A DNA stretch of 64,000 nucleotides, taken from positions 32,001-96,000 of the IMG/VR virus record IMGVR_UViG_3300009161_000023. One strand, written 5' to 3'. The position numbers and the translations under genes are program-made. Below, piece by piece: positions 1-64,000 of the stretch (position 1 is the stretch's first letter; the number at the start of each line of letters is the position of its first letter). Under the pieces are notes generated by a model. That model had not been told where the DNA came from, ran no database searches, and worked only from the letters and a program-made list of their open reading frames with translations. The DNA comes from a virus.

Positions 1-1
1 T

Positions 2-1375
2 AAAAACAACATTTATACAAGCGGAACTCTTTATAAAGAAATTATACAAGAACAAGAAGATGGTAAGTATTTAGGAGAAACAGTTCAAGTTGTTCCTCAT
101 TTAACAAATAAAATCATTGATAAATTAAAAAGTATTGGCAAAGACAATGATGTTGTATTGGTAGAAATTGGTGGAACAGTAAGTGATATTGAAAGTATGC
201 CTTTTATGGAAGCAATAAGGCAATTTAAGCAAAAAAATTCAAGTGATGTTATTATTGCTTTGTGTGCTCCAATTCTTTGGGTGCCAACTATAAAAGAATT
301 TAAAACAAAGCCTTTGCAACAAGCTGTAAATTACATGCAATCTTGTGGTCTAATGCCAGAAGTATTATTGTGTAGATCAGATAGAGAAATTCCATCAAAG
401 ATATTGGATAAAATTAGTGCTTTTACAAATGTTCCTAAAGATGCAGTTTTTGAAGCTTTAGATGTTAAATCAATATACCAAGTTCCAATTGAATTTTATA
501 ATCGTCATGTAGACGATTTAATTATAGATAAATTTCACTTGCCAAGAAACGGTTTGAGAATTCATAAATATAAAGATTTAGTAGAAAAATATGTTAATTG
601 TGAAGATTTACATTCAGTAAACATTGGTATTTTAGGCAAATATGATAATTGCGATGAAGCTTATTTAAGCTTAAGAGAAGCTATTTTTCACGCTGGCGTA
701 GCAGAGAATGTTAAAGTTAATATTGTTTGGATGTCTGCTCAAGAATTAGAGCAGAATAAAGACTCTAAGTTAGCGTTTAAAATATTTGAAGATCTTGATG
801 GTTTAATTATACCTGGTGGTTTTGATTCTAAAGGGGTAGAAGGAAAAATTAAAGGTATAAATTACGCAAGAAACAAAAAGATTCCATTTTTAGGTATATG
901 CCTTGGTTTACAATGTGCTGTAATTGAATTTGCAAGACATGTTGGCCTTGAAAATGCTAATAGTCAAGAATTCGACATAGAGACAAAAAATCCAGTTGTT
1001 CACTTTATCGCAGGACAAGAAAAACTAAAGAAAAAAGCAGCTACTATGCGATTGGGAGCATACGATTGTGATTTAGTAAAAGATTCTTTGGCATTTGATC
1101 TTTATAAGAAAAAAACAATATCAGAACGCCATAGGCATCGTTATGAAGTAAACGATGCTTTAATTGATGATAGGTTTGAAAAAGAAGGATTTAGAATTAC
1201 TGGTAGACATCCAGAGACTAATTTAGTTGAAATTATTGAGATTGATAGAGAAAAACATCCTTACTTTATAGCTACTCAAGCTCATCCAGAATTCAAGAGT
1301 AGGTTGACTTCTCCTTCTCCTTTGTTTTTAGGATTAATTCAAGCTGCAAAAAAGAAGAGGAACATTAATATATAA
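2..1375 (+). CDS. pyrG: CTP synthase (5'-partial; frame open from window start)
   Basis: YLGETVQVVPH, VEIGGTVSDIESMPF, KTKPLQQ, GATase PGGF, GICLGLQ (catalytic Cys), ERHRHRYEVN, QAHPEF. Confidence 0.96.
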   Translation, partial: KNNIYTSGTLYKEIIQEQEDGKYLGETVQVVPHLTNKIIDKLKSIGKDNDVVLVEIGGTVSDIESMPFMEAIRQFKQKNSSDVIIALCAPILWVPTIKEFKTKPLQQAVNYMQSCGLMPEVLLCRSDREIPSKILDKISAFTNVPKDAVFEALDVKSIYQVPIEFYNRHVDDLIIDKFHLPRNGLRIHKYKDLVEKYVNCEDLHSVNIGILGKYDNCDEAYLSLREAIFHAGVAENVKVNIVWMSAQELEQNKDSKLAFKIFEDLDGLIIPGGFDSKGVEGKIKGINYARNKKIPFLGICLGLQCAVIEFARHVGLENANSQEFDIETKNPVVHFIAGQEKLKKKAATMRLGAYDCDLVKDSLAFDLYKKKTISERHRHRYEVNDALIDDRFEKEGFRITGRHPETNLVEIIEIDREKHPYFIATQAHPEFKSRLTSPSPLFLGLIQAAKKKRNINI

Positions 1376-1378
1376 AAT

Positions 1379-1762
1379 ATGGAAAACTTTAAAGACTTCT
1401 TTTTTTTAGAATCAAAAGAATTTTTCGCTACTCAATGTGGTGACATTTTAAATGCAATTCAAAATTTAGAAGATGAATCTGAACATATTGGCACTAGAAA
1501 TTTAGTAAGATATGGTTCTAATATTGCTAATAGCATTAGAAATTTAATTCATTCTCATTGGACAGATGATCTAGAAGACCATTTGCGAATTTTGCAAAAA
1601 GCAGGTGTTGCAATTTTAAAAGCAATTGAAGAATCTTCTGATTTATTAGAAACTATAAAATCAGCTAGGTTAGCCTTAGATGAATTAGTTAAAAAATTAG
1701 GCATGCCAATCAATGATGTTGGAGTCCCAGAAAAAGAATCAAAATCTAAAGAATCAGAATAA
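1379..1762 (+). CDS. hypothetical protein with capsid-targeting-like N-terminus (MENFKDFFFLE)
   Basis: ORF track; N-terminal motif shared with other ORFs in the window. Confidence 0.6.
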   Translation: MENFKDFFFLESKEFFATQCGDILNAIQNLEDESEHIGTRNLVRYGSNIANSIRNLIHSHWTDDLEDHLRILQKAGVAILKAIEESSDLLETIKSARLALDELVKKLGMPINDVGVPEKESKSKESE

Positions 1763-2550
1763 TGTGTGGATTAGCTGGATTTATTGGAACATCAAAAAAT
1801 AAAGATTTATCTTTTAAATTGATTACATCTATTTTTTTAAATTCTCAAGTTAGAGGAATTGATGCATGTGGATTTTATGCTTGTGCAAATGAAAATACTT
1901 TTTTTCACAAACAAAAAGGAAAAGCAAGCAGTTTAATAGAATCAAATATTTGGAATGATTTAAAACTTCAAGACTTAGATTTATTATTAGCACATACTAG
2001 AAGAACATCGTTAAATTCTGGATCTTCTGAATTTAATATTAACAATCATCCTTTTGTTCTTGATAATTCAGCATTAATACACAATGGAGTTATTCATGAT
2101 TATGAAAAAATAAAAGAATTTATTGAAACTGCTTCTACTTGTGACTCAGAAGTATTATTGAATTTTATCTCTAATTATACCGATAATTATTTTTTAGATA
2201 GATTAGAAAAAATTAAAGAACTTTTATTCTTTATAAGAAACAGCGAGTTTGCTTTTTGTTTATCAGATAAATTAAAAAATTCAAAGAATATATGGCTTGT
2301 TAAAAACGATAAAAGACCATTGTTTTTAATCAATTGTAAAGAAGACTTGAATCAATATTTTTTTCTTTCAACTATTGAAATTTGGCAAGATTCCATAGAA
2401 AAAATAAAAAATATTAATAAACTTTTACCAAATTATAGTATTTTAGAAATACCAAATTATTCAATATTAAACATTTGTTTTGAAAATAATAAATTTAAAG
2501 AAATTTTTTTTAACTATAATACTTTTGATTTTGAAGAAAAATATTATTGA
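1762..2550 (+). CDS. class II (Ntn) glutamine amidotransferase
   Basis: N-terminal MCGLAG nucleophile, RGIDACG, LAHTR, NNHPF, HNGVI, TCDSE. Confidence 0.88.
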   Translation: MCGLAGFIGTSKNKDLSFKLITSIFLNSQVRGIDACGFYACANENTFFHKQKGKASSLIESNIWNDLKLQDLDLLLAHTRRTSLNSGSSEFNINNHPFVLDNSALIHNGVIHDYEKIKEFIETASTCDSEVLLNFISNYTDNYFLDRLEKIKELLFFIRNSEFAFCLSDKLKNSKNIWLVKNDKRPLFLINCKEDLNQYFFLSTIEIWQDSIEKIKNINKLLPNYSILEIPNYSILNICFENNKFKEIFFNYNTFDFEEKYY

Positions 2551-2566
2551 TTAATTAGGAGGATAT

Positions 2567-3100
2567 ATGAATGAAGATTGGGAAAAAGATTATGAAGTTG
2601 ATGATATTTTGAAAAATGAGAAAAAAACAAAAAAAGTAAATGGTAATAGCAAGGGTAAAAGAACTGAAAGATCTTTAGCAAATATATTAAATAAAAGATT
2701 TACTAGTGGTTTTAGTCGTACAGTAGGTTCTGGAAATCGTTGGGCACAAGTAAAAAACTTACCTCAACACGCAAAAGACACTTTGACAGGCGATTTGTGC
2801 TGTCCTGAAGGATTTAAATTTGTAATTGAATCTAAAGGTGGCTATTCAAAGGTTGATTTAAACAACATATTTGATAAGGGAAACTCAGAGTTAGATGAGT
2901 TTATCGAGCAAGTTTCTAAAGATTCAGAAAGATGTGAAAAAAAACCATTGCTGATATGGAAAAAAAATCATAAGCCTTGGCTTGCTTTTGTAAAGAGTCA
3001 AGATTTACAAGGGGACTATAACTACAAGATTATATATAGAGATTGGGTTATTGTACCATTAAAAGAACTTCTTGAATTACCAGATAGTTATTTTTTTTAA
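2567..3100 (+). CDS. Hjc-like PD-(D/E)XK Holliday junction resolvase
   Basis: NSKGKRTERSL..., SG, GDL, VIESKGG motifs typical of archaeal/phage Hjc-type resolvases. Confidence 0.75.
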   Translation: MNEDWEKDYEVDDILKNEKKTKKVNGNSKGKRTERSLANILNKRFTSGFSRTVGSGNRWAQVKNLPQHAKDTLTGDLCCPEGFKFVIESKGGYSKVDLNNIFDKGNSELDEFIEQVSKDSERCEKKPLLIWKKNHKPWLAFVKSQDLQGDYNYKIIYRDWVIVPLKELLELPDSYFF

Positions 3101-3108
3101 TTATAAAA

Positions 3109-3741
3109 ATGAATATAGGAATATTACTAGCTGCTGGCAAAAGATCAAGATTTAATAGTAAAATCCCAAAGCAGCTGTATAAGATTAACGAAAAACCAAT
3201 TATAAGTTATTCATTTGAAGCAATGAAAGATTACTTGGATGATATATTAATTGTTACAAATAGCTCATGTTACAAAAAAATTAAAAGCATTTATCCTAAA
3301 ACAAAAATAGTTATAAACAATAAAGATTGTAGATTTGAATCTTTAAAAATAGCAATTAATAATATTAAAGGAGATGTTGAAAACATTGTAATACATGATG
3401 TAGCTAGACCATACATAAAGTCTAATAATATAAAAGAGCTTTTAGAAAAGTCAAAAACTCATATGTACTCTCAGTACTATTTGAAATTAACAAATGGATT
3501 AGTTGAGAAAAATACCAATGGTTATGATGTTGTGGATAGAAACAAATACATAGAATTGTGTACTCCAAAAATTATTGATTATCATTTGTTTAAATTTTTA
3601 TTTGATAAATATATTTATCCAAAAAACAGGATAACATGTGAAGTGCTTCCTTTAATGAATAAATTTAATATAAAACATTGTCTAATAGAAGGATCAAATA
3701 GATATTTAAGAAAAGTTACAACCGTAGATGATATTTATTAA
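3109..3741 (+). CDS. IspD/TarI-like cytidylyltransferase
   Basis: ILLAAGKRSRF, IPKQL, KPII, IVIHDVARP signature of the IspD family. Confidence 0.85.
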   Translation: MNIGILLAAGKRSRFNSKIPKQLYKINEKPIISYSFEAMKDYLDDILIVTNSSCYKKIKSIYPKTKIVINNKDCRFESLKIAINNIKGDVENIVIHDVARPYIKSNNIKELLEKSKTHMYSQYYLKLTNGLVEKNTNGYDVVDRNKYIELCTPKIIDYHLFKFLFDKYIYPKNRITCEVLPLMNKFNIKHCLIEGSNRYLRKVTTVDDIY

Positions 3742-4477
3742 TAAAAAAATACCAGTAATAATATGGATGTACCACACTGAATTATGGGATGAATTTTTAC
3801 AATTACTTGTTAAAAATAAGAATTATGTATATCCAGTTGTTGGATTGTGTAAGGGCAATGATAATAAAACTATTATAAAATCAATTAAAGAAAATTTTAA
3901 TGAATTTAATATTGATTATTATGATAATTATGGCAAGGACATAGGCCCATTTCTATATCAAATACAAAAAATAGAATCTTCTTTTTTTATAAAGATACAT
4001 TCTAAAAAGTCTAAATTAACTTTTGACGAATCTATTAATTGGAGAGAATTGCTTGTAAACGACCTTTTAGGAGAGGTTCTGTTGTCTAATATAAAAACTT
4101 TAAGTTCAGATAAAATACTCTTACCTTGGAAAAAAATTGGAAATAATGATATTGGATTAATTTCTAATAGAAGATTTATAACAAGCAACCATGAATATAA
4201 AAATAAAGAAAACATAAAACAAATTTGTAATATAATTAATATTGATTATGAAAAACTTAAAAACGGTAGATTTATTAGCGGAACTATGTTCATGAGTAGA
4301 ACTGATATATTTAAGAAATACTTCAACTGTGTTACCTTGCCAAAAATTATAAAATTAATAAAGCCTGAAACAGGCGATGTAAAAGATACAGTATTTGGAA
4401 CATTTACTCATGCACTTGAAAGAATATTTGGATATATCATAACAAATGAAGGAATGAGAATAACTTCTCCTAATTAA
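3728..4477 (+). CDS. rhamnan synthesis F (RgpF)-like glycan protein
   Basis: HTELWDEF, GKDIGPF, KIHSKKS, SGTMFMSR, HALERIFG motifs. Confidence 0.75.
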   Translation: MIFINKKIPVIIWMYHTELWDEFLQLLVKNKNYVYPVVGLCKGNDNKTIIKSIKENFNEFNIDYYDNYGKDIGPFLYQIQKIESSFFIKIHSKKSKLTFDESINWRELLVNDLLGEVLLSNIKTLSSDKILLPWKKIGNNDIGLISNRRFITSNHEYKNKENIKQICNIINIDYEKLKNGRFISGTMFMSRTDIFKKYFNCVTLPKIIKLIKPETGDVKDTVFGTFTHALERIFGYIITNEGMRITSPN

Positions 4478-6218
4478 TTTTAATATTATTTAAAAATGTA
4501 GTAATTAATTGTAATTTATCATTTCTTTCTACAGCTTCAGATAATTTAACATTTAATACATCTAAATATTTAATAAAATTATTTAAATTATTTGTATTGT
4601 CAGCTAAATATTTAAATTCAGCTAATCCATAATCTACAAATGTTATTTTTTCATCTAATACTAATATATTTTGAAGTCTAAATTCTGGATAAAAAATACT
4701 ATTGTTTGTTAATTCATTGAATATATCTTTTATTTGTGTTTTCCAATCTTTAGGCAAGTTAAAATTATCATATAATGATTCTCCACAATAAGACATCTTT
4801 ATTGTTTTGCTTTCTATATCAAAACTTATTAATTTCGGCACACTATTTAAATTTTGTATTTTTTTTAATATGTCTAATTCTTTTTTAAATATATCTAATG
4901 AATTTTCATGACCTTCTGTAATCCATCTTAATTTATCATTATATTTTTTAACTACAATATTATTTTTAGGAAGTAGATAAATATGAGCAGTTGACCCAAA
5001 TCCATAAGCTTTTAATTTTTCGTTAAATTCATCATCTATACTATTATGATATTTGAAATTTTCAATAGTATGTAAAAATATACTTATTAAGTTAACGGAT
5101 TCTGATTCATCTTTAATTCCTTTTTTACTACATTGCAAAAAGAATCTCATGCTTTCTAACATTTCAATATATGCTGGAAAATCAATATATTCATTGATAT
5201 TTATTTCGTAAGTTTCTTTATTTTTATTGTGTTTTTTAAAAGAATCTGGATTATGATGTAGCACATATTCATATAAAATATCATACATTAAATTCAATGA
5301 TATTATTTTATTTCTTTCATCATTATCAGATAAAATATTATCTATGAAAAAACTAAGACTATTTTCTATTTTTTTAATTCTTTCTCTAATTGGTTCGTAG
5401 TGGGGAGAATTAAATATAACATGAAGATTATTCTGTGTATTTGTTGATATGTTTTTTTGATATACAGTTTCTTGAATATTATAAATATTTAATTTTTTGT
5501 GTAAATTAGATATTAAAACATCGACCTGATCTATAATTGGATAAAGATTTTTAAATAATACAGGAATGCATTTGTGATTTATAATGTAAAAATGTGTAGA
5601 GTGAAATTCATCGTCAAATTTATACCAAATATTATTGTATATTTTGTTTTTAGAACAAGCATTTAGCATTACGATATCCCAATCATCTGGTATTTCTTTA
5701 ATGTATTTTTCAATGTTTTCTGTGTTTGCTACAGAGATATCATCTTCTGTTATTATTGTGTAATCTTTGAAATTAATATAACCATATATCATGCTTCTTA
5801 AATGAGAAATGTAACATGCCAAAGGGCCATCTTGAATGTGTATATTATCATCGTTTATTTTTGAAAACTGGTCTATTTTTAATGGCTTTAATTCTATATT
5901 TGGATTAAAATCTGAAAGAAAATGTAAAACAAAAGATAAGTCATTTATTAGTTGTTCTTTGTTTTTCCAATTAGTTGCTTTTAAATGGGAAAAATTATTT
6001 AAAGATATTTTTTTAAATTCATTTATTGTACTTTCATATCTTTTATAATCTTTTTCAAGATTTATCATAATGCAATTCATGTCAATTTTTTTTTTAAACA
6101 AATGCTTTTCTATGATTTCTTTAATGTTAATTTTTTTATCTGATAAATTACTTGCATATTCTTCATATTGGAATCTTTTAACATCTACTCCTATTAATCT
6201 CTTGTCTTTATTATTCAT
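4470..6218 (-). CDS. GT25-family glycosyltransferase fused to a C-terminal protein-kinase-like domain
   Basis: N-half INLEKDYKR, ACYISH, ITEDD, WDIVML; C-half GFGSTAHIY, VVKKY, KELDIL, YPEFRLQNILV, FVDYGLA. Confidence 0.8.
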   Translation of the reverse strand: MNNKDKRLIGVDVKRFQYEEYASNLSDKKINIKEIIEKHLFKKKIDMNCIMINLEKDYKRYESTINEFKKISLNNFSHLKATNWKNKEQLINDLSFVLHFLSDFNPNIELKPLKIDQFSKINDDNIHIQDGPLACYISHLRSMIYGYINFKDYTIITEDDISVANTENIEKYIKEIPDDWDIVMLNACSKNKIYNNIWYKFDDEFHSTHFYIINHKCIPVLFKNLYPIIDQVDVLISNLHKKLNIYNIQETVYQKNISTNTQNNLHVIFNSPHYEPIRERIKKIENSLSFFIDNILSDNDERNKIISLNLMYDILYEYVLHHNPDSFKKHNKNKETYEININEYIDFPAYIEMLESMRFFLQCSKKGIKDESESVNLISIFLHTIENFKYHNSIDDEFNEKLKAYGFGSTAHIYLLPKNNIVVKKYNDKLRWITEGHENSLDIFKKELDILKKIQNLNSVPKLISFDIESKTIKMSYCGESLYDNFNLPKDWKTQIKDIFNELTNNSIFYPEFRLQNILVLDEKITFVDYGLAEFKYLADNTNNLNNFIKYLDVLNVKLSEAVERNDKLQLITTFLNNIKIN

Positions 6219-6220
6219 TT

Positions 6221-6874
6221 TTAATCCTCTTCGTTTAATAATTCATGGGAATTAATTGTTATAACATTGTCCATCCATTCTTCTGCTTTGTGAGAATAAG
6301 GGCTTGATTTAAATTTTTTATTATAATCAGATCCGTAATTCATTTGTAAAAATTTATTAGTATTTTTAGGAATAAATGTTTTTATACCTAAAAAATCTAC
6401 CATTTCAAATGGTAAAAAGTTATTTATATCCCATTCTTTTTTAAAAAATAATATTGATTTATCATTAGATTCATATGCGAATAAATCAACAAATGGCCAG
6501 CAATACTCTTTTCCTTTTAATGCACATTCTTTCCAATATTTAACCCTTGAATTTTCTAATATTTCATTTCCATTTGAATAACAAAATTTTATTGTTTCTT
6601 TTTTGTCTTTGTAGAAAACATTAATGTTATTGTATTTTTTTGAAATATCATAAATTTTTTTAAATATAGTATCGTCTACTAATAAGTCAATATCGTCATC
6701 CCAAGGTATAAAATCATTGTGTCTAACATATCCTAGAAGAGTCCCAGAAATTAAACAATGATTTATTTCAAAATCTTTTAGAACAGCAATAGTTTCTTCT
6801 AATAATTTAATTGCTATTTTTTTATGATTACCAAAGCCATTATTTTCATTAAAGTAATTTTTAAAATTTTCCAT
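6221..6874 (-). CDS. licD: LicD/fukutin-family phosphotransferase (nucleotidyltransferase fold)
   Basis: SGTLLGYVRHNDFIPWDDDIDL hallmark; VDLF; L..NYG.DY tail. Confidence 0.88.
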   Translation of the reverse strand: MENFKNYFNENNGFGNHKKIAIKLLEETIAVLKDFEINHCLISGTLLGYVRHNDFIPWDDDIDLLVDDTIFKKIYDISKKYNNINVFYKDKKETIKFCYSNGNEILENSRVKYWKECALKGKEYCWPFVDLFAYESNDKSILFFKKEWDINNFLPFEMVDFLGIKTFIPKNTNKFLQMNYGSDYNKKFKSSPYSHKAEEWMDNVITINSHELLNEED

Positions 6875-6876
6875 TT

Positions 6877-7617
6877 TTAATTATAAATTTGTAAAGATTG
6901 ACGATCACTAATGTAAATGTTTTCTCCTAGCTCTAATTCAAACCAAACATCATAAATTGCTATTTCTAAATCAGTAGTATCAAGCATATAGTAACCATAT
7001 AATTTTTCACGATAATCCATATTTGCTTTTTCAACTACTAATCTTAAATCCTGTTCGCATGGTAAACAATTGCCAGTTCTCTGCTCAATTGAAATTTTTA
7101 AATCACCTCTAATAGCTAAATTTTCGTAATATCTTTGAAGATCGGTTCCTTTTGGAACATTAGGTGTAATCTGAGCGATTAAATACTGTTTAGAGCCTTT
7201 TCTAAAGCGATTAGGTCTAAATTGAAATGTAAAATCATAAACAACTGGAATTGGTGCTGTGTACCAAAGATCTGGATATGTTTGAAAAATATTTGTTATG
7301 CTTGTAGGTTCTTCACATCCTTCAAAAATAACATTCCATACATCTAAGTAATAGCCAATTGTATAAGTTGGTTCAGATGTTTGTAAGTCTAAAAGATACT
7401 TACCTGTACTTTCCCTGACAACATCTTCCCCATCTATTTTTTGAACTAAATAACTTTGGGTTGGGTTTGAAATATCAGAACTTGGAGATTCAACTTTGTA
7501 AATATCAATATAATTTATAGTTTTTATATTTGCAAAGTTGTTTGAGTTGTAAACAAATAATCTTAATTTTATCTTATCGCCAACAACAGGATTTTGATAT
7601 CTTTCTTTAATAGTCAT
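6877..7617 (-). CDS. hypothetical protein, probably virion structural (beta-rich, two Ig-like halves)
   Basis: Long ORF in the tail operon; alternating beta-strand pattern; no motif assigned. Confidence 0.5.
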   Translation of the reverse strand: MTIKERYQNPVVGDKIKLRLFVYNSNNFANIKTINYIDIYKVESPSSDISNPTQSYLVQKIDGEDVVRESTGKYLLDLQTSEPTYTIGYYLDVWNVIFEGCEEPTSITNIFQTYPDLWYTAPIPVVYDFTFQFRPNRFRKGSKQYLIAQITPNVPKGTDLQRYYENLAIRGDLKISIEQRTGNCLPCEQDLRLVVEKANMDYREKLYGYYMLDTTDLEIAIYDVWFELELGENIYISDRQSLQIYN

Positions 7618-7624
7618 ATATTAT

Positions 7625-7843
7625 TTATCGCTTTTTTTTGCTTTGTTTTTTAACTTCTTCGTTTTCTTTTTCTCTTTGATCGATAAATCTATTAATTAAA
7701 AAAACTCTTTCATTAATAGGTAATCTCATAGTTACAAACCTATCCATGTGAAGATGATACTGGAAAAAGAAAATAACTTCAGCTAGGTTATTCCATAAAA
7801 TTAGGCTTGCGTCTGTTCCTTCTTCCGCCTTGGGAAGAAAAAA
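7625..7843 (-). CDS. gp51-like C-terminal segment reached by -1 frameshift (FFLPKAEEGTDASLILWNNLAEVIFFFQYHLHMDRFVTMRLPINERVFLINRFIDQREKENEEVKKQSKKKR)
   Basis: Manual translation: -1 frame is open from the slippery site to TAA at 7625-7627; no ATG before the conserved-looking core; resembles the T4 gp51 pattern F..QYH.....M...ER......E.EN. Confidence 0.7.
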   Translation of the reverse strand, partial: FFLPKAEEGTDASLILWNNLAEVIFFFQYHLHMDRFVTMRLPINERVFLINRFIDQREKENEEVKKQSKKKR

Positions 7844-8916
7844 CTTGTATCTAGCGGTAGATCAATATCAAATTCAGCTAAACAGCTTGGACATCCCATT
7901 GGAATCTTAGTATCAAGCCCCCAACCTGGGTCGGTTACAATGCCTCTTAAATAAGAAATATCTTGCATTGAAAGGTTTTTAATAATATAAAGAATTTCAT
8001 TTTTATCTTTTACATTTTCAATACTTTCTACAAGTTGAGAAATTCTGTAAGTTAATGTATCATCTGCTGCTTGATCACCATATTTCTTAACTCTTCTTTC
8101 TCGATGATCTTGAATTTCAAATTCATCTTTTCCTAAAGACATTCTATAAGTAAAACTAAAATTACTTTTTGGTAATTTGCCACAAAGATCAGCAGAAGAA
8201 GAAAGATTTTCTGGAGGATTATCAACTGGAATACTATTCAGATCAATACTAGTTGCAAACTTAGAAGAGCATTCAGGACATTTGATTTCTACATCATAAG
8301 CTGGCCCATAACTAATACCACGAAGATAAATAAGCAAAAATGTACGATCAATAGAAAGCAAGCTTTGCGTTTGTGTTTTTTCTTCAATGCATCTTTGGAA
8401 TATCATATCCAAAGCTTGTCCTTTTTTTATAAATCTTGGAGTTGCTAAGATTTGTTCTTCCTCACCTGTCATCGGTCTAATGTGAAGCTTTCCGTTAGTA
8501 GGCCCATCTTCTCCATTATAAAACTTACCTAATGATGGAAGAGTTATTTCTTCATATAAAGAAGATTGATTTTTTAAAGATTCTAATAAATTAGTTAATT
8601 CTAAGCTAGCATTTCTTGGTACAACAAAATTTGGTTTAACAGGATTAACATTTACTCTTGATTGTGTTGAGTTTTCAAAAGAAGCATTTTCTTCATTTTC
8701 TTCTTGCACTCTTTTCAAAGCTTTGGCTACTGCTGGTGGCATATGACCAGAAACCCCAGGTATGTTCATAACATCACTTGGTTTCAAAGGTGCTTTTTTA
8801 TTTGAATCTTCTTTGCTTGAATTTTGTCTCAATGGATGATTTTCTGGTAATGAGTCAAGATCTGATTGATTTAATCCAATAGGTTGATTTTGCTGTCTTA
8901 ATATTTCATCTGCCAT
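7801..8916 (-). CDS. gp26: T4 gp26-like baseplate hub / tail assembly chaperone
   Basis: EEITLPSLG, IRPMTGEEEQIL, IDRTFLLIYLRGISYG, CPECS Zn motif, CPSC. Confidence 0.75.
   Translation of the reverse strand: MADEILRQQNQPIGLNQSDLDSLPENHPLRQNSSKEDSNKKAPLKPSDVMNIPGVSGHMPPAVAKALKRVQEENEENASFENSTQSRVNVNPVKPNFVVPRNASLELTNLLESLKNQSSLYEEITLPSLGKFYNGEDGPTNGKLHIRPMTGEEEQILATPRFIKKGQALDMIFQRCIEEKTQTQSLLSIDRTFLLIYLRGISYGPAYDVEIKCPECSSKFATSIDLNSIPVDNPPENLSSSADLCGKLPKSNFSFTYRMSLGKDEFEIQDHRERRVKKYGDQAADDTLTYRISQLVESIENVKDKNEILYIIKNLSMQDISYLRGIVTDPGWGLDTKIPMGCPSCLAEFDIDLPLDTSFFFPRRKKEQTQA
7837..7843 (-). other. putative -1 ribosomal frameshift heptamer T TTT TTC
   Basis: Minus strand reads AGT TTT TTC in frame 0, exactly X XXY YYZ phasing, 12 codons before the stop. 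Confidence 0.7.
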
Positions 8917-8988
8917 TTTAAATTTGCTCCTGTCTTTACAAAAATATATAATTATTATAATACCAACTAGTTAAAAATTCAAAAAATT

Positions 8989-9354
8989 ATGATTTTTTTA
9001 AATATAAATAATGTAGAAGAAATAATATTCACCGATAAAAAGGTAAGAGAGCTACTACCTGATTATAAATATTTGTTTGATAGTTTTGACTTATCTAAAG
9101 TTAGCACAGGATTAAAACAATTGGGAGTAAGGTGTTTTAATGATTTTTTAAAAAAAGTTTCTCAAGAACAATTAATACAAGTAGAAAATTATTTTAAAAA
9201 CAAGATTAAAGTTGAATCTTTAAATTTAGATTTAATTAAAAATATAAATGGAAATATTGATGAAGTTGAATTTTATTTACCAGAAGTTTATAATAATATA
9301 GATTTGGCTGTTTACAGAAAAAAGGATGAAGTAAAAATAACATTATGGAAATAA
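8989..9354 (+). CDS. hypothetical protein
   Basis: ORF track, fills coding space. Confidence 0.55.
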   Translation: MIFLNINNVEEIIFTDKKVRELLPDYKYLFDSFDLSKVSTGLKQLGVRCFNDFLKKVSQEQLIQVENYFKNKIKVESLNLDLIKNINGNIDEVEFYLPEVYNNIDLAVYRKKDEVKITLWK

Positions 9355-9425
9355 TATACTTTTTATTTGGTTGTTTTGTTTTTGTAGCAATCGTAGAAAA
9401 TCTTTTTCCGAACGAAGAGAAATAA
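9345..9425 (+). CDS. possible 26-aa membrane peptide (MEIIYFLFGCFVFVAIVENLFPNEEK)
   Basis: Manual translation; overlaps the upstream stop; hydrophobic. Confidence 0.3.
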   Translation: MEIIYFLFGCFVFVAIVENLFPNEEK

Positions 9426-9453
9426 ACATATAATTTATTAAGGAGACTTTAAG

Positions 9454-9861
9454 ATGAATGATTTAGTTGATTTTTTTGTATTTTTATTTGGATGTGTTGG
9501 TATTACAAGCATAATTGTTGATGGAGAAATATTTAAACCTGTAAAAGATTACATTCATAATAAAGTGCCTGAATTTTTTAATTCACTTTTAAACTGTTAT
9601 CAATGTTCTGGATTTTGGGTCGGCATTATTTTTGCAGCAGCAATAAATTATAATTATTTAGATAATATACCTAATATTGCTTCTTTGATTTTACATGGAG
9701 GTCTAGCAAGTGCTGCAAGTTATTTCTATGCTCTTTATCTTACTTATTTAGAAGCAAACTCCATGGTTCAATTTAATGACTATCCAGCAAGTGAACCAGA
9801 GGAAAATAAACCAGAGGAAAATAAACCAGAGGAAAATACAAATAATGTCGGAGATAATTAG
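9454..9861 (+). CDS. DUF1360-like membrane protein
   Basis: AGGAG RBS; hydrophobic helices; LLNCYQCSGFWVG motif. Confidence 0.65.
   Translation: MNDLVDFFVFLFGCVGITSIIVDGEIFKPVKDYIHNKVPEFFNSLLNCYQCSGFWVGIIFAAAINYNYLDNIPNIASLILHGGLASAASYFYALYLTYLEANSMVQFNDYPASEPEENKPEENKPEENTNNVGDN
9793..9838 (+). repeat. 15-bp tandem repeat x3 (PEENK)
   Basis: ccagaggaaaataaa repeated. Confidence 0.9.
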
Positions 9862-10225
9862 TTTATTAGATGTTAAAAGAGCCTTGCGTGATAGTAAATT
9901 CAGGGAAACACTACCTGAATCATTGTTATCTGATGTGCAAAAATTTTTAAATAACCCTGGTTGTGCTTGTAATGTTCCAATTTATAGAAAAGTAATGAAG
10001 CTTGGAGGAGAACAGCTAAAAGCTTTTTTCTCAGGCAAGGCATTAGTTACTCCAGAAGAAGAAGCAGAAAAACTAGCTAAAAATAACTGGACTGTTATAA
10101 ATTGTAGTATCGGTGAATTAGAATCTAGGTTAAAAAAACTAAGTCCAGGTAGAAAACAAATAGCTCTCTCTAGATTTGAAGATCAAGTAACGGCAATCAT
10201 AAACGAATTAGATGTTGTTTTCTGA
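9845..10225 (+). CDS. hypothetical protein (likely start MSEIISLL)
   Basis: The upstream part of the track ORF is only the alternate frame of the repeat; NPGCACN motif. Confidence 0.6.
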   Translation: MSEIISLLDVKRALRDSKFRETLPESLLSDVQKFLNNPGCACNVPIYRKVMKLGGEQLKAFFSGKALVTPEEEAEKLAKNNWTVINCSIGELESRLKKLSPGRKQIALSRFEDQVTAIINELDVVF

Positions 10226-11164
10226 TGTAAAATTAGTTTGATTATCTAATATTTTCTTACAGGATTCTATCATTTTAGTAGGGTATTTTTTATACTTCTC
10301 AGGTATTAAAAACCAATCATCGTTAAAGTTTCTTTGTTTGCCAGAAATAATCGCATATTCATAAAATGTTTTGGCGTAATAAAAATTTTTATTCTCATAC
10401 CAATAATCACCACAAAAACACCAAAATTCTGCCATGTGTGGCATTTTTGCCAAGCAGGTAGTTATGTTTTGAATTATTTTATTCTTATTAGTATTTTTAA
10501 ATAATAATATAAGGCAAATATAATATCTTATTAATATTTCATTTTCTTCTTTTATATTTTTGTTAAATAGAAACTTTTCTGCTTCACATAAAAAATTATC
10601 ATATTCTTGGTTAATTAAAAAATTAATAGCTTTGTAATAGTTTATTTGATTATTTAAAGGTTCTTCTTTTTGCCACTCATTTAATATTTTAGAAAAATTT
10701 TTCCTTTTACACGCTGAAGCATTTATAAAAATGTTTTTATTTAATTCAAAACTTTGATCTTCAATAGATTCAAAAATTTTATTAGAAAAAATAAATTTAT
10801 TTTTATTTGATATTCTACTTTCTTTTACGATTGTAGAATCGTAAACGATTGAAACTTTATAATTTTTATTCTCTAAAAAGTCTTTTATGCATTTTGTCGT
10901 TAAAACTTCTCCAACATTTAAATGCAACAAAAGGTTGTCAGGTAAGAAAATTTTATTTTTATTTCTAATACTAGAAAAATCGTTTTCTATTAAATTGTCT
11001 TTAATTATAACTATATTTTCTTCTTTTAATTTTTTTATTGAATCTGTAGTTGTAATAATGTAAATATCATCAACTTCATCTCTTGCTGAATTTATAGTTT
11101 TTAATAAATCTTCTAATTTTTCATCGTGAAATAAAATTACTGCTGTTATTTTCAAATTTAACAT
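10208..11164 (-). CDS. degenerate GT2 glycosyltransferase with TPR-like C-terminus
   Basis: TAVILFHDE..L...INS...VDDIYII, DFSSIRN, LNVGE in place of LDADE; AEFW..CGD.WY....Y.A..FY..A TPR-like helix pair. Confidence 0.6.
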   Translation of the reverse strand: MLNLKITAVILFHDEKLEDLLKTINSARDEVDDIYIITTTDSIKKLKEENIVIIKDNLIENDFSSIRNKNKIFLPDNLLLHLNVGEVLTTKCIKDFLENKNYKVSIVYDSTIVKESRISNKNKFIFSNKIFESIEDQSFELNKNIFINASACKRKNFSKILNEWQKEEPLNNQINYYKAINFLINQEYDNFLCEAEKFLFNKNIKEENEILIRYYICLILLFKNTNKNKIIQNITTCLAKMPHMAEFWCFCGDYWYENKNFYYAKTFYEYAIISGKQRNFNDDWFLIPEKYKKYPTKMIESCKKILDNQTNFTSENNI

Positions 11165-11303
11165 TTTCTATAATATCTTCAAAAACTTTAGATTGTTTAG
11201 TTAAATTATTTTTATCATAATAATTTTTTATTTCAATTAAATCTTTTAAACTATTTGGATTATTAAAAAAGTTTAAAAAACTATCATAAAATTTATTAAT
11301 CAT
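11121..11303 (-). CDS. small hypothetical protein
   Basis: ORF overlapping both neighbours in operon style. Confidence 0.4.
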   Translation of the reverse strand: MINKFYDSFLNFFNNPNSLKDLIEIKNYYDKNNLTKQSKVFEDIIENVKFENNSSNFISR

Positions 11304-11817
11304 TATTATAATCTTGATTTTTTTGAATTCTATCTCTTCTTTTAGCTGGTAAATAACTTGCTAAAGTTTTTTGATACATGTCATTTATTTTTCTTTTCAA
11401 TTCTTGATAGTTTCTTGCTGCTCTATAAAGCTGCTTGAAATGATTCAAGATACAGGTTGTCATATAGTTGAAAGCTTTTCCTTTTGAAGGATCAAATTTT
11501 TCTGCTCTTTCAAAACAAATTACTACTCCTTCTTGTACTGAATCATCTTCGTCTATGTGGCTGAATTTTGCGTATTTTACAATGTTCTTAGAAAGAGTGT
11601 AAAAAGCATTTGCTAATTCTATTTGTGCCAAGCTATGCTCTTCTTGCGACTTTGAAGGTTCGTTATTTGGAACTGCAAGTGATTTAAAAACATTATTGGT
11701 TTTTTGCATTTGAATATCTTCATGAAGTATTTCATATTTTAATTTGTTCTTTTTTGTTAACTGAAAGCTAATAATTAACTTCTCAAATGTTTTATTATTT
11801 AAATATTCATTGCTCAT
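11296..11817 (-). CDS. gp55: T4 gp55-like late sigma factor (likely start MSNEYLNN)
   Basis: YLNNKTF, LANAF, DSVQEGVVIC, KFDPSKGKAFNYMTTCILNHF match the gp55/sigma region 2 pattern. Confidence 0.75.
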   Translation of the reverse strand: MSNEYLNNKTFEKLIISFQLTKKNKLKYEILHEDIQMQKTNNVFKSLAVPNNEPSKSQEEHSLAQIELANAFYTLSKNIVKYAKFSHIDEDDSVQEGVVICFERAEKFDPSKGKAFNYMTTCILNHFKQLYRAARNYQELKRKINDMYQKTLASYLPAKRRDRIQKNQDYNND

Positions 11818-11881
11818 TCTTTTAAAATAGTTTGTTTTTTTATTTTTATACGATAAAATATTATATAACGAAAGGCTTATT

Positions 11882-12121
11882 GTGATAAAAGATTTTGTGG
11901 AAATATTAGAGAGACAAGAAATATTACAAAAAATAGAAGAAGCAGGATATAAACAAACTATCGACACCTTGCTTCTTAATGAAAGTAAAGTATACACTAA
12001 AAAAGGAAGGTTAAACAAAAGCGGAGCTTGCAGAATATTAAAATGTAAACCTAAAGATTTAGATGATTTACTTAAAAAATTCAGAGAAATTATTAATGCA
12101 AATCAATTTTTGGAAAAATAA
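11882..12121 (+). CDS. small hypothetical protein, possible HTH DNA-binding
   Basis: RLNKSGACRILKCKPKDL resembles an HTH; divergent from the sigma gene. Confidence 0.5.
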   Translation: MIKDFVEILERQEILQKIEEAGYKQTIDTLLLNESKVYTKKGRLNKSGACRILKCKPKDLDDLLKKFREIINANQFLEK

Positions 12122-12646
12122 TTATTTATTATATTCAATATAAGCTCTATCATATTTAAGTGATAGAGTTATATTTACTATGCCTTCTTCTTCCATGCTT
12201 AATTCATCAAAATTAATATCTTCTGGGTATATACCCTCAAAATTCCATGTTTCCATAACACTTCCGCAACCATCATAAAGCTTTAAAATTGCATCTTTTT
12301 TAAAGCTATTTTTTGAATTGTTACCATTACTTATTGGATATTTATAATTTTGGTTTTGAAGTTTTGGATTGTACATAGGTTCTATCCATTTATCCCATAA
12401 AGGATTCATGTTACATTTAGTATCAAATAATATTAATGTAATTGGTTTCCATTCTGGTTTTACTGGATAAGAAATAGTTTCATTTAAATGCTCAAAGCTT
12501 TGTGATTTAAAACTTAAAGTTGGCCTTGATGCTTTTGATGGTGGTAATACATTGATTCCATCGCCAATTATTCCATCAACGAAAAAAAGCCACCTAAATT
12601 TTCTTTTGAAAATTGCACTTGGCAAGTTTCCAAGTCCCATGTCCAT
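12122..12646 (-). CDS. gp19-like tail tube paralog 2
   Basis: FKRKFRW, SRPTL, WKPITLIL, YKKDAILKLYDG.G, WNFEGIYP, L.YD. Confidence 0.8.
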   Translation of the reverse strand: MDMGLGNLPSAIFKRKFRWLFFVDGIIGDGINVLPPSKASRPTLSFKSQSFEHLNETISYPVKPEWKPITLILFDTKCNMNPLWDKWIEPMYNPKLQNQNYKYPISNGNNSKNSFKKDAILKLYDGCGSVMETWNFEGIYPEDINFDELSMEEEGIVNITLSLKYDRAYIEYNK

Positions 12647-12680
12647 ATTTTCCTCTTTATCTTATATATTATAATTAATT

Positions 12681-12713
12681 AAAAAAACCTACTTTATTTA
12701 ATAAAGTAGGTTT
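12681..12713 (-). terminator. intrinsic terminator
   Basis: AAACCTACTTTATT/AATAAAGTAGGTTT inverted repeat with A7 tract, downstream of the tube gene. Confidence 0.8.
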
Positions 12714-12771
12714 CAAATTAATTTTATTAACAACTAAAAATTTGATGTTGCTATCATTACTGAAGAATTAC

Positions 12772-13467
12772 TTAACGAGGTTCGACATCTTCGGGAATAC
12801 CAGTATTAGTAATGCTTTCTAATGATCTATTTCCTTGTTTATAAGTTGCATTTAGGGGATTACCATCTCCACCACAACCAGCACAATAAACATAGAAGTC
12901 AGTGGAACATCTTCCATTAGAAGTAAAGTATTCAAAATTTCTATATCTGAATGTGCATTCTATAGTACATTCATCTTCTGTTGCATAGTCAAGTTCTCCA
13001 AAATTTATCGTAGTTGGCCAAGGATTTAAATAAGCGAATCCATCAATTACTTCTCCACAACCATCTAGCATTTTTAAGAGTCCAACTTTAGCAGTATATC
13101 CACCTGCTACATTTTGTGCAGAAGATTGAGTTAGAGTTATTGAGTTTGTAAAATCATATACAGTTGCTAACCAAGTAAATAAACCACTAATAGATTGTGC
13201 TCCAGCTTGGCTTGCAACATCAAAAAATGTTACTTGGGTAGTATCTGGAGTACCCTTACCAGGAATCCACATCTTACCATTAAGATAATTTATTTCTGTT
13301 TCTCCAATTGTTAAGCTAGGTCTATTTGCATTTTTTACAAAACTTGGAGGAATATCAAATTCTCCATCGATACCACACACTCCTTGAAATTCCATAGTCC
13401 ATCTAAATTTTCTTTTAAATACTGTGTCGCCACTTCCTAAAATTCCAAGTCCCATTTCCTGTGCCAT
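12772..13467 (-). CDS. gp19: gp19-like tail tube protein
   Basis: FKRKFRW, NRPSL, EINYLNGK..IPGK, LDGCGE, PWPTTINFGELDY; directly after the sheath gene. Confidence 0.85.
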   Translation of the reverse strand: MAQEMGLGILGSGDTVFKRKFRWTMEFQGVCGIDGEFDIPPSFVKNANRPSLTIGETEINYLNGKMWIPGKGTPDTTQVTFFDVASQAGAQSISGLFTWLATVYDFTNSITLTQSSAQNVAGGYTAKVGLLKMLDGCGEVIDGFAYLNPWPTTINFGELDYATEDECTIECTFRYRNFEYFTSNGRCSTDFYVYCAGCGGDGNPLNATYKQGNRSLESITNTGIPEDVEPR

Positions 13468-13499
13468 GATGCCTCCTTATTTAATTTTAAATAAATATT

Positions 13500-15836
13500 T
13501 TATATAGTGCCAGTTCTTTGTAAGGTGAATTCTATAAATATAAATTCAACTGCTTTTGTTGGTACAATACCAATTTTTGCCCTTAATTCATTTCTATCAA
13601 TAACATCTGGTGTGTTAATTGTTTTATCGCATAACACGCTGTATGCTGAAATTCCTCTGCCAAGTGATACAGTGTCTAAAACATCTTTTGCTATTCTAAC
13701 AAAATTAGCTCTTGTATTTTCATCATTTGGCTCAAACAACAAAGATTTTGATCTATTTTTAATTTGTCTTTCAACATAAAACATCATTCTGCGAACATTT
13801 ACTCTGTCAAGAGCAGTAGGTCTGCGTTGTAATGTTTTTTGACCAAAAATATTAAAGCCATTTGTATCAGAAAAAGTTACGATTGGATTGATGGCATTAC
13901 CATTTCCATACATTAAATCTCTTTCTACTAAACTCGGTCTGTTGTATACATCATTGACATTTGTTAATAATCCTCTGTCTAGACCAGCAGGAGCAAACCA
14001 AGGATTAGACATAGAATCACTTCTTGCATATGCAGCAGCTACAGATCCACTTGGAGGCACCCATACATTAATACCATTGTCAACATCGTTAATCATTAGC
14101 CAAGGCCAATAAAGTGCTGCAAAATCAGAATTTAACGGGAAAGTGTTTAAAGGATGAACACCATTTGACCAATCAATAATTTCTCGTACTGTTAATCCAA
14201 ATGGAGGATCGATTAATGCTAGACAATCGCCTCTTTCTGCACACATGTCAATTAATGCTCTAACTACTCTAGTAGAAGAGTGGCCAGGTACAGAAACAAT
14301 ATCAATTGTTAATTGATCTGGTTCACTCAAAGCATAAAGACCAGTAAAAGATACACGATTACCAATCAGCAATGAATCTTGATCATCTGGATCAGGTGGA
14401 ATACCGTCAGTTCCACCTACTAACAATGATCCGTTAGGGCCATTATCAGCTGGTGGAGCAGCAACAGTCGTGTTGTCTATTGCTCTGATGTAATCACTTA
14501 CAAGGTTTAAGTAAGTTTCAATATAGTAACGAGAGCCTTGCATTTTTGAAAGCTGTCCCCAAGATTCAACTTGTACACCTTTGTTGAATACTCTTAAGGT
14601 AAAGTTACCAGTTTCTATATCGTTATCTATTAATACAGAAGTATCATTTCCATCAATACCAGCTGAATCTGCTGTAATGGTTAAGCTTATATCTGTAGTT
14701 GTACTTACTCCGCCAATTATTCCAAGAGTATCAACATTGATATCATCGCTAACACCATTTGGAGAAATTCCTGATTTGGTTTTTCCATTAAAACCAAATA
14801 CAGTAAGTGCAGTTGCGTTTGTTTTGATTAAAATTCTTGCATCTCTACCACTATGAAGAGTTTCAAAGCTAAGTTTGTTTGCGTCAGAAACTGCTTTGAA
14901 TCCACCTGGTAATGATAAAATTTCAGCGTTGATTGCAATTACAATATCTGCAAGATCTTGATTGACTCCTTCAAGAGATGCCAAAGATATTTCTTGAATT
15001 ACACCATCAATATTTGGATTGTCAGTTCCATCAACAACTATTTGCAGTGAAGTACCAATTAATCCTGTAAAATCATAAAAGCCATCGTTTTGATAAGGAT
15101 CAGAAGTAGGATATTTTTGATTACCGCCAGAAGAAGAGGCTGATGTCATGCCAGTTCCTAAGCCTACTTCGCTACTTTGACCGTATAATGAATTAAGAAC
15201 AGAAACTAATTCTATTGAAGAATTTGAGCCATAAGCCCAAACACTTCTTAATCCTAAAGTTGCATCAATACCGTCATCAAATACAAAAAATTCAATTCCA
15301 TCTACATCTGGAATAAGTTGGTCATTTAACAATGATACTAATTCACTTGGTGCATATGTACCAATTGGAACGACTAATATTTTTGATGCAAGAACGCCAT
15401 TGAGCTTCCATCTAAAGAAGCTATCCATTGTTATGCTGTAAGTATCATATGAGCTTATATAATTTGAATGAATTTCTACAGCAGATCCTGATGCAACTAA
15501 GTCTACTTCAGCAGTTGTAGCAGCGTAATCGTTAACAGTATTAGTTTCTGCTACTCTTAGAATGTATGCACTATTAGAAGTTCTTAAGAATTGTGATACT
15601 GCATAATACAAGTATGGATCGCTAGTATCAGGATGAGGATATCCAAAGATTCTATTTAAATCAGATTGTGATCTAACTAAAGTTGGTAAGTTAATTGGGC
15701 CTTTTGAGGCAAAACCTACAAAAGCTCCAGCAGTACCACCTTGAAGAACATCTCCATAAAAACTTAAATCTCTTTCAGCAATTCTTACTGAAGGACTAAT
15801 AGTATTTGAAGGTGGAAAGCCTTTTAATAATGCCAT
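13500..15836 (-). CDS. gp18: contractile tail sheath protein
   Basis: ISPSVRIAERDL, FASKGP, YWPWL, WVPPSG, PWFAPAGLDRG, INPIV, FGQKTL, DRVNVRR, FEPND, EFIFIEF. Confidence 0.95.
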   Translation of the reverse strand: MALLKGFPPSNTISPSVRIAERDLSFYGDVLQGGTAGAFVGFASKGPINLPTLVRSQSDLNRIFGYPHPDTSDPYLYYAVSQFLRTSNSAYILRVAETNTVNDYAATTAEVDLVASGSAVEIHSNYISSYDTYSITMDSFFRWKLNGVLASKILVVPIGTYAPSELVSLLNDQLIPDVDGIEFFVFDDGIDATLGLRSVWAYGSNSSIELVSVLNSLYGQSSEVGLGTGMTSASSSGGNQKYPTSDPYQNDGFYDFTGLIGTSLQIVVDGTDNPNIDGVIQEISLASLEGVNQDLADIVIAINAEILSLPGGFKAVSDANKLSFETLHSGRDARILIKTNATALTVFGFNGKTKSGISPNGVSDDINVDTLGIIGGVSTTTDISLTITADSAGIDGNDTSVLIDNDIETGNFTLRVFNKGVQVESWGQLSKMQGSRYYIETYLNLVSDYIRAIDNTTVAAPPADNGPNGSLLVGGTDGIPPDPDDQDSLLIGNRVSFTGLYALSEPDQLTIDIVSVPGHSSTRVVRALIDMCAERGDCLALIDPPFGLTVREIIDWSNGVHPLNTFPLNSDFAALYWPWLMINDVDNGINVWVPPSGSVAAAYARSDSMSNPWFAPAGLDRGLLTNVNDVYNRPSLVERDLMYGNGNAINPIVTFSDTNGFNIFGQKTLQRRPTALDRVNVRRMMFYVERQIKNRSKSLLFEPNDENTRANFVRIAKDVLDTVSLGRGISAYSVLCDKTINTPDVIDRNELRAKIGIVPTKAVEFIFIEFTLQRTGTI

Positions 15837-15855
15837 GATTTTTCTCCCTTTTTTC

Positions 15856-16053
15856 TTATACGGTTCTTTTGGAAATTAATCCTGCTGCAACAGCACGATC
15901 TATATATTCAGTTTCTCTTTCATCTTGTAAGAAAAAAATATTTTTTTTAGCACCAACGCCAGGTATATTTAAACAAGTAAATGAATTTGGTATCTTTGTT
16001 GACTTTACTAAAATTTGTACAGGGTACTTTTTTTTATTTACCAATTCAATCAT
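15856..16053 (-). CDS. small hypothetical protein in tail operon
   Basis: GGAG RBS; ATG overlaps the upstream stop. Confidence 0.55.
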   Translation of the reverse strand: MIELVNKKKYPVQILVKSTKIPNSFTCLNIPGVGAKKNIFFLQDERETEYIDRAVAAGLISKRTV

Positions 16054-17042
16054 TTATTTAACTCCTTAACAGATTCTTCTATTCTTCCTATGACTTCTGT
16101 GATGTCTTCTTCCTTTAAGCCATCTACCATTTCTATTCTTGTTTCCAAGACAGTTTTTTTTCTTACTAGAGGTTGTGCTATATATGTTTTAGCAGTCATG
16201 GAAAATTCATATTTAATTACTCTTAAAGCAGCATCACCTGGTTCATAATTAAGGTTATTTGCAATAGAGTCTAGTTTAACTAAAACTTCCCAATTAACTC
16301 CTCGTACTTTTATATATGAAACAGGTGAAAATTTTAAAAAAATTTGTTCTAAAATTTGATTAATATCTTCAACATATAAAGTCCAAGCTGATAATGTGTA
16401 AGAAATATTTATTGGTATTCCTCTTGTTTGTCCAAAGACAGTATCATTTTTATATTTTTCACTTCCATAAAAACTTGGCTTACCAGATTTATCTCTTATA
16501 AAATCTACAGCTGCATGATATGTGTATCTGCTTTGATCAAATTCATATCCAGAATTATGAATTGCCATTAATGGTAATTTGATTCTATCTACAACTAAAG
16601 TATTATCTTTTCTAGTATTTTCTTGAAGTAAAAAAGCAACTGCCCTTTCTTGTGTTCCCCACATAATTGGGATTGGATGTGCTTTTCCGCTTTCATCAAG
16701 CACAACAATATTTCTAAATAAATCCATTACTGCTTCATCTGTTCCTCTTAATGATTTTGCATAGCGATAAATATTATTTCTATTTGTAGAATCTAAATCA
16801 TTTATAATTTGTCCTGTTTGCATAGGATCGCAATTATTTTCTTTTCCAAGATTTGTTTTTTGATTTTGACTATCAGAAATCCAGCTTTCTTTTCCATTTC
16901 CAACATTATTTTGGTTTAATTCATCTTGATCACAATATCCAGGTGGAGGATCAATATTATTATTTTGTCCTAATGGACTTTGACAATTAATATTATTAAG
17001 CGTGTTTTCTTTTGAGTTAATATTACTACCTGATTTATTCAC
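16050..17042 (-). CDS. gp15: gp15-like tail sheath stabiliser/terminator
   Basis: PIPIMWGTQER, KLPLMAI, PINISYTLSAWT, DINQILEQIFLKFSP. Confidence 0.8.
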   Translation of the reverse strand: MNKSGSNINSKENTLNNINCQSPLGQNNNIDPPPGYCDQDELNQNNVGNGKESWISDSQNQKTNLGKENNCDPMQTGQIINDLDSTNRNNIYRYAKSLRGTDEAVMDLFRNIVVLDESGKAHPIPIMWGTQERAVAFLLQENTRKDNTLVVDRIKLPLMAIHNSGYEFDQSRYTYHAAVDFIRDKSGKPSFYGSEKYKNDTVFGQTRGIPINISYTLSAWTLYVEDINQILEQIFLKFSPVSYIKVRGVNWEVLVKLDSIANNLNYEPGDAALRVIKYEFSMTAKTYIAQPLVRKKTVLETRIEMVDGLKEEDITEVIGRIEESVKELNK

Positions 17043-17100
17043 TTTTGATTTCCTGATAAAAGTTATTATGAATTATTTATAACAGAAGAATAAATAAATC

Positions 17101-17313
17101 ATGATTAATTTTAAAGAATGGTTGCATTTAAAACAAGAATCATTTTACAATTACTTTGGCCCTGTATATGGTACTGGAGTTAACGATGGTCTTTTTTCTG
17201 CCGTAGGTGTTAGATCAAAATACATTGGGCCATCTTCTTCTTTTAAATTAATTCGAAGAAAAAGTCCTGATTGTTTATTTTTAAAAAAAAATTGTTATAA
17301 AAAAGGAGATTGA
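17101..17313 (+). CDS. small protein with capsid-targeting-like N-terminus (MINFKEWL)
   Basis: ORF preceded by TAAATA. Confidence 0.55.
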   Translation: MINFKEWLHLKQESFYNYFGPVYGTGVNDGLFSAVGVRSKYIGPSSSFKLIRRKSPDCLFLKKNCYKKGD

Positions 17314-17314
17314 A

Positions 17315-17743
17315 ATGAAAAACAAGATTATAAAAAAATTTACTAACAAAGCTATAGAAAAAATTAATATTAAACTTGGTATTGCAAAACCTAAGCTCGT
17401 AATTAAATGGTTTGGCGATAAAAGAAAAAAAGTTACAAAAATAAATAATTTAGTTGTAAATTATAAATTTTACAAAAGCGGAAATATAGATGATATAAAA
17501 GAAAAAAAAATCAATCAAGATTTTGCTAATAGTTTTGAATTTAACGAACAAAATGTTTCTCATGAAGAAGATTTAATGGAAGGAACTTACGAAATAGAAA
17601 TTAAGTATGAAGATCCAACCGAAAGTTTTAAAGATGGAGATACTGTAGTTTGTTGTAGAGAAAGAGATATTCAAAAAATTGGTTTAATTTTTAGTATAAA
17701 AAAACTTAATAAAAATAAAATTTTAAAGTTTAAAATAGTTTAA
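17315..17743 (+). CDS. hypothetical protein
   Basis: ORF track. Confidence 0.55.
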   Translation: MKNKIIKKFTNKAIEKINIKLGIAKPKLVIKWFGDKRKKVTKINNLVVNYKFYKSGNIDDIKEKKINQDFANSFEFNEQNVSHEEDLMEGTYEIEIKYEDPTESFKDGDTVVCCRERDIQKIGLIFSIKKLNKNKILKFKIV

Positions 17744-17781
17744 TTATATTAAAGTTAATAAAATTAAAAAACAGGAGAAAA

Positions 17782-18066
17782 ATGACATCATTAGGATATT
17801 TAATAGAATCTTTAAGAAAAAAAGACTCTAATAACAAGGATAAAGAAAAAAAAATCAAAGAAATTATTTTTTTTGGTAAAAACATAAGAGAAGATTTCTG
17901 GGATGATTTTATTTTATTATTGAATGATTCTGAAGGTCTTGCAGCATTGTTAAATGTTCCTGAAGATACTGTTGCAACATGGCATCATGAAATTAAGAAA
18001 AATCTTAAAAATAAAGATCTTGATGGCGAGATATATAAACAAAAAAGAAAAATGATAAAGAACTGA
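17782..18066 (+). CDS. hypothetical protein
   Basis: AGGAG RBS. Confidence 0.6.
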   Translation: MTSLGYLIESLRKKDSNNKDKEKKIKEIIFFGKNIREDFWDDFILLLNDSEGLAALLNVPEDTVATWHHEIKKNLKNKDLDGEIYKQKRKMIKN

Positions 18067-18076
18067 AAGGCAAAGC

Positions 18077-18424
18077 ATGAAAAAGTTTAATGAATGGGCA
18101 AGTAATAACATTAATGAAGATTTAAAAATTACAGGATCGTCTGCTTCATTATTTAAAGTTGATCCATCTTTTAGAAATAAAACTAAAAGATTTGAAGATA
18201 TTATTGATAATGTTACCTCTGAACATGATAAAGAAAATCCTACAGATGATGAACATCAGATGGATTTAGATAGAAGAGCAAGATTAATTAGATCTATAGA
18301 CATTCTTCATTATGATAATTTACAGAAATTTATGAAAGATTGGAACTTTATTAAGACACATGCAAAAGATGAAATTGTTGATGTTGCTAAAGAAGATGAT
18401 TTAAATGTTATAAGGAATATTTAA
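18077..18424 (+). CDS. acidic protein with capsid-targeting-like N-terminus (MKKFNEW...INE)
   Basis: ORF track; N-terminal motif. Confidence 0.6.
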   Translation: MKKFNEWASNNINEDLKITGSSASLFKVDPSFRNKTKRFEDIIDNVTSEHDKENPTDDEHQMDLDRRARLIRSIDILHYDNLQKFMKDWNFIKTHAKDEIVDVAKEDDLNVIRNI

Positions 18425-18429
18425 TTTCA

Positions 18430-19548
18430 ATGGAAAAAATTCGTTCTTATTTAAATAAAGAAGAAATACAGAAGCAGATTAAAATTGCTCTTGAGAATTA
18501 CAGAAAAGGTAATTCTGTAGATAAATTAAAAACGCAGTTTGATGTTAAAGATAATCATTTAATTGAAAAAATAAATAAAGAAAATAATAATACTTTACAA
18601 AAAGATAATTTTCAAATTAGAAAAAAAAATGTCAGAAGTAATACATCTACCGATTCTTTGTCTTTTGACAAGCTTATGATTTCTTTAGATGAATTTATGA
18701 AGGGCGATAAAAACATTTACATGTCGTTTGGAGGAGTTGGAGATTTATTACTTTTACTTGGTGTTTGTTATAATGATGAAAAAGCAAATGTTATTTTTAT
18801 GGCAAATCAAGAAGCGGATTCTTTTTCAAGAAGATTTTTTGAATTTTTTAAATTGAAAAATCTTATTTCTAAAAACTTAATGGGAACTAATTATTGTAGT
18901 TTGCTTTATAAAAAGGTTACTTCTCATCCTAACTTTACAATATCTGCACATTTGGCAGATAGATGTGATTATGGTGATTGGAAGAAATCTACTGAAAAAT
19001 ACAAAAACAGATTGGTTCTTGAAACAGACTGGATTGATTATATTGGGATTAAAAAAAGAGAGAAAAAATATGCAATAATTTGTCCTTCTGGATCTCATAA
19101 AACTGATTTGAGAAGAAGGTTTTTTACTCAAGTTGAATATAAAAAAATCGTACATGGTTATTTAGATAAAGGGTATGAGGTTATTACTACTAGCAGTAAA
19201 AACGATGTTAAAACATTTGGATTATATCCTGATAAAAATTGCTATTGGCTAACTGATTCTGAAATTATAAATCATAAAGGTGTAAGTCAGGAAATTGATT
19301 TTAAAACTTTTTTACAAACTATTATTTCTTGTGATGATATTGTTTCTACTGACACTTGGATTAAAACATTTATGTCTTTGTGTGGCAAGCCATGTCATGT
19401 TATAAAAACAAGGTATAATTCTAAATATCAAGAAATTGGACTTGAATGTTGCGATTATATATTTTTAAACAAAGAATTTTGGCCTAAGTTAAAAATTCAT
19501 ACTTACGAACAATTTATCGAATATTTAAGTCAAATGCCAGAAGCTTGA
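18430..19548 (+). CDS. GT9-like (GT-B) glycosyltransferase, paralog 1
   Basis: GGVGDLLL, IICPSGS, IVSTDTW resemble GT9 GGIGD / hPgaS / vsnDSG motifs. Confidence 0.6.
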   Translation: MEKIRSYLNKEEIQKQIKIALENYRKGNSVDKLKTQFDVKDNHLIEKINKENNNTLQKDNFQIRKKNVRSNTSTDSLSFDKLMISLDEFMKGDKNIYMSFGGVGDLLLLLGVCYNDEKANVIFMANQEADSFSRRFFEFFKLKNLISKNLMGTNYCSLLYKKVTSHPNFTISAHLADRCDYGDWKKSTEKYKNRLVLETDWIDYIGIKKREKKYAIICPSGSHKTDLRRRFFTQVEYKKIVHGYLDKGYEVITTSSKNDVKTFGLYPDKNCYWLTDSEIINHKGVSQEIDFKTFLQTIISCDDIVSTDTWIKTFMSLCGKPCHVIKTRYNSKYQEIGLECCDYIFLNKEFWPKLKIHTYEQFIEYLSQMPEA

Positions 19549-19554
19549 TTAATA

Positions 19555-20463
19555 ATGAATTCTAATCCAATAGATCCAATCTCTGATGTTTATTTTTTAA
19601 AGTTAAATGAATTTATAAATGGCGACAAGAATGTTTATTTAACACTTGGTGGCATTGGTGATCTTTTATTGCTTCTTGCTGTTTGTTATAAAAATGAAAA
19701 AGTACATATAGTTTGCATAGCAAACGATGAATCAAGTCAGTTTTCTAAAAAATTTTTAGATTACTTTAATTTAAAATATATTTTTTATAAAAATTTAAAA
19801 GGACATGAATGTATTAAAAATTTATACAATAAAATTATTGTTCATCCTAATTTTAATTTATCTGCTCATTTACCTGATAATTTTAATTGGAACGATTGGA
19901 TAAATATTGATAAGTATAAGAATAGATTAGTAATTGAAACAGACTGGCTTAATTTAATAGGAATTAAAAAAAGAGATAAAAAATATGTGGTGATTTGCCC
20001 TTCTGGATCAAAAAAGTGTGAACATAGAAAAAGACATTTAAATGTTGAAGAATATAATACCATTGTAAGAGTATACTTGGAAAAAGGTTACGAAGTAATT
20101 ACGGCAAGTAGTAAAAAAGATCTTAATATTTATAATTTTTACCAAGATAAAAATTGCTATTGGCTAACTGATTCTGAAATTATAAATCATAAAGGTGTAA
20201 GTCAGGAAATTGATTTTAACACTTTTTTACAAACTATTATTTCTTGTGATGATATTATTTCTACTGACACTTGGATTAAAACATTTATGTCTTTGTGTAA
20301 CAAACCATGTCATGTTATAAAAACTAGATTTAATTCTAAATATCAACATGTAGGAAAAGAACCAAATGATAATATATTTTTAAATAAAGAATTTTGGCCT
20401 AAATTAAAAATTCATACTTATGAACAATTTATCGAATACTTAAGTCAAATGCCAGAAGCTTGA
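19555..20463 (+). CDS. GT9-like glycosyltransferase, paralog 2
   Basis: GGIGDLLL, VICPSGS, IISTDTW; C-terminal DNA nearly identical to paralog 1 at offset 915. Confidence 0.6.
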   Translation: MNSNPIDPISDVYFLKLNEFINGDKNVYLTLGGIGDLLLLLAVCYKNEKVHIVCIANDESSQFSKKFLDYFNLKYIFYKNLKGHECIKNLYNKIIVHPNFNLSAHLPDNFNWNDWINIDKYKNRLVIETDWLNLIGIKKRDKKYVVICPSGSKKCEHRKRHLNVEEYNTIVRVYLEKGYEVITASSKKDLNIYNFYQDKNCYWLTDSEIINHKGVSQEIDFNTFLQTIISCDDIISTDTWIKTFMSLCNKPCHVIKTRFNSKYQHVGKEPNDNIFLNKEFWPKLKIHTYEQFIEYLSQMPEA

Positions 20464-20810
20464 TTAATATTAATTGCACAAAGTTTCTTTGCTTGTACAA
20501 GATCTGCTAATTCTTCGTATAAATAAGATTTTACAATTTCAACAGCTTCATTTTTTGTTAATAACTCATCTGGGTTATATAGAAAATTATTATTGTCTTT
20601 ATAAAGAACAAGCATTCTATTGGTAGAATAAACAGATCCATTAAAAAGTAGGTTTTTTATACTAATAACTTCTAATTTTCCTTTTTTTGCTTTGTATTTC
20701 AACCAAGCTAAATCTCCCACATTGAATTTATGAAATATATTGGTTTTTTTAAAATAACCAGTACAAGACTTAAATATTATTTTGCCACTTCCAGTGTAAT
20801 TGTAATTCAT
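20445..20810 (-). CDS. hypothetical protein
   Basis: ORF track. Confidence 0.5.
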   Translation of the reverse strand: MNYNYTGSGKIIFKSCTGYFKKTNIFHKFNVGDLAWLKYKAKKGKLEVISIKNLLFNGSVYSTNRMLVLYKDNNNFLYNPDELLTKNEAVEIVKSYLYEELADLVQAKKLCAININQASGI

Positions 20811-20821
20811 ATATTATTTAT

Positions 20822-21631
20822 TTAATTAATTTTCTTTTTTATATCTTTTTCGTTAAATATCTTTGTGGTATTCTTTCTAACGGCCTTATATTTAATTTTT
20901 TTATTGAATTCAAATATTTCAACCACAGACCATTCATGTTTGTTTTTATCAATAATTATATCATCTTTAATTATTTTTTTATTTTCTAGTTTTGTTATTT
21001 TAACTTCTTTGTTTTTTTTATTATCTATTTCTTTAATTTTTTTATTGTTCATTCGTTTTTTATTTTTAGCAGTTAAATCTTTTTTGTTCGAATTTTTACT
21101 TACTAAATTAGCATTAGGAACACATGATTCTATTTGTTTAATCTTATTTACAATTGATTCTATTTTAGAATCAAGATTGTTTTGATAAATATTATTTGCT
21201 TCAGAAGGGTTGTGAATATCAAAACTTATGTAATTTTCATGGACTGTTGATTTTACTAAATCAGCATTAGGAACACATGATTCTATTTGTTTAATCTTAT
21301 TTACAATTGATTCTATTTTAGAATCAAGATTGTTTTGATAAATATCATTTATTTCAGAAGCATTATAAAGATCAAAATTATCAAAAATTACAACTTTTGT
21401 TCCATTGAAAGCTTCATAAGAATAAGAATTATTATCATAATAAACACTGATTATTTTCCATTCAGTGCCATTTATATCATATCCAATATCATTGGGTTTA
21501 AATTTTAGTATTGATTTAAAATGATACAATACAAGTTTAACATCTGCTTCTGCTAATACTACTAAATTTCCTTCGCCTTTGTAAAGGTTATTTTTAAAAG
21601 GCAAGTTAAGAAGGTATTGAATAATATGCAT
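20822..21631 (-). CDS. hypothetical protein with internal duplication
   Basis: NNIYQNNLDSKIESIVNKIKQIESCVPNA occurs twice. Confidence 0.55.
   Translation of the reverse strand: MHIIQYLLNLPFKNNLYKGEGNLVVLAEADVKLVLYHFKSILKFKPNDIGYDINGTEWKIISVYYDNNSYSYEAFNGTKVVIFDNFDLYNASEINDIYQNNLDSKIESIVNKIKQIESCVPNADLVKSTVHENYISFDIHNPSEANNIYQNNLDSKIESIVNKIKQIESCVPNANLVSKNSNKKDLTAKNKKRMNNKKIKEIDNKKNKEVKITKLENKKIIKDDIIIDKNKHEWSVVEIFEFNKKIKYKAVRKNTTKIFNEKDIKKKIN
21100..21360. repeat. about 108-bp direct repeat x2 (21100-21207 and 21253-21360)
   Basis: Near-identical DNA at offset 153 (51 codons). Confidence 0.9.
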
Positions 21632-21668
21632 GATTTATTTATTTAAAAAAACAATATTGTTGTTATTA

Positions 21669-22205
21669 TTAATTTTTTTGTCCCATTATTTTTGCGTAAA
21701 CATTTTGAGGGTTAGGATTGTTATTTATTATTCTAACTCTAACACCATAAGGGTCTAATGTAGATGTTATTATTTCTGCTTGAACAAATTCCATTAAAAT
21801 ATACGGAACTGCACTTGAGTAAAATCCTGTAGCGATAGTAGTTGCATCAATAATATTTCCTGCATCTAATACTCCATAATCAACAACTACCTTACATGGG
21901 CCTCCAGAAGAGCTTGCCATAATACCTTTTAAATAAAATGTTGTAGAAGGAGCTAGGGTGTAATAAATATCGCCACTTGAGTAAGGAGCAACAGAATTTA
22001 CTTCTCCATATTCACTTACAACTTTAGTATTATCTGTAGTTAAATTGCTTGAAAATATAGTTCCTGATACTGGTTGAATAACGCTACTATTATCAACTTT
22101 TAAAGCGTTATTAATAACAACAGCTACTAAATCAGCTTGCCCAGCACCTCCAGTGTAGCCATCCCCGAATATTGTAACGCCTAAACCAGTATTTATATCA
22201 GGCAT
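21669..22205 (-). CDS. probable virion structural protein
   Basis: G/T/V/N-rich beta-type composition; LKVDNSSVIQPVSG motif typical of phage structural proteins. Confidence 0.5.
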   Translation of the reverse strand: MPDINTGLGVTIFGDGYTGGAGQADLVAVVINNALKVDNSSVIQPVSGTIFSSNLTTDNTKVVSEYGEVNSVAPYSSGDIYYTLAPSTTFYLKGIMASSSGGPCKVVVDYGVLDAGNIIDATTIATGFYSSAVPYILMEFVQAEIITSTLDPYGVRVRIINNNPNPQNVYAKIMGQKN

Positions 22206-22341
22206 ATTATTCCTACTTTTAAATATAATATTTAATATTATGTATTATATTACATTGAAAAATATGCTTAAATATATAAATTATTTTTTAACAATTAAAT
22301 TTTTTATATTGAATATAATTGATATTTTTTTATTAAAGTAG

Positions 22342-22941
22342 TTAATTATCAGCAGTTTCAAATCCTAAAATAGTTGCTTCATAATTTGCAGCAGGAGGAC
22401 TTCCATTGTAGGCTGAAATTAAAGTTCCAATTATTCTTACAACATATCCTTCTAATATATTTCCTATTGGAATATTAAAGTTTACCATGCCGTTAAGATT
22501 GGAAGCGTTTGTTCTATAAGTAAAATAAGTGTTTTCTAAAGAATAGTCTTGTATTGTTAATTTGTATCTAACTGGCAAATCACCACTTACGCTAAATCCA
22601 GTAAGGCTGAAAGTTTTTCCTGTAGTTACGGTATAAGTTAAAATGTTTGTGTTATCTAGCACAACATTAGAAACACTGTTGAAAATTGGGTAAATATTAT
22701 TTACATAAGGTATAGCTCTAGTGATAAGTGCATATTCACAGCCTTCTGGGTTTTGATCTGTTATACTAGCTAATTGTTCTAAATTTTCACCACCAATAAC
22801 AATTCTTGCCCTATGTCTTAATTCTGTAGAACCTGGACCTATAGGATAAATTATTTTAGTTTCATCCATTATGCTTCCGCCAGAACCAGGATTTAGTTCT
22901 GTGAAAGTAGAACGATTTTCTATTGTATCATTTTCACACAT
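22342..22941 (-). CDS. probable virion structural protein
   Basis: Beta-rich composition; TAAATA upstream. Confidence 0.5.
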   Translation of the reverse strand: MCENDTIENRSTFTELNPGSGGSIMDETKIIYPIGPGSTELRHRARIVIGGENLEQLASITDQNPEGCEYALITRAIPYVNNIYPIFNSVSNVVLDNTNILTYTVTTGKTFSLTGFSVSGDLPVRYKLTIQDYSLENTYFTYRTNASNLNGMVNFNIPIGNILEGYVVRIIGTLISAYNGSPPAANYEATILGFETADN

Positions 22942-23010
22942 TTTATTTATTATATTAATAATTCTTAACTAGTAATATATATTTAAAAGAAACAATATTT
23001 TTGAGGTTTT

Positions 23011-24099
23011 ATGAAAAATAATGATTATTTAAAAAACATACAATGTAATTTACTTCCTTATACAAAAGAAAATATATTATCTTTTCAATCATCATCTCAA
23101 GCATTAGGATGGCAAATAACTAATTTTCACATACCTGAAATTTGGAAGTTTTCTCAAGGAGAAAATGTAAAAATTGCTGTCTTAGATACAGGTGTAGATT
23201 TTAATCATAGTGATTTAAAAGAAAATTTATTAGAAGGCACTAATTTTGTAGAAAAAGATCTGCCCCCACAGGATTATGCTTCACATGGAACTCATGTAGC
23301 TGGAATAATAGCAGCAAAAAATAATGATTTAGGAATTGTTGGAATAGCACCACAAGCTAAAATTTTACCAATCAAGGTATTGAATAACTATGGTGCAGGA
23401 GATATGAAGGCAGTTTTAGATGGTATCAATTATGCTGTATCTCAAAAGGCAGACATAATTTGTATGTCTTTAGGCACAAGAGATCCAGTTGAAGAGATTA
23501 GAGTTGCTATAGAAGAAGCAGCTGAAAACAACACAATTTGCTTTGTTGCTGCTGGCAATGCTGGTAATACAGAACAGTTGCTTTATCCAGCTGCTTACAC
23601 TGAGTGTATTTCAATTGGTGCAGTTGATGAAAACTGTCTTAGGGCAAGCTTTAGTTGTACTGGCCCTAATTTAGATTTTGTTGCACCTGGAGTAAAGATT
23701 TACAGTTGTGTTCCAAAAAATACATATGCGTACATGAGTGGATCTAGCATGGCATGTCCTTTTGCCGTTGGTGTTGCAGCTTTAGTTCTTTCATCTAAAA
23801 GAAAGATAGATCCTGAAGCAGTAATGAATGCTAATGATTACAGAGAAGTGTTTAAACAAAATTCAATGACTGTTAAAAATTTAGAAGAATTATTAGAAAA
23901 ACAAGGATCTTCAAGATTTTGGCAAGGAATGGGAATTATCAACCCAGAAAGTTTTTCTGAATGGGTTGACATTAAAAACATAGAAACTATCAGAGAAGAA
24001 ATTACTAATTTATGTGATTTAATTGGTATGATAAAGAATAAAAATAACTTAAATAGACTTTTAAAGGAAAAAGAAATATTATTTAATAAATTTTCTTAA
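23011..24099 (+). CDS. subtilisin-like serine protease (S8)
   Basis: VLDTG, HGTHVAG, AAGN oxyanion, MSGSSMACP. Confidence 0.93.
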   Translation: MKNNDYLKNIQCNLLPYTKENILSFQSSSQALGWQITNFHIPEIWKFSQGENVKIAVLDTGVDFNHSDLKENLLEGTNFVEKDLPPQDYASHGTHVAGIIAAKNNDLGIVGIAPQAKILPIKVLNNYGAGDMKAVLDGINYAVSQKADIICMSLGTRDPVEEIRVAIEEAAENNTICFVAAGNAGNTEQLLYPAAYTECISIGAVDENCLRASFSCTGPNLDFVAPGVKIYSCVPKNTYAYMSGSSMACPFAVGVAALVLSSKRKIDPEAVMNANDYREVFKQNSMTVKNLEELLEKQGSSRFWQGMGIINPESFSEWVDIKNIETIREEITNLCDLIGMIKNKNNLNRLLKEKEILFNKFS

Positions 24100-24551
24100 T
24101 TTAATTTTTTTATTAAACTTAATATTTTTTCTTTTTCTTCTTCAGAAGATGTTTTTAATTTTTCCTCTAAATCTTTTAATACACAATGCAATAAAACAGA
24201 TTTATGTTTTTCTTTTGGTTTTTTACCTTCGTGCAAAATAGATTTTTGATAATAATAAATTAAAGTTGATAATTCTTTTTGGAAAAAGGAATAACATAGC
24301 GGACATCCAACTCTTGCACTTTTAAACATTTCATTTAATGTTGAGTTACAAGATGAACATTTTTTTTCTGGGTTATTTTCAATTTCATCTAAAGCTGATG
24401 GAATTTCATTTTCGGTATTAAAAGAGTCCTGCATTTTAAACAAGCATTTACTACAGCAATTTTGTAATTTTCCTTCACCCTCGACAATAACATGCAATGA
24501 TATGTCTTTAATTTCTAAACATTCAGTTTTGTCAAAAAAACATTTATTCAT
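24096..24551 (-). CDS. mcsA: McsA-like Zn-binding protein (McsB/ClpC activator family)
   Basis: CCSKC, CSSCNSTLNEM...RVGCPLCYSFF..EL, HEGKKP match the McsA layout; C-terminal UVR domain is degenerate. Confidence 0.75.
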   Translation of the reverse strand: MNKCFFDKTECLEIKDISLHVIVEGEGKLQNCCSKCLFKMQDSFNTENEIPSALDEIENNPEKKCSSCNSTLNEMFKSARVGCPLCYSFFQKELSTLIYYYQKSILHEGKKPKEKHKSVLLHCVLKDLEEKLKTSSEEEKEKILSLIKKLN

Positions 24552-25000
24552 TTTTTTATTTCTAAAAATACTTCTTTATCAAGATCAGTAAACCAATCTG
24601 GCTTTAATTCATAAAGATCAATTTTTAATTTTTTACTCATTTTTTCTAAATAAACTGACGCATCTTTAAGTTTTACTAGCAATTCTTTAAAATTTTTATT
24701 TTCTTTTTCAATCTCTTGTATGGTTTTATCCAATGAATTTTTACAAGTCTTGCAAATAACTTGTTTTATTATAATCTTTTTTATTTCATCGAATTCATCA
24801 TATTTTATTTTTTCCTTACCTTTGTATATCTCTGTATCATTCCAAAATTTCTTATCGTCAAAATTATTCTTAAGTTTAATGTAGTTTTCATAAACTTCTG
24901 TAAACTTTTTTTCTTCGTCTGATAGTTGAAGTGCCATATAAACTTGTGGTAGAATGAAAAAAATAAATAATACAATTAAATAGAATTTTTTAAATATCAT
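24548..25000 (-). CDS. hypothetical protein with N-terminal TM/signal segment
   Basis: FYLIVLFIFFILPQVY hydrophobic N-terminus. Confidence 0.55.
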   Translation of the reverse strand: MIFKKFYLIVLFIFFILPQVYMALQLSDEEKKFTEVYENYIKLKNNFDDKKFWNDTEIYKGKEKIKYDEFDEIKKIIIKQVICKTCKNSLDKTIQEIEKENKNFKELLVKLKDASVYLEKMSKKLKIDLYELKPDWFTDLDKEVFLEIKK

Positions 25001-25824
25001 AGTTTTTTGAATTCAATAAGGGCTTTGGTTAAAATACTACACCCATCGTCTTCTATAGGAATAATACCAGAGAATACTTCTCTACGCAACCATATTGGTA
25101 AAAAATCACCTATTTCTAATAATCCAAATTCTATTTTGTCATTTAAATTTAAAAAATTAACATTTGATGGTTCTAAATAAACATTATTTATTTTATTTTC
25201 AATGAAGTTTATCGGGCTACCAACTTGTTTTCTCACTATATAAATCATCGGACTTGGTGTTAAATTGAAACTATGTACTTTTATAAGCTGATGTTGTTTA
25301 TAACCAGCATACCCAACAAACTTAATATTTAAAACATTATTTCCGCCAGCATGCACTCCTTCTACAATAACATCTTTTAATGTATATATTTTCCTAATAG
25401 ATGTTTGAAAATTAGATTTAAAAATATTAATATTTCTATTGTATTTTACTTTAAACTTGTGTTCATCGTAAGAAAAAATTATATATTGATTATTAATAAA
25501 GTTTCCACCGCTTATTGTTATTGTCTGAATTTCATTCTTTAAATTAAATCCTAAATTAAAGGTGGCTCCTTTGAAGAAGTCATCTAAAAACAAAGATAAT
25601 TTATGAATTCTTTTATTAGAAATGTTTCTTAAATATAAGCATCTATAATCAATTAATCCTTTTTTGTAAAGATCTTGACTTATATTATTAAATATGTTTT
25701 CTTCGTTTATATTAATAATACTATTACTTATTTCGCCACCAATAGATAGCAACGGATCTTGATTGTCAAAGCCCCCAGAGTAATAGTATTTTAAAATTCC
25801 TTGTAAATTTTTATATTCTTCCAT
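24997..25824 (-). CDS. probable virion structural protein
   Basis: YYSGG...DP..SIGGEIS, DYRCLYLRN and L..GD..PIWLRR motifs seen in phage structural proteins. Confidence 0.55.
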   Translation of the reverse strand: MEEYKNLQGILKYYYSGGFDNQDPLLSIGGEISNSIININEENIFNNISQDLYKKGLIDYRCLYLRNISNKRIHKLSLFLDDFFKGATFNLGFNLKNEIQTITISGGNFINNQYIIFSYDEHKFKVKYNRNINIFKSNFQTSIRKIYTLKDVIVEGVHAGGNNVLNIKFVGYAGYKQHQLIKVHSFNLTPSPMIYIVRKQVGSPINFIENKINNVYLEPSNVNFLNLNDKIEFGLLEIGDFLPIWLRREVFSGIIPIEDDGCSILTKALIEFKKL

Positions 25825-25897
25825 ATTTTTATTTATTTATCAAAGTTATTATTGTTATAATAATATACATATTTTTTACTAAATACGGGAGAAAAAT

Positions 25898-26755
25898 TTG
25901 ATAATTGGCACAAATTCTAAGTTTTTTGTGAATCAAAATAATTCCTTTGTTAAAGTTAATGACATATTAGGCCAGATAAACAAGAAAACTAATAATAAAG
26001 TATTAGATTTGCCTAATTTTACATTTGATGAATATTCTTTTAATTTAAAGTTTGAATCTAATAGCGAATACGATTTCATTAAAAAAATATGTGATAATTT
26101 TAATTCTATTCAAAACACTCTTAATATAGTCAACGCAAATTTATCGTTTTCTAAATTTATTGAAATACCAGATTCTAATTTTGTTATCGAATACAAAGAG
26201 AATTTGAAGAATTTTTTGAAAGTTAAAAATGTTTATGATATGAATTCTAAGAATTCTATGGATTATTATACTAATATTCTTCCTGCGTTAAATGGAATTA
26301 CTATAGCAGATAATTTATTTTTAGATAATAGATTAGTTAAAGTTTTTGTCAAGCTAGTAGACTTGTTTTTAACAGTTCCTTTAACTTTTTTTGAAGATGA
26401 CATGAATGAGTTTGTAAGAAAAAAATTCTTTTATGCTGGTGATTATTCTAAATATTCTAATGAAATAACATATTACTTTACCAGTAATTTCTGGCTCGCA
26501 CCAGAATATATTAATATTGCTAAGTTTGTACATGGCATTTTAAGTTTTTGTTATGAATTTGTATTAAATGAAGATTATTTAAAATTTTATAATATTAACG
26601 GTGATAATGTTGATGTTTTTGGTTATGACTATTTTGATTTAGTTAATTGTTTGAACAATAATAATAAAAGTTCTTTGAAGAAGTATTTATATTTCACTTA
26701 TAACTTCTTACCTGAATCATTAGTTAATGATATTGAAACATACATTAAACATTAA
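25898..26755 (+). CDS. degenerate phiEco32-like COOH.NH2 ligase type 2 homolog
   Basis: IIGTNSKFFV resembles IGADPEFF; FYAGDYSKY...ITYYFTSNFWL resembles YG.AG.fR...vEYRtlSNFWL. Confidence 0.4.
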   Translation: MIIGTNSKFFVNQNNSFVKVNDILGQINKKTNNKVLDLPNFTFDEYSFNLKFESNSEYDFIKKICDNFNSIQNTLNIVNANLSFSKFIEIPDSNFVIEYKENLKNFLKVKNVYDMNSKNSMDYYTNILPALNGITIADNLFLDNRLVKVFVKLVDLFLTVPLTFFEDDMNEFVRKKFFYAGDYSKYSNEITYYFTSNFWLAPEYINIAKFVHGILSFCYEFVLNEDYLKFYNINGDNVDVFGYDYFDLVNCLNNNNKSSLKKYLYFTYNFLPESLVNDIETYIKH

Positions 26756-27400
26756 TCAAACATTACAAGATTTACATGACCATTTTTGATTTAATGATTT
26801 TAATTTTTTTAATTGTAAAATTAAAAAATCACCATTTAAGTGGAATTTATTTCTGCAATTGCTGCACCAAATAGCAGACTTGTTTTTACTTTTTGTTAAT
26901 TGTTTTCTTTTTTTTACAAGTGATAAAATATTAAAGTTTTTAATAAAGTCTGTTGGTATCTCAGGTAATTCTTTGACTGGAATTAAATCTTCTATCCAAA
27001 TATAATCTTCATTTGAATCTACATTACTAGGAGGAACTACAGATTGATGATTAAATCCTCTTATTTCAAAGTTTTTAATTTGAATTCTTGATATATTTAT
27101 GTGAGTGTTTTTAAACAAATGATGAAAAGATTTTTTACTTTTGTAAATAGGATGATTAATTGCTAAAAAATAATTATTAAGTATCTCATTGGCTTCTTCT
27201 GTATCTCCTTCTATATCAACGATGTTTCCAAGTAAAAATCCAATATTGTATTTTTTATTAGAATTTAATAAGTCGCAATAGTTTTTATGATTGTATTTAT
27301 TTTGCCATCCATAAAATATTGGCATTTTGGTATTTTGATGTAATAAAATTGGTTGGTAACCAAAATCTAAATATTTTAAAAATGCTTCTTTTGTTTTCAT
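26756..27400 (-). CDS. bifunctional DNA primase/polymerase N-terminal (prim-pol) domain plus Zn ribbon
   Basis: GYQPILL...KMP...GWQ, NIGFLLG.IVDIEGD, HHLF, EIRG...QSVVPPS; C-terminal CSNC/CKSC. Confidence 0.78.
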   Translation of the reverse strand: MKTKEAFLKYLDFGYQPILLHQNTKMPIFYGWQNKYNHKNYCDLLNSNKKYNIGFLLGNIVDIEGDTEEANEILNNYFLAINHPIYKSKKSFHHLFKNTHINISRIQIKNFEIRGFNHQSVVPPSNVDSNEDYIWIEDLIPVKELPEIPTDFIKNFNILSLVKKRKQLTKSKNKSAIWCSNCRNKFHLNGDFLILQLKKLKSLNQKWSCKSCNV

Positions 27401-27444
27401 GAATTTCTTTTAATTTATAAAACTAAAAAAAACAATAGTAAAAT

Positions 27445-27474
27445 AAAAAAAGCAGTCTTGTAGGACTGCTTTTT
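27445..27474. terminator. intrinsic terminator
   Basis: AAAAAAGCAGTC-ttgtag-GACTGCTTTTT; ends the 27506-28528 gene. Confidence 0.8.
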
Positions 27475-27505
27475 AAAACTTAATGTAATGTTTTAAGCAT
27501 TACAA

Positions 27506-28528
27506 TTAATTATTGTTTCGTTGACTATAAAAGCTTTGAACATCTGCTGGGTTCATTTTACCAATAATATCAGCAATAACATGAGATTTTTCAGCTATAT
27601 CAGACATAGTATCTATAAGGATTCTTGGTATTTTTTCATCCTTTAATTTACTAAATAACACATCCATTTCTTGTTGTGTTCTTTGCAATTGCTGCATCAA
27701 CATACCATCTGAATTTTCATTTACTTTTTTTGAGTAATTTACATTACCTTTTTCAGTAAAATGCTTTTTTGTTTTTTTACCAAAATTCTTTTTTGATTTT
27801 TTGATTTTTTTTGATTCGTTTACCATACCATCAAAATTTTTCTTAGTTACACAAGAATTATCAAGCATATTAGCAACACTTTTTTGCCAATCTTTCATGG
27901 TAGGAATATGCTTTGGAATAGTATTTTCAGCTGCCATATAAGAACCACATCCAGACGAATACTTTTTCATGTGTTTCATTGAGCCAGATTCGTTGTCAGA
28001 AGAATCCTTGTTCATGCGTTTCATGTGTTTCATGTATTTCATTGAACCAGATTCTTTTGGCATATTTTCAGCTGACATATAAGAACCACATCCAGAAGAA
28101 TCTTTTTTCATGTATTTCATTGAACGAGATTCTTTGTCTTTTGGCATATTTTCTACTTCTATGCCCATGTCACCTTCTTCATCATGGTCTTCATCGTCAT
28201 GGTCTTCATCGTCATGGTCTTCATCGTCATGGTCTTCATCGTCATCATCGTAATCTTCATCATCTTCATCATCATCATCATCGTCTTCATCGTCATCATC
28301 GTAATCTTCATCGTCTTCATCGTCTTCTTCATCTTCATCATCTTCATCATCTTCGATATCTTCATCATCTTCATCATCTTCATCATCATCTTCGATATCT
28401 TCTTCATCTTCCATGTAAGATTCCATTTTCTTATCCATCATAACTCCCATGTTCTGAGGATTGGAAAGTCCAAGGTTGAAAGATAGCATGTTTTCGTTTA
28501 ACTTTTTCCATTTATTGTAATTAAGCAT
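27506..28528 (-). CDS. acidic low-complexity protein, possible internal head protein
   Basis: AGGAG RBS; MLNYNKWKKLNE leader; long D/E tract; repeated ESGSMKxMK and SSGCGSYMxAEN. Confidence 0.65.
   Translation of the reverse strand: MLNYNKWKKLNENMLSFNLGLSNPQNMGVMMDKKMESYMEDEEDIEDDDEDDEDDEDIEDDEDDEDEEDDEDDEDYDDDDEDDDDDDEDDEDYDDDDEDHDDEDHDDEDHDDEDHDEEGDMGIEVENMPKDKESRSMKYMKKDSSGCGSYMSAENMPKESGSMKYMKHMKRMNKDSSDNESGSMKHMKKYSSGCGSYMAAENTIPKHIPTMKDWQKSVANMLDNSCVTKKNFDGMVNESKKIKKSKKNFGKKTKKHFTEKGNVNYSKKVNENSDGMLMQQLQRTQQEMDVLFSKLKDEKIPRILIDTMSDIAEKSHVIADIIGKMNPADVQSFYSQRNNN
28183..28416. repeat. Asp/Glu-coding microsatellite-like repeats including 15-bp HDDED x4
   Basis: tcatc/tcttcatcg arrays. 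Confidence 0.9.
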
Positions 28529-28558
28529 AGTTTCTCCTAAAAAGGTTTACCTTATATA

Positions 28559-28816
28559 TCAAATAAAGAATTTTTTATTATCTTTTTTATTATTATTTTT
28601 ATTTAAATTTTTTTCCGACAATGCTTTTCGTATTATTTCTGCATTTTTACTCAATTTGTTTTGATTTGCTGGCAAAGGAGTTTTTTGATCGGCTTTTTTA
28701 TGTAACTCACTATAAATATTAGCTCTGCTAATTTTACTAGATATAACTTTATTTTTAGTAGGAGATGTGTTGAAGTTTTTTAATCTTGAGTTATTGTTGT
28801 TATTGCATCCACACAT
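28559..28816 (-). CDS. small basic protein (MCGC...)
   Basis: ORF track. Confidence 0.5.
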   Translation of the reverse strand: MCGCNNNNNSRLKNFNTSPTKNKVISSKISRANIYSELHKKADQKTPLPANQNKLSKNAEIIRKALSEKNLNKNNNKKDNKKFFI

Positions 28817-28836
28817 TTTTATCTTTCTAAAGTAAT

Positions 28837-28992
28837 TTATTTATTTCTTTTAATTCTTTTATTAACTACTTTTCTAATAATGTTTTTTCTTTGTTCGCTA
28901 TCGCCTCCACATCCACATCCTTGAGGTGAAGGTGGTACAGGTAACGAAGGAGCAATTCTTTTTTTATTTCTTTTTTTATTAAACTTCTGCAT
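28837..28992 (-). CDS. small basic protein MQKFNKKRNKKRIAPSLPVPPSPQGCGCGGDSEQRKNIIRKVVNKRIKRNK
   Basis: Manual translation; 51 aa, below the ORF-track cutoff. Confidence 0.5.
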   Translation of the reverse strand: MQKFNKKRNKKRIAPSLPVPPSPQGCGCGGDSEQRKNIIRKVVNKRIKRNK

Positions 28993-29015
28993 GTAGTATT
29001 TATTGTCAATCAAAT

Positions 29016-29050
29016 AAAAAAGAGCAATTATTTTAAATAATTGCTCTTTT
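29016..29050. terminator. intrinsic terminator
   Basis: AAAAGAGCAATTATTT/AAATAATTGCTCTTTT inverted repeat. Confidence 0.8.
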
Positions 29051-29065
29051 AAATAATTTTAAAAT

Positions 29066-29305
29066 TTATACAGTTGGTTCTTTTGGCAAAACAATGAAGC
29101 TTTTACAGCTTAATTTATTAGCTCTAGCATTACATGCTGATACAATAGCACTTTTGTTTTCATAAAGAGTACAGTTTGTATCTTTTTTCCTAATTTTCGT
29201 TGGCGTTAAACCGCTAATTGTGGCAATTGCTTCGTAGTATTCTTTGCCCTTAACAGTTGTTTTGCGAACTTGAAACTTAATCGTATCTTTAACACAAGTC
29301 TTCAT
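29066..29305 (-). CDS. small basic hypothetical protein
   Basis: AGGAG RBS, followed by a terminator. Confidence 0.6.
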   Translation of the reverse strand: MKTCVKDTIKFQVRKTTVKGKEYYEAIATISGLTPTKIRKKDTNCTLYENKSAIVSACNARANKLSCKSFIVLPKEPTV

Positions 29306-29355
29306 AACGATACTCCTAAAAAAAGGTTATATTCAATTATAGACAATTATTTATT

Positions 29356-29931
29356 TTACACAATAATATTTTTAGAATTTATAACTTCTCTTTTGTTTAA
29401 GGATTTAAATATTTTATTGTTAAAAAATGGAATTAACACTACTTTTCCCAAAGGTCTTTTGTTTTTTTCTTTAAAAGAACAAATAGCATTTACATAAGTT
29501 TTAACAAATAAATCTTTTTTAAAGTTTAATATTTTTTCAATGTTTAAAAATTGAAACAATTCTTCAAAAAAAAAGTTTAAATAATGCTTAAATAATTTAT
29601 CATCATTTATATTTTTTGTATTTATGAAAAACATTAAAGTTTCCCAGTTTACAGTTATAAATTTGTATTTATTTAAAATTATTATAATCGAATTGTAAAA
29701 AAAGGCTTTATTAATTTTAAGTATGGTTAAAAATTGTTTTATAGTAAAAACTATAGTGTTTTTTTTGGAAAAATTATTAAATGTACAAAATTCACATTTA
29801 TTTTTTTTAGTACAAAAATATGTTGGCTTGTAACTTATATCGCAGCAAAAACAAATAAAAAGCTTGTTTTTAATGAAAAATGAATTATTTTCAATTGTTT
29901 TAGGCACAAGAATAATTTGTTCTTTTGACAT
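29356..29931 (-). CDS. hypothetical protein (Cys-rich N-terminus)
   Basis: CFCC...C....CEFC possible Zn finger. Confidence 0.5.
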   Translation of the reverse strand: MSKEQIILVPKTIENNSFFIKNKLFICFCCDISYKPTYFCTKKNKCEFCTFNNFSKKNTIVFTIKQFLTILKINKAFFYNSIIIILNKYKFITVNWETLMFFINTKNINDDKLFKHYLNFFFEELFQFLNIEKILNFKKDLFVKTYVNAICSFKEKNKRPLGKVVLIPFFNNKIFKSLNKREVINSKNIIV

Positions 29932-29959
29932 TTTATTTAATAAAAATTTAAAACAAAAC

Positions 29960-29967
29960 TATAAATA
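29960..29967 (+). promoter_or_regulatory. T4-type late promoter TATAAATA
   Basis: Exact T4 consensus upstream of the 30063 ORF; TAAATA recurs just upstream of many late genes. Confidence 0.45.
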
Positions 29968-30062
29968 GATTAGAAACAATAGTTTATTTTATAACTATAA
30001 TCTTTTAGTATAATTAAAACCTTATAAAACTAAAAGATAAATTTTTTAAAGAAGAGGTAAAA

Positions 30063-30299
30063 ATGTTAACATTTGAAGAATGGGTTCACAGAAGTAATCC
30101 CCTTTTAGCAGAAAAAACATCTAGGGCTGGTATTGCTCATTGGGCTTATCCTCAAGGGTATGTAAGAGCACATTATCCTGCTAGTTATTTTACTCCTATA
30201 GCATCTGATGCTATACAAAAAATGGGTTCGACAGTTAAAGATACTGGTATTGATGTTAAGAAATTTAATTATTCTCAATTCAATGACACCGAATCTTAA
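30063..30299 (+). CDS. small protein with capsid-targeting-like N-terminus (MLTFEEW...LAE)
   Basis: GAGG RBS; exact TATAAATA at 29960-29967 upstream. Confidence 0.65.
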   Translation: MLTFEEWVHRSNPLLAEKTSRAGIAHWAYPQGYVRAHYPASYFTPIASDAIQKMGSTVKDTGIDVKKFNYSQFNDTES

Positions 30300-30317
30300 C
30301 ATTGAAATTTTACATTT

Positions 30318-30349
30318 AAAAAACTTGCATGTTAAGTGCAAGTTTTTTT
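30318..30349. terminator. bidirectional intrinsic terminator
   Basis: AAAAAACTTGCA-tgttaag-TGCAAGTTTTTT between convergent genes. Confidence 0.85.
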
Positions 30350-30352
30350 TAT

Positions 30353-30736
30353 TTAAAAAATAACATTTGAATATTCATCTTCAAAATCATCTTTATTTTC
30401 AACATTAATTACTATAAAATCTTGTATTCCTTTTAATCTAAGTTTATGATCATGACTTAAAATGGATTCAATTGGCTTATTTATTAAATCTGGTACATTA
30501 GTCCAATAAGCCCATTGAGTATCAGAACTAGGATTTTGAAAAACCATATTAAGCTTGTAATACTTATCAAGAATTTTTTCTACTTCTTCTTCTGAAATTC
30601 CAGCTTCTTTTGCTATAGCAGATACGCTTCTCCATTTCCACTTTTTATTTCTTGCTAAACTTTTAAATAATTTTTCTTCTATATCGCCTTGCATTGTACC
30701 TTTTGGGTAAACATCATACCAATTTGAAATATTCAT
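30353..30736 (-). CDS. hypothetical protein, winged-HTH-like
   Basis: WRSVSAIAKEAGISEEEVEKIL. Confidence 0.55.
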   Translation of the reverse strand: MNISNWYDVYPKGTMQGDIEEKLFKSLARNKKWKWRSVSAIAKEAGISEEEVEKILDKYYKLNMVFQNPSSDTQWAYWTNVPDLINKPIESILSHDHKLRLKGIQDFIVINVENKDDFEDEYSNVIF

Positions 30737-30809
30737 ATAATTATCCTTTAAAAAATACTTAATGTTATTATAATAAATTGTTATATAAAAATATTGCTTA
30801 AAGGAAAAA

Positions 30810-31214
30810 ATGAAAAATAAAAAAAATGATTTTAGTGGAAAAGGAGTTTATATATATGAGAACAATACGAATGCAGATTTAATGTTGCCAAAATTAAATA
30901 TGGATAACAAAAAATTTGTTGGTCCTCATAAGATTTTTAAAGGAGATAGTTATTTCCTTAGATTAGTAAAAACAAATGAATTAAAACTAATTCAAGTTAT
31001 TGATAATGGAGAAGAAAAACCTATGAATGAAAATAAATTAATTTTAGATCAGCCTGATATTGTTAAATCCGCTGGTAAAATTGAACATGTGCAAACAAGT
31101 TCTAATGTTCCAATTAATGATTCAAAAAATAATTTAATTGATGATCCAGATGAAAAAAAAGATATATTGTTAAATGAAAATCCTTCTGGAAGCATTGAAA
31201 TTGTTATTAATTAA
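30810..31214 (+). CDS. hypothetical protein
   Basis: AAGGA RBS. Confidence 0.55.
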   Translation: MKNKKNDFSGKGVYIYENNTNADLMLPKLNMDNKKFVGPHKIFKGDSYFLRLVKTNELKLIQVIDNGEEKPMNENKLILDQPDIVKSAGKIEHVQTSSNVPINDSKNNLIDDPDEKKDILLNENPSGSIEIVIN

Positions 31215-31614
31215 ATTTGTGTTTTGAAATTTCAAATTTTGTTAAAATATAATTTTTAAATAAATTTATTTTCTTATATAATCTTTCGTGAAGATTGTAA
31301 TATTCAACTTCATTGAAGTTTATCCAATTGTAATCTAAATGCTCTTCGCTTAGAGTACAGTGAAATTTATTTTTAACTAACATTACATATGTAACAAAAT
31401 ACCTGTTTTTGGTAAAATCAGGAAACTTTCCAATTTCTATGCCTTTAGGAAGAAATCCAATTTCTTCCTTGGTTTCTCTGCAAGCTGTATCCCAGCTGCT
31501 TTCTTTATTTTCTTCTTTTCCTCCTGGTATGCTCCAAATTTTATTTCTTGAATTTTTCAATAAAATTAAGAAACTTTCTCCATTTGTAAAAAATATACCA
31601 GCAGATTTCTTCAA
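31207..31614 (-). CDS. Nudix hydrolase
   Basis: GGKEENKESSWDTACRETKEEIG Nudix box; LSEEH..Y.W. Confidence 0.9.
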   Translation of the reverse strand: MKKSAGIFFTNGESFLILLKNSRNKIWSIPGGKEENKESSWDTACRETKEEIGFLPKGIEIGKFPDFTKNRYFVTYVMLVKNKFHCTLSEEHLDYNWINFNEVEYYNLHERLYKKINLFKNYILTKFEISKHKFN

Positions 31615-32198
31615 TTTTTTGGCCCTCTTTTTAAATTAATACCTTTTAGTTTTTCTTTATGCATGTCTTTTTTATTTTTTAAATCATCCATTATGCTTTT
31701 TAAACTTTTAGTCATACTAGAAGCATTTATTTCTCCGCTAATTTTTTCATTGCTAGTTACAGAAACAGTTTTTTTACTTTTATTATAGAAACCTTTGCTT
31801 AGTACAAACATATCAATTTTATGATTGTAACTTATTAGTCCACACCAGCCTCCATCATCCCAGTTTCTTGCACTTACAATTATTCTATATGGTTCTTCAT
31901 CAAATATTAATTTAACATGATATCCTTCTCTTTTTAAAGCAGCACTTACATATCCAAGTGAAATTTTTGCAAATCCACTTAATGCATCTTCTTTATTTGT
32001 ACGATAATTTATTTCTACAGAATATCTTGTGTGCTCAATTGATTCTGTTATAATATTATTGTTTTCTTTTAAAATATTTGAAAAATATTCTTTGCAAATA
32101 GAAGTAAAGCCTTCTAAATCTTCTTGATTTATATCTTTAACATTATCAAAAAGATCAGAAAAAACTTCTTGTTTATATTGTTTGTAATTTTTCATCAT
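31611..32198 (-). CDS. hypothetical protein with capsid-targeting-like N-terminus
   Basis: MKNYKQYKQE; TAAATA upstream. Confidence 0.55.
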   Translation of the reverse strand: MMKNYKQYKQEVFSDLFDNVKDINQEDLEGFTSICKEYFSNILKENNNIITESIEHTRYSVEINYRTNKEDALSGFAKISLGYVSAALKREGYHVKLIFDEEPYRIIVSARNWDDGGWCGLISYNHKIDMFVLSKGFYNKSKKTVSVTSNEKISGEINASSMTKSLKSIMDDLKNKKDMHKEKLKGINLKRGPKN

Positions 32199-32247
32199 AA
32201 TTTATTTATTGTTAGAACTAAAATATAATAGATAAAAAGGAGAAAAT

Positions 32248-33087
32248 TTGAGTAAAAAATTAACAATAGGATTTGCTTGCTACGATGATGTAGAAGGAGC
32301 ATTTTTTACAATTGGAGCTTTAAAGCTTTATCACAATAAACATGAAAAAGATATTGAAATATTAGTAATTGATGATTTACCTAATAAAACAGAAGGCCTT
32401 CAAGGATTATGTGATATATCAGGAGCAAGATATGTTCATGCTTCTGTAAATAAAGGACCAGCAAGAGCTAAGAATAATGTTTTTCATTATGCAGAAGGTG
32501 AATATGTATTATTGCTAGATAGTCATGTTTTATTATGCGAAAATGCAGTTGATAATATTTTTGATGGTATTTTTTATGATTTAATAAAAAAAGATATGTG
32601 GGTAGGCCCTTTGATAAATGAAAGAGGTAATATTATAGCTACTCATTTAGATCCAAAATGGCGTGGAGCATTTTATGGAACATGGGGAGTAGATGATGAA
32701 ATTGCTAAAGGAACAATGAAAGAAGTCGTAATGCATGGGGCTGCATTTATGCTAATGAAAAAAGAACATTGGCCAAAATTCTCTTCTAATTTTGAGGGTT
32801 TTGCTGGAGAAGAAGGTTATATTCATGAGAAAGTTAGAATGAATGGCGGTAAAGTAATTTGTAATCCAAGATTAAAATGGATGCATAGATTCGTAAGAGG
32901 AAAACCTATTACTTTTAAACTTGATAATACAGATAGAGTTTATAATTTTTTAATTGCATTTCATGAAATAAAATATGATGTAAATGAAGTAATTTCTTTC
33001 TTTAGAAAAGATGAAATGGCTGAAGATATTATTCAAAAAGCAATTGAAAGAGCAGTAAAAGTTTATCCAAATATGTTTAATAAATAA
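32248..33087 (+). CDS. GT2-family glycosyltransferase
   Basis: LTIGFACYD, LVIDD, GPARAKN, LLLDSHV, FEGFAGEEG. Confidence 0.8.
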   Translation: MSKKLTIGFACYDDVEGAFFTIGALKLYHNKHEKDIEILVIDDLPNKTEGLQGLCDISGARYVHASVNKGPARAKNNVFHYAEGEYVLLLDSHVLLCENAVDNIFDGIFYDLIKKDMWVGPLINERGNIIATHLDPKWRGAFYGTWGVDDEIAKGTMKEVVMHGAAFMLMKKEHWPKFSSNFEGFAGEEGYIHEKVRMNGGKVICNPRLKWMHRFVRGKPITFKLDNTDRVYNFLIAFHEIKYDVNEVISFFRKDEMAEDIIQKAIERAVKVYPNMFNK

Positions 33088-33122
33088 TACATACAATTAA
33101 ATTATATTAATGGGAGAATATT

Positions 33123-33569
33123 ATGGCTGATTTAACTTTGGGTCAAAATAACATTTCTGTGGTAGTTAGTGATACCACTGGAAACATGGCTATAGTTAAT
33201 ACAGGTGGTGATTCTGGTAATTCTTTGACAACATTTGAAAGTTCCCGAGGTCAAAAATTAGCATCTGACTCTATACCAGTTGTTATATGTAATGAACAAG
33301 CAATACAAAGTTATTTTATAACAGACCAAATAACAGTTGGATTATCAGTTGTACAACTTTCTTCAAATATAATTGAAAATTCAATTAATATAAAAGCAAG
33401 TAATTCAAACAATGGAAATATTTACATTGGCAATTCAAATTCATTGACAATATCAAATGGATATGAATTAGTTGCAGGCGAAAGCATTACCTTACCTATA
33501 ATTAATTCAAATTTAATATATTTAATAGCAAATTTAGATAGTCAAAAAGTTTCTTTTATAGGTTCTTAA
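33123..33569 (+). CDS. probable virion structural protein
   Basis: IKASNSNNGNIYIG...GYELVAGESITL...IYLI motif common in phage structural proteins. Confidence 0.55.
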   Translation: MADLTLGQNNISVVVSDTTGNMAIVNTGGDSGNSLTTFESSRGQKLASDSIPVVICNEQAIQSYFITDQITVGLSVVQLSSNIIENSINIKASNSNNGNIYIGNSNSLTISNGYELVAGESITLPIINSNLIYLIANLDSQKVSFIGS

Positions 33570-34395
33570 ATTTAAGAACAGCATTAAACTTTCTTATATT
33601 AAATAATTTTTTCATTAAAGCATCAACTTCTTTAATGTCATCTAATATTTTCTTAGTAAGATTATCTATATCTTTTTGCAATTTAGAATTTTCTTTTTTA
33701 ATTTTATTAATTTTTGTTTGCAGTTTACCAATGCAAGATTGGTTTCCATTGCATTGTGATAATGCATTATTTAAATTGTTTAAATTAGTAGCGTTAGCTT
33801 CAAATTTGGCACCTACATTAAACTTATCAATTTTTGTATTTATTATAGATTCTAAAAGCTTAGTTAATTTATTAAGACTTCCTCCTAAATTATTTTGATC
33901 GTTACGGTCTAGATTTTTTATAAAATCATCTATATTTGTTTGTAAACATTTATTGTCATTGCAATCTCTTAATTTTGAAATAACTGCATTAACTTTACTT
34001 ATGGTTTTAGATTTATTAACATTTCTAATTTTATTCATACCACCACCCATACCACCCATACCACTCCTACCACCACCCATACCACCGCCCATACCCATGC
34101 CCATACCACCGCCCATACCACCGCCCATACCACCGCCCATACCACCGCCCATGCCCATGCCTCCCATACCATTCATGCCACCGCCCATACCACCGCCCAT
34201 GCCCATGCCTCCCATACCATTCATGCCACCGCCCATACCACCACCGCCACCGCCACTACCGCCACTACCGCCACTACCGCCTCTGCCAGCTTTACCATTA
34301 GAGGCAACGCCCCCATGTTTAATCGTGTAATGAATCATGCCAACATTATTTGTGTTTTTTAAATTTTTTAATTTTTCAATCTTTTTATTATTCAT
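33556..34395 (-). CDS. Gly/Met-rich low-complexity protein with coiled-coil C-terminus
   Basis: GGMGGG repeats. Confidence 0.55.
   Translation of the reverse strand: MNNKKIEKLKNLKNTNNVGMIHYTIKHGGVASNGKAGRGGSGGSGGSGGGGGGMGGGMNGMGGMGMGGGMGGGMNGMGGMGMGGGMGGGMGGGMGGGMGMGMGGGMGGGRSGMGGMGGGMNKIRNVNKSKTISKVNAVISKLRDCNDNKCLQTNIDDFIKNLDRNDQNNLGGSLNKLTKLLESIINTKIDKFNVGAKFEANATNLNNLNNALSQCNGNQSCIGKLQTKINKIKKENSKLQKDIDNLTKKILDDIKEVDALMKKLFNIRKFNAVLKFKNL
34040..34280. repeat. GGM-coding tandem repeats
   Basis: ccaccgcccata/cccatg arrays. Confidence 0.9.
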
Positions 34396-34437
34396 GATTT
34401 TCCTTTTTAAAGTTTATTATACAAAGCAATCAAGAAA

Positions 34438-35340
34438 CTACCCCCAAGTAGGTCCAAGTACATCACCAAATCTTGTTAAAAGTCTTTCTTCCCAGTCTTT
34501 TTTCTCTTGTAATCCTTCTGCAAGAATTGTGTCTCCATCTAGTGTTATTCCTCCGTTAGGCCCTGGAGGATTTTTTATTTTACTTCTAATTCTACCTAAC
34601 ATAATTTTTGCAAATGCTATAGCTCCTTCTTGCATAGCTTGAGTGACACGATTCCAATCTTTATTTTTTTGAATATAATCAACTATAACACTGTTGCTTC
34701 TCATTGGAATTGGATAAATTTTAATAGTATCATAACTTCCATACCATTCCCAACCACCTGTATTACTTGCTATATTAGAATACATTTGTTCATATTGTTT
34801 ATAAAGAACCCATTCTCCCATATGCCCCCAAATAGGTTGTAATGGATCAATCATGCCACCTTGAATAGAATTGTATGCACCGCCTGGATAAAAATACTCT
34901 ATTGGTATTGCTCCGCCTAAATCGCTAGCAGAAAAATTAAAACTTGGAACATCTTTATAAGAAACTTGTCTGATATATCCTACTTCTGGAGGCATTTTAT
35001 AAATGCTTTTACCAGGAGTAGTATTAAAAACATAGAATTGGAAGTATTCTCTTGGAGCGTAATCTTCTAAAACTTGCAAAGAAAGATCTACACATGCATC
35101 TAATTGTTGTTGATCTAATTCAATTTGAATAACAGGAGCACCTAGCATTAGAAGCACATAATCTTTTATTTGTTCAATAACTTTGCTTCTATTTTTTCTT
35201 GATCCTAATTCATTTTTACATAAAGGATCAGAAACTCCTAAATTTGAATTTGAAGAATCTGTGCATTTATAATTAGCATTAGATTGATTTGATCTAGAAA
35301 AATACATCATATTATTGTTAATCATATTAATATATATCAT
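34438..35340 (-). CDS. gp13: gp13-like neck protein
   Basis: IKDYVLLMLGAPVIQIELDQQQL..C...SL; YKMP; K..LG..RSK...PGP.GGITLDG..I..EG. Confidence 0.85.
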   Translation of the reverse strand: MIYINMINNNMMYFSRSNQSNANYKCTDSSNSNLGVSDPLCKNELGSRKNRSKVIEQIKDYVLLMLGAPVIQIELDQQQLDACVDLSLQVLEDYAPREYFQFYVFNTTPGKSIYKMPPEVGYIRQVSYKDVPSFNFSASDLGGAIPIEYFYPGGAYNSIQGGMIDPLQPIWGHMGEWVLYKQYEQMYSNIASNTGGWEWYGSYDTIKIYPIPMRSNSVIVDYIQKNKDWNRVTQAMQEGAIAFAKIMLGRIRSKIKNPPGPNGGITLDGDTILAEGLQEKKDWEERLLTRFGDVLGPTWG

Positions 35341-35369
35341 GCAATGTTTAAATTATTAAGAGGTTAATT

Positions 35370-38300
35370 ATGTTGAAGAAATTTTATGAGTGGAATTTTT
35401 TTATAAATGAATACAAAGATTCTAGTTATCTAGAAGAAAAAGATAATTATTATAAGAATTTGTTAAATGAAGCTACCCAAGGAAATGTTACTAAAGAAAC
35501 AATTCCTCATTTATTTTCAGATGATACTATAAAATTCTTGTATCAATTTAACCCTGATTATTGGGATCAAGCTGAATATGAAAGATATCAAATTCTTTAT
35601 GAGGCTATGGTAAAAAGACAGGCTTATTATAATGATTTTTTGCTAGAGTACATCGAAGAAGAAAAACAAAAATTAATAAAGATTTTTGATGAACAAAAAG
35701 AAATGACTAAAATCTACTTTAGTAATTCTATTACTGAAACTATTATTAATCATTGTGCTCAAAAAGCTGCTTTTGAAAAAATAAATACAGAAAAGATAAA
35801 TGATTGGTGGAATGATACTTCAGAAAATGGTGGTAGTCAATATTTAAAATCTGATTTTTCAGTTAAGGTTGGCCCTAAAAGTACTAAAACAGGAGAAGTT
35901 TTTCATGAATATAAAATTAATTTGTTTTTAAAAGAAATGATTAAAAGAATTGAAAAAGATCCTAATAGTTCTTCTGGTGCCGACTTAAGTTTTCCACAGG
36001 AATGGCATGTGATTAACTCAAGAAGTGGTAAAAACGAAACTATAAAAAGATTTGCTGGCATGTTATTACCAACGCTTATAGCAATACAGAACAATATTGT
36101 AATTTGGAAAAATTCCGTTGCTAATAATATGTTATCCACAGAAAACCCAGAACACGGTGTAACACACCATGTTACTCATTTAAAAGCAAAAAAAAGCGAA
36201 AGTCCTTTGAAGGCTGAAATAAAATACACTTCAGAAGGCAAAGAAAATATAGAATTGTATGAAATCGAAGAGGCTATTCTTACGAAAGAATTAAGAAGAC
36301 TACTTGATCGTAATAACTGGGTTTTTGAAGAAAAAGAAAATACAAAACTAATTTCAAAATTAGAAAAAGAATTAACATCATTACCAGAAGGTTCAGAGAA
36401 AACAGGAATAAAAGAAAGAATTAAAAGTTTATTAGAAAAAAAGAAAGGTGTTTATAATGCTTTTATAATTGATTTTAAAAATACATTTCCATTTGCACAA
36501 AAAGTTTTTGAAAATATAGATAGTAGTTTTAAAATTTCTGATGGTGGTAAAATAGTATTAAATAATCCTCAAATATTTTTTGATAAAATAGTTAATTTAG
36601 ATGCAGAAGATAGAAAGGCTTTATCTTATATTGGGTCACATATAGAAGGAATTAAATCAGAAAGTGATAAAAAGAAAAAGAAAGATGAAGACCCAAGAAT
36701 AAAATATAATAAAGTAATAGATGTTGCTAAAAAAGATTTTATTGATATTTTTAAAGATCAAACTTTAGCTAATAGTTTTAATAATTTAATGGTAACAAAA
36801 CAACTTTTAGATTGGGTTAGAGATAAGAATATAAAATCTTTTAATCCTATTACTAAAGAAGAAGAATATGCTGAGATAGATGAAGATGGAAATGTAAAAT
36901 TTCCAAAAGTTTACATGCCAACATTTAGCAAACATGTTACATTTACTAACAATAAAAATGGTGAAGAAGTAACAAAAGAAGTCTCGATGCCATTATTAAT
37001 AGCAGGTAAAATTTTAAAAGAAAAATCAAGAGAAGAATTATTGCAAGATGATAAAGAAGAAGATACTGGTGCTGGTATGTGGAATCCTTACCATGGAAAA
37101 TATCAAAAAAGATATTTTGATAGATCGAGAGATATCTATGCTGGTATTCAAGGGCAAGAAGATAAGATTAAAGGAGGTTTAAGACCAAATCAGAATATTG
37201 AATCCTTTGAATTTATGTGTCCTTCTGAAAATGACAAAGAAAAATTAGATAATTTTTGGAGTAGATTGAAAAAAATTATTACAGAAAACGGAAATTTATC
37301 AACAGTTAAAGTTAAAACAAGTTCTGATTTGAAAACTCTTTTAGATAAAGATGTACCAAAAGAAGATAAAAAACATTTATACCCAGAATTAATTTTTAAC
37401 TCAGGATCTTCTGGTTCTTTAAAAGAAAAGAATACCGTAATTACTGGCATAGCAGAAATAATATGGAATTATTTAAAAGTTAATATTATTGAAGATCAAA
37501 AAGCTTTGACTCCTGAAAGAATTGTTGCAGCGTCAAATTTTATCAATATTTATAATTTAATAATGTCAAAAATACTTTCTAACATTGGCGATGTTGAAAT
37601 GATGGATAAGAAATATTTGAAAAAGTTTATCATAGATAAAATGCAGCTTTTTACACAACAAAATTTAATACCTGAAAGGAAAGGAAGGGCTACTAGAAAT
37701 GAAGATCCAAAAGAAGGCGATAAATTAAAATCATTTGAAGACCCTGATAAAATTTTACAAAAAGGTTATGCAACTTACAATATAGAAAAATATGTAAATG
37801 CATTGCAACAATATGCCTTGCATTTGTGTAGAAAACCAGCTGGAGAAGATGTTATATCTTGTGGAAAATGCGTAGATCCAATTGATGGAAAATGCGAAAT
37901 ATTTATGGATGGAGAAGAGTATAAAAATGATTTGCATAAAATTTCAAGCCTTTTAAAAGAACATGATAAGGTAGTTAGAAAAGTTTATAAAAAACCTACT
38001 TCTACTTCTACTTCTGCTTCTCCTGTTATTTCACGCACTGCTATTGCTGCTCCTTCGCCAACTCTAGCACCTCCTTCATCAACACTTGCACCTCCTTCAT
38101 CAACACTTGCACCTCCTTCATCAACACTTGCACCAACGCTAGCACCAACGCTAACTCCTTCTATTTTACCTGCTGCAAAACCTGTTGCTGATTTAACTCC
38201 TGCTTTGCCTCAAGAAAAAGAATATATAATGCATATTGAAAAAGAAGTTATGGAGATATTAGTTAAAAGAATGTTATCTTCTATGGAAAACGAAAGACTT

Positions 38301-38567
38301 AAGTTAGCTCAAAAAAGATATCAAAAAATGAAAGACGCTTACGAGGATGATTATATGAGCGATGAAAAAAAAGATGAATTAATTGAAGCACATGAAAATG
38401 AATATAACGATTTAATAAAAGGTTTAGAATTTGATAAAGAATCTCTAAAATTAAAACTTTCTAAATTTAAAAATGAAATTCAGGATTTTCAAACATTTGT
38501 AAATTCTATAATTAAAACTTATAATATGAAAGACATTGAAGAAGGAATTTCAAAAGACAAGGTATAA
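35370..38567 (+). CDS. large hypothetical protein (1065 aa) with capsid-targeting-like leader
   Basis: MLKKFYEWNFFINE; TLAPPSS repeats near the C-terminus. Confidence 0.65.
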   Translation: MLKKFYEWNFFINEYKDSSYLEEKDNYYKNLLNEATQGNVTKETIPHLFSDDTIKFLYQFNPDYWDQAEYERYQILYEAMVKRQAYYNDFLLEYIEEEKQKLIKIFDEQKEMTKIYFSNSITETIINHCAQKAAFEKINTEKINDWWNDTSENGGSQYLKSDFSVKVGPKSTKTGEVFHEYKINLFLKEMIKRIEKDPNSSSGADLSFPQEWHVINSRSGKNETIKRFAGMLLPTLIAIQNNIVIWKNSVANNMLSTENPEHGVTHHVTHLKAKKSESPLKAEIKYTSEGKENIELYEIEEAILTKELRRLLDRNNWVFEEKENTKLISKLEKELTSLPEGSEKTGIKERIKSLLEKKKGVYNAFIIDFKNTFPFAQKVFENIDSSFKISDGGKIVLNNPQIFFDKIVNLDAEDRKALSYIGSHIEGIKSESDKKKKKDEDPRIKYNKVIDVAKKDFIDIFKDQTLANSFNNLMVTKQLLDWVRDKNIKSFNPITKEEEYAEIDEDGNVKFPKVYMPTFSKHVTFTNNKNGEEVTKEVSMPLLIAGKILKEKSREELLQDDKEEDTGAGMWNPYHGKYQKRYFDRSRDIYAGIQGQEDKIKGGLRPNQNIESFEFMCPSENDKEKLDNFWSRLKKIITENGNLSTVKVKTSSDLKTLLDKDVPKEDKKHLYPELIFNSGSSGSLKEKNTVITGIAEIIWNYLKVNIIEDQKALTPERIVAASNFINIYNLIMSKILSNIGDVEMMDKKYLKKFIIDKMQLFTQQNLIPERKGRATRNEDPKEGDKLKSFEDPDKILQKGYATYNIEKYVNALQQYALHLCRKPAGEDVISCGKCVDPIDGKCEIFMDGEEYKNDLHKISSLLKEHDKVVRKVYKKPTSTSTSASPVISRTAIAAPSPTLAPPSSTLAPPSSTLAPPSSTLAPTLAPTLTPSILPAAKPVADLTPALPQEKEYIMHIEKEVMEILVKRMLSSMENERLKLAQKRYQKMKDAYEDDYMSDEKKDELIEAHENEYNDLIKGLEFDKESLKLKLSKFKNEIQDFQTFVNSIIKTYNMKDIEEGISKDKV
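38062..38150. repeat. 21-bp tandem repeat x3 (TLAPPSS)
   Basis: cacctccttcatcaacacttg repeated. Confidence 0.9.
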
Positions 38568-38572
38568 AATAA

Positions 38573-38848
38573 ATGAAAAACAATTCTTTTAATAATAATT
38601 TTGATACTCCTTTGAAAAATAAGATATTAAATGATTTTATTAAAAATTTAATTGGTAACAAAGGACTAGATCACAAAGAAATTTTAGCAAGATTGGCTAA
38701 TTTTTTAGTAATAGATAAAGACATGGAATCTTTTGCATCATTATGTAATGATATTTTTATTACTGGTTATTCAAAAGCTGTTTATCAATATAAAGAAAAA
38801 ATTGAAGAAAAAGGATTTAAGTTTAATATTACAAATCCTCAAAACTAG
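38573..38848 (+). CDS. hypothetical protein
   Basis: ORF track. Confidence 0.55.
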   Translation: MKNNSFNNNFDTPLKNKILNDFIKNLIGNKGLDHKEILARLANFLVIDKDMESFASLCNDIFITGYSKAVYQYKEKIEEKGFKFNITNPQN

Positions 38849-39401
38849 GTGTTATATTACTAGGACTGCAAGATAATAAAAATCCATCAAATTTTTTACT
38901 TGTACTATTTACCTTCCACCATCTTTTGTCAAAATTTTGAGGATAAAGTATAGAACCATTTCCAAGTTCTATAGCGTTAGTCCATACTTCAAAGCTTATA
39001 TCATTATTGCTTATTAAGATTGCTTCAAATTTAAATTTTTTATCATATTTTATTGTTTTCCTAATTTCTCCGTAAAGAATATCTTCATGAACTTCAATTA
39101 TGGCAGGTAGACAGTAAATGGTTATTTTTTTTACTTTTGGAACATCTTCTTCTTTTGGAACATCTTTTTCTTTTGGAATATCTTCTGGAATATCTTCTGG
39201 AATACATTCTGGAATATATTCTGGAATACATTCTGGAATATATTCTTTTTTTGGAATATCTTTTTCTTTTTTAATTAGATCATTAACTTCTTTGAAGTTC
39301 ATATTATGTAATTCAAAGTGATCCCATAATAATTGATTTTTCATATGTGGATTAGGCCCAGACAATTTATAATTACTTCCATCTTTGTTTTTGATAGCCA
39401 T
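38829..39401 (-). CDS. hypothetical protein with 12-bp (IPEx) repeat
   Basis: YIPECIPEYIPECIPEDIPEDIP. Confidence 0.55.
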   Translation of the reverse strand: MAIKNKDGSNYKLSGPNPHMKNQLLWDHFELHNMNFKEVNDLIKKEKDIPKKEYIPECIPEYIPECIPEDIPEDIPKEKDVPKEEDVPKVKKITIYCLPAIIEVHEDILYGEIRKTIKYDKKFKFEAILISNNDISFEVWTNAIELGNGSILYPQNFDKRWWKVNSTSKKFDGFLLSCSPSNITPSFEDL

Positions 39402-39476
39402 AAATTTTAAATGTTTTAATAAGTTAAAAACTATATATATTAAAGTAGTTTTTGTTTTAAAAAAAGAAAGAATATT

Positions 39477-39878
39477 ATGGCTTTAACTGTACCTGATGTT
39501 GGAAAAGTAGAATTATTAAAATATATGCTTAAGAATTCTGTTGTGCAAAATCAAATATTGCATTTGTATTCAAATGATCCAACTATTTCTGATTTAACTG
39601 TTATATCTGATTTTACAGAAGTAATAGGATCTGGATATAATAGCATAAACATAACTGGATCAAACTGGACAGTTAATCCAACTAATACAACTGCAAGTTA
39701 CCCAGATCAAACTTTTATTTTTTCAAATGTTATATCAGCATATGGTTATTACATAACTAATACAGATGGTGATTTGTTATGGTGTGAAAGATTTACAAAC
39801 GCACCATTTACTATACCATCTTCTGGTGGACAAATTTCTATATCTTTAAATATTTCTCTAAGCGATTATTTGCCTTAA
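39477..39878 (+). CDS. probable virion structural protein
   Basis: LHLYSNDP...DFTEV.GSGY..I.I...W; AYGYYI; ERF. Confidence 0.6.
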   Translation: MALTVPDVGKVELLKYMLKNSVVQNQILHLYSNDPTISDLTVISDFTEVIGSGYNSINITGSNWTVNPTNTTASYPDQTFIFSNVISAYGYYITNTDGDLLWCERFTNAPFTIPSSGGQISISLNISLSDYLP

Positions 39879-39924
39879 ATAGTTTAATTGAATATTGAAT
39901 TATTTTATTTTAAGAAAGCAGGAT

Positions 39925-41277
39925 ATGGTAGATATAACTTTAGAATTTAAAACATGGTTAGAAGCACATGATTATAGATGTCCTGATAAAAGAAGGCACT
40001 TCAATAGAGTAATGGCTATTTTAAAAAAAAGTAGCTATAGAAACGAATTAAATTCTTCTATTACTCAAAATTTAAAAAATTATGTATTGGAAAATATAGA
40101 TAAAAGTTTACATTTAGACTTTTTTAAATTTGCAGAAGGTAATTTTGATTTTCCAGATTTCTGCGAGATTGTTTTAAATAATATTAGTTATAAGACTACA
40201 CTTGGAAGAGATTTTTTAGATTTTTGTGCAATGGAACCAGATGAAGTAGTTAATAATATTTATGCAATTGTTTCTGATATGCTTAATAACAAATCTGTTT
40301 TTAATAAAATGCTTAAATTAACTTTAGAAGATGAAAAAAATAATTTTATTAGCAATAAGAATGATTCACAAGCTTCATTTCTTGTTCGGAAAAAAACTGA
40401 TGGTGAAAACCATGCAAAAATGGTTTTTGATAACCAAACAAAATCTTTTTTCAAAAAATTAATTGGAAGAACTGTTTCTAGATTTATGATAAATCCTAGA
40501 GAGATGGTCAAAGGATATGATCCTTTATTTAAACAATTTTTTAAGAAGGAAGTAGAAAGTGATATGGCAGATTGGGAAAGTATAAAAGATTCATCGGTAG
40601 AAAATGAAGCTGAAGATGAAGTACCAAGCGAACAGAGACTGTTTTATTATAGCCTTTTAGAAATTGAATTAAAAGAAACAACACCAGTATTAAAATCATT
40701 AATTAACAATTCTATTTCTAGTAATTGTTTTAAAATAGAAGAAATTATTGCTTTTAAACCATATATTGGAATAAAAAGAACACCAGAAGAATTTTCTAAT
40801 TTAAAAGTTTGTTTTTACACAAGGTTTTTAAAAGATGCATTTGATAAAATTATTGCAAACGATAATATCACTGATTCAGATTTGCAAAATTATTTGAATA
40901 ATTTTGTTAATGAAATTAAAACCAAGCATTCAGGATTAGAAAAAGATCAAGTAGAAATAATTAAAAATGTTGCTAGTTATTTTTACACAAAAACAACAGC
41001 ACTAGTTTATCCTAAGCTTTTAAAGATTTTACTTGCATGTAAAGCATCAGAAATAGTTAAAAATAAAAATAGCAAACTAACTAATATTGAACCATCGTGT
41101 GGTTTATTTATGGCTTGGATTAAAAAGTATTTTACTAGCACTGGTACAAGATATGTATCAGAAGATATGAGTATTATTAAAAATAATAAATTGTTTAATA
41201 CTATCTCAAAAGCAATTATTGGCAAAGAATTGACAGGTTTTTGTCAATTCAATAAAAGCGATGATGAATTTGAATAA
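39925..41277 (+). CDS. hypothetical protein (likely start MVDITLEFKTWLE)
   Basis: AGGA RBS before the ATG at 39925. Confidence 0.55.
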   Translation: MVDITLEFKTWLEAHDYRCPDKRRHFNRVMAILKKSSYRNELNSSITQNLKNYVLENIDKSLHLDFFKFAEGNFDFPDFCEIVLNNISYKTTLGRDFLDFCAMEPDEVVNNIYAIVSDMLNNKSVFNKMLKLTLEDEKNNFISNKNDSQASFLVRKKTDGENHAKMVFDNQTKSFFKKLIGRTVSRFMINPREMVKGYDPLFKQFFKKEVESDMADWESIKDSSVENEAEDEVPSEQRLFYYSLLEIELKETTPVLKSLINNSISSNCFKIEEIIAFKPYIGIKRTPEEFSNLKVCFYTRFLKDAFDKIIANDNITDSDLQNYLNNFVNEIKTKHSGLEKDQVEIIKNVASYFYTKTTALVYPKLLKILLACKASEIVKNKNSKLTNIEPSCGLFMAWIKKYFTSTGTRYVSEDMSIIKNNKLFNTISKAIIGKELTGFCQFNKSDDEFE

Positions 41278-41309
41278 AATGTAGATTTGATTTAGTTACA
41301 AGGAGAATT

Positions 41310-41843
41310 TTGATCTACGATAATAACGGATTGCCGTATAAAACTTCAGGAGAATACAAGCTATTTAACGATAACTTGCCTGAAAGAAGTTTGTTTAATC
41401 AATGGGATGCTGAATCTATTAGAATGGGTGGATCTCCCATTCAGTATTACGAAGTTTTTATTGATATGAATAGCATAGATCCTATTTATTTAGAAGCAAG
41501 AGGCAAGTTATTTAGTCAATCTTTCGTTGAATTGTATTGTTTTTACGAACCAATTCCTAGTCAAAATTTTCAATCATCTTATGGACTTGATAGTCCAGAC
41601 GAAATGATTTTTGAATTTAATTATGCAGATGTTTTGAAAAGATTAGGTTATGCACCAAAAATCGGGTCTAGATTTCACACACCTTTTTTAAACGAAAACT
41701 GGGTTATAGTTGAGAGAAAATTAGGTGAATTTAAAATGTACCAAACTACTAGATTACAATGTGTTTGTAGTAGATTCCAAGAAAGTCTTACTGATGGCTC
41801 TAATGGAACCAAGCAAGAAAATGTCGATTTTAAAATTACATAA
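41310..41843 (+). CDS. gp14: gp14-like neck/head-completion protein
   Basis: YYEV...IDPIYLEAR.K.F, YGLDSPDE, PKIGSRF, WVIV. Confidence 0.75.
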   Translation: MIYDNNGLPYKTSGEYKLFNDNLPERSLFNQWDAESIRMGGSPIQYYEVFIDMNSIDPIYLEARGKLFSQSFVELYCFYEPIPSQNFQSSYGLDSPDEMIFEFNYADVLKRLGYAPKIGSRFHTPFLNENWVIVERKLGEFKMYQTTRLQCVCSRFQESLTDGSNGTKQENVDFKIT

Positions 41844-41852
41844 GGAGAACCA

Positions 41853-42458
41853 ATGAAAAGTTTCTATGATTTTTATACTAAACTTAAAACTTTAAAAGAA
41901 GAAAATATGCCTGTTGATGCAAAAGTAATGGATAATCCACCACCACCAGACACAGACAGTTCAAAAGATATGTCTTCTGGGATGGATATGTCAAAACCAA
42001 ACAGTCCACAAAAGCTTACAGATAAATCTCAAGATAAACCATCTGAAGAAGAATCTAATCTTTCTCCACCAGAAGGTAAGATTAATTACAAATCTATCAG
42101 TAAAAACTTAAAACGCATTTCTAAGTTTTTATCAAAATTTAAAAATATTGATCAAGAAAAAGGAGATCAACTTGAGCAACTTTTAAGTCAAGTTTCAAAT
42201 TTAGTAAATAGTTTTGAAGGAGCACCAGAAGAAGAATCTGAAGAAGGAAGTGAAGATAAATCTTCTGAAAAAGACTCAGGTGAAGTAGGTTCAATGGCTG
42301 GAGATACTAATAAACCATCTGATGCTGGTGGTGGTATGGATATGAGTGGCGGTGGTGGCGGTGGTGGCGGTGGTGGCGGTGGTGGTGGTGGTGGCGGTAT
42401 AGATATGAGTGGTGGCGGTGGCGGTGGTATGCAACAAGGAATGAATCCGCCTTCTTAG
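41853..42458 (+). CDS. acidic/Gly-rich protein with capsid-targeting-like leader
   Basis: AAGGAG RBS; MKSFYDFY...LKE; poly-Gly tail. Confidence 0.6.
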   Translation: MKSFYDFYTKLKTLKEENMPVDAKVMDNPPPPDTDSSKDMSSGMDMSKPNSPQKLTDKSQDKPSEEESNLSPPEGKINYKSISKNLKRISKFLSKFKNIDQEKGDQLEQLLSQVSNLVNSFEGAPEEESEEGSEDKSSEKDSGEVGSMAGDTNKPSDAGGGMDMSGGGGGGGGGGGGGGGGGIDMSGGGGGGMQQGMNPPS

Positions 42459-42588
42459 TATTAAAAAATGAAAATAGTAAAAACAAAAAAGTCAGATTCA
42501 CTATTTAAACATAAACCAGATAAAATTATATTTTATACTGATTTAAAACCTAGAATTCCATTGGTTTTTTTTAATAGAAAAAATAATA

Positions 42589-43368
42589 ATGATAAAAAAA
42601 ATTCTAATTAATTTTGGCTTTATGTATTTGTTTTTATTTGTTTTAAATTTTTTACATGCTATAAATATTGACTTGCAAAATAAATGTTTGTTGCCATCAG
42701 TAAAACTACTTTCCTATGCTAAAAAAAGCATAGGAAGTGGTGTTATTATTAAATCATATCTTATGAAAGATAAAAGTTATTCAAATATTGTAATTTCTTG
42801 TAATCATGTTACTAAAAACAATAAAATTATTATAGAACTTACGAATATAAATAACAAAGTTGAATGTTATTACAGTACAGTTATATATGAAAATCAAATC
42901 AATGATATTTCTATAATTCAATTTAGAACAGATGAAAAACAAGCTGTAGCAGAAATTGATTTTAAAAATGATATTTTTATAGCTGATGATATAATTAGTG
43001 TTGGATATGGATTATCTAATTTGCCAAAATTAGGATATGGAAAGATAATTACTCAAAAACAAAACGATAAGTTATTCAAAGGTACATTTTTTACTAATAT
43101 ACCTATGGTCATGGGAGACTCTGGTGGCCCAATATACAAAGATAATAAATTAATCGCTATATCTCAAGCAATTAGAGTTATAGAATGGAACGAAACTATA
43201 TTACCATTTCCTAACATATCTGTAATAATACCAATTAATAAATTAATAGAGATAAATAAAGAAGAATCTGGCAAACTAAGGTTTATTATAGAAGAAAAAA
43301 GTAGCCCGCCAATGTTTCCTCATTTATTTTTACAAATGCAAGAATTTGATAAGATTTTAATTAAATAA
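42589..43368 (+). CDS. trypsin-like (S1) serine protease with N-terminal membrane anchor
   Basis: GSGVII, SCNHV, DISII, GDSGGP. Confidence 0.88.
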   Translation: MIKKILINFGFMYLFLFVLNFLHAINIDLQNKCLLPSVKLLSYAKKSIGSGVIIKSYLMKDKSYSNIVISCNHVTKNNKIIIELTNINNKVECYYSTVIYENQINDISIIQFRTDEKQAVAEIDFKNDIFIADDIISVGYGLSNLPKLGYGKIITQKQNDKLFKGTFFTNIPMVMGDSGGPIYKDNKLIAISQAIRVIEWNETILPFPNISVIIPINKLIEINKEESGKLRFIIEEKSSPPMFPHLFLQMQEFDKILIK

Positions 43369-43401
43369 AACTATAATAATTAATATTATGGAGTTTAAAA
43401 T

Positions 43402-43617
43402 TTGATACAAAAAGATTGCTTTTTTTACATAGATACATCTTTAGATAAAGACAAACAAAAAATACAATCTATTTGCGTTGAATGTTATAATAAAAATTTC
43501 AAGGAAAAAAATTGTTGGTTTTGGAATGGTAAGAATTTAGGATATGGGCCTTGGGATATAAACTGTGATATTTGCAATTGTTTTATAAATGAAATTTACA
43601 GGAGTAAAATTGATTAA
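43402..43617 (+). CDS. small Cys-rich (Zn-finger-like) protein
   Basis: CVEC, CDIC; GGAG RBS. Confidence 0.55.
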   Translation: MIQKDCFFYIDTSLDKDKQKIQSICVECYNKNFKEKNCWFWNGKNLGYGPWDINCDICNCFINEIYRSKID

Positions 43618-44257
43618 AGATTTGTACAATGTAAAATCAAAAGAAATAAAAATACCAAGCGAAGTTTTAGATAAAATATTTAAATCATTAGAAGCAGATT
43701 TTTTTGTTGAAATTAATGTTAAAAAAACTAGCATTATTAAATATTTAAATAAAAAAAACAATAACTTAATTCATTTTTTAAAACCAGAAGATGCTGAAAT
43801 ATTTAGAGAAATTAGGGATAATTTAAAAGAATTTATCAATGAAGTAAAAAGTTTAAAAATAGACAAGAAAAAGATTGATGAATTAAGTGATAGAGAAGCT
43901 TTGATTTTTAATTTTATAAAAACTAGTCAAGATAACGATAATATATCTATTAAGAAATTTAAAAGTGATGCTGAAGTCTTGTCTAAAGATTTAAAAGATT
44001 TTTTTATATCAAATAAAAAATCATTAGATATTGTAAAAGGCTTTAATGAACCAACCAATGTAATTTTAATTCACTTGAATTCATTAAGCTATCAATCATT
44101 TTTTAAAATTCATGGAAATTTTTTAATGTTTAATAAAGCAAAAATATTATTAATCGGAGATGATATTTCTGCTAATATAAATTTCTTTAAAAAATATGAA
44201 TTTAAACCATTGTATAAAAATCTTACTAAGAATACTATTTGGTCTAAAAATGTTTAA
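43589..44257 (+). CDS. hypothetical protein
   Basis: ORF track. Confidence 0.5.
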   Translation: MKFTGVKLIKDLYNVKSKEIKIPSEVLDKIFKSLEADFFVEINVKKTSIIKYLNKKNNNLIHFLKPEDAEIFREIRDNLKEFINEVKSLKIDKKKIDELSDREALIFNFIKTSQDNDNISIKKFKSDAEVLSKDLKDFFISNKKSLDIVKGFNEPTNVILIHLNSLSYQSFFKIHGNFLMFNKAKILLIGDDISANINFFKKYEFKPLYKNLTKNTIWSKNV

Positions 44258-44565
44258 ATATAACCTAATTTTTCAGCTGCCATTACTTCTGGTGCTGTAA
44301 CATATCTGCCAACCATTTCAGATACACATTTTAAAAAATGCTTTGCTATATCTTCTTTAATTTGTTTCCCAAGGCCCATTCTATGTGCTTCGTAAAAAGC
44401 AGACATATCTATGGAATAATCAAGAATTATTCCATCAATCATAATTTGTTTTTCAAAGCTGCCATTTGGATGATGAATATATCCAACTTTAAAGCTTTTC
44501 TTTCCTTCTGGTATGTTCTGATTAACCAGAAGATTTAAATTTCTAATTGGCTCTTCTTTTTCCAT
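44254..44565 (-). CDS. hypothetical protein
   Basis: ORF track. Confidence 0.55.
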   Translation of the reverse strand: MEKEEPIRNLNLLVNQNIPEGKKSFKVGYIHHPNGSFEKQIMIDGIILDYSIDMSAFYEAHRMGLGKQIKEDIAKHFLKCVSEMVGRYVTAPEVMAAEKLGYI

Positions 44566-44591
44566 GTATTATTATAATAATGTGTATAAAT

Positions 44592-45221
44592 TTATTTTAA
44601 TATTTTATATAATTTTACATCTTCAGAATAATAAGACTTGACTCTTTCAATGATATCTTCTGATAGTTTTGGCTTTTCAAACTTTCCTTCATTGACTTTT
44701 TCCATTGGCCAATTTAATTCTGCATCTTTGCATAATTTTTCTAAGTCATCAGGAAACAAATAAAGTTTAGTAATTGGTTTTATCAAATAAGATTGCGTAA
44801 GAAAATGAGTGTTTTTTCTTAAATTTATACTTGTTTTTTCCAATACAACATTTTCATCGTTCTCAAGTGCTTTAATTGCTTTTTCAGGAGCTATTTCAAG
44901 ATAAGCTACTGTAGAAGCAAATCTAACTATTGGATCACGAACAGGCAATAAAACAACTGTATCTGGATCTTTTGAATAAGGACAAATGTTTTGCCAAAAA
45001 GCTATTGAATCTAATTTTTCATTTTTTAACATTTTTTGAAAAGATTCTGGCAAACTATCTTTAAAATTTTGTGAAAACCTTGACCAAATTCTTTCGTGAT
45101 CATCTAAAGCTTTTTTTAATTCTTCAGGATAATACTGTTTTACAATAGCACACGCCAAAGTGGATGAACCAACTTTGGCGTTAAATGCAATATGACATTT
45201 AGGTAATTTAAAATATCTCAT
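44592..45221 (-). CDS. sulfotransferase family 2-like protein
   Basis: 5'-PSB AKVGSSTL; 3'-PB VRDPIVRFAS; HFLTQS; YYSEDV.L. Confidence 0.75.
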   Translation of the reverse strand: MRYFKLPKCHIAFNAKVGSSTLACAIVKQYYPEELKKALDDHERIWSRFSQNFKDSLPESFQKMLKNEKLDSIAFWQNICPYSKDPDTVVLLPVRDPIVRFASTVAYLEIAPEKAIKALENDENVVLEKTSINLRKNTHFLTQSYLIKPITKLYLFPDDLEKLCKDAELNWPMEKVNEGKFEKPKLSEDIIERVKSYYSEDVKLYKILK

Positions 45222-45257
45222 AAAATATATTAGTTAATTTATGAGATATTTTTAAAA

Positions 45258-45608
45258 TTATACTGCTGGAGCAGGAGTTGTTGCTTCTGGAACAGGGGTT
45301 GTTGCTTCTGGAACAGGAGTTGTTGCTTCTGGAACAGGAGTTGTTGCTTCTGGAACAGGAGTTGTTGCTTCTGGAACAGGAGTTGTTGCTTCTGGAACAG
45401 GAGTTGTTGCTTCTGGAACAGGAGTTGTAGTTGGAATTGTACCAATTACTTCAATTTCTGCTTTAGGATTACCTTCTTTGTATTTATCAATACATAATTG
45501 TAAACCGCCAGCATCTTCAATTATTGAATTACTCCAAATACTCATAACAATGTCATCTTTATTAGTAACTACTACTCTTGTTTCTTCAATTTTAACTTTA
45601 ATCTTCAT
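45258..45608 (-). CDS. protein with C-terminal mucin-like (PEATTPV)7 tail
   Basis: Translation. Confidence 0.65.
   Translation of the reverse strand: MKIKVKIEETRVVVTNKDDIVMSIWSNSIIEDAGGLQLCIDKYKEGNPKAEIEVIGTIPTTTPVPEATTPVPEATTPVPEATTPVPEATTPVPEATTPVPEATTPVPEATTPAPAV
45271..45428. repeat. 21-bp tandem repeat, about 7 copies
   Basis: ggagttgttgcttctggaaca repeated. Confidence 0.95.
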
Positions 45609-45988
45609 TTTGGACTCCTTTTAACATGATGTTTGCCATCTATTTCTGTTATTTCACAACCAAATTTTTTGTACCATTTTAATAATTTTTCTTGGTTCAT
45701 TCCCAAAAAAAACTTATCTTTTTTTGTAACAGAAGGCCCAACTAATGTTGGATAAGCTATTCCTAACATTGTAATTTTATTTTTATCTGCTAAATTACAT
45801 AAAAACTTGCAAGTTTTATTTGCCTCAAAAGGATTGAATGAAATTATTTTTATTAATTTAAAAGTACTTTCATTAATCATTTTGCATCTTAGAAGAGTTT
45901 CCCCATGTTTCAAATGATGTCCACATGGGGATGTATTTTTATTTAACTCTTCCCAAAAAGAATTATCAATAGGTGTAATAATATTCAC
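45605..45988 (-). CDS. GNAT-like acetyltransferase
   Basis: L..LADKNKITM...AYP ... KLLKWYKKFG resembles GNAT motif A/B. Confidence 0.5.
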   Translation of the reverse strand: MNIITPIDNSFWEELNKNTSPCGHHLKHGETLLRCKMINESTFKLIKIISFNPFEANKTCKFLCNLADKNKITMLGIAYPTLVGPSVTKKDKFFLGMNQEKLLKWYKKFGCEITEIDGKHHVKRSPK

Positions 45989-45999
45989 CTATAATGAAA

Positions 46000-46359
46000 T
46001 TAATTATCATAGTCGCCATCAACAAACTTACCATTTGCATCTTTGATAACTAAGAAATCAACATCTCTTTTCTTGTTTCCTGAAATGGTAAAGCTAGTTA
46101 CAAGACCATCACCATTTCTATTTTTATAAAGACCCCAAGCTTTGCCAGCAGTAACAATAGTTAATTTTTCTGGAACATCCCAAACATATTCAGGAAGTTC
46201 AACATTGGCTTCTCCATTATTACCTTCTTCAATATAAACAGTTCCACTATAAACAACATGTGGATCTAAAATAGAAACATATTGTGTTCTATTGTTTAAT
46301 GGCCCTTTGTTAGGCTCTCCTGCACCATTGCCAACACCTGTAACACTTGAAGCACCCAT
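46000..46359 (-). CDS. MGASS-family protein A (putative capsid/fibre decoration)
   Basis: MGASSVTGVGNGA N-terminus; SGTV..., V.LP, SFTI. Confidence 0.65.
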   Translation of the reverse strand: MGASSVTGVGNGAGEPNKGPLNNRTQYVSILDPHVVYSGTVYIEEGNNGEANVELPEYVWDVPEKLTIVTAGKAWGLYKNRNGDGLVTSFTISGNKKRDVDFLVIKDANGKFVDGDYDN

Positions 46360-46432
46360 AATATTCTCCTTTTTATAATTGTTAAAATAAACAATTCTTA
46401 TACTATCTATTAATTTTAAAAAATATCTTACA

Positions 46433-46466
46433 AATAAATATACTCATGTAGATGAGTATATTTATT
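46433..46466. promoter_or_regulatory. perfect 15-bp inverted repeat (AATAAATATACTCAT-gtag-ATGAGTATATTTATT)
   Basis: Read directly; each arm carries TAAATA; no U-tract. Confidence 0.6.
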
Positions 46467-46472
46467 AAGATA

Positions 46473-47006
46473 CTAAAGTGCAGCTATTGCTGTTTTAAAA
46501 GCAGCAAAATCAGCACAGCTAGAAACTAAAGTCTTTAAATCAGATATTTTAATCCAAATATTATTGTTATTAAAATCTTTAATATCTCCGCCATCTGGTA
46601 ATGTCATAATGCCATTATCATGAAATCTCCAGTTGTTATTATCAACATCAATGTTTACTTGATGTTCATCGCTAGCACTATCTCCACCATCAAGATTATC
46701 ATCAAGGCTGTGATTGCCTACAGTAATACTTACAGCAGGACCATAATTTTCTTCCATGTCTCTTTGACCACCCCACCATAATCCTAAATATTCTGTATTA
46801 CTTGAAGCCCAAATTACTGATTCTTGATCAAGAGATTCCTGATCTGATGCCCATAGTGTTCCAACTAAAAGATCACCAGTAAAGGCAGTAAGGTCTACTA
46901 TGTTTGATAAATTCCTTACATTTTCTGGTTTAATATTATTTTGAATTCTTGGAAAAGAATTCTCCACTGCTCCACTACCTGTACCTTCTGTTGATGTTGC
47001 TCCCAT
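46473..47006 (-). CDS. MGASS-family protein B (start MGATSTEGTGSGA)
   Basis: AAAGGA RBS before the ATG at 47006. Confidence 0.65.
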   Translation of the reverse strand: MGATSTEGTGSGAVENSFPRIQNNIKPENVRNLSNIVDLTAFTGDLLVGTLWASDQESLDQESVIWASSNTEYLGLWWGGQRDMEENYGPAVSITVGNHSLDDNLDGGDSASDEHQVNIDVDNNNWRFHDNGIMTLPDGGDIKDFNNNNIWIKISDLKTLVSSCADFAAFKTAIAAL

Positions 47007-47076
47007 AATTATTTTCCTTTCTATAAAAAAAATATTACAGGGTTTTATAAACCCTGTAATATTAAGTTGCATTACA

Positions 47077-47487
47077 TTAAATTACATTAAGACCATACTT
47101 AACAACTTGATACATGAATACTCTTTCATCATTATCGCCTGTATGAAGATTGAAGCCACCGAATCCACTATCCCAACCTTCATCAGCATTGTTGCCGTTG
47201 GCATCAAGCTTTTCGATATGTGGTGGATAGTTATTACGACCATCACTATTAGTAAAGTCAGATTGCATAGCAAAAACGCCATACTTTTCTGGACCTTCTG
47301 GAAATTCTGGTAGCCTCACAATAACTTGCCAATTGCCAGAACCTGTAGTATCTGGCTCTGTGGTACATTCTCCACATGCTACCACAACACAACCAGCACC
47401 TATTGGAGCAAAATAATCACGACCATTGTGTGGCCCTTTGGTAAAAGCTGCACCAACGCCTGTACCAGTAACACTTGAAGCACCCAT
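47077..47487 (-). CDS. MGASS-family protein C
   Basis: MGASSVTGTGVGA; AAAGGA RBS. Confidence 0.65.
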   Translation of the reverse strand: MGASSVTGTGVGAAFTKGPHNGRDYFAPIGAGCVVVACGECTTEPDTTGSGNWQVIVRLPEFPEGPEKYGVFAMQSDFTNSDGRNNYPPHIEKLDANGNNADEGWDSGFGGFNLHTGDNDERVFMYQVVKYGLNVI

Positions 47488-47891
47488 AATAAGTTCCTTT
47501 CTAAAAAACTTAATTTTTAATTACAATCCTATTCCTTTATAAACTACCATATAGTTTACAACATCACTTCCACTTGCATATACAGTAAATTTCCAATTTG
47601 CATCAACTGCGGAAGCAGAAGTAGCAGCAGGACTAGAAGCATCAGTATTAGTTACTAATACAATCCATTCTGTATTATCATCACTTAATTGTGGTAATTG
47701 AACAACTTTTGAACCGCCTGAACATGTTACAGAATTAGCTGCACCAATATAAGGCCCAATTAAGTGTGAAACTCCAAGAGTTTGACGACCACTAGCACCT
47801 TTGTTTGATGATTCAGCAGATCCTACACCTTTACCGCTAACACTAGAAGCACCCATAATAAGTTCCTTTCTAAAAAACTTAATTTTTAATT
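47469..47891. repeat. about 54-bp direct repeat x2 (47469-47522 and 47838-47891) covering the leader, RBS and first codons
   Basis: taacact(t/a)gaagcacccataataagttcctttctaaaaaacttaatttttaatt, one mismatch. Confidence 0.92.
47521..47856 (-). CDS. MGASS-family protein D
   Basis: MGASSVSGKGVGSA; AAAGGA RBS. Confidence 0.65.
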   Translation of the reverse strand: MGASSVSGKGVGSAESSNKGASGRQTLGVSHLIGPYIGAANSVTCSGGSKVVQLPQLSDDNTEWIVLVTNTDASSPAATSASAVDANWKFTVYASGSDVVNYMVVYKGIGL

Positions 47892-47976
47892 TAATTAAAG
47901 TCTAATTTATATATTTTTAATTTAAATTAATTATTTATTTTTTGGTTAGAATTCCTACCAAAAAAGTAAATAATAT

Positions 47977-48567
47977 ATGATTCAAAAATGGCAATACTTT
48001 GAAAGTAATTTAACTTTAAGTGAAAGAGAATCACAAATTATAACAGGTACATTGCTTGGAACATCTTCTATTGTATTTCCTGATAAATCTAAGAATCCAC
48101 ATCTTTTAATGAGATCTCCTAAGAAAGATCCAATTTGGATTAGATGTAAAGCTTTTGAATTAAAAAAACTATCTAGACCTAAATCTTTTATAGAAGATAA
48201 ATATTATTATAGGTGGAATTCATCATCGACAGAATTATTAAAAAATCATTATAATATTTTTTATAAAAAAGGAACCAAACAAATATCTTTTAAATTATTA
48301 GAATCATTAAAACCATTATCTATAGCTTGTTGGTTTTTAGATAAAGGATTTATCAATGAATATGAATGTGGATTAAAATTAAATACATCTAATAAATCAC
48401 TTGAAAATATATTAAATTTTTTTAAATTATTAGACATTCCTTTATTTAAAAAACAAAACTATTACATTTTTAAAGAAAAGAAAAATGTAAATTCTTTTTT
48501 TAATATAATAAAAAATCATATACCAATTGAAATAAAAAAGAATATATTAATACATTTGGAATTTTAA
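47977..48567 (+). CDS. free-standing LAGLIDADG_2-like homing endonuclease, apparently inactive
   Basis: QIITGTLLGTSSI (canonical GxLLGDG), LSIACWFLDKG (canonical WFMDDG). Confidence 0.7.
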   Translation: MIQKWQYFESNLTLSERESQIITGTLLGTSSIVFPDKSKNPHLLMRSPKKDPIWIRCKAFELKKLSRPKSFIEDKYYYRWNSSSTELLKNHYNIFYKKGTKQISFKLLESLKPLSIACWFLDKGFINEYECGLKLNTSNKSLENILNFFKLLDIPLFKKQNYYIFKEKKNVNSFFNIIKNHIPIEIKKNILIHLEF

Positions 48568-48798
48568 GACATTATCATATAAATCTTTTAAAGTTATGCC
48601 TGTATTTAAATTATTATAAATAGTATCGTCAACTTTAATTTTAAATTTAATCTCAATATCAAAAATAAGTTGCATCATATCCAAGGAATCAACTTTTAAA
48701 TCAAAGATTTTTGTAATTTCGTTTATTTCATCTACAGAACATGAATCTGCTAAAGATTCACAGATAACTTCTTTGAATGTTTCAAAATTTAGTTCCAT
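48547..48798 (-). CDS. acyl carrier protein
   Basis: 83 aa, acidic; DLKVDSLDMMQLIFDIE.KF.I phosphopantetheine-site pattern; GGAG RBS. Confidence 0.82.
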   Translation of the reverse strand: MELNFETFKEVICESLADSCSVDEINEITKIFDLKVDSLDMMQLIFDIEIKFKIKVDDTIYNNLNTGITLKDLYDNVLKFQMY

Positions 48799-48911
48799 GA
48801 TATTCTCCGAATATGTATCATAACTTTAATTATATTATTAATAATCATATTATGTGTCAAGTAAAAATTATTTATTGTTAAACTTTATAATTTTTTTTTA
48901 TATATTTCTTT

Positions 48912-50462
48912 TTAAAGCGGTTCCTCACAATCTAAGAGTTGATTTTCTAATTCTTGAATTTCTTCATTTAATGTTTGAATCATATTAAGAAGTTGGTTTA
49001 TATCGCCTTCTAACTCATCATCTTTATCTTCGGCCTCACTTCTTTTTTCTCGCAGAGGTTTTAAGATAGAATTATAATATTCAAGTTCATCAAGCGTATA
49101 TTGCGTAGTTTCTTTTTTTGTATTTTTTAAGTTATCAGCAAGGCTACGCACAGAAGCTATTCCATCGTTACCAATTCCATAGGCTGTATAATCAGGATTA
49201 TTCATAATGTCACCAATAGCTCTAAATCGCTCTTCGTTGTCTTCCTTATATTGCGATATTCTTAGCAGATCATATGGGTCTAGAATTTCGTTAGAATATA
49301 TTTTTTGCAATTCTATATTGTTAAATTTTATGGAATTGTTTGCGAATTCATATTGTCTTACAAGGTCTATAATATTGGACACAATACCATATAATCTATC
49401 AATTTCATCTTGTATTTGTTCATTATATTCATTATTAGAATCACTATTAGGATCATCTTCTATTAATTGGTTTATTTTATCATTTAATTCGTCATATTCT
49501 TTTTGAGTGTCATTTAAATATTTTTGAGGTTCTTCTCGTTCTTTTGTTTTATCAGCAATACTTGTTTCCTTATTTAGTACTTGGATTTCTTTTTCTCTTA
49601 TGTTTTCTCTTATTGTATCACAATTTGGTCGTTGTGTTGTTGTACTTGTTGTTGTACTTGTTGTTGTACTTGTTGTTGTACTTGTTGTTGTACTTGTTGT
49701 TGTACTTGTTGTTGTACTTGTTGTTGTACTTGTTGTAGTCGTTGTAGTCGTTGTAGTTGGTGCTTCTGTTGTTGTAGGTGCTTCTGTTGTAGAACCATCA
49801 CCGTCAAAAGAAAATATTGTTCTTGTTCTTGTTCTTGCTATTGTTCTTGCTCTTGTTGTGGTAGGTGCTTCTGTTGTGGTAGGTGCTTCTGTTGTTGTAG
49901 GTGTACTTTTTGTATGGCCATTACCGTCAAAAGAAAACATTGGTTTTGTTTTTATTTTATTTAAAGTAGAATTATTTAAATTTTTTATTGTTCTTTTAGA
50001 TTGATTAATTCTGTCAAGTTCTACATAAGTATTTGTTAATTTATTTATACTAACTTTTGTTTTTTTTAATTTTTCTATTAGCTCTAATGTATTTTCTGTA
50101 TTTTCTAGAAGATTATTCTCTGTTTTTTTGAATTTACTTTGCAATGATGTAATTTTATTAGAAAATAAATTGTTTTTATCAATTGCAATATTTTTTTTAT
50201 CTTTAACTAATTTTAAGTTTTGTTCAGTTGGATTATCAATATAATCATTAATAGTTTTTATTAATTCATCTGCTGAAACATTATTTCTTCTAAATGAATT
50301 TTTGCTATTATCAAATGATTGCTTGGTTTTTTTAAAACTTAAAGTACTTTTTTTTATATTATTTAAAAGTTTATTAGATTTTTCTATAGATTCTGTTGTA
50401 TTTGATTTTATCAAATTAACAAATTGTCTTGCTTCTTTAATTTTAGATTTTATTTTTTTCAT
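48912..50462 (-). CDS. coiled-coil protein with central Thr-rich mucin-like linker
   Basis: TTTEAP repeats, (STTT)8, two FSFDGxG motifs. Confidence 0.65.
   Translation of the reverse strand: MKKIKSKIKEARQFVNLIKSNTTESIEKSNKLLNNIKKSTLSFKKTKQSFDNSKNSFRRNNVSADELIKTINDYIDNPTEQNLKLVKDKKNIAIDKNNLFSNKITSLQSKFKKTENNLLENTENTLELIEKLKKTKVSINKLTNTYVELDRINQSKRTIKNLNNSTLNKIKTKPMFSFDGNGHTKSTPTTTEAPTTTEAPTTTRARTIARTRTRTIFSFDGDGSTTEAPTTTEAPTTTTTTTTTSTTTSTTTSTTTSTTTSTTTSTTTSTTTSTTTQRPNCDTIRENIREKEIQVLNKETSIADKTKEREEPQKYLNDTQKEYDELNDKINQLIEDDPNSDSNNEYNEQIQDEIDRLYGIVSNIIDLVRQYEFANNSIKFNNIELQKIYSNEILDPYDLLRISQYKEDNEERFRAIGDIMNNPDYTAYGIGNDGIASVRSLADNLKNTKKETTQYTLDELEYYNSILKPLREKRSEAEDKDDELEGDINQLLNMIQTLNEEIQELENQLLDCEEPL
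49634..49735. repeat. 12-bp tandem repeat x8 (STTT)
   Basis: gttgttgtactt repeated. Confidence 0.95.
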
Positions 50463-50580
50463 ATATTATATATACTTTTATTTATTTTTTCAAAGAAGTT
50501 TATGAACTAAACATAAGCTTGGATGATGTTTTAAATAATTCTGAAATAATTACACTTTTTAATAGCAAATAATATTAAAT

Positions 50581-50620
50581 AAAAAAACCCACTTAGTTTA
50601 ACACTAAGTGGGGATTTTTT
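50581..50620. terminator. intrinsic terminator after the major capsid gene
   Basis: CCCACTTAGT-ttaac-ACTAAGTGGG flanked by A7 and T6. Confidence 0.9.
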
Positions 50621-50664
50621 ATTATTCTAAAGTTTTATGTTAGCTTAAGAATATAGTGTAAAAA

Positions 50665-52095
50665 TCAAATAATAAAATTTGCAATGGAAAGGCGAGCATA
50701 AAACTTCGAACCTTCACGCAATAGTTTCTTACCATAACGGGTAAGAATACCACGCCTTGGGCAGAAGCTTTCAGGATCAAGAACAGTAGGAGTCTGGGTG
50801 AGTGGAACATATGGGCAATAGAAATATCCACTGTCCATGTAACTGTCGCCCTTATAACCCATTAAGATCTGATTAGATTGGAATAATGGATCTTTGTATA
50901 TTCTCCAACGATTGTTGATAGTACCAACATACTGTACACCTAAAGAAGAGGTGAAAGTTTCACTTGGTGCAGGTGCGAAACCAGCAGTTGCGGTTTCAAA
51001 GATTGAAGCAACTTCAGGGGAAGTTACTAACCAATTTGCACCACCACGCAAAGTTTTGCGATGGATAACATTGGAAACCTCAACTACTTTAACATAGAGG
51101 GATTCGTATTTTTCTTTAACCGTATCACCTAAAGCAGTGCTGTAATCCCAAGCTGCTACAGTTCCAGCATTCAAGCGAAGATCTTGAAGAATTTCACGAT
51201 CAATTTCAAGATTGATTTCTTGAGCAAGAACAGCAGTCAATTCAGCTTCAGCGTCAAGATTGTGTTGGCTACGAAGATCTTGTTGAGCTTCATAAGACCA
51301 TACTGCCTTCAATTTACGAGTTTTTGCAACGATTTCTTCACTTTCAATTACAAGATTGATTTCGGGAAGATCTTGATTGCATTCCATGTTATACTGGTAA
51401 TTGATAACAACACTAGAAGCACCCAATGCGTTATTCGTAGTTAATGAAATTAAGCCAGTAGTATTATCAACGCTACCGCTAACAACCTTATCAGTAGGAG
51501 TACCAATATCAGTTGCACTAAAGCTATTAGAAGCACTAAAGTTGAAAGTCTGGATAGCAACACCGCCATCATAAACGGTTCCAGTGAAGGTTCCAGCTAA
51601 GATTGGAGTATGTTCAGCTACGAAAGTTAAACTAGTAGTTGCACCAGCATCGCTGTGAGATTCGTTTTGAACGAATTGGCTACTATAGTAAACATCAAGA
51701 TTTGAAGTACCATCAGCTAATTGTTGCAAGCTATTTGCATCATCGCCTGGAAATCCACCATTATTAGATGCACCACGAATTGCACCTTTATTGGATGAAT
51801 AACGAAAACGGAGATAATACACAAGACCAGTAGGCCCTAAAAGAGGTTGTACTGAAACAATCTTGTTAGCAATTAGTTGAGGATAAATCCTGCGTACTAA
51901 AGGAATACTGATTCGTTTGAACTGAGCAACATCTGAAGTGTCAGTTGAAATTTCGTTAATAAGTCTTTGATTTTCTAAGAGAACTGCTGTAGAAGAGCGA
52001 GTGTTAGGATCGGTAATGCCATCAAGGATGCCAGTAGTACCCCAACGAGAAACAAGCTCTTTACTCTCAGTTAAAAATTTTGCATTTGCGTTCAT
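50665..52095 (-). CDS. gp23: major capsid protein (T4 gp23-like)
   Basis: LLENQ, IPLVRR, VQPLLGPTG, AKTRKLKA.WS.E..QDL, EINLEIDRE, GYKG..YMDSGYFYCPYVPL, PRRGILTRYG. Confidence 0.97.
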   Translation of the reverse strand: MNANAKFLTESKELVSRWGTTGILDGITDPNTRSSTAVLLENQRLINEISTDTSDVAQFKRISIPLVRRIYPQLIANKIVSVQPLLGPTGLVYYLRFRYSSNKGAIRGASNNGGFPGDDANSLQQLADGTSNLDVYYSSQFVQNESHSDAGATTSLTFVAEHTPILAGTFTGTVYDGGVAIQTFNFSASNSFSATDIGTPTDKVVSGSVDNTTGLISLTTNNALGASSVVINYQYNMECNQDLPEINLVIESEEIVAKTRKLKAVWSYEAQQDLRSQHNLDAEAELTAVLAQEINLEIDREILQDLRLNAGTVAAWDYSTALGDTVKEKYESLYVKVVEVSNVIHRKTLRGGANWLVTSPEVASIFETATAGFAPAPSETFTSSLGVQYVGTINNRWRIYKDPLFQSNQILMGYKGDSYMDSGYFYCPYVPLTQTPTVLDPESFCPRRGILTRYGKKLLREGSKFYARLSIANFII

Positions 52096-52120
52096 TGTAA
52101 AAAAACCTTTCGTTTAAAAT

Positions 52121-53035
52121 TTAGTTGCTTTTCTTCACACCAGAAAGAACTAATAATTCGTTGTTTACACCGTTCCCAGAGTTATATTCCGCAATAACCT
52201 GAACATTATCGGTGTTGATATGTCCTCTCCCCGATGCATTCTTTACTTTTTCAACTCTTTCATTCTGCTCAGATATAATCTGGGCTTTTTTAACTTTAGA
52301 ATTTTTAGATTCTAATGTATAATTATTTCTAGATTCATTTACCATACTATTAAACTTTTTAACGGTTTCATTAAGTTTGGTATTTTCAGTAGAAAGTCTA
52401 ATGCTGCGAGCTTCTAGGATTCTAAGTTGACCACGAAGTTCTTCAACATTTTTATTGGATTCATTAATTTTATTAGTTGTAACAAAAGATATATCTTCAT
52501 TTTTGATATAATCAGAAGTAAGATCAACGATTTTGTTAAGAACAACTTTATGTTCAACTAAAGATGGATCGCTAAGAATATCAGTTTTTGCTTGTTCATA
52601 AATTTCAGAACCTTTTTGTTGAAGGAATTGATCTACCTTTTCAACAATATATTCTTTCATTTCTGCCAATTTAGAATCGTATTCTTCATACAAAGAAGTT
52701 TCGATGTCTTTATTTTTGCTGCGTTCATTAAGAAGCATTTGATATGCTTCTTCGTAACCTTCATCAAGAGAGTTATCGAATTCATCTTTTTGAGACTCTA
52801 AGCGATTGCGAAGGTCAGTGATAATTTCATAAGCTTCTTGATAACCCTTATAAGCAGTTTTTTCTGCTTTTTCTAAATCGGTAGTAAGCTGTTGATAAGC
52901 TTCCTCTAAATTAGAATTATATTCTTTTTCTATTTCTTCCTTAGCTGAGGATAGCATTTCCTTAACAGCCGAGGCAACTTCAACTAATTGATCCTGTGGG
53001 ATCAAGTTTTTCAATGATTCAGTAATTTTGTCCAT
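52121..53035 (-). CDS. gp22: prohead scaffold/core protein (gp22-like)
   Basis: Acidic coiled coil between protease and MCP; YIVEKVDQFL. Confidence 0.75.
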   Translation of the reverse strand: MDKITESLKNLIPQDQLVEVASAVKEMLSSAKEEIEKEYNSNLEEAYQQLTTDLEKAEKTAYKGYQEAYEIITDLRNRLESQKDEFDNSLDEGYEEAYQMLLNERSKNKDIETSLYEEYDSKLAEMKEYIVEKVDQFLQQKGSEIYEQAKTDILSDPSLVEHKVVLNKIVDLTSDYIKNEDISFVTTNKINESNKNVEELRGQLRILEARSIRLSTENTKLNETVKKFNSMVNESRNNYTLESKNSKVKKAQIISEQNERVEKVKNASGRGHINTDNVQVIAEYNSGNGVNNELLVLSGVKKSN

Positions 53036-53039
53036 TATC

Positions 53040-53705
53040 CTAACCTCTCTCTTTTAAGCTGGAAGTATGTGATTTAATAATTCCGCCAATGCAAGCAATT
53101 AAAGCGTTTTTATTTACTTTATTATTTATGCTTGTATCATTATTTTTTTGAGAAATAATAGAATTATTTTCAGGAAAGTTTTGAAAGCCTTCCTTTGTTG
53201 CAACGATTTTTTCTTGAAAAGCACCATTTGTACTTGGATCTGCAACAATATCAAAAGTGATAAGTTTATAGCCTTCGCTAATAACTAAAACACCACTTTC
53301 GTTATTTTTTCCATTTCCAACGCCACGGCTGCTGATGCCTACTCTTACACCATCGTTGATAAGTGCTCTAAGAGTTCTACCATAGGGTGTATTAAGGATT
53401 TCTCCTTCACCCATTAAAGCATTGCCTTCCCACCATAATTTAGTAATTAAGTGAGATGCATGTTCAAAGTGAATAATAGAATCGGTTGGATGATCTAACT
53501 CTCCAACTAATCCTCTAGCTTTTATAATTTCATTTAAAGAATCTACATTGTTCTTTAAAACAGTTTCAGGGTATAACCTGCCATTTTTATTAGCTTCGTT
53601 ACAAGCTTGGAATTTGCCACGAAATTTTACAACTCCGTTACTTCCCTCATTAAGCGTGAGGTTAACTCCATTATTAAGGCAAGAATCTATTAATAACATA
53701 CTCAT
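53040..53705 (-). CDS. gp21: prohead protease (gp21-like)
   Basis: NKNGRLYP, GELDHP, GISSRGVG, ITFDIVADPS..GAF. Confidence 0.93.
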   Translation of the reverse strand: MSMLLIDSCLNNGVNLTLNEGSNGVVKFRGKFQACNEANKNGRLYPETVLKNNVDSLNEIIKARGLVGELDHPTDSIIHFEHASHLITKLWWEGNALMGEGEILNTPYGRTLRALINDGVRVGISSRGVGNGKNNESGVLVISEGYKLITFDIVADPSTNGAFQEKIVATKEGFQNFPENNSIISQKNNDTSINNKVNKNALIACIGGIIKSHTSSLKERG

Positions 53706-53725
53706 ATTACCTCCTTAATAATTGG

Positions 53726-55423
53726 TTATTTGTCACTATTGTGTAGGTGCATAAAGCTTTGATCCAAAGTCATTCCATTTTTTGGAATATAAGGATTGCT
53801 TAGGTTTGGCCAAGTATCACTTCCTTGATTAGTAGCTAAACCATCACCTTCTGTAGTGTTTGGATCTTTATCATTTACTTGAGGAATAACATCCTTAAGA
53901 ACATAAGGATTATTCAAGGCTGGGAAAATATCTTTACCAGCAGAAGTATATGCAGATTTTGCAGAGTTATCTATGCCAATTTTATTACCATCAGAAGTTA
54001 CAACACCTTTATAATCACCGTTATATTTGCTTGGGAAAGCTTCAATTTTAGCTTTCTTAGCAAGAATAGGATGATCGCCATTTAAAGAATTGTGTGGTTT
54101 GTCATAATTACCAATAGTATTGCTTGACATTGCAATATTTGAAGCTTCTGTTAAAGACTTAATTAAATTATTACCAGCTTCTAAAACATTATAATTTAAT
54201 TCACTATCACCAGAAATAACAAGCTTAAGATCTTCAAGACCTTCGGAAATTTTTGCTTTTGCTAACTTATTTCCATTGTTTCTTGAAATAACATTATATA
54301 CTTCATCGAGTATTTTATATGCATCTACAAAAGATTGAAATTCACGATTGTATTGATCATCAAGACCTGGTAATACTTTTTCGCAAGTTTTACGATAAGC
54401 ATTATAATCTTCTGTATATTCTTGGCCATTAATCTTGAATACTTTATTAACACTGTCTGCGTAAGCATTATGTGCAGTTCTTAAAATGCCTTCTGCCATA
54501 AAGTTACAAGTTTGATCATCATAATTATTACTATCAGATGCTTCTAATGATTCTTTTATCATGTTAGCTAGTTCATTTTGGTTTAAGAAAACTAAACTTG
54601 GCCAAGCACCAACAATATTTTCAAGAGTAGTTTCTACTTCTTTAACATCTGAAACAGCGTTTGCTCTACGCAAATCATTAATAGCTCTTAAAAAATTATT
54701 TTCTTTAACAAGTTTTTTAGCATTAGATCTTTGATAAGTAACCTCAGAGCTTGGAGTTTTCCAATTAAATGAAAGTATTTTTCCTTCATTTCTTAATTTC
54801 AAACGAGGTAGTTTTACAGAAACAACATTGTTACTATTATCGTGGGATAAAGAAACATTATTAAATAAAGGATTTCCTTTTTTGAAATTTAAGAATTCTT
54901 GTATGTTTTCAGACATTGCTTTGAATTCTTCAATTTTAGATTTTCTGAAAAGCATTTTTACACTATCAAATTCAGAAGGTTTGTTATAGCTAGATTCATT
55001 AATTTTATTGGCTTTTTTATTCTTACCAAGTCCTTCTTTGAATACTTTTTTGTTAATTGGCATGTGTATATAGTTTTCAAACATTTCACTAGCAAGGTTT
55101 TTTTTATCTTCTAGAATTGCTTCAACCATATTGGTAATAAACTTTTTATTAGCAACTCTTTCAGATTCTTCATTAACGACTAATTCCTTAATATTATCTA
55201 ACAAAAGATTGTTATTATCTAAGTTATAAGTTGCGTGAATGTAAGTATCTTGTGGAGTAACAAAAGTTACTTCCGTTTCGTTAAGACAATGAACCTTTAA
55301 AGATTCAAGCCTTAGCCTTTTAGCTAAAATATCGCAAGATTCATTAATTTCTTTCATAGCGACATTAATAGATTTTTTTTCAATTTCATTAATAACATTG
55401 ATATCAATAAGTTTTCTCTTCAT
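53726..55423 (-). CDS. probable prohead core / head protein
   Basis: Between portal and protease; many xxE sites; duplicated FPALNNPY/WPNLSNPY at the C-terminus. Confidence 0.55.
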   Translation of the reverse strand: MKRKLIDINVINEIEKKSINVAMKEINESCDILAKRLRLESLKVHCLNETEVTFVTPQDTYIHATYNLDNNNLLLDNIKELVVNEESERVANKKFITNMVEAILEDKKNLASEMFENYIHMPINKKVFKEGLGKNKKANKINESSYNKPSEFDSVKMLFRKSKIEEFKAMSENIQEFLNFKKGNPLFNNVSLSHDNSNNVVSVKLPRLKLRNEGKILSFNWKTPSSEVTYQRSNAKKLVKENNFLRAINDLRRANAVSDVKEVETTLENIVGAWPSLVFLNQNELANMIKESLEASDSNNYDDQTCNFMAEGILRTAHNAYADSVNKVFKINGQEYTEDYNAYRKTCEKVLPGLDDQYNREFQSFVDAYKILDEVYNVISRNNGNKLAKAKISEGLEDLKLVISGDSELNYNVLEAGNNLIKSLTEASNIAMSSNTIGNYDKPHNSLNGDHPILAKKAKIEAFPSKYNGDYKGVVTSDGNKIGIDNSAKSAYTSAGKDIFPALNNPYVLKDVIPQVNDKDPNTTEGDGLATNQGSDTWPNLSNPYIPKNGMTLDQSFMHLHNSDK

Positions 55424-55637
55424 CTTTATGCTCCCTAATTAGGTTTCAACAAAATATTTATTGAATCACTTCTCAATTTTTATTTTTTTATAGATTGTGT
55501 TACAATCTTTTGTTCTCATGAGAAACAAATTTAGCTTTTTACTAAAACTAAAAATAAAATAAAATTTATGAACTTTTTTATATGTTCACATATTACATAG
55601 TTATGTATGCATAAGTTTTGAAAATTAAAGGAAAAAG

Positions 55638-55937
55638 ATGTATTCTTTTAAAAAATTTATAAAAATCAAAGAAGCGTATCAAGTAGATATTGAATATGAT
55701 TATGTAACTGAATTGGATGATATAATTAATGCTGCTAAGATATTTATCATTAAAAACCCTAAAAAAATGAAAGAATTTCTTGAAAAGGAAAGTAAGAATG
55801 ATGAGGAATTAAAGAATTTATATCAATTTAAATTTTTAGATAAAAGTAACCAACTTAATAATATTAAAAAACCTAATACTCCACTTGGGTATTTTGCTGG
55901 ATATGATTTTTTGCAAAAAATTGATTCTCCAATATGA
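55638..55937 (+). CDS. small protein with capsid-targeting-like leader (MYSFKKFIKIKE)
   Basis: AAGGA RBS. Confidence 0.55.
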   Translation: MYSFKKFIKIKEAYQVDIEYDYVTELDDIINAAKIFIIKNPKKMKEFLEKESKNDEELKNLYQFKFLDKSNQLNNIKKPNTPLGYFAGYDFLQKIDSPI

Positions 55938-55985
55938 TAAAAGTTATCAATACTGTATATTGTGTTTAATAAATAAAATTAATTA

Positions 55986-58514
55986 TTAAAAATTTTCTTC
56001 TGAATGATCAATATCTTCATGATCTTGCTCAGAAGCATAGTCTTCAATATTCATATCGTATTTTTCTAAATCTTCTTTGCTTGGTTCCGCTAAAAGCGAA
56101 CCAGATTGTTTTGAACTTGTAGGAGGAGTAGTACCGCCTAATTCTCCACCTGTATCAGGACTTGGAGAAGTTTCGCCACTTTCTGGTGGCTGTAATAATG
56201 TATTTGGGCCTTCAGGGGTTGCTCCAATTTCAGGATTTTCCTTAGAATCTGTTCCTTCGGCAGGAATACCTACACCAAGAAGCTGAGGATTTTGAGTAAT
56301 AATTTGCATCTTAGCATCTTCAAGTTTTTGAAGTTTCATTCTTGCTACAATTTCTTCAGTCTCATCAGGAGTATACTTCATCCACTTGTTTAGAATGTCA
56401 TAATCAGAAAGCATAAGAGAACTCTTTAGAGATGTGGCATTTGTAATTCTAGCTGCCATAACATCTGCTCTGCTAAGTTCTCTCCAATCTGATGGAGGAG
56501 TCATTTTTATAGTTAAATCTAAATATGATTCTTTGGGATAACCTTTTAACCTTAAATGTCTATCAGCAATTTCCCATAACCCATCTTCGAAGCAAGATTG
56601 AAATCTTTCAATTAATCTTGCAAATCTAACATCTTGAGCACTTAATGAAATTTTTGTAATATTTACATCTTCAACATTAAAATAATTTTTAGGAAAATTA
56701 AGTGCTGTGAATAATTTATTTCTAAAGTACAAGCAATCATCTACCTCACCTAAGTTTTGAGCACCAGGTAATGTTTCAATTTTAGTATTGCTATTTGGTC
56801 TTATTGGTAGCCAATAATCTTCGTCTTGCGAAGGAGCATGCCATTTTTCATCTACACTATTTGCACCAGATGAGTAACGCATTTGCGTTTTTCTTTTTCT
56901 AAATTGATCTTTCATTCTTTCGATAAATGATTCTGCTTTAAATGGAGGCAAAGTACCAACATCTATGTAAAAAACCCTGCGTTCTGGTGCTCTACTTAGT
57001 CTGTAAACAAGCATTGCATCTTCACATAGTCTTACTTGTTGTGCAGGTCCTCTGGCAGCTTCAACAACTGAAACACCATAAGGATAAAAGCTTTTCCTAT
57101 CTTCTCCAATTCTGATGTGAATTATTTGTTCTGGTGCAAATCTTATTGCTGTAGAATTTATCATTTGCGTATCAGTAGTAGCTACTATTGGAGAAGAAAT
57201 TAAAGATGTGTAATCTGGCCCTTCTTTGCTTTGTTGAAACTCAACTATTTTACCTTTTGTAGTTTCTATTCGATACATAGAATCAACTGGCAACCTTGCA
57301 ATTTTATAAATTCCCTCTGTAGGATTTTCTTGATTAATTACAATTTCCCAAAACAAATCTCCATAAACTAAAAGATTTTTAAAATCTCCCCAAACTGTAC
57401 GATTTAAATTAAGCATGCTTCTGTGATAAAGCAAAAATTTTAATTCTGATTTAATATCTTCATTTTCACAAGAAATTGTAAAAATATTACCATCTGTATC
57501 TCTTTGGCAATTATGAACAATAATTGAATCTGTTGCGAAGTTATGATGGTTTTCAACTGTCATATCATATACTTCCTGTACAGATCCTTTTTCTACAGCC
57601 ATTACAACTCTTCTGTCTTTATAAGTTTTTAAATACTTCATTTCTTTTACAGAAAATCCATTTTTGCTAAGTCTATATTTTGTAGTTCTCCAATCAACTT
57701 TAGTTAAGGTTGCAACATCTTTGCATTTTAATCCAAGGCTTATAAGTTTCGTTGTTTCGTTTATTTTTTCATATTTATTTAAATCTTTTTCAGCTTTAAA
57801 TTCTTCAATAAATTGTCTTTCGTGAATCCATCCCTTTTGGTGGGTGTATATTCTTGGAAATTGATTTATTTTTGATTTTGTTAAATCTTGATTTGCTTTT
57901 AATCTATAAAATGGCATTAATTGATCATGAAATTTTAAGTCGCCAGCTTGTTTCCAAGTTCCATTTTTCATTAAAATACGATGATCAGCAGTACATTCAA
58001 TGTGTTCACCATTATCAAAATATACCTTTACTGTTTCTGCTGTTTTTGTAATTCTTACATCGTAAGCCCAACTTAAGGCATAATCTTCTTTTTCAAAATC
58101 ATAACAATAAACTAAAAATTTCTGATTTTTCTTTATTTCATATAATTCTTTTATAGTTTTTTGACCAAAAGGCGTTGATATTTTTGTATCGCCAGCCAAG
58201 CAAGCTTCATCTGTATAAACATTTATTACAGATTCAATTTCTGGCATAGATCTTAATCTATCATATTCCTTATATCTACTCATTCTATTTGAAATCGTAG
58301 AAAGATCTATAAAATCATTGCTTTCTCTTAGTCTTACCAACCTTTGATCTTGATTTCCATAAAATCCACCGTCTGGTGAAATAGAAGGAACTGAATCTGG
58401 ATTTTGAATACCAGCACCAACAATATCTCTCGTAGAAATCTTTTTAGAGATTGGATCATCTGAGAAAGCGTAAGTAAAAGTCTTGTAAAAATTAGCCCAA
58501 ATTGGTGAAGGCAT
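55986..58514 (-). CDS. gp20: portal protein (gp20-like) containing an intein
   Basis: EDAMLVYRLSRAPERRVFYIDVG.LP..KAE, EDYWLP.R, TLPGAQNLGE..D..YF..KL..AL. Confidence 0.93.
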   Translation of the reverse strand: MPSPIWANFYKTFTYAFSDDPISKKISTRDIVGAGIQNPDSVPSISPDGGFYGNQDQRLVRLRESNDFIDLSTISNRMSRYKEYDRLRSMPEIESVINVYTDEACLAGDTKISTPFGQKTIKELYEIKKNQKFLVYCYDFEKEDYALSWAYDVRITKTAETVKVYFDNGEHIECTADHRILMKNGTWKQAGDLKFHDQLMPFYRLKANQDLTKSKINQFPRIYTHQKGWIHERQFIEEFKAEKDLNKYEKINETTKLISLGLKCKDVATLTKVDWRTTKYRLSKNGFSVKEMKYLKTYKDRRVVMAVEKGSVQEVYDMTVENHHNFATDSIIVHNCQRDTDGNIFTISCENEDIKSELKFLLYHRSMLNLNRTVWGDFKNLLVYGDLFWEIVINQENPTEGIYKIARLPVDSMYRIETTKGKIVEFQQSKEGPDYTSLISSPIVATTDTQMINSTAIRFAPEQIIHIRIGEDRKSFYPYGVSVVEAARGPAQQVRLCEDAMLVYRLSRAPERRVFYIDVGTLPPFKAESFIERMKDQFRKRKTQMRYSSGANSVDEKWHAPSQDEDYWLPIRPNSNTKIETLPGAQNLGEVDDCLYFRNKLFTALNFPKNYFNVEDVNITKISLSAQDVRFARLIERFQSCFEDGLWEIADRHLRLKGYPKESYLDLTIKMTPPSDWRELSRADVMAARITNATSLKSSLMLSDYDILNKWMKYTPDETEEIVARMKLQKLEDAKMQIITQNPQLLGVGIPAEGTDSKENPEIGATPEGPNTLLQPPESGETSPSPDTGGELGGTTPPTSSKQSGSLLAEPSKEDLEKYDMNIEDYASEQDHEDIDHSEENF
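57510..58202 (-). mobile_element. 231-aa intein in portal
   Basis: DEA|CLAGDT block A; ECTADH block B; VYDMTVE.HHNF...IIVHN|C blocks F/G with +1 Cys. Confidence 0.92.
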
Positions 58515-58560
58515 ATAATTCCTTTGAATCTTTATATTATTATTATTATAATAGTTATAA

Positions 58561-59175
58561 ATGTTAAGTTTAAAATTATTACAAAAGAAAGCTATTTTAC
58601 TTGCAAGCCATTATGGTTGTGAGGTCTTTAATTTATATAACAATTTAATTAATATCAATAGAATCAACGGATTTTTGAGGAAAAGTCCTAAAAGAATTAG
58701 TGATTACGATGATCCAGCATGTTCTTATTTATTTTCAAATAAACATTTATATCCAAAAAAAGACAAGATATATTTAGATGTTTTGTTATTTAATTACCAA
58801 ATAAGCTGTAAAGAATTATTTAAAAATCAGAGTTTAGAATTTTTATTCTATTTAGGAAATGGAATTTCTACAGTAGAAAAAATTGTACAAACTACTGGAT
58901 TGGAAAAAGAAGCTGCAAGAAGATATTATTGTTTTAGATTAAGAAGGCTTTGCGAAATGATAGAAAAGCTTCCAAATTGTTATGTTTTCATCGAAGGAAT
59001 TTCTAAACTTGAAAATTTAAGTATTTATCTTAACGAAAAGTATAAAATTATACCTGATGTTAAATTAAATTATTCTATAAAAATTGAAAGTCAAGGAATT
59101 CCTGAAAATTGCTTTGAAAGATATTATGCTTTTATACAGCACTGCGATGAGAAAAAATTTCTTAAAATAATTTAA
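58561..59175 (+). CDS. hypothetical protein
   Basis: ORF track. Confidence 0.5.
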   Translation: MLSLKLLQKKAILLASHYGCEVFNLYNNLININRINGFLRKSPKRISDYDDPACSYLFSNKHLYPKKDKIYLDVLLFNYQISCKELFKNQSLEFLFYLGNGISTVEKIVQTTGLEKEAARRYYCFRLRRLCEMIEKLPNCYVFIEGISKLENLSIYLNEKYKIIPDVKLNYSIKIESQGIPENCFERYYAFIQHCDEKKFLKII

Positions 59176-59489
59176 TCGATCAGAATTGTTATTGGGTTGT
59201 TTTCTTGAGAATTAGTAGGATTTTTAATTTTTTTAATGTTTTTTTCTTGTTCTTTAATCATATTATCAAGATTATTTACAATTGTTTTTAATTGATAATC
59301 ATTAAGTTGCACAGCTAAATTATTGGAAATATTATTTTGTTCTCTTTTATCTCTTTTTTTTTCAACTTTTTCAACAATAGAAAGTGCAGACCTAAGAATT
59401 GGTTTAATATTTTCAAAAACAAAGTCATTAGGTGTATTCTGCAAAGCCAATAATAAATGTTTTTTTAAAATACTAGTATTATGTTTCAT
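59172..59489 (-). CDS. hypothetical protein
   Basis: ORF in the terminase-portal operon. Confidence 0.55.
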   Translation of the reverse strand: MKHNTSILKKHLLLALQNTPNDFVFENIKPILRSALSIVEKVEKKRDKREQNNISNNLAVQLNDYQLKTIVNNLDNMIKEQEKNIKKIKNPTNSQENNPITILID

Positions 59490-59490
59490 G

Positions 59491-60312
59491 TTATTTCCTT
59501 ATAAAGTCAAATATTTGAAATTTATTATCAAAAATAGAAAAAGCATTTTTGTCGTCAGATACAACTTCATTTTTCCTGCATTTTACCTGAATATTATTTT
59601 TAAAAGGCCTAATACTTAATTTTTCATTTTCTAAAAACGCACATTTTAAAAACAACATATTTTTCTTAACTTCATCTATGTTTTTTATATGTTCAAAACT
59701 TACAAATAAATTAATTAAAGATTTATCTTTATTTCTATTTTCAAAAAATTCATTAAATTCTTTGTTTTTACAATTTAAAATATTTATTTTTTTATTTTCA
59801 AAATTAATATTCAATTCAAATTCTTCTTTTTTATTTGTAATTTTAAATTTATTTATAGGTAAAAAACAATCATAATCTTTAGATGTTATTTCAAAATAAT
59901 CATCTTTATTAGTTGATATTAGCATCTCAGAAATTAATAATTTTGCATAATTAGCATTTTTAAATGTTTGATTGCTTAATTCATCTGCATAGCTTTCAAA
60001 AAAATCATTTATGCAATTGTCATCAGCGTATATTTTTAAAAAATCTGGTATTGCATTTTCTTTATAATAATTTCTACATTCTACTAAAAATTCATTTTTA
60101 TTTTTATTAATATTTCTATTAAATAATGAAATTTCTTTCAAACTTAATTTGTCTAGATTGTAATCAATAAAATTTTTATCAATTAAACAATTTTTAATCC
60201 ATTCCGATGAAAACATATTATTTCTTAATGCTTTTTTATATTCATTAAGTTTTATTTTTATACTTAGCTTAGTTTCTTTTTTAAGTAAGCTTTCTTTAAA
60301 AGATATTACCAT
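59491..60312 (-). CDS. hypothetical protein
   Basis: ORF coupled to the terminase stop. Confidence 0.5.
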   Translation of the reverse strand: MVISFKESLLKKETKLSIKIKLNEYKKALRNNMFSSEWIKNCLIDKNFIDYNLDKLSLKEISLFNRNINKNKNEFLVECRNYYKENAIPDFLKIYADDNCINDFFESYADELSNQTFKNANYAKLLISEMLISTNKDDYFEITSKDYDCFLPINKFKITNKKEEFELNINFENKKINILNCKNKEFNEFFENRNKDKSLINLFVSFEHIKNIDEVKKNMLFLKCAFLENEKLSIRPFKNNIQVKCRKNEVVSDDKNAFSIFDNKFQIFDFIRK

Positions 60313-62090
60313 CCAAACTCCTTAAGCATGTCATTGTTTTTTCTGTACTTTTCTATTAATAAAGTCTTTGCTTCTTCGTTTAATTTACTGCCTTCAAACT
60401 TATCTTCTTTATAATTATTGCCATAATCTGATATATTTAATCTTAACTCTCTTTTAAGTTCTTCTAATGTTTGATTTTTAATCACAGCTAAATTATTTGG
60501 ATCTGTAGAATTATTATCTCCAACATTAAATGAAGCTATATCTCTAAAAATTTGTTCTCTTGCGTATAAAGCTATAGATAAAGACATTATAGCATCATCA
60601 TGCTTTCCTTTTTGTGCTTGGGCTTTTTTACTTACTGTATTATATTCAAATGTTTTAATCTCTTTGGAAAATCTTGTGGAATTAATTTTAATTTGACTAT
60701 TATAAATTTTTTGTTGTAAGTTTTGTAAAATTACTGTTCGATTTTTAATCGTAATTTTAATACCAGGCTTTATATTGTTTTTAGTTTGATTGTCATAGTA
60801 CAAATTTTCATAATAATAATCATGTTGTAGAGCATTTAATATTGCACCTCCTGTGGACATATCTTCAATTACCAACAAAGCATTATTGTAAAAAGAGCCT
60901 ATTTCTTTACAGACTTGAGAAAATTCATGGGTTGGAATATTATTACTATAAAATTCAGCTACTTGCTCTAAGGTATTTTGATTTATTATTTGTATACATG
61001 AATTATCTCCGTGATCTCCAATTCCTTCGGCTGAATCTACACCAGCTATATATTCTTGTCCATTTTGCGGTTCTTTCCATATCCATAAAGAACCTTTAGA
61101 ATCTTCTTCTTCTAATTCATCGTTCCGATTTGCAAATTGAGGAAATAATTTTTTTAATGGTGGTGATTCTCTAGTGTATTTATCTATCTCAGTCAACTTA
61201 TTAGAAGCAATATAAGTTTCTCCAGAACCTAAAAACACCCTTAGCACTTCTTGTAAAAACCCTCTTTCTCCAAGTTGAGATTTTTGTTCTTTTACCCATT
61301 GTGGATTTAGTTTATCATTATAATCAGGATGTTCCCAATAATCTAAATCAATAACATTAAACATGTTTTTCTTTTCATTTGCAGCATTATAAGTTTCTTC
61401 GTACCAGTTACCAACACCGTTTACAGTAGAAATTATAACACAGCTTCCACCTGTACTTAAAACAGGCCACATAGCTTTCCAATGAGTTTCCATATCTGGG
61501 ATAAATGCAGCTTCATCAATTATTAATAATGTTGTTGCTTTACCACGGGCAGCTTCAGGCGAATAAAACATTAAATTGCCACCAGTTTCAGAAAATTGCT
61601 TTAAATGATCATTCCATTTTCCTTCTTTTTTTGGCTTCAACCATTCTGGTAAATTTTCTGCTGCTCTGTCTACCATCATACCAATAACAGTTGCTTCACG
61701 ATCAGTTTTTGATAAAAGCATGACTTGTTGATCTAACCTAAACATACATCGCCACATTCCCCAAAGCAAAGTAGTGGTCGTTAATCCTCCTTGACGGAAT
61801 TTACTAATAATATTAAATCTTTTTCTCTCGTAATCTTTAATACATTTTACTTGATAAGTAAACATAATAAATGGTATCAAGCCTTTTGTTGGATGTAGTA
61901 TTTTTACATATTTATGACAAAAATAAGAGAAACTTTTAGTGCATTTTACAATTTCTTCTTGTTGTTTTCTTACATCATAAGTATTTAATTCAGCTACGGT
62001 TTCATTTGGATTAATTTCAAATTGATAGTTATCAAAATGATAGAAGCTTTGATTGTATTTACTGTAATAAAAATTTTTATAATTTGCCAT
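60306..62090 (-). CDS. gp17: terminase large subunit (gp17-like)
   Basis: KFRQGGLTT Walker A region, LLIIDEAAFI Walker B, ISTVNG, GVDSAEG..DNS, GKHDDAIM. Confidence 0.95.
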   Translation of the reverse strand: MANYKNFYYSKYNQSFYHFDNYQFEINPNETVAELNTYDVRKQQEEIVKCTKSFSYFCHKYVKILHPTKGLIPFIMFTYQVKCIKDYERKRFNIISKFRQGGLTTTTLLWGMWRCMFRLDQQVMLLSKTDREATVIGMMVDRAAENLPEWLKPKKEGKWNDHLKQFSETGGNLMFYSPEAARGKATTLLIIDEAAFIPDMETHWKAMWPVLSTGGSCVIISTVNGVGNWYEETYNAANEKKNMFNVIDLDYWEHPDYNDKLNPQWVKEQKSQLGERGFLQEVLRVFLGSGETYIASNKLTEIDKYTRESPPLKKLFPQFANRNDELEEEDSKGSLWIWKEPQNGQEYIAGVDSAEGIGDHGDNSCIQIINQNTLEQVAEFYSNNIPTHEFSQVCKEIGSFYNNALLVIEDMSTGGAILNALQHDYYYENLYYDNQTKNNIKPGIKITIKNRTVILQNLQQKIYNSQIKINSTRFSKEIKTFEYNTVSKKAQAQKGKHDDAIMSLSIALYAREQIFRDIASFNVGDNNSTDPNNLAVIKNQTLEELKRELRLNISDYGNNYKEDKFEGSKLNEEAKTLLIEKYRKNNDMLKEFGW

Positions 62091-62161
62091 TGGTTTCTCT
62101 TGTTTTATATACTATGTTTATTTATAATATTATTGTTATTATTTAATAAAAAGGAGATAAT

Positions 62162-62599
62162 ATGAATTTAGAAACATTAATTCAAAATTTAAAAGAAGAT
62201 TTAAAAAACGAAAGAAAGCATATGCTTTTTTATTTAACAAACGCAAGTACTGTAATAGGACTTTGTAGATTTGAAATAAAAGAGTTTTTATTAGAAGAAG
62301 CTGCTAGTGAGATGAAACATGTTGAACAATTTCAAAATTTAATTTTAGGATTAAATGGTGAAATTAATGATTGTGAGCATAATCACTTTGATGTATTTAA
62401 AGATGCTGGTGAAATATTAACATATGCTTACAAGATGGAAACTGAAGTAGTTTATAACTACACAAGAAGAATTAAAGAAGCACAAGAATTAAATGACTCT
62501 AATGGATTATGGATTGAAATATTCTTAGAAAGTCAAATTGCTAAGAGCAGAGAAGATATAGATAACATTAAACAGGTATTGGCAGGTATTAAACAATAG
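62162..62599 (+). CDS. ferritin/bacterioferritin-like four-helix protein
   Basis: E..H (EMKH), spaced Glu ligands, Y; AGGAG RBS. Confidence 0.8.
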   Translation: MNLETLIQNLKEDLKNERKHMLFYLTNASTVIGLCRFEIKEFLLEEAASEMKHVEQFQNLILGLNGEINDCEHNHFDVFKDAGEILTYAYKMETEVVYNYTRRIKEAQELNDSNGLWIEIFLESQIAKSREDIDNIKQVLAGIKQ

Positions 62600-62643
62600 T
62601 AAAAATACTTATTAATAATTTTTATATTATTAATAAATATTAC

Positions 62644-63327
62644 ATGCCAATATCAACACCCAAAAAATTAGTATTTGTTCATGTGCCAAAAACTGGTGGC
62701 CAAACAATTTTGAAGTATTTAAAATTTGAAAGAAAAATCAGAGCTTTTTACGGTAGAACAAAACATGTTTTTGAAAATACTAAATACGGTAAAAAAACAA
62801 TTTCTGGTATTGAATATAGCCATTATACTTTAAGCCTTTTTAAAAAATATTTAAATTACAAAGAATTTAAATATTCTTTTTCTTTTGTAAGAAATCCATT
62901 TGAAAGATTAGTTTCAGAGTTTCATTGGAGAATAAGAGCAAGAATCTCGTGTTGGCCTCTCCAAGATATAGAGCTTAAACCAAGTAACTTTGAAATGTTT
63001 GTACATAAATTATCAGAATATAAACTTAGTTATTCTGAAAAAGATCTTATCTTGGAATCTCATTATTACCCACAGACTAAATTTGTTTATTTAGATTCAT
63101 ATTTTGAAAATAATAATAAAAATGCAAAGGTTTCATTTATTGGTAGATTTGAAAATTTAGAAGAAGATTTAAAAAAAATAGGATCTATTTATAATATTGA
63201 TCGTATAATTCCTTGGCGAAATTCCACATCACATGAAGACTATAAAAGTTTCTATAACAAAACTACTAAAAAGCTAGTTGAGAAAATTTATGAAACTGAC
63301 TTAAATAATTTTAATTATATTTTTTGA
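62644..63327 (+). CDS. sulfotransferase family 2
   Basis: FVHVPKTGGQTI, FSFVRNPFERLVSEF, HYYPQ, FIGRFENLEED, YETD...FNY. Confidence 0.9.
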   Translation: MPISTPKKLVFVHVPKTGGQTILKYLKFERKIRAFYGRTKHVFENTKYGKKTISGIEYSHYTLSLFKKYLNYKEFKYSFSFVRNPFERLVSEFHWRIRARISCWPLQDIELKPSNFEMFVHKLSEYKLSYSEKDLILESHYYPQTKFVYLDSYFENNNKNAKVSFIGRFENLEEDLKKIGSIYNIDRIIPWRNSTSHEDYKSFYNKTTKKLVEKIYETDLNNFNYIF

Positions 63328-63396
63328 AAATTATGTTACTTATTATAAATAAAATTAAGAAAACTATATCAGTTAAAATATAAGAAAGCAGAAGTT

Positions 63397-64000
63397 ATGG
63401 CATTTTTTCAAAATCCGTTTGAGTTTACATTTAATGGTTCTTTATTTGGGATTGGCCCTCAATACAATATTTCCTATGGAATAGGGGCAAATAGAAATAA
63501 ATCTAATTATATTACTTTGTATAATCTTGAACCTTATGATTTGTCTCAAGGAGCAGAATTAATTTTTAATGTTGCAATTGATCCAGACATGCTTCACTTT
63601 GGTTCTTTTTCTGTTACTATAACAGGATTAGATCTTACTGCTATTACAGCTGCTGAAGTTGCTGCATCTTTAAATTCGAATGTTAATTTTAGTCAATATT
63701 TTACTGCGAAAACTATTAAATTTGCTGCGAGCGATATTAATAGTACAGTTTTAATGGTTGCTAAAAATAGAATGTTCTTTAGATGTTATGTTTCTAATGC
63801 AAGTGCATGCTTTCCTTTAGCTATAAATAAATATGCACCAGTTAAAGAGCTTCCAGATCTTTTTCAACAATATGCTGTTAAAAATATTTTTAACTATTTA
63901 AGCTATGGATCTCAAAGAATAATTTATCTAGATCCTTCTTCTCCTGATGATGCTAAGGTTATTACTAATGCTGGATTTGATCCTGATAATCCAACTCCTG
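63397..64000 (+). CDS. 3'-partial probable structural protein (MAFFQNPFEFTF...)
   Basis: Manual translation, open to the window end; TAAEVAASLN motif typical of sheath-domain/structural proteins. Confidence 0.6.
   Translation, partial: MAFFQNPFEFTFNGSLFGIGPQYNISYGIGANRNKSNYITLYNLEPYDLSQGAELIFNVAIDPDMLHFGSFSVTITGLDLTAITAAEVAASLNSNVNFSQYFTAKTIKFAASDINSTVLMVAKNRMFFRCYVSNASACFPLAINKYAPVKELPDLFQQYAVKNIFNYLSYGSQRIIYLDPSSPDDAKVITNAGFDPDNPTP

Follow-up and report, generated by a model that had tools for sequence, protein, structure and literature searches.

The question raised by this locus is whether one phage gene of the gp26/gp51 family gives rise to two proteins, a short one ending at the zero-frame stop codon and a long one reached by a change of reading frame a few codons earlier. 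The locus lies on the minus strand of the window, that is, the whole stretch of 64,000 nucleotides analysed here (positions 32,001 to 96,000 of the IMG/VR virus record IMGVR_UViG_3300009161_000023). The analysis points very probably to the production of proteins of 371 and 430 residues from a single gp26/gp51-family chaperone gene, by programmed -1 ribosomal frameshifting of the G/GT type.

The gp26-like gene and its overlapping reading frame

The gene product was assigned to the family PF12322 (T4_baseplate), membership being defined by a score above the Pfam gathering score of 24.5 bits. It reached 72.9 bits (E 3.9e-20), with residues 137-354 aligned to positions 14-212 of the 219 in the profile, and also matched phrog_150 ('baseplate hub', E 3e-23). 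The gene is the gp26-like gene of an uncultured freshwater T4-related phage. Its coordinates and those of the surrounding features are collected in Table 1.

The 3' end of the gene reads GAT ACA AGT TTT TTC TTC CCA AGG CGG AAG AAG GAA CAG ACG CAA GCC TAA, and the zero-frame product ends in ...DTSFFFPRRKKEQTQA before the stop. A first-pass annotation of this DNA had claimed a correctly phased T TTT TTC heptamer at 7843-7837 in a gp26-like gene, which was confirmed by the reading of the minus strand and by the PF12322 match. The heptamer is located 13 codons ahead of the zero-frame TAA at 7803-7801. The -1 frame had further been described as open for 72 codons down to a TAA at 7625-7627; the open frame and its stop were found at this place, with a length of 70 codons. 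Read from the C at 7837, the -1 frame gives LPKAEEGTDASLILWNNLAEVIFFFQYHLHMDRF...KKR (70 aa), the full peptide being LPKAEEGTDASLILWNNLAEVIFFFQYHLHMDRFVTMRLPINERVFLINRFIDQREKENEEVKKQSKKKR. Residues 1-360 followed by this extension make up a long form of 430 aa, with the junction ..DTSFF/LPKAEEG.. (the slash marks the predicted tandem slip). Within the window no ATG, GTG or TTG occurs in the -1 frame from the slip site to the conserved FFFQYHLH core, and the first ATG, at 7747, lies past the core, in agreement with the earlier claim that no ATG precedes it. The annotation was also right in stating that the ORF track misses the extension, since the ORF list of the window represents this frame only by a 40-aa ATG ORF.

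Table 1. Features of the frameshift locus in the window
Feature	Coordinates	Strand	Remarks
gp26/gp51-family (PF12322) gene, zero frame	7801..8916	minus	371 aa + TAA, short form; in ORF list
Slippery heptamer T TTT TTC	7837..7843	minus	X XXY YYZ phase, codons AGT TTT TTC; 82/82 loci
-1 frame extension	7625..7837	minus	70 codons + TAA at 7627-7625
Dual-coding overlap	7801..7837	minus	zero frame ..FPRRKKEQTQA and stop; -1 frame LPKAEEGTDASL
40-aa ATG ORF, truncated rear part of the extension	7625..7747	minus	in ORF list; P0002, 40 aa, 100% identical
Part of PF12322 domain with predicted tail-assembly-chaperone-like fold	7927..8196	minus	residues 241-330; the four best structural matches align there
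Downstream gene, 246 aa, function unknown	6877..7617	minus	begins 7 nt past the stop of the extension

No indels were seen in this region in independent freshwater DNA runs. Parts of the gene are covered by RNA contigs of three lake metatranscriptome studies, and an RNA-library contig (7727-7900) spanning the heptamer and the zero-frame stop displays the genomic T6. Since independent DNA contigs and an RNA contig carry the same T6, the frame break does not stem from an error of assembly. The RNA contigs are short and of low depth, and show neither the level of transcription nor minor indel variants.

Conservation of the slip site and the probable agent of the slip

Conservation of the heptamer and of the open -1 frame in homologous phages, which the first-pass annotation had named as a check, was analysed in 82 loci, namely the window, LR756511.1 and 80 IMG/VR loci (44-72% amino-acid identity). 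Together they represent 62 distinct nucleotide sequences, located on contigs of 25-54% GC. The closest GenBank record, LR756511.1, belongs to an uncultured 595-kb phage and carries this heptamer at the corresponding position, followed by a homologous -1 peptide. The expected conservation was found throughout: 82/82 loci carry T TTT TTC in phase, and from it the -1 frame runs without a stop for 68-79 codons, an occurrence which, judged from the sequences compared, is far beyond chance.

The codon before the heptamer (AAT, AGT or GGT) ends in T in 62/62 sequences, and the first Phe codon of the heptamer is TTT in all 62 as well. Elsewhere in the same genes, TTT and TTC are used in a ratio of 494:335, and AAT and AAC in a ratio of 798:467. 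In the Pro codon (CCN) right after the slip site, the third base is A, C, T or G in 19, 17, 15 and 7 sequences, respectively. Since T is invariant in 62/62 at the synonymous heptamer sites and the third base of CCN is mixed, the former are frozen and their neighbours saturated. For the invariance of the two synonymous heptamer positions a naive joint probability of 1e-36 was calculated. The slip site is thus conserved more strictly than its amino acid sequence demands, and the comparative evidence in favour of a programmed -1 frameshift is strong.

The cultured jumbo phages PA5oct (GTA AGT TTT TTC) and Atu_ph07 (CAT TTT TTC) also have this phased heptamer, followed by a homologous extension in the -1 frame. 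In RsoM2USA the extension is in the -1 frame at a T9 run, and in SP-15, LIS04, HSE3, GXN1, Mel-JY01 and immuto it follows TTY TTT N in the +1 frame. A query of IMG/VR with the single SP-15 protein returned only SP-15 itself.

Elements that could stimulate the slip were sought on both sides of the heptamer. RNAalifold gave 0 pairs for 58 aligned downstream segments. The 60 nt after the heptamer of the window fold with -5.2 kcal/mol (z +1.5 against shuffles), and single-sequence folds of the corresponding 60 nt in the family have a mean z of -0.8. Upstream of the heptamer no Shine-Dalgarno-like stimulator was found. The pairings CTTCC/GGAAG and AGGC/GCCT, to which attention had been drawn in the first-pass annotation, are present in the sequence but neither conserved nor stable; they are not supported, because of the absence of pairs in RNAalifold, the z values of the folds and the lack of a Shine-Dalgarno-like element. 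As a candidate stimulator CTTCC/GGAAG was rejected, its pairing being not conserved and beginning inside the heptamer with no spacer. The efficiency of the frameshift may be low, because neither a conserved downstream hairpin or pseudoknot nor an upstream Shine-Dalgarno-like stimulator is present. The lambda G/GT shift amounts to a few percent without any stimulatory structure, and is reportedly functional without downstream structure.

The same long form would be obtained if RNA polymerase added one U at the U6 in some of the transcripts. The slip site is indeed a homopolymer, but its run is exactly six in 62/62 sequences and never longer, although TTT would be synonymous for the second Phe, and efficient slippage of bacterial RNA polymerase needs about 8-9 A or T. 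The T9 of RsoM2USA at the homologous place, and the relatives which reach the extension in +1 at T6/T7 runs, would agree with one slippage-prone run serving either direction; HSE3, GXN1 and immuto, however, have the extension without a homopolymer (TTC TTT C, TTT CTT T). An RNA contig with a 1-nt insertion was detected at the T7 run at 7697, with a depth of 2.2, whereas the RNA contig across the slip site itself carries T6. Such contigs hide minor slipped transcripts, and therefore do not separate ribosomal from transcriptional slippage. Altogether, slippage of the polymerase is considered unlikely. Both that ribosomes rather than RNA polymerase slip, and how efficiently they do so, is what we infer.

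Coding signal and probable expression of the extension

The consensus of the -1 peptide, LP..EEG..PSL.LW..LAEEIFFFQYHLH.DM...M.LPIN.RKWMI.RFI.QKEKEN, was derived from 57 sequences (alignment A1), and its conservation begins at the slip site. In the -1 frame the entropy at the three codon positions is 0.92/0.65/1.44, and in the upstream zero frame 0.72/0.42/1.50, which is the same pattern. In the overlap, low values were obtained at the zero-frame third positions, which are the first positions of the -1 frame (0.33, 0.44, 0.0), and entropy is low at the third positions of the -1 frame too. Because entropy is low at the third positions of each frame, both reading frames are constrained in the overlap. 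In most loci a stop codon occurs in the -1 frame 4-10 codons upstream of the heptamer. Four loci (L036, L059, L071 and L074) have an early zero-frame stop, and there the -1 motif SPSL.LW lies past this stop and before any start codon. All this describes a second ORF, in the -1 frame and overlapping the first at the 3' end of the latter, that lacks a start of its own and would be reached at an in-phase heptamer.

It may be asked whether the extension is instead expressed as a separate small gene, from its own and possibly non-canonical start (e.g. AUU) or by termination-reinitiation at the gp26 stop, with no fusion at all. Some ATG, GTG or TTG occurs before the core in 35/62 distinct loci, yet 27/62, the window included, have none of them from the slip site to the conserved FFF core. 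Where such codons exist, their position is not conserved (codon 13 to 23), and no Shine-Dalgarno-like sequence was seen ahead of them in the 62 distinct loci. An ATG shortly before the core overlaps the zero-frame stop of LR756511.1 (TAATG), and an ATT overlaps the TAA in the window; T4 gene 26 reportedly uses an internal AUU start. The codon overlapping the zero-frame stop, however, varies among the loci (CTA, ATA, TTA, GTA). Free-standing homologues with their own N-termini do occur (P0021, P0024, P0034). Against this, residues of the -1 frame encoded upstream of the zero-frame stop (EEG, PS) are under selection, and independent initiation would leave the invariant synonymous positions of the heptamer without a reason. 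An origin of the peptide as a separate product is therefore judged very unlikely.

An exhaustive profile search of 1.84 billion proteins retrieved 231 relatives of the extension, nearly all of 32-120 aa and arbitrarily truncated. Within this family the database ORFs differ in the profile position at which they start (14, 19, 26, 29, 37). Arbitrary truncation is the expected output of a gene caller for a frame that has no true start. The exhaustive search for fusions yielded one clean case (P0026) and one error-ridden fragment (P0044), both singletons. P0026, known from one Logan contig, is an in-frame fusion of 327 aa with the junction ..ETGFF/LPSPD.., exactly as predicted; it may be due to a homopolymer error, and its IMG/VR relatives have the frameshift layout in all cases. 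Longer in-frame fused relatives were not found by a word-index search. Comparison of the 70-aa peptide with Pfam, PHROGs and NCBIfam gave nothing meaningful; only phrog_20255 (function unknown) is matched by the extension family, by 42 of its 57 members. A search of the PDB sequences with the extension profile found nothing.

That the heptamer and the open frame are a mere by-product of a conserved xFFFP and of AT-rich composition, with a downstream ORF that is not expressed, is scarcely credible: FFF forces TTY TTY TTY, and much of the T run therefore follows from the protein sequence, but the synonymous positions are invariant across 25-54% GC, the long open frame is kept in 82/82 loci with variation dominated by third positions, the peptide has 231 database relatives, and the reading is already contradicted, at the level of sequence, by the first of these observations together with the entropy by codon position.

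Under programmed -1 ribosomal frameshifting, the gene would encode a baseplate-hub (tail) assembly chaperone of the gp26/gp51 family. Most ribosomes would stay in the zero frame at T TTT TTC and terminate 11 codons further on, releasing the short form of 371 aa. A minority would slip by -1 with two tRNA-Phe on UUU UUC and continue for 70 codons in the -1 frame, so that the long form of 430 aa would have the same first 360 residues and a helical, basic C-terminal extension. If lambda G/GT and P2 E/E+E' are a guide, the two forms would act as chaperones: the part common to both would bind an intermediate in the assembly of the tape measure or the hub, a further contact would be made through the extension, and the proportion of short to long form would be fixed by how often ribosomes slip.

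Fold, gene order and known chaperone systems

An AF2 model of residues 118-371 of the window protein (pLDDT 86) was compared with 48,161 PDB chains using VIA-align. The best match was YqbN of B. subtilis (3klu; Z 7.3, rmsd 2.8, 81 residues aligned), a Z value in the range that VIA-align calls 'middling'. It was followed by the uncharacterised proteins 3fgx (Z 5.2) and 5ir0 (Z 5.1), and by the HK97 tail assembly chaperone (2ob9; Z 5.1), the next row falling to Z 3.4. YqbN and the HK97 chaperone share 6-9% sequence identity with the window protein, and the match covers about 85 of its 371 residues. The model of the P0026 fusion (AF2, pLDDT 88) displays a disordered linker at the junction and then two long helices. 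With VIA-align its extension matched generic helical hairpins only (Z about 5), and Foldseek found nothing in the PDB for the fusion model at E<=0.001.

In the cultured phages SP-15, LIS04, HSE3 and Flavobacterium phage immuto, whose homologues are distant ones, the genes follow in the order sheath, tube, homologue, a small unannotated or 'hypothetical' stretch, and tape measure; the homologue of Mel-JY01 is probably located in the same slot. This position between tube and tape measure is the classical one for a chaperone. In T4 the order is 51-27-28-29, gene 29 being the tape measure gene. The gene of the window lies outside such a slot, with no tube or tape measure gene beside it. It is followed by the 246-aa gene and then by sugar-modification genes (LicD-like and glycosyltransferase), and small divergent ORFs are also among its neighbours. 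A downstream ORF of 240-249 aa is present in 75/82 loci, mostly 2-3 nt past the stop of the extension. In the window it had no match in Pfam, PHROG or NCBIfam, and hhalign comparison with T4 gp25, gp27, gp28 and gp29 found nothing. Its neighbours in the atlas are unnamed viral clusters.

The T4 proteins gp26 and gp51 are chaperones of hub assembly (Leiman et al. 2010, PMC3004832, Table 2). Both were matched by PF12322, gp26 (208 aa) over residues 1-206 (E 8.8e-64, 215.6 bits) and gp51 (249 aa) over residues 1-201 (E 3.9e-52, 177.5 bits). They are therefore PF12322 paralogues, gp51 having about 48 extra C-terminal residues. T4 has 2 genes of this family; 1 each was counted in the complete, frameshift-bearing genomes of LR756511.1, PA5oct and Atu_ph07 and in the 532-kb IMG/VR genome behind locus L039.

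The extension was compared with gp51 in several ways. No match was obtained by HMMER, nor by hhalign when the 57-sequence profile was compared with T4 gp51 or with a 10-sequence gp51 alignment. With a 202-sequence extension profile, hhalign produced a collinear match to the 10-sequence alignment at columns 197-252 (score 19.3, P 0.013); column-shuffled gp51 tails scored 9.4 +/- 2.0, and 1 in 300 reached the real 19.3. This match lends weak, position-consistent support to a relationship between the extension and the gp51 tail, which have in common both the motifs EE-I-F-x-F ... P-x-E-R ... I-E-K and their order. Of the 'gp51-like' ORF of the first-pass annotation, it is this weak likeness to the tail of about 48 residues (P 0.013) that holds, and not a likeness to gp51 as a whole.

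In T4, gp26 is the domain alone and gp51 the domain with a tail, in parallel to the short and long forms described here. The T4 proteins differ in that they lack the long N-terminal region of the window protein, and in that they are made from two separate, divergently transcribed genes without a frameshift, where here a single gene has a frameshift site. The long form as a whole thus probably corresponds to gp51, and the short form to gp26, gp51 being a PF12322 paralogue whose tail weakly resembles the extension. We lean slightly towards the broader view that the PF12322 family is the tail assembly chaperone of the T4 superfamily, that the ancestral arrangement was one gene with a frameshift, and that T4 resolved it into gp26 (= G) and gp51 (= GT). 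In this view the shift would be -1, at T TTT TTC, for many jumbo and T4-related phages, and +1, at UUU_N, for SP-15-like and other phages. If it is true, T4-type phages would cease to be an apparent exception to the conserved chaperone frameshift.

No paper describing a frameshift in gp26 or gp51 was found in the full-text literature searched, and frameshift annotation is absent from the records of PA5oct, Atu_ph07, RsoM2USA, SP-15, LIS04, HSE3, GXN1, Mel-JY01 and Flavobacterium phage immuto. Systems of this kind are known, while their presence in the gp26/gp51 family appears to be undescribed in that literature and in GenBank annotation. This leaves an annotation gap, as the long form is missing from every record examined, including a collection of 5.8 billion proteins in which the extension appears as truncated ORFs, nearly all of 32-120 aa. 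The finding also ties the poorly understood hub chaperones gp26 and gp51 of T4 to the well-studied G/GT mechanism and offers a testable model for them, in which the short and long forms of one chaperone act on either the hub or the tape measure gp29. It suggests that frameshifting and gene duplication are interchangeable solutions to one need. The hosts of PA5oct (P. aeruginosa) and Atu_ph07 (A. tumefaciens) are cultivable, so that the prediction is directly testable.

Tail assembly chaperone genes of long-tailed phages reportedly share a conserved frameshift. A short form and an extended long form of G/GT type, as proposed for this gene from the start, are well supported by the comparative, fold and synteny evidence. 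As in lambda gpG/gpGT, two nested products would be made from one start by a -1 slip on X XXY YYZ, at a site a few codons ahead of where the short form ends. As in lambda, too, the second ORF lacks its own start, the site is not accompanied by a strong stimulatory RNA structure, and relatives lie between tube and tape measure genes; the shared part may have a chaperone-like fold as well. The window protein has no sequence similarity to gpG or gpT. Unlike in lambda, the PF12322 protein that forms the shared part is far larger (371 aa); it contains a zinc-ribbon-like insert, and about 115 residues at its N-terminus are disordered. The gene of the window does not adjoin tube or tape measure genes, and its chaperone function is a putative one. 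Phage P2 reportedly produces gpE and gpE+E' by a -1 frameshift on T TTT TTG in the tail chaperone gene of a myophage. The P2 proteins belong to another family and are of another size, and E/E' is located directly before the tape measure gene T; in both cases, however, a contractile-tail phage combines a U-rich heptamer of the same type with a short and an extended form of the protein.

Frame of the extension in cultured phages

An unannotated -1 extension was located behind genes recorded as 'baseplate hub' in three cultured jumbo phages. The phased slip heptamer of the window is common to PA5oct and Atu_ph07, while RsoM2USA carries a T9 run instead. These cultured phages are well suited to an experimental test of the -1 extension.

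A homologous extension was found in six further cultured phages, where its frame is +1 and not -1. It displays the motifs ..LALWN.I..EQF.LSYY..ER.. and ..LHDEIF..MPI.LRRY.., and the region is either unannotated in the records or covered by a small 'hypothetical protein'. The extension is preceded there by TTY TTT N (sites GAA TTT TTT CAC, GAG TTT TTT AGT, TTC TTT CGT, TTT TTT TGG and TTT CTT TGG), suggesting that a +1 (or -2) shift takes place on UUU_N.

Coordinates of the extensions and of associated features (L-numbers, locus handles)
Feature	Source	Positions	Strand	Remark
-1 extension of 'baseplate hub' gene, unannotated	PA5oct (L103)	2792-3030		phased T TTT TTC
-1 extension of 'baseplate hub' gene, unannotated	Atu_ph07 (L101)	2277-2513		phased T TTT TTC
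-1 extension of 'baseplate hub' gene, unannotated	RsoM2USA (L100)	2222-2480		T9 run
Homologous extension, +1 frame	SP-15 (L083)	1951-2176
Homologous extension, +1 frame	LIS04 (L084)	1888-2130
Homologous extension, +1 frame	HSE3 (L099)	2210-2431
Homologous extension, +1 frame	GXN1 (L098)	2200-2500
Homologous extension, +1 frame	Mel-JY01 (L085)	1939-2164
Homologous extension, +1 frame	immuto (L102)	2190-2437
246-aa gene	window	6877-7617	-	starts 7 nt past the extension's stop
T7 run GTTTTTTTAA	window	7697	-	within the extension ORF
N-terminal region, residues 1-117	window	8566-8916	-	Q/N/S/P/E-rich, ~115 residues

Surroundings and domain context of the extension

A homologue of the 246-aa gene (240-249 aa) lies 3' of the extension in 75 of the 82 related loci, mostly 2-3 nt after its stop. 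The window gene gave no match in Pfam, PHROG or NCBIfam, nor to T4 gp25, gp27, gp28 or gp29 using hhalign.

The extension domain is also present in free-standing database proteins from short ENA contigs, P0021, P0024 and P0034 (115-123 aa) and P0035 (145 aa), flanked by N- and C-terminal parts of their own and with the motif ..EE.FF..YHLHM....A.P..KRKW.I.RF..QK..EKE.

One metatranscriptome contig (run X17) shows one extra base in the T7 run. Polymerase slippage would produce indels of this kind; given the depth of 2.2, the extra base is most likely an error.

Comparison with T4 and its relatives

The N-terminal region of the window protein has no counterpart in either T4 gp26 or T4 gp51. Its length differs between relatives, and many tblastn matches start only at query residue 55-106.

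The gp51 homologue of Acinetobacter phage Octan (L107, MT409116.1, 61-816) is named 'tape measure protein assembly chaperone' in its record, so that gp51 has already been read as a tape-measure chaperone by at least one annotator; no paper was found as a basis for this name.

The 26/51 pair is divergent in T4, whereas in the T4 relatives RB16 (L111) and KP13MC5-1 (L112) gene 26 shares a strand with gene 51 and comes immediately after it, in the order 54-51-26 and with an overlap of 4-8 nt. Such a tandem is the arrangement expected to remain from duplication of a single ancestral gene.
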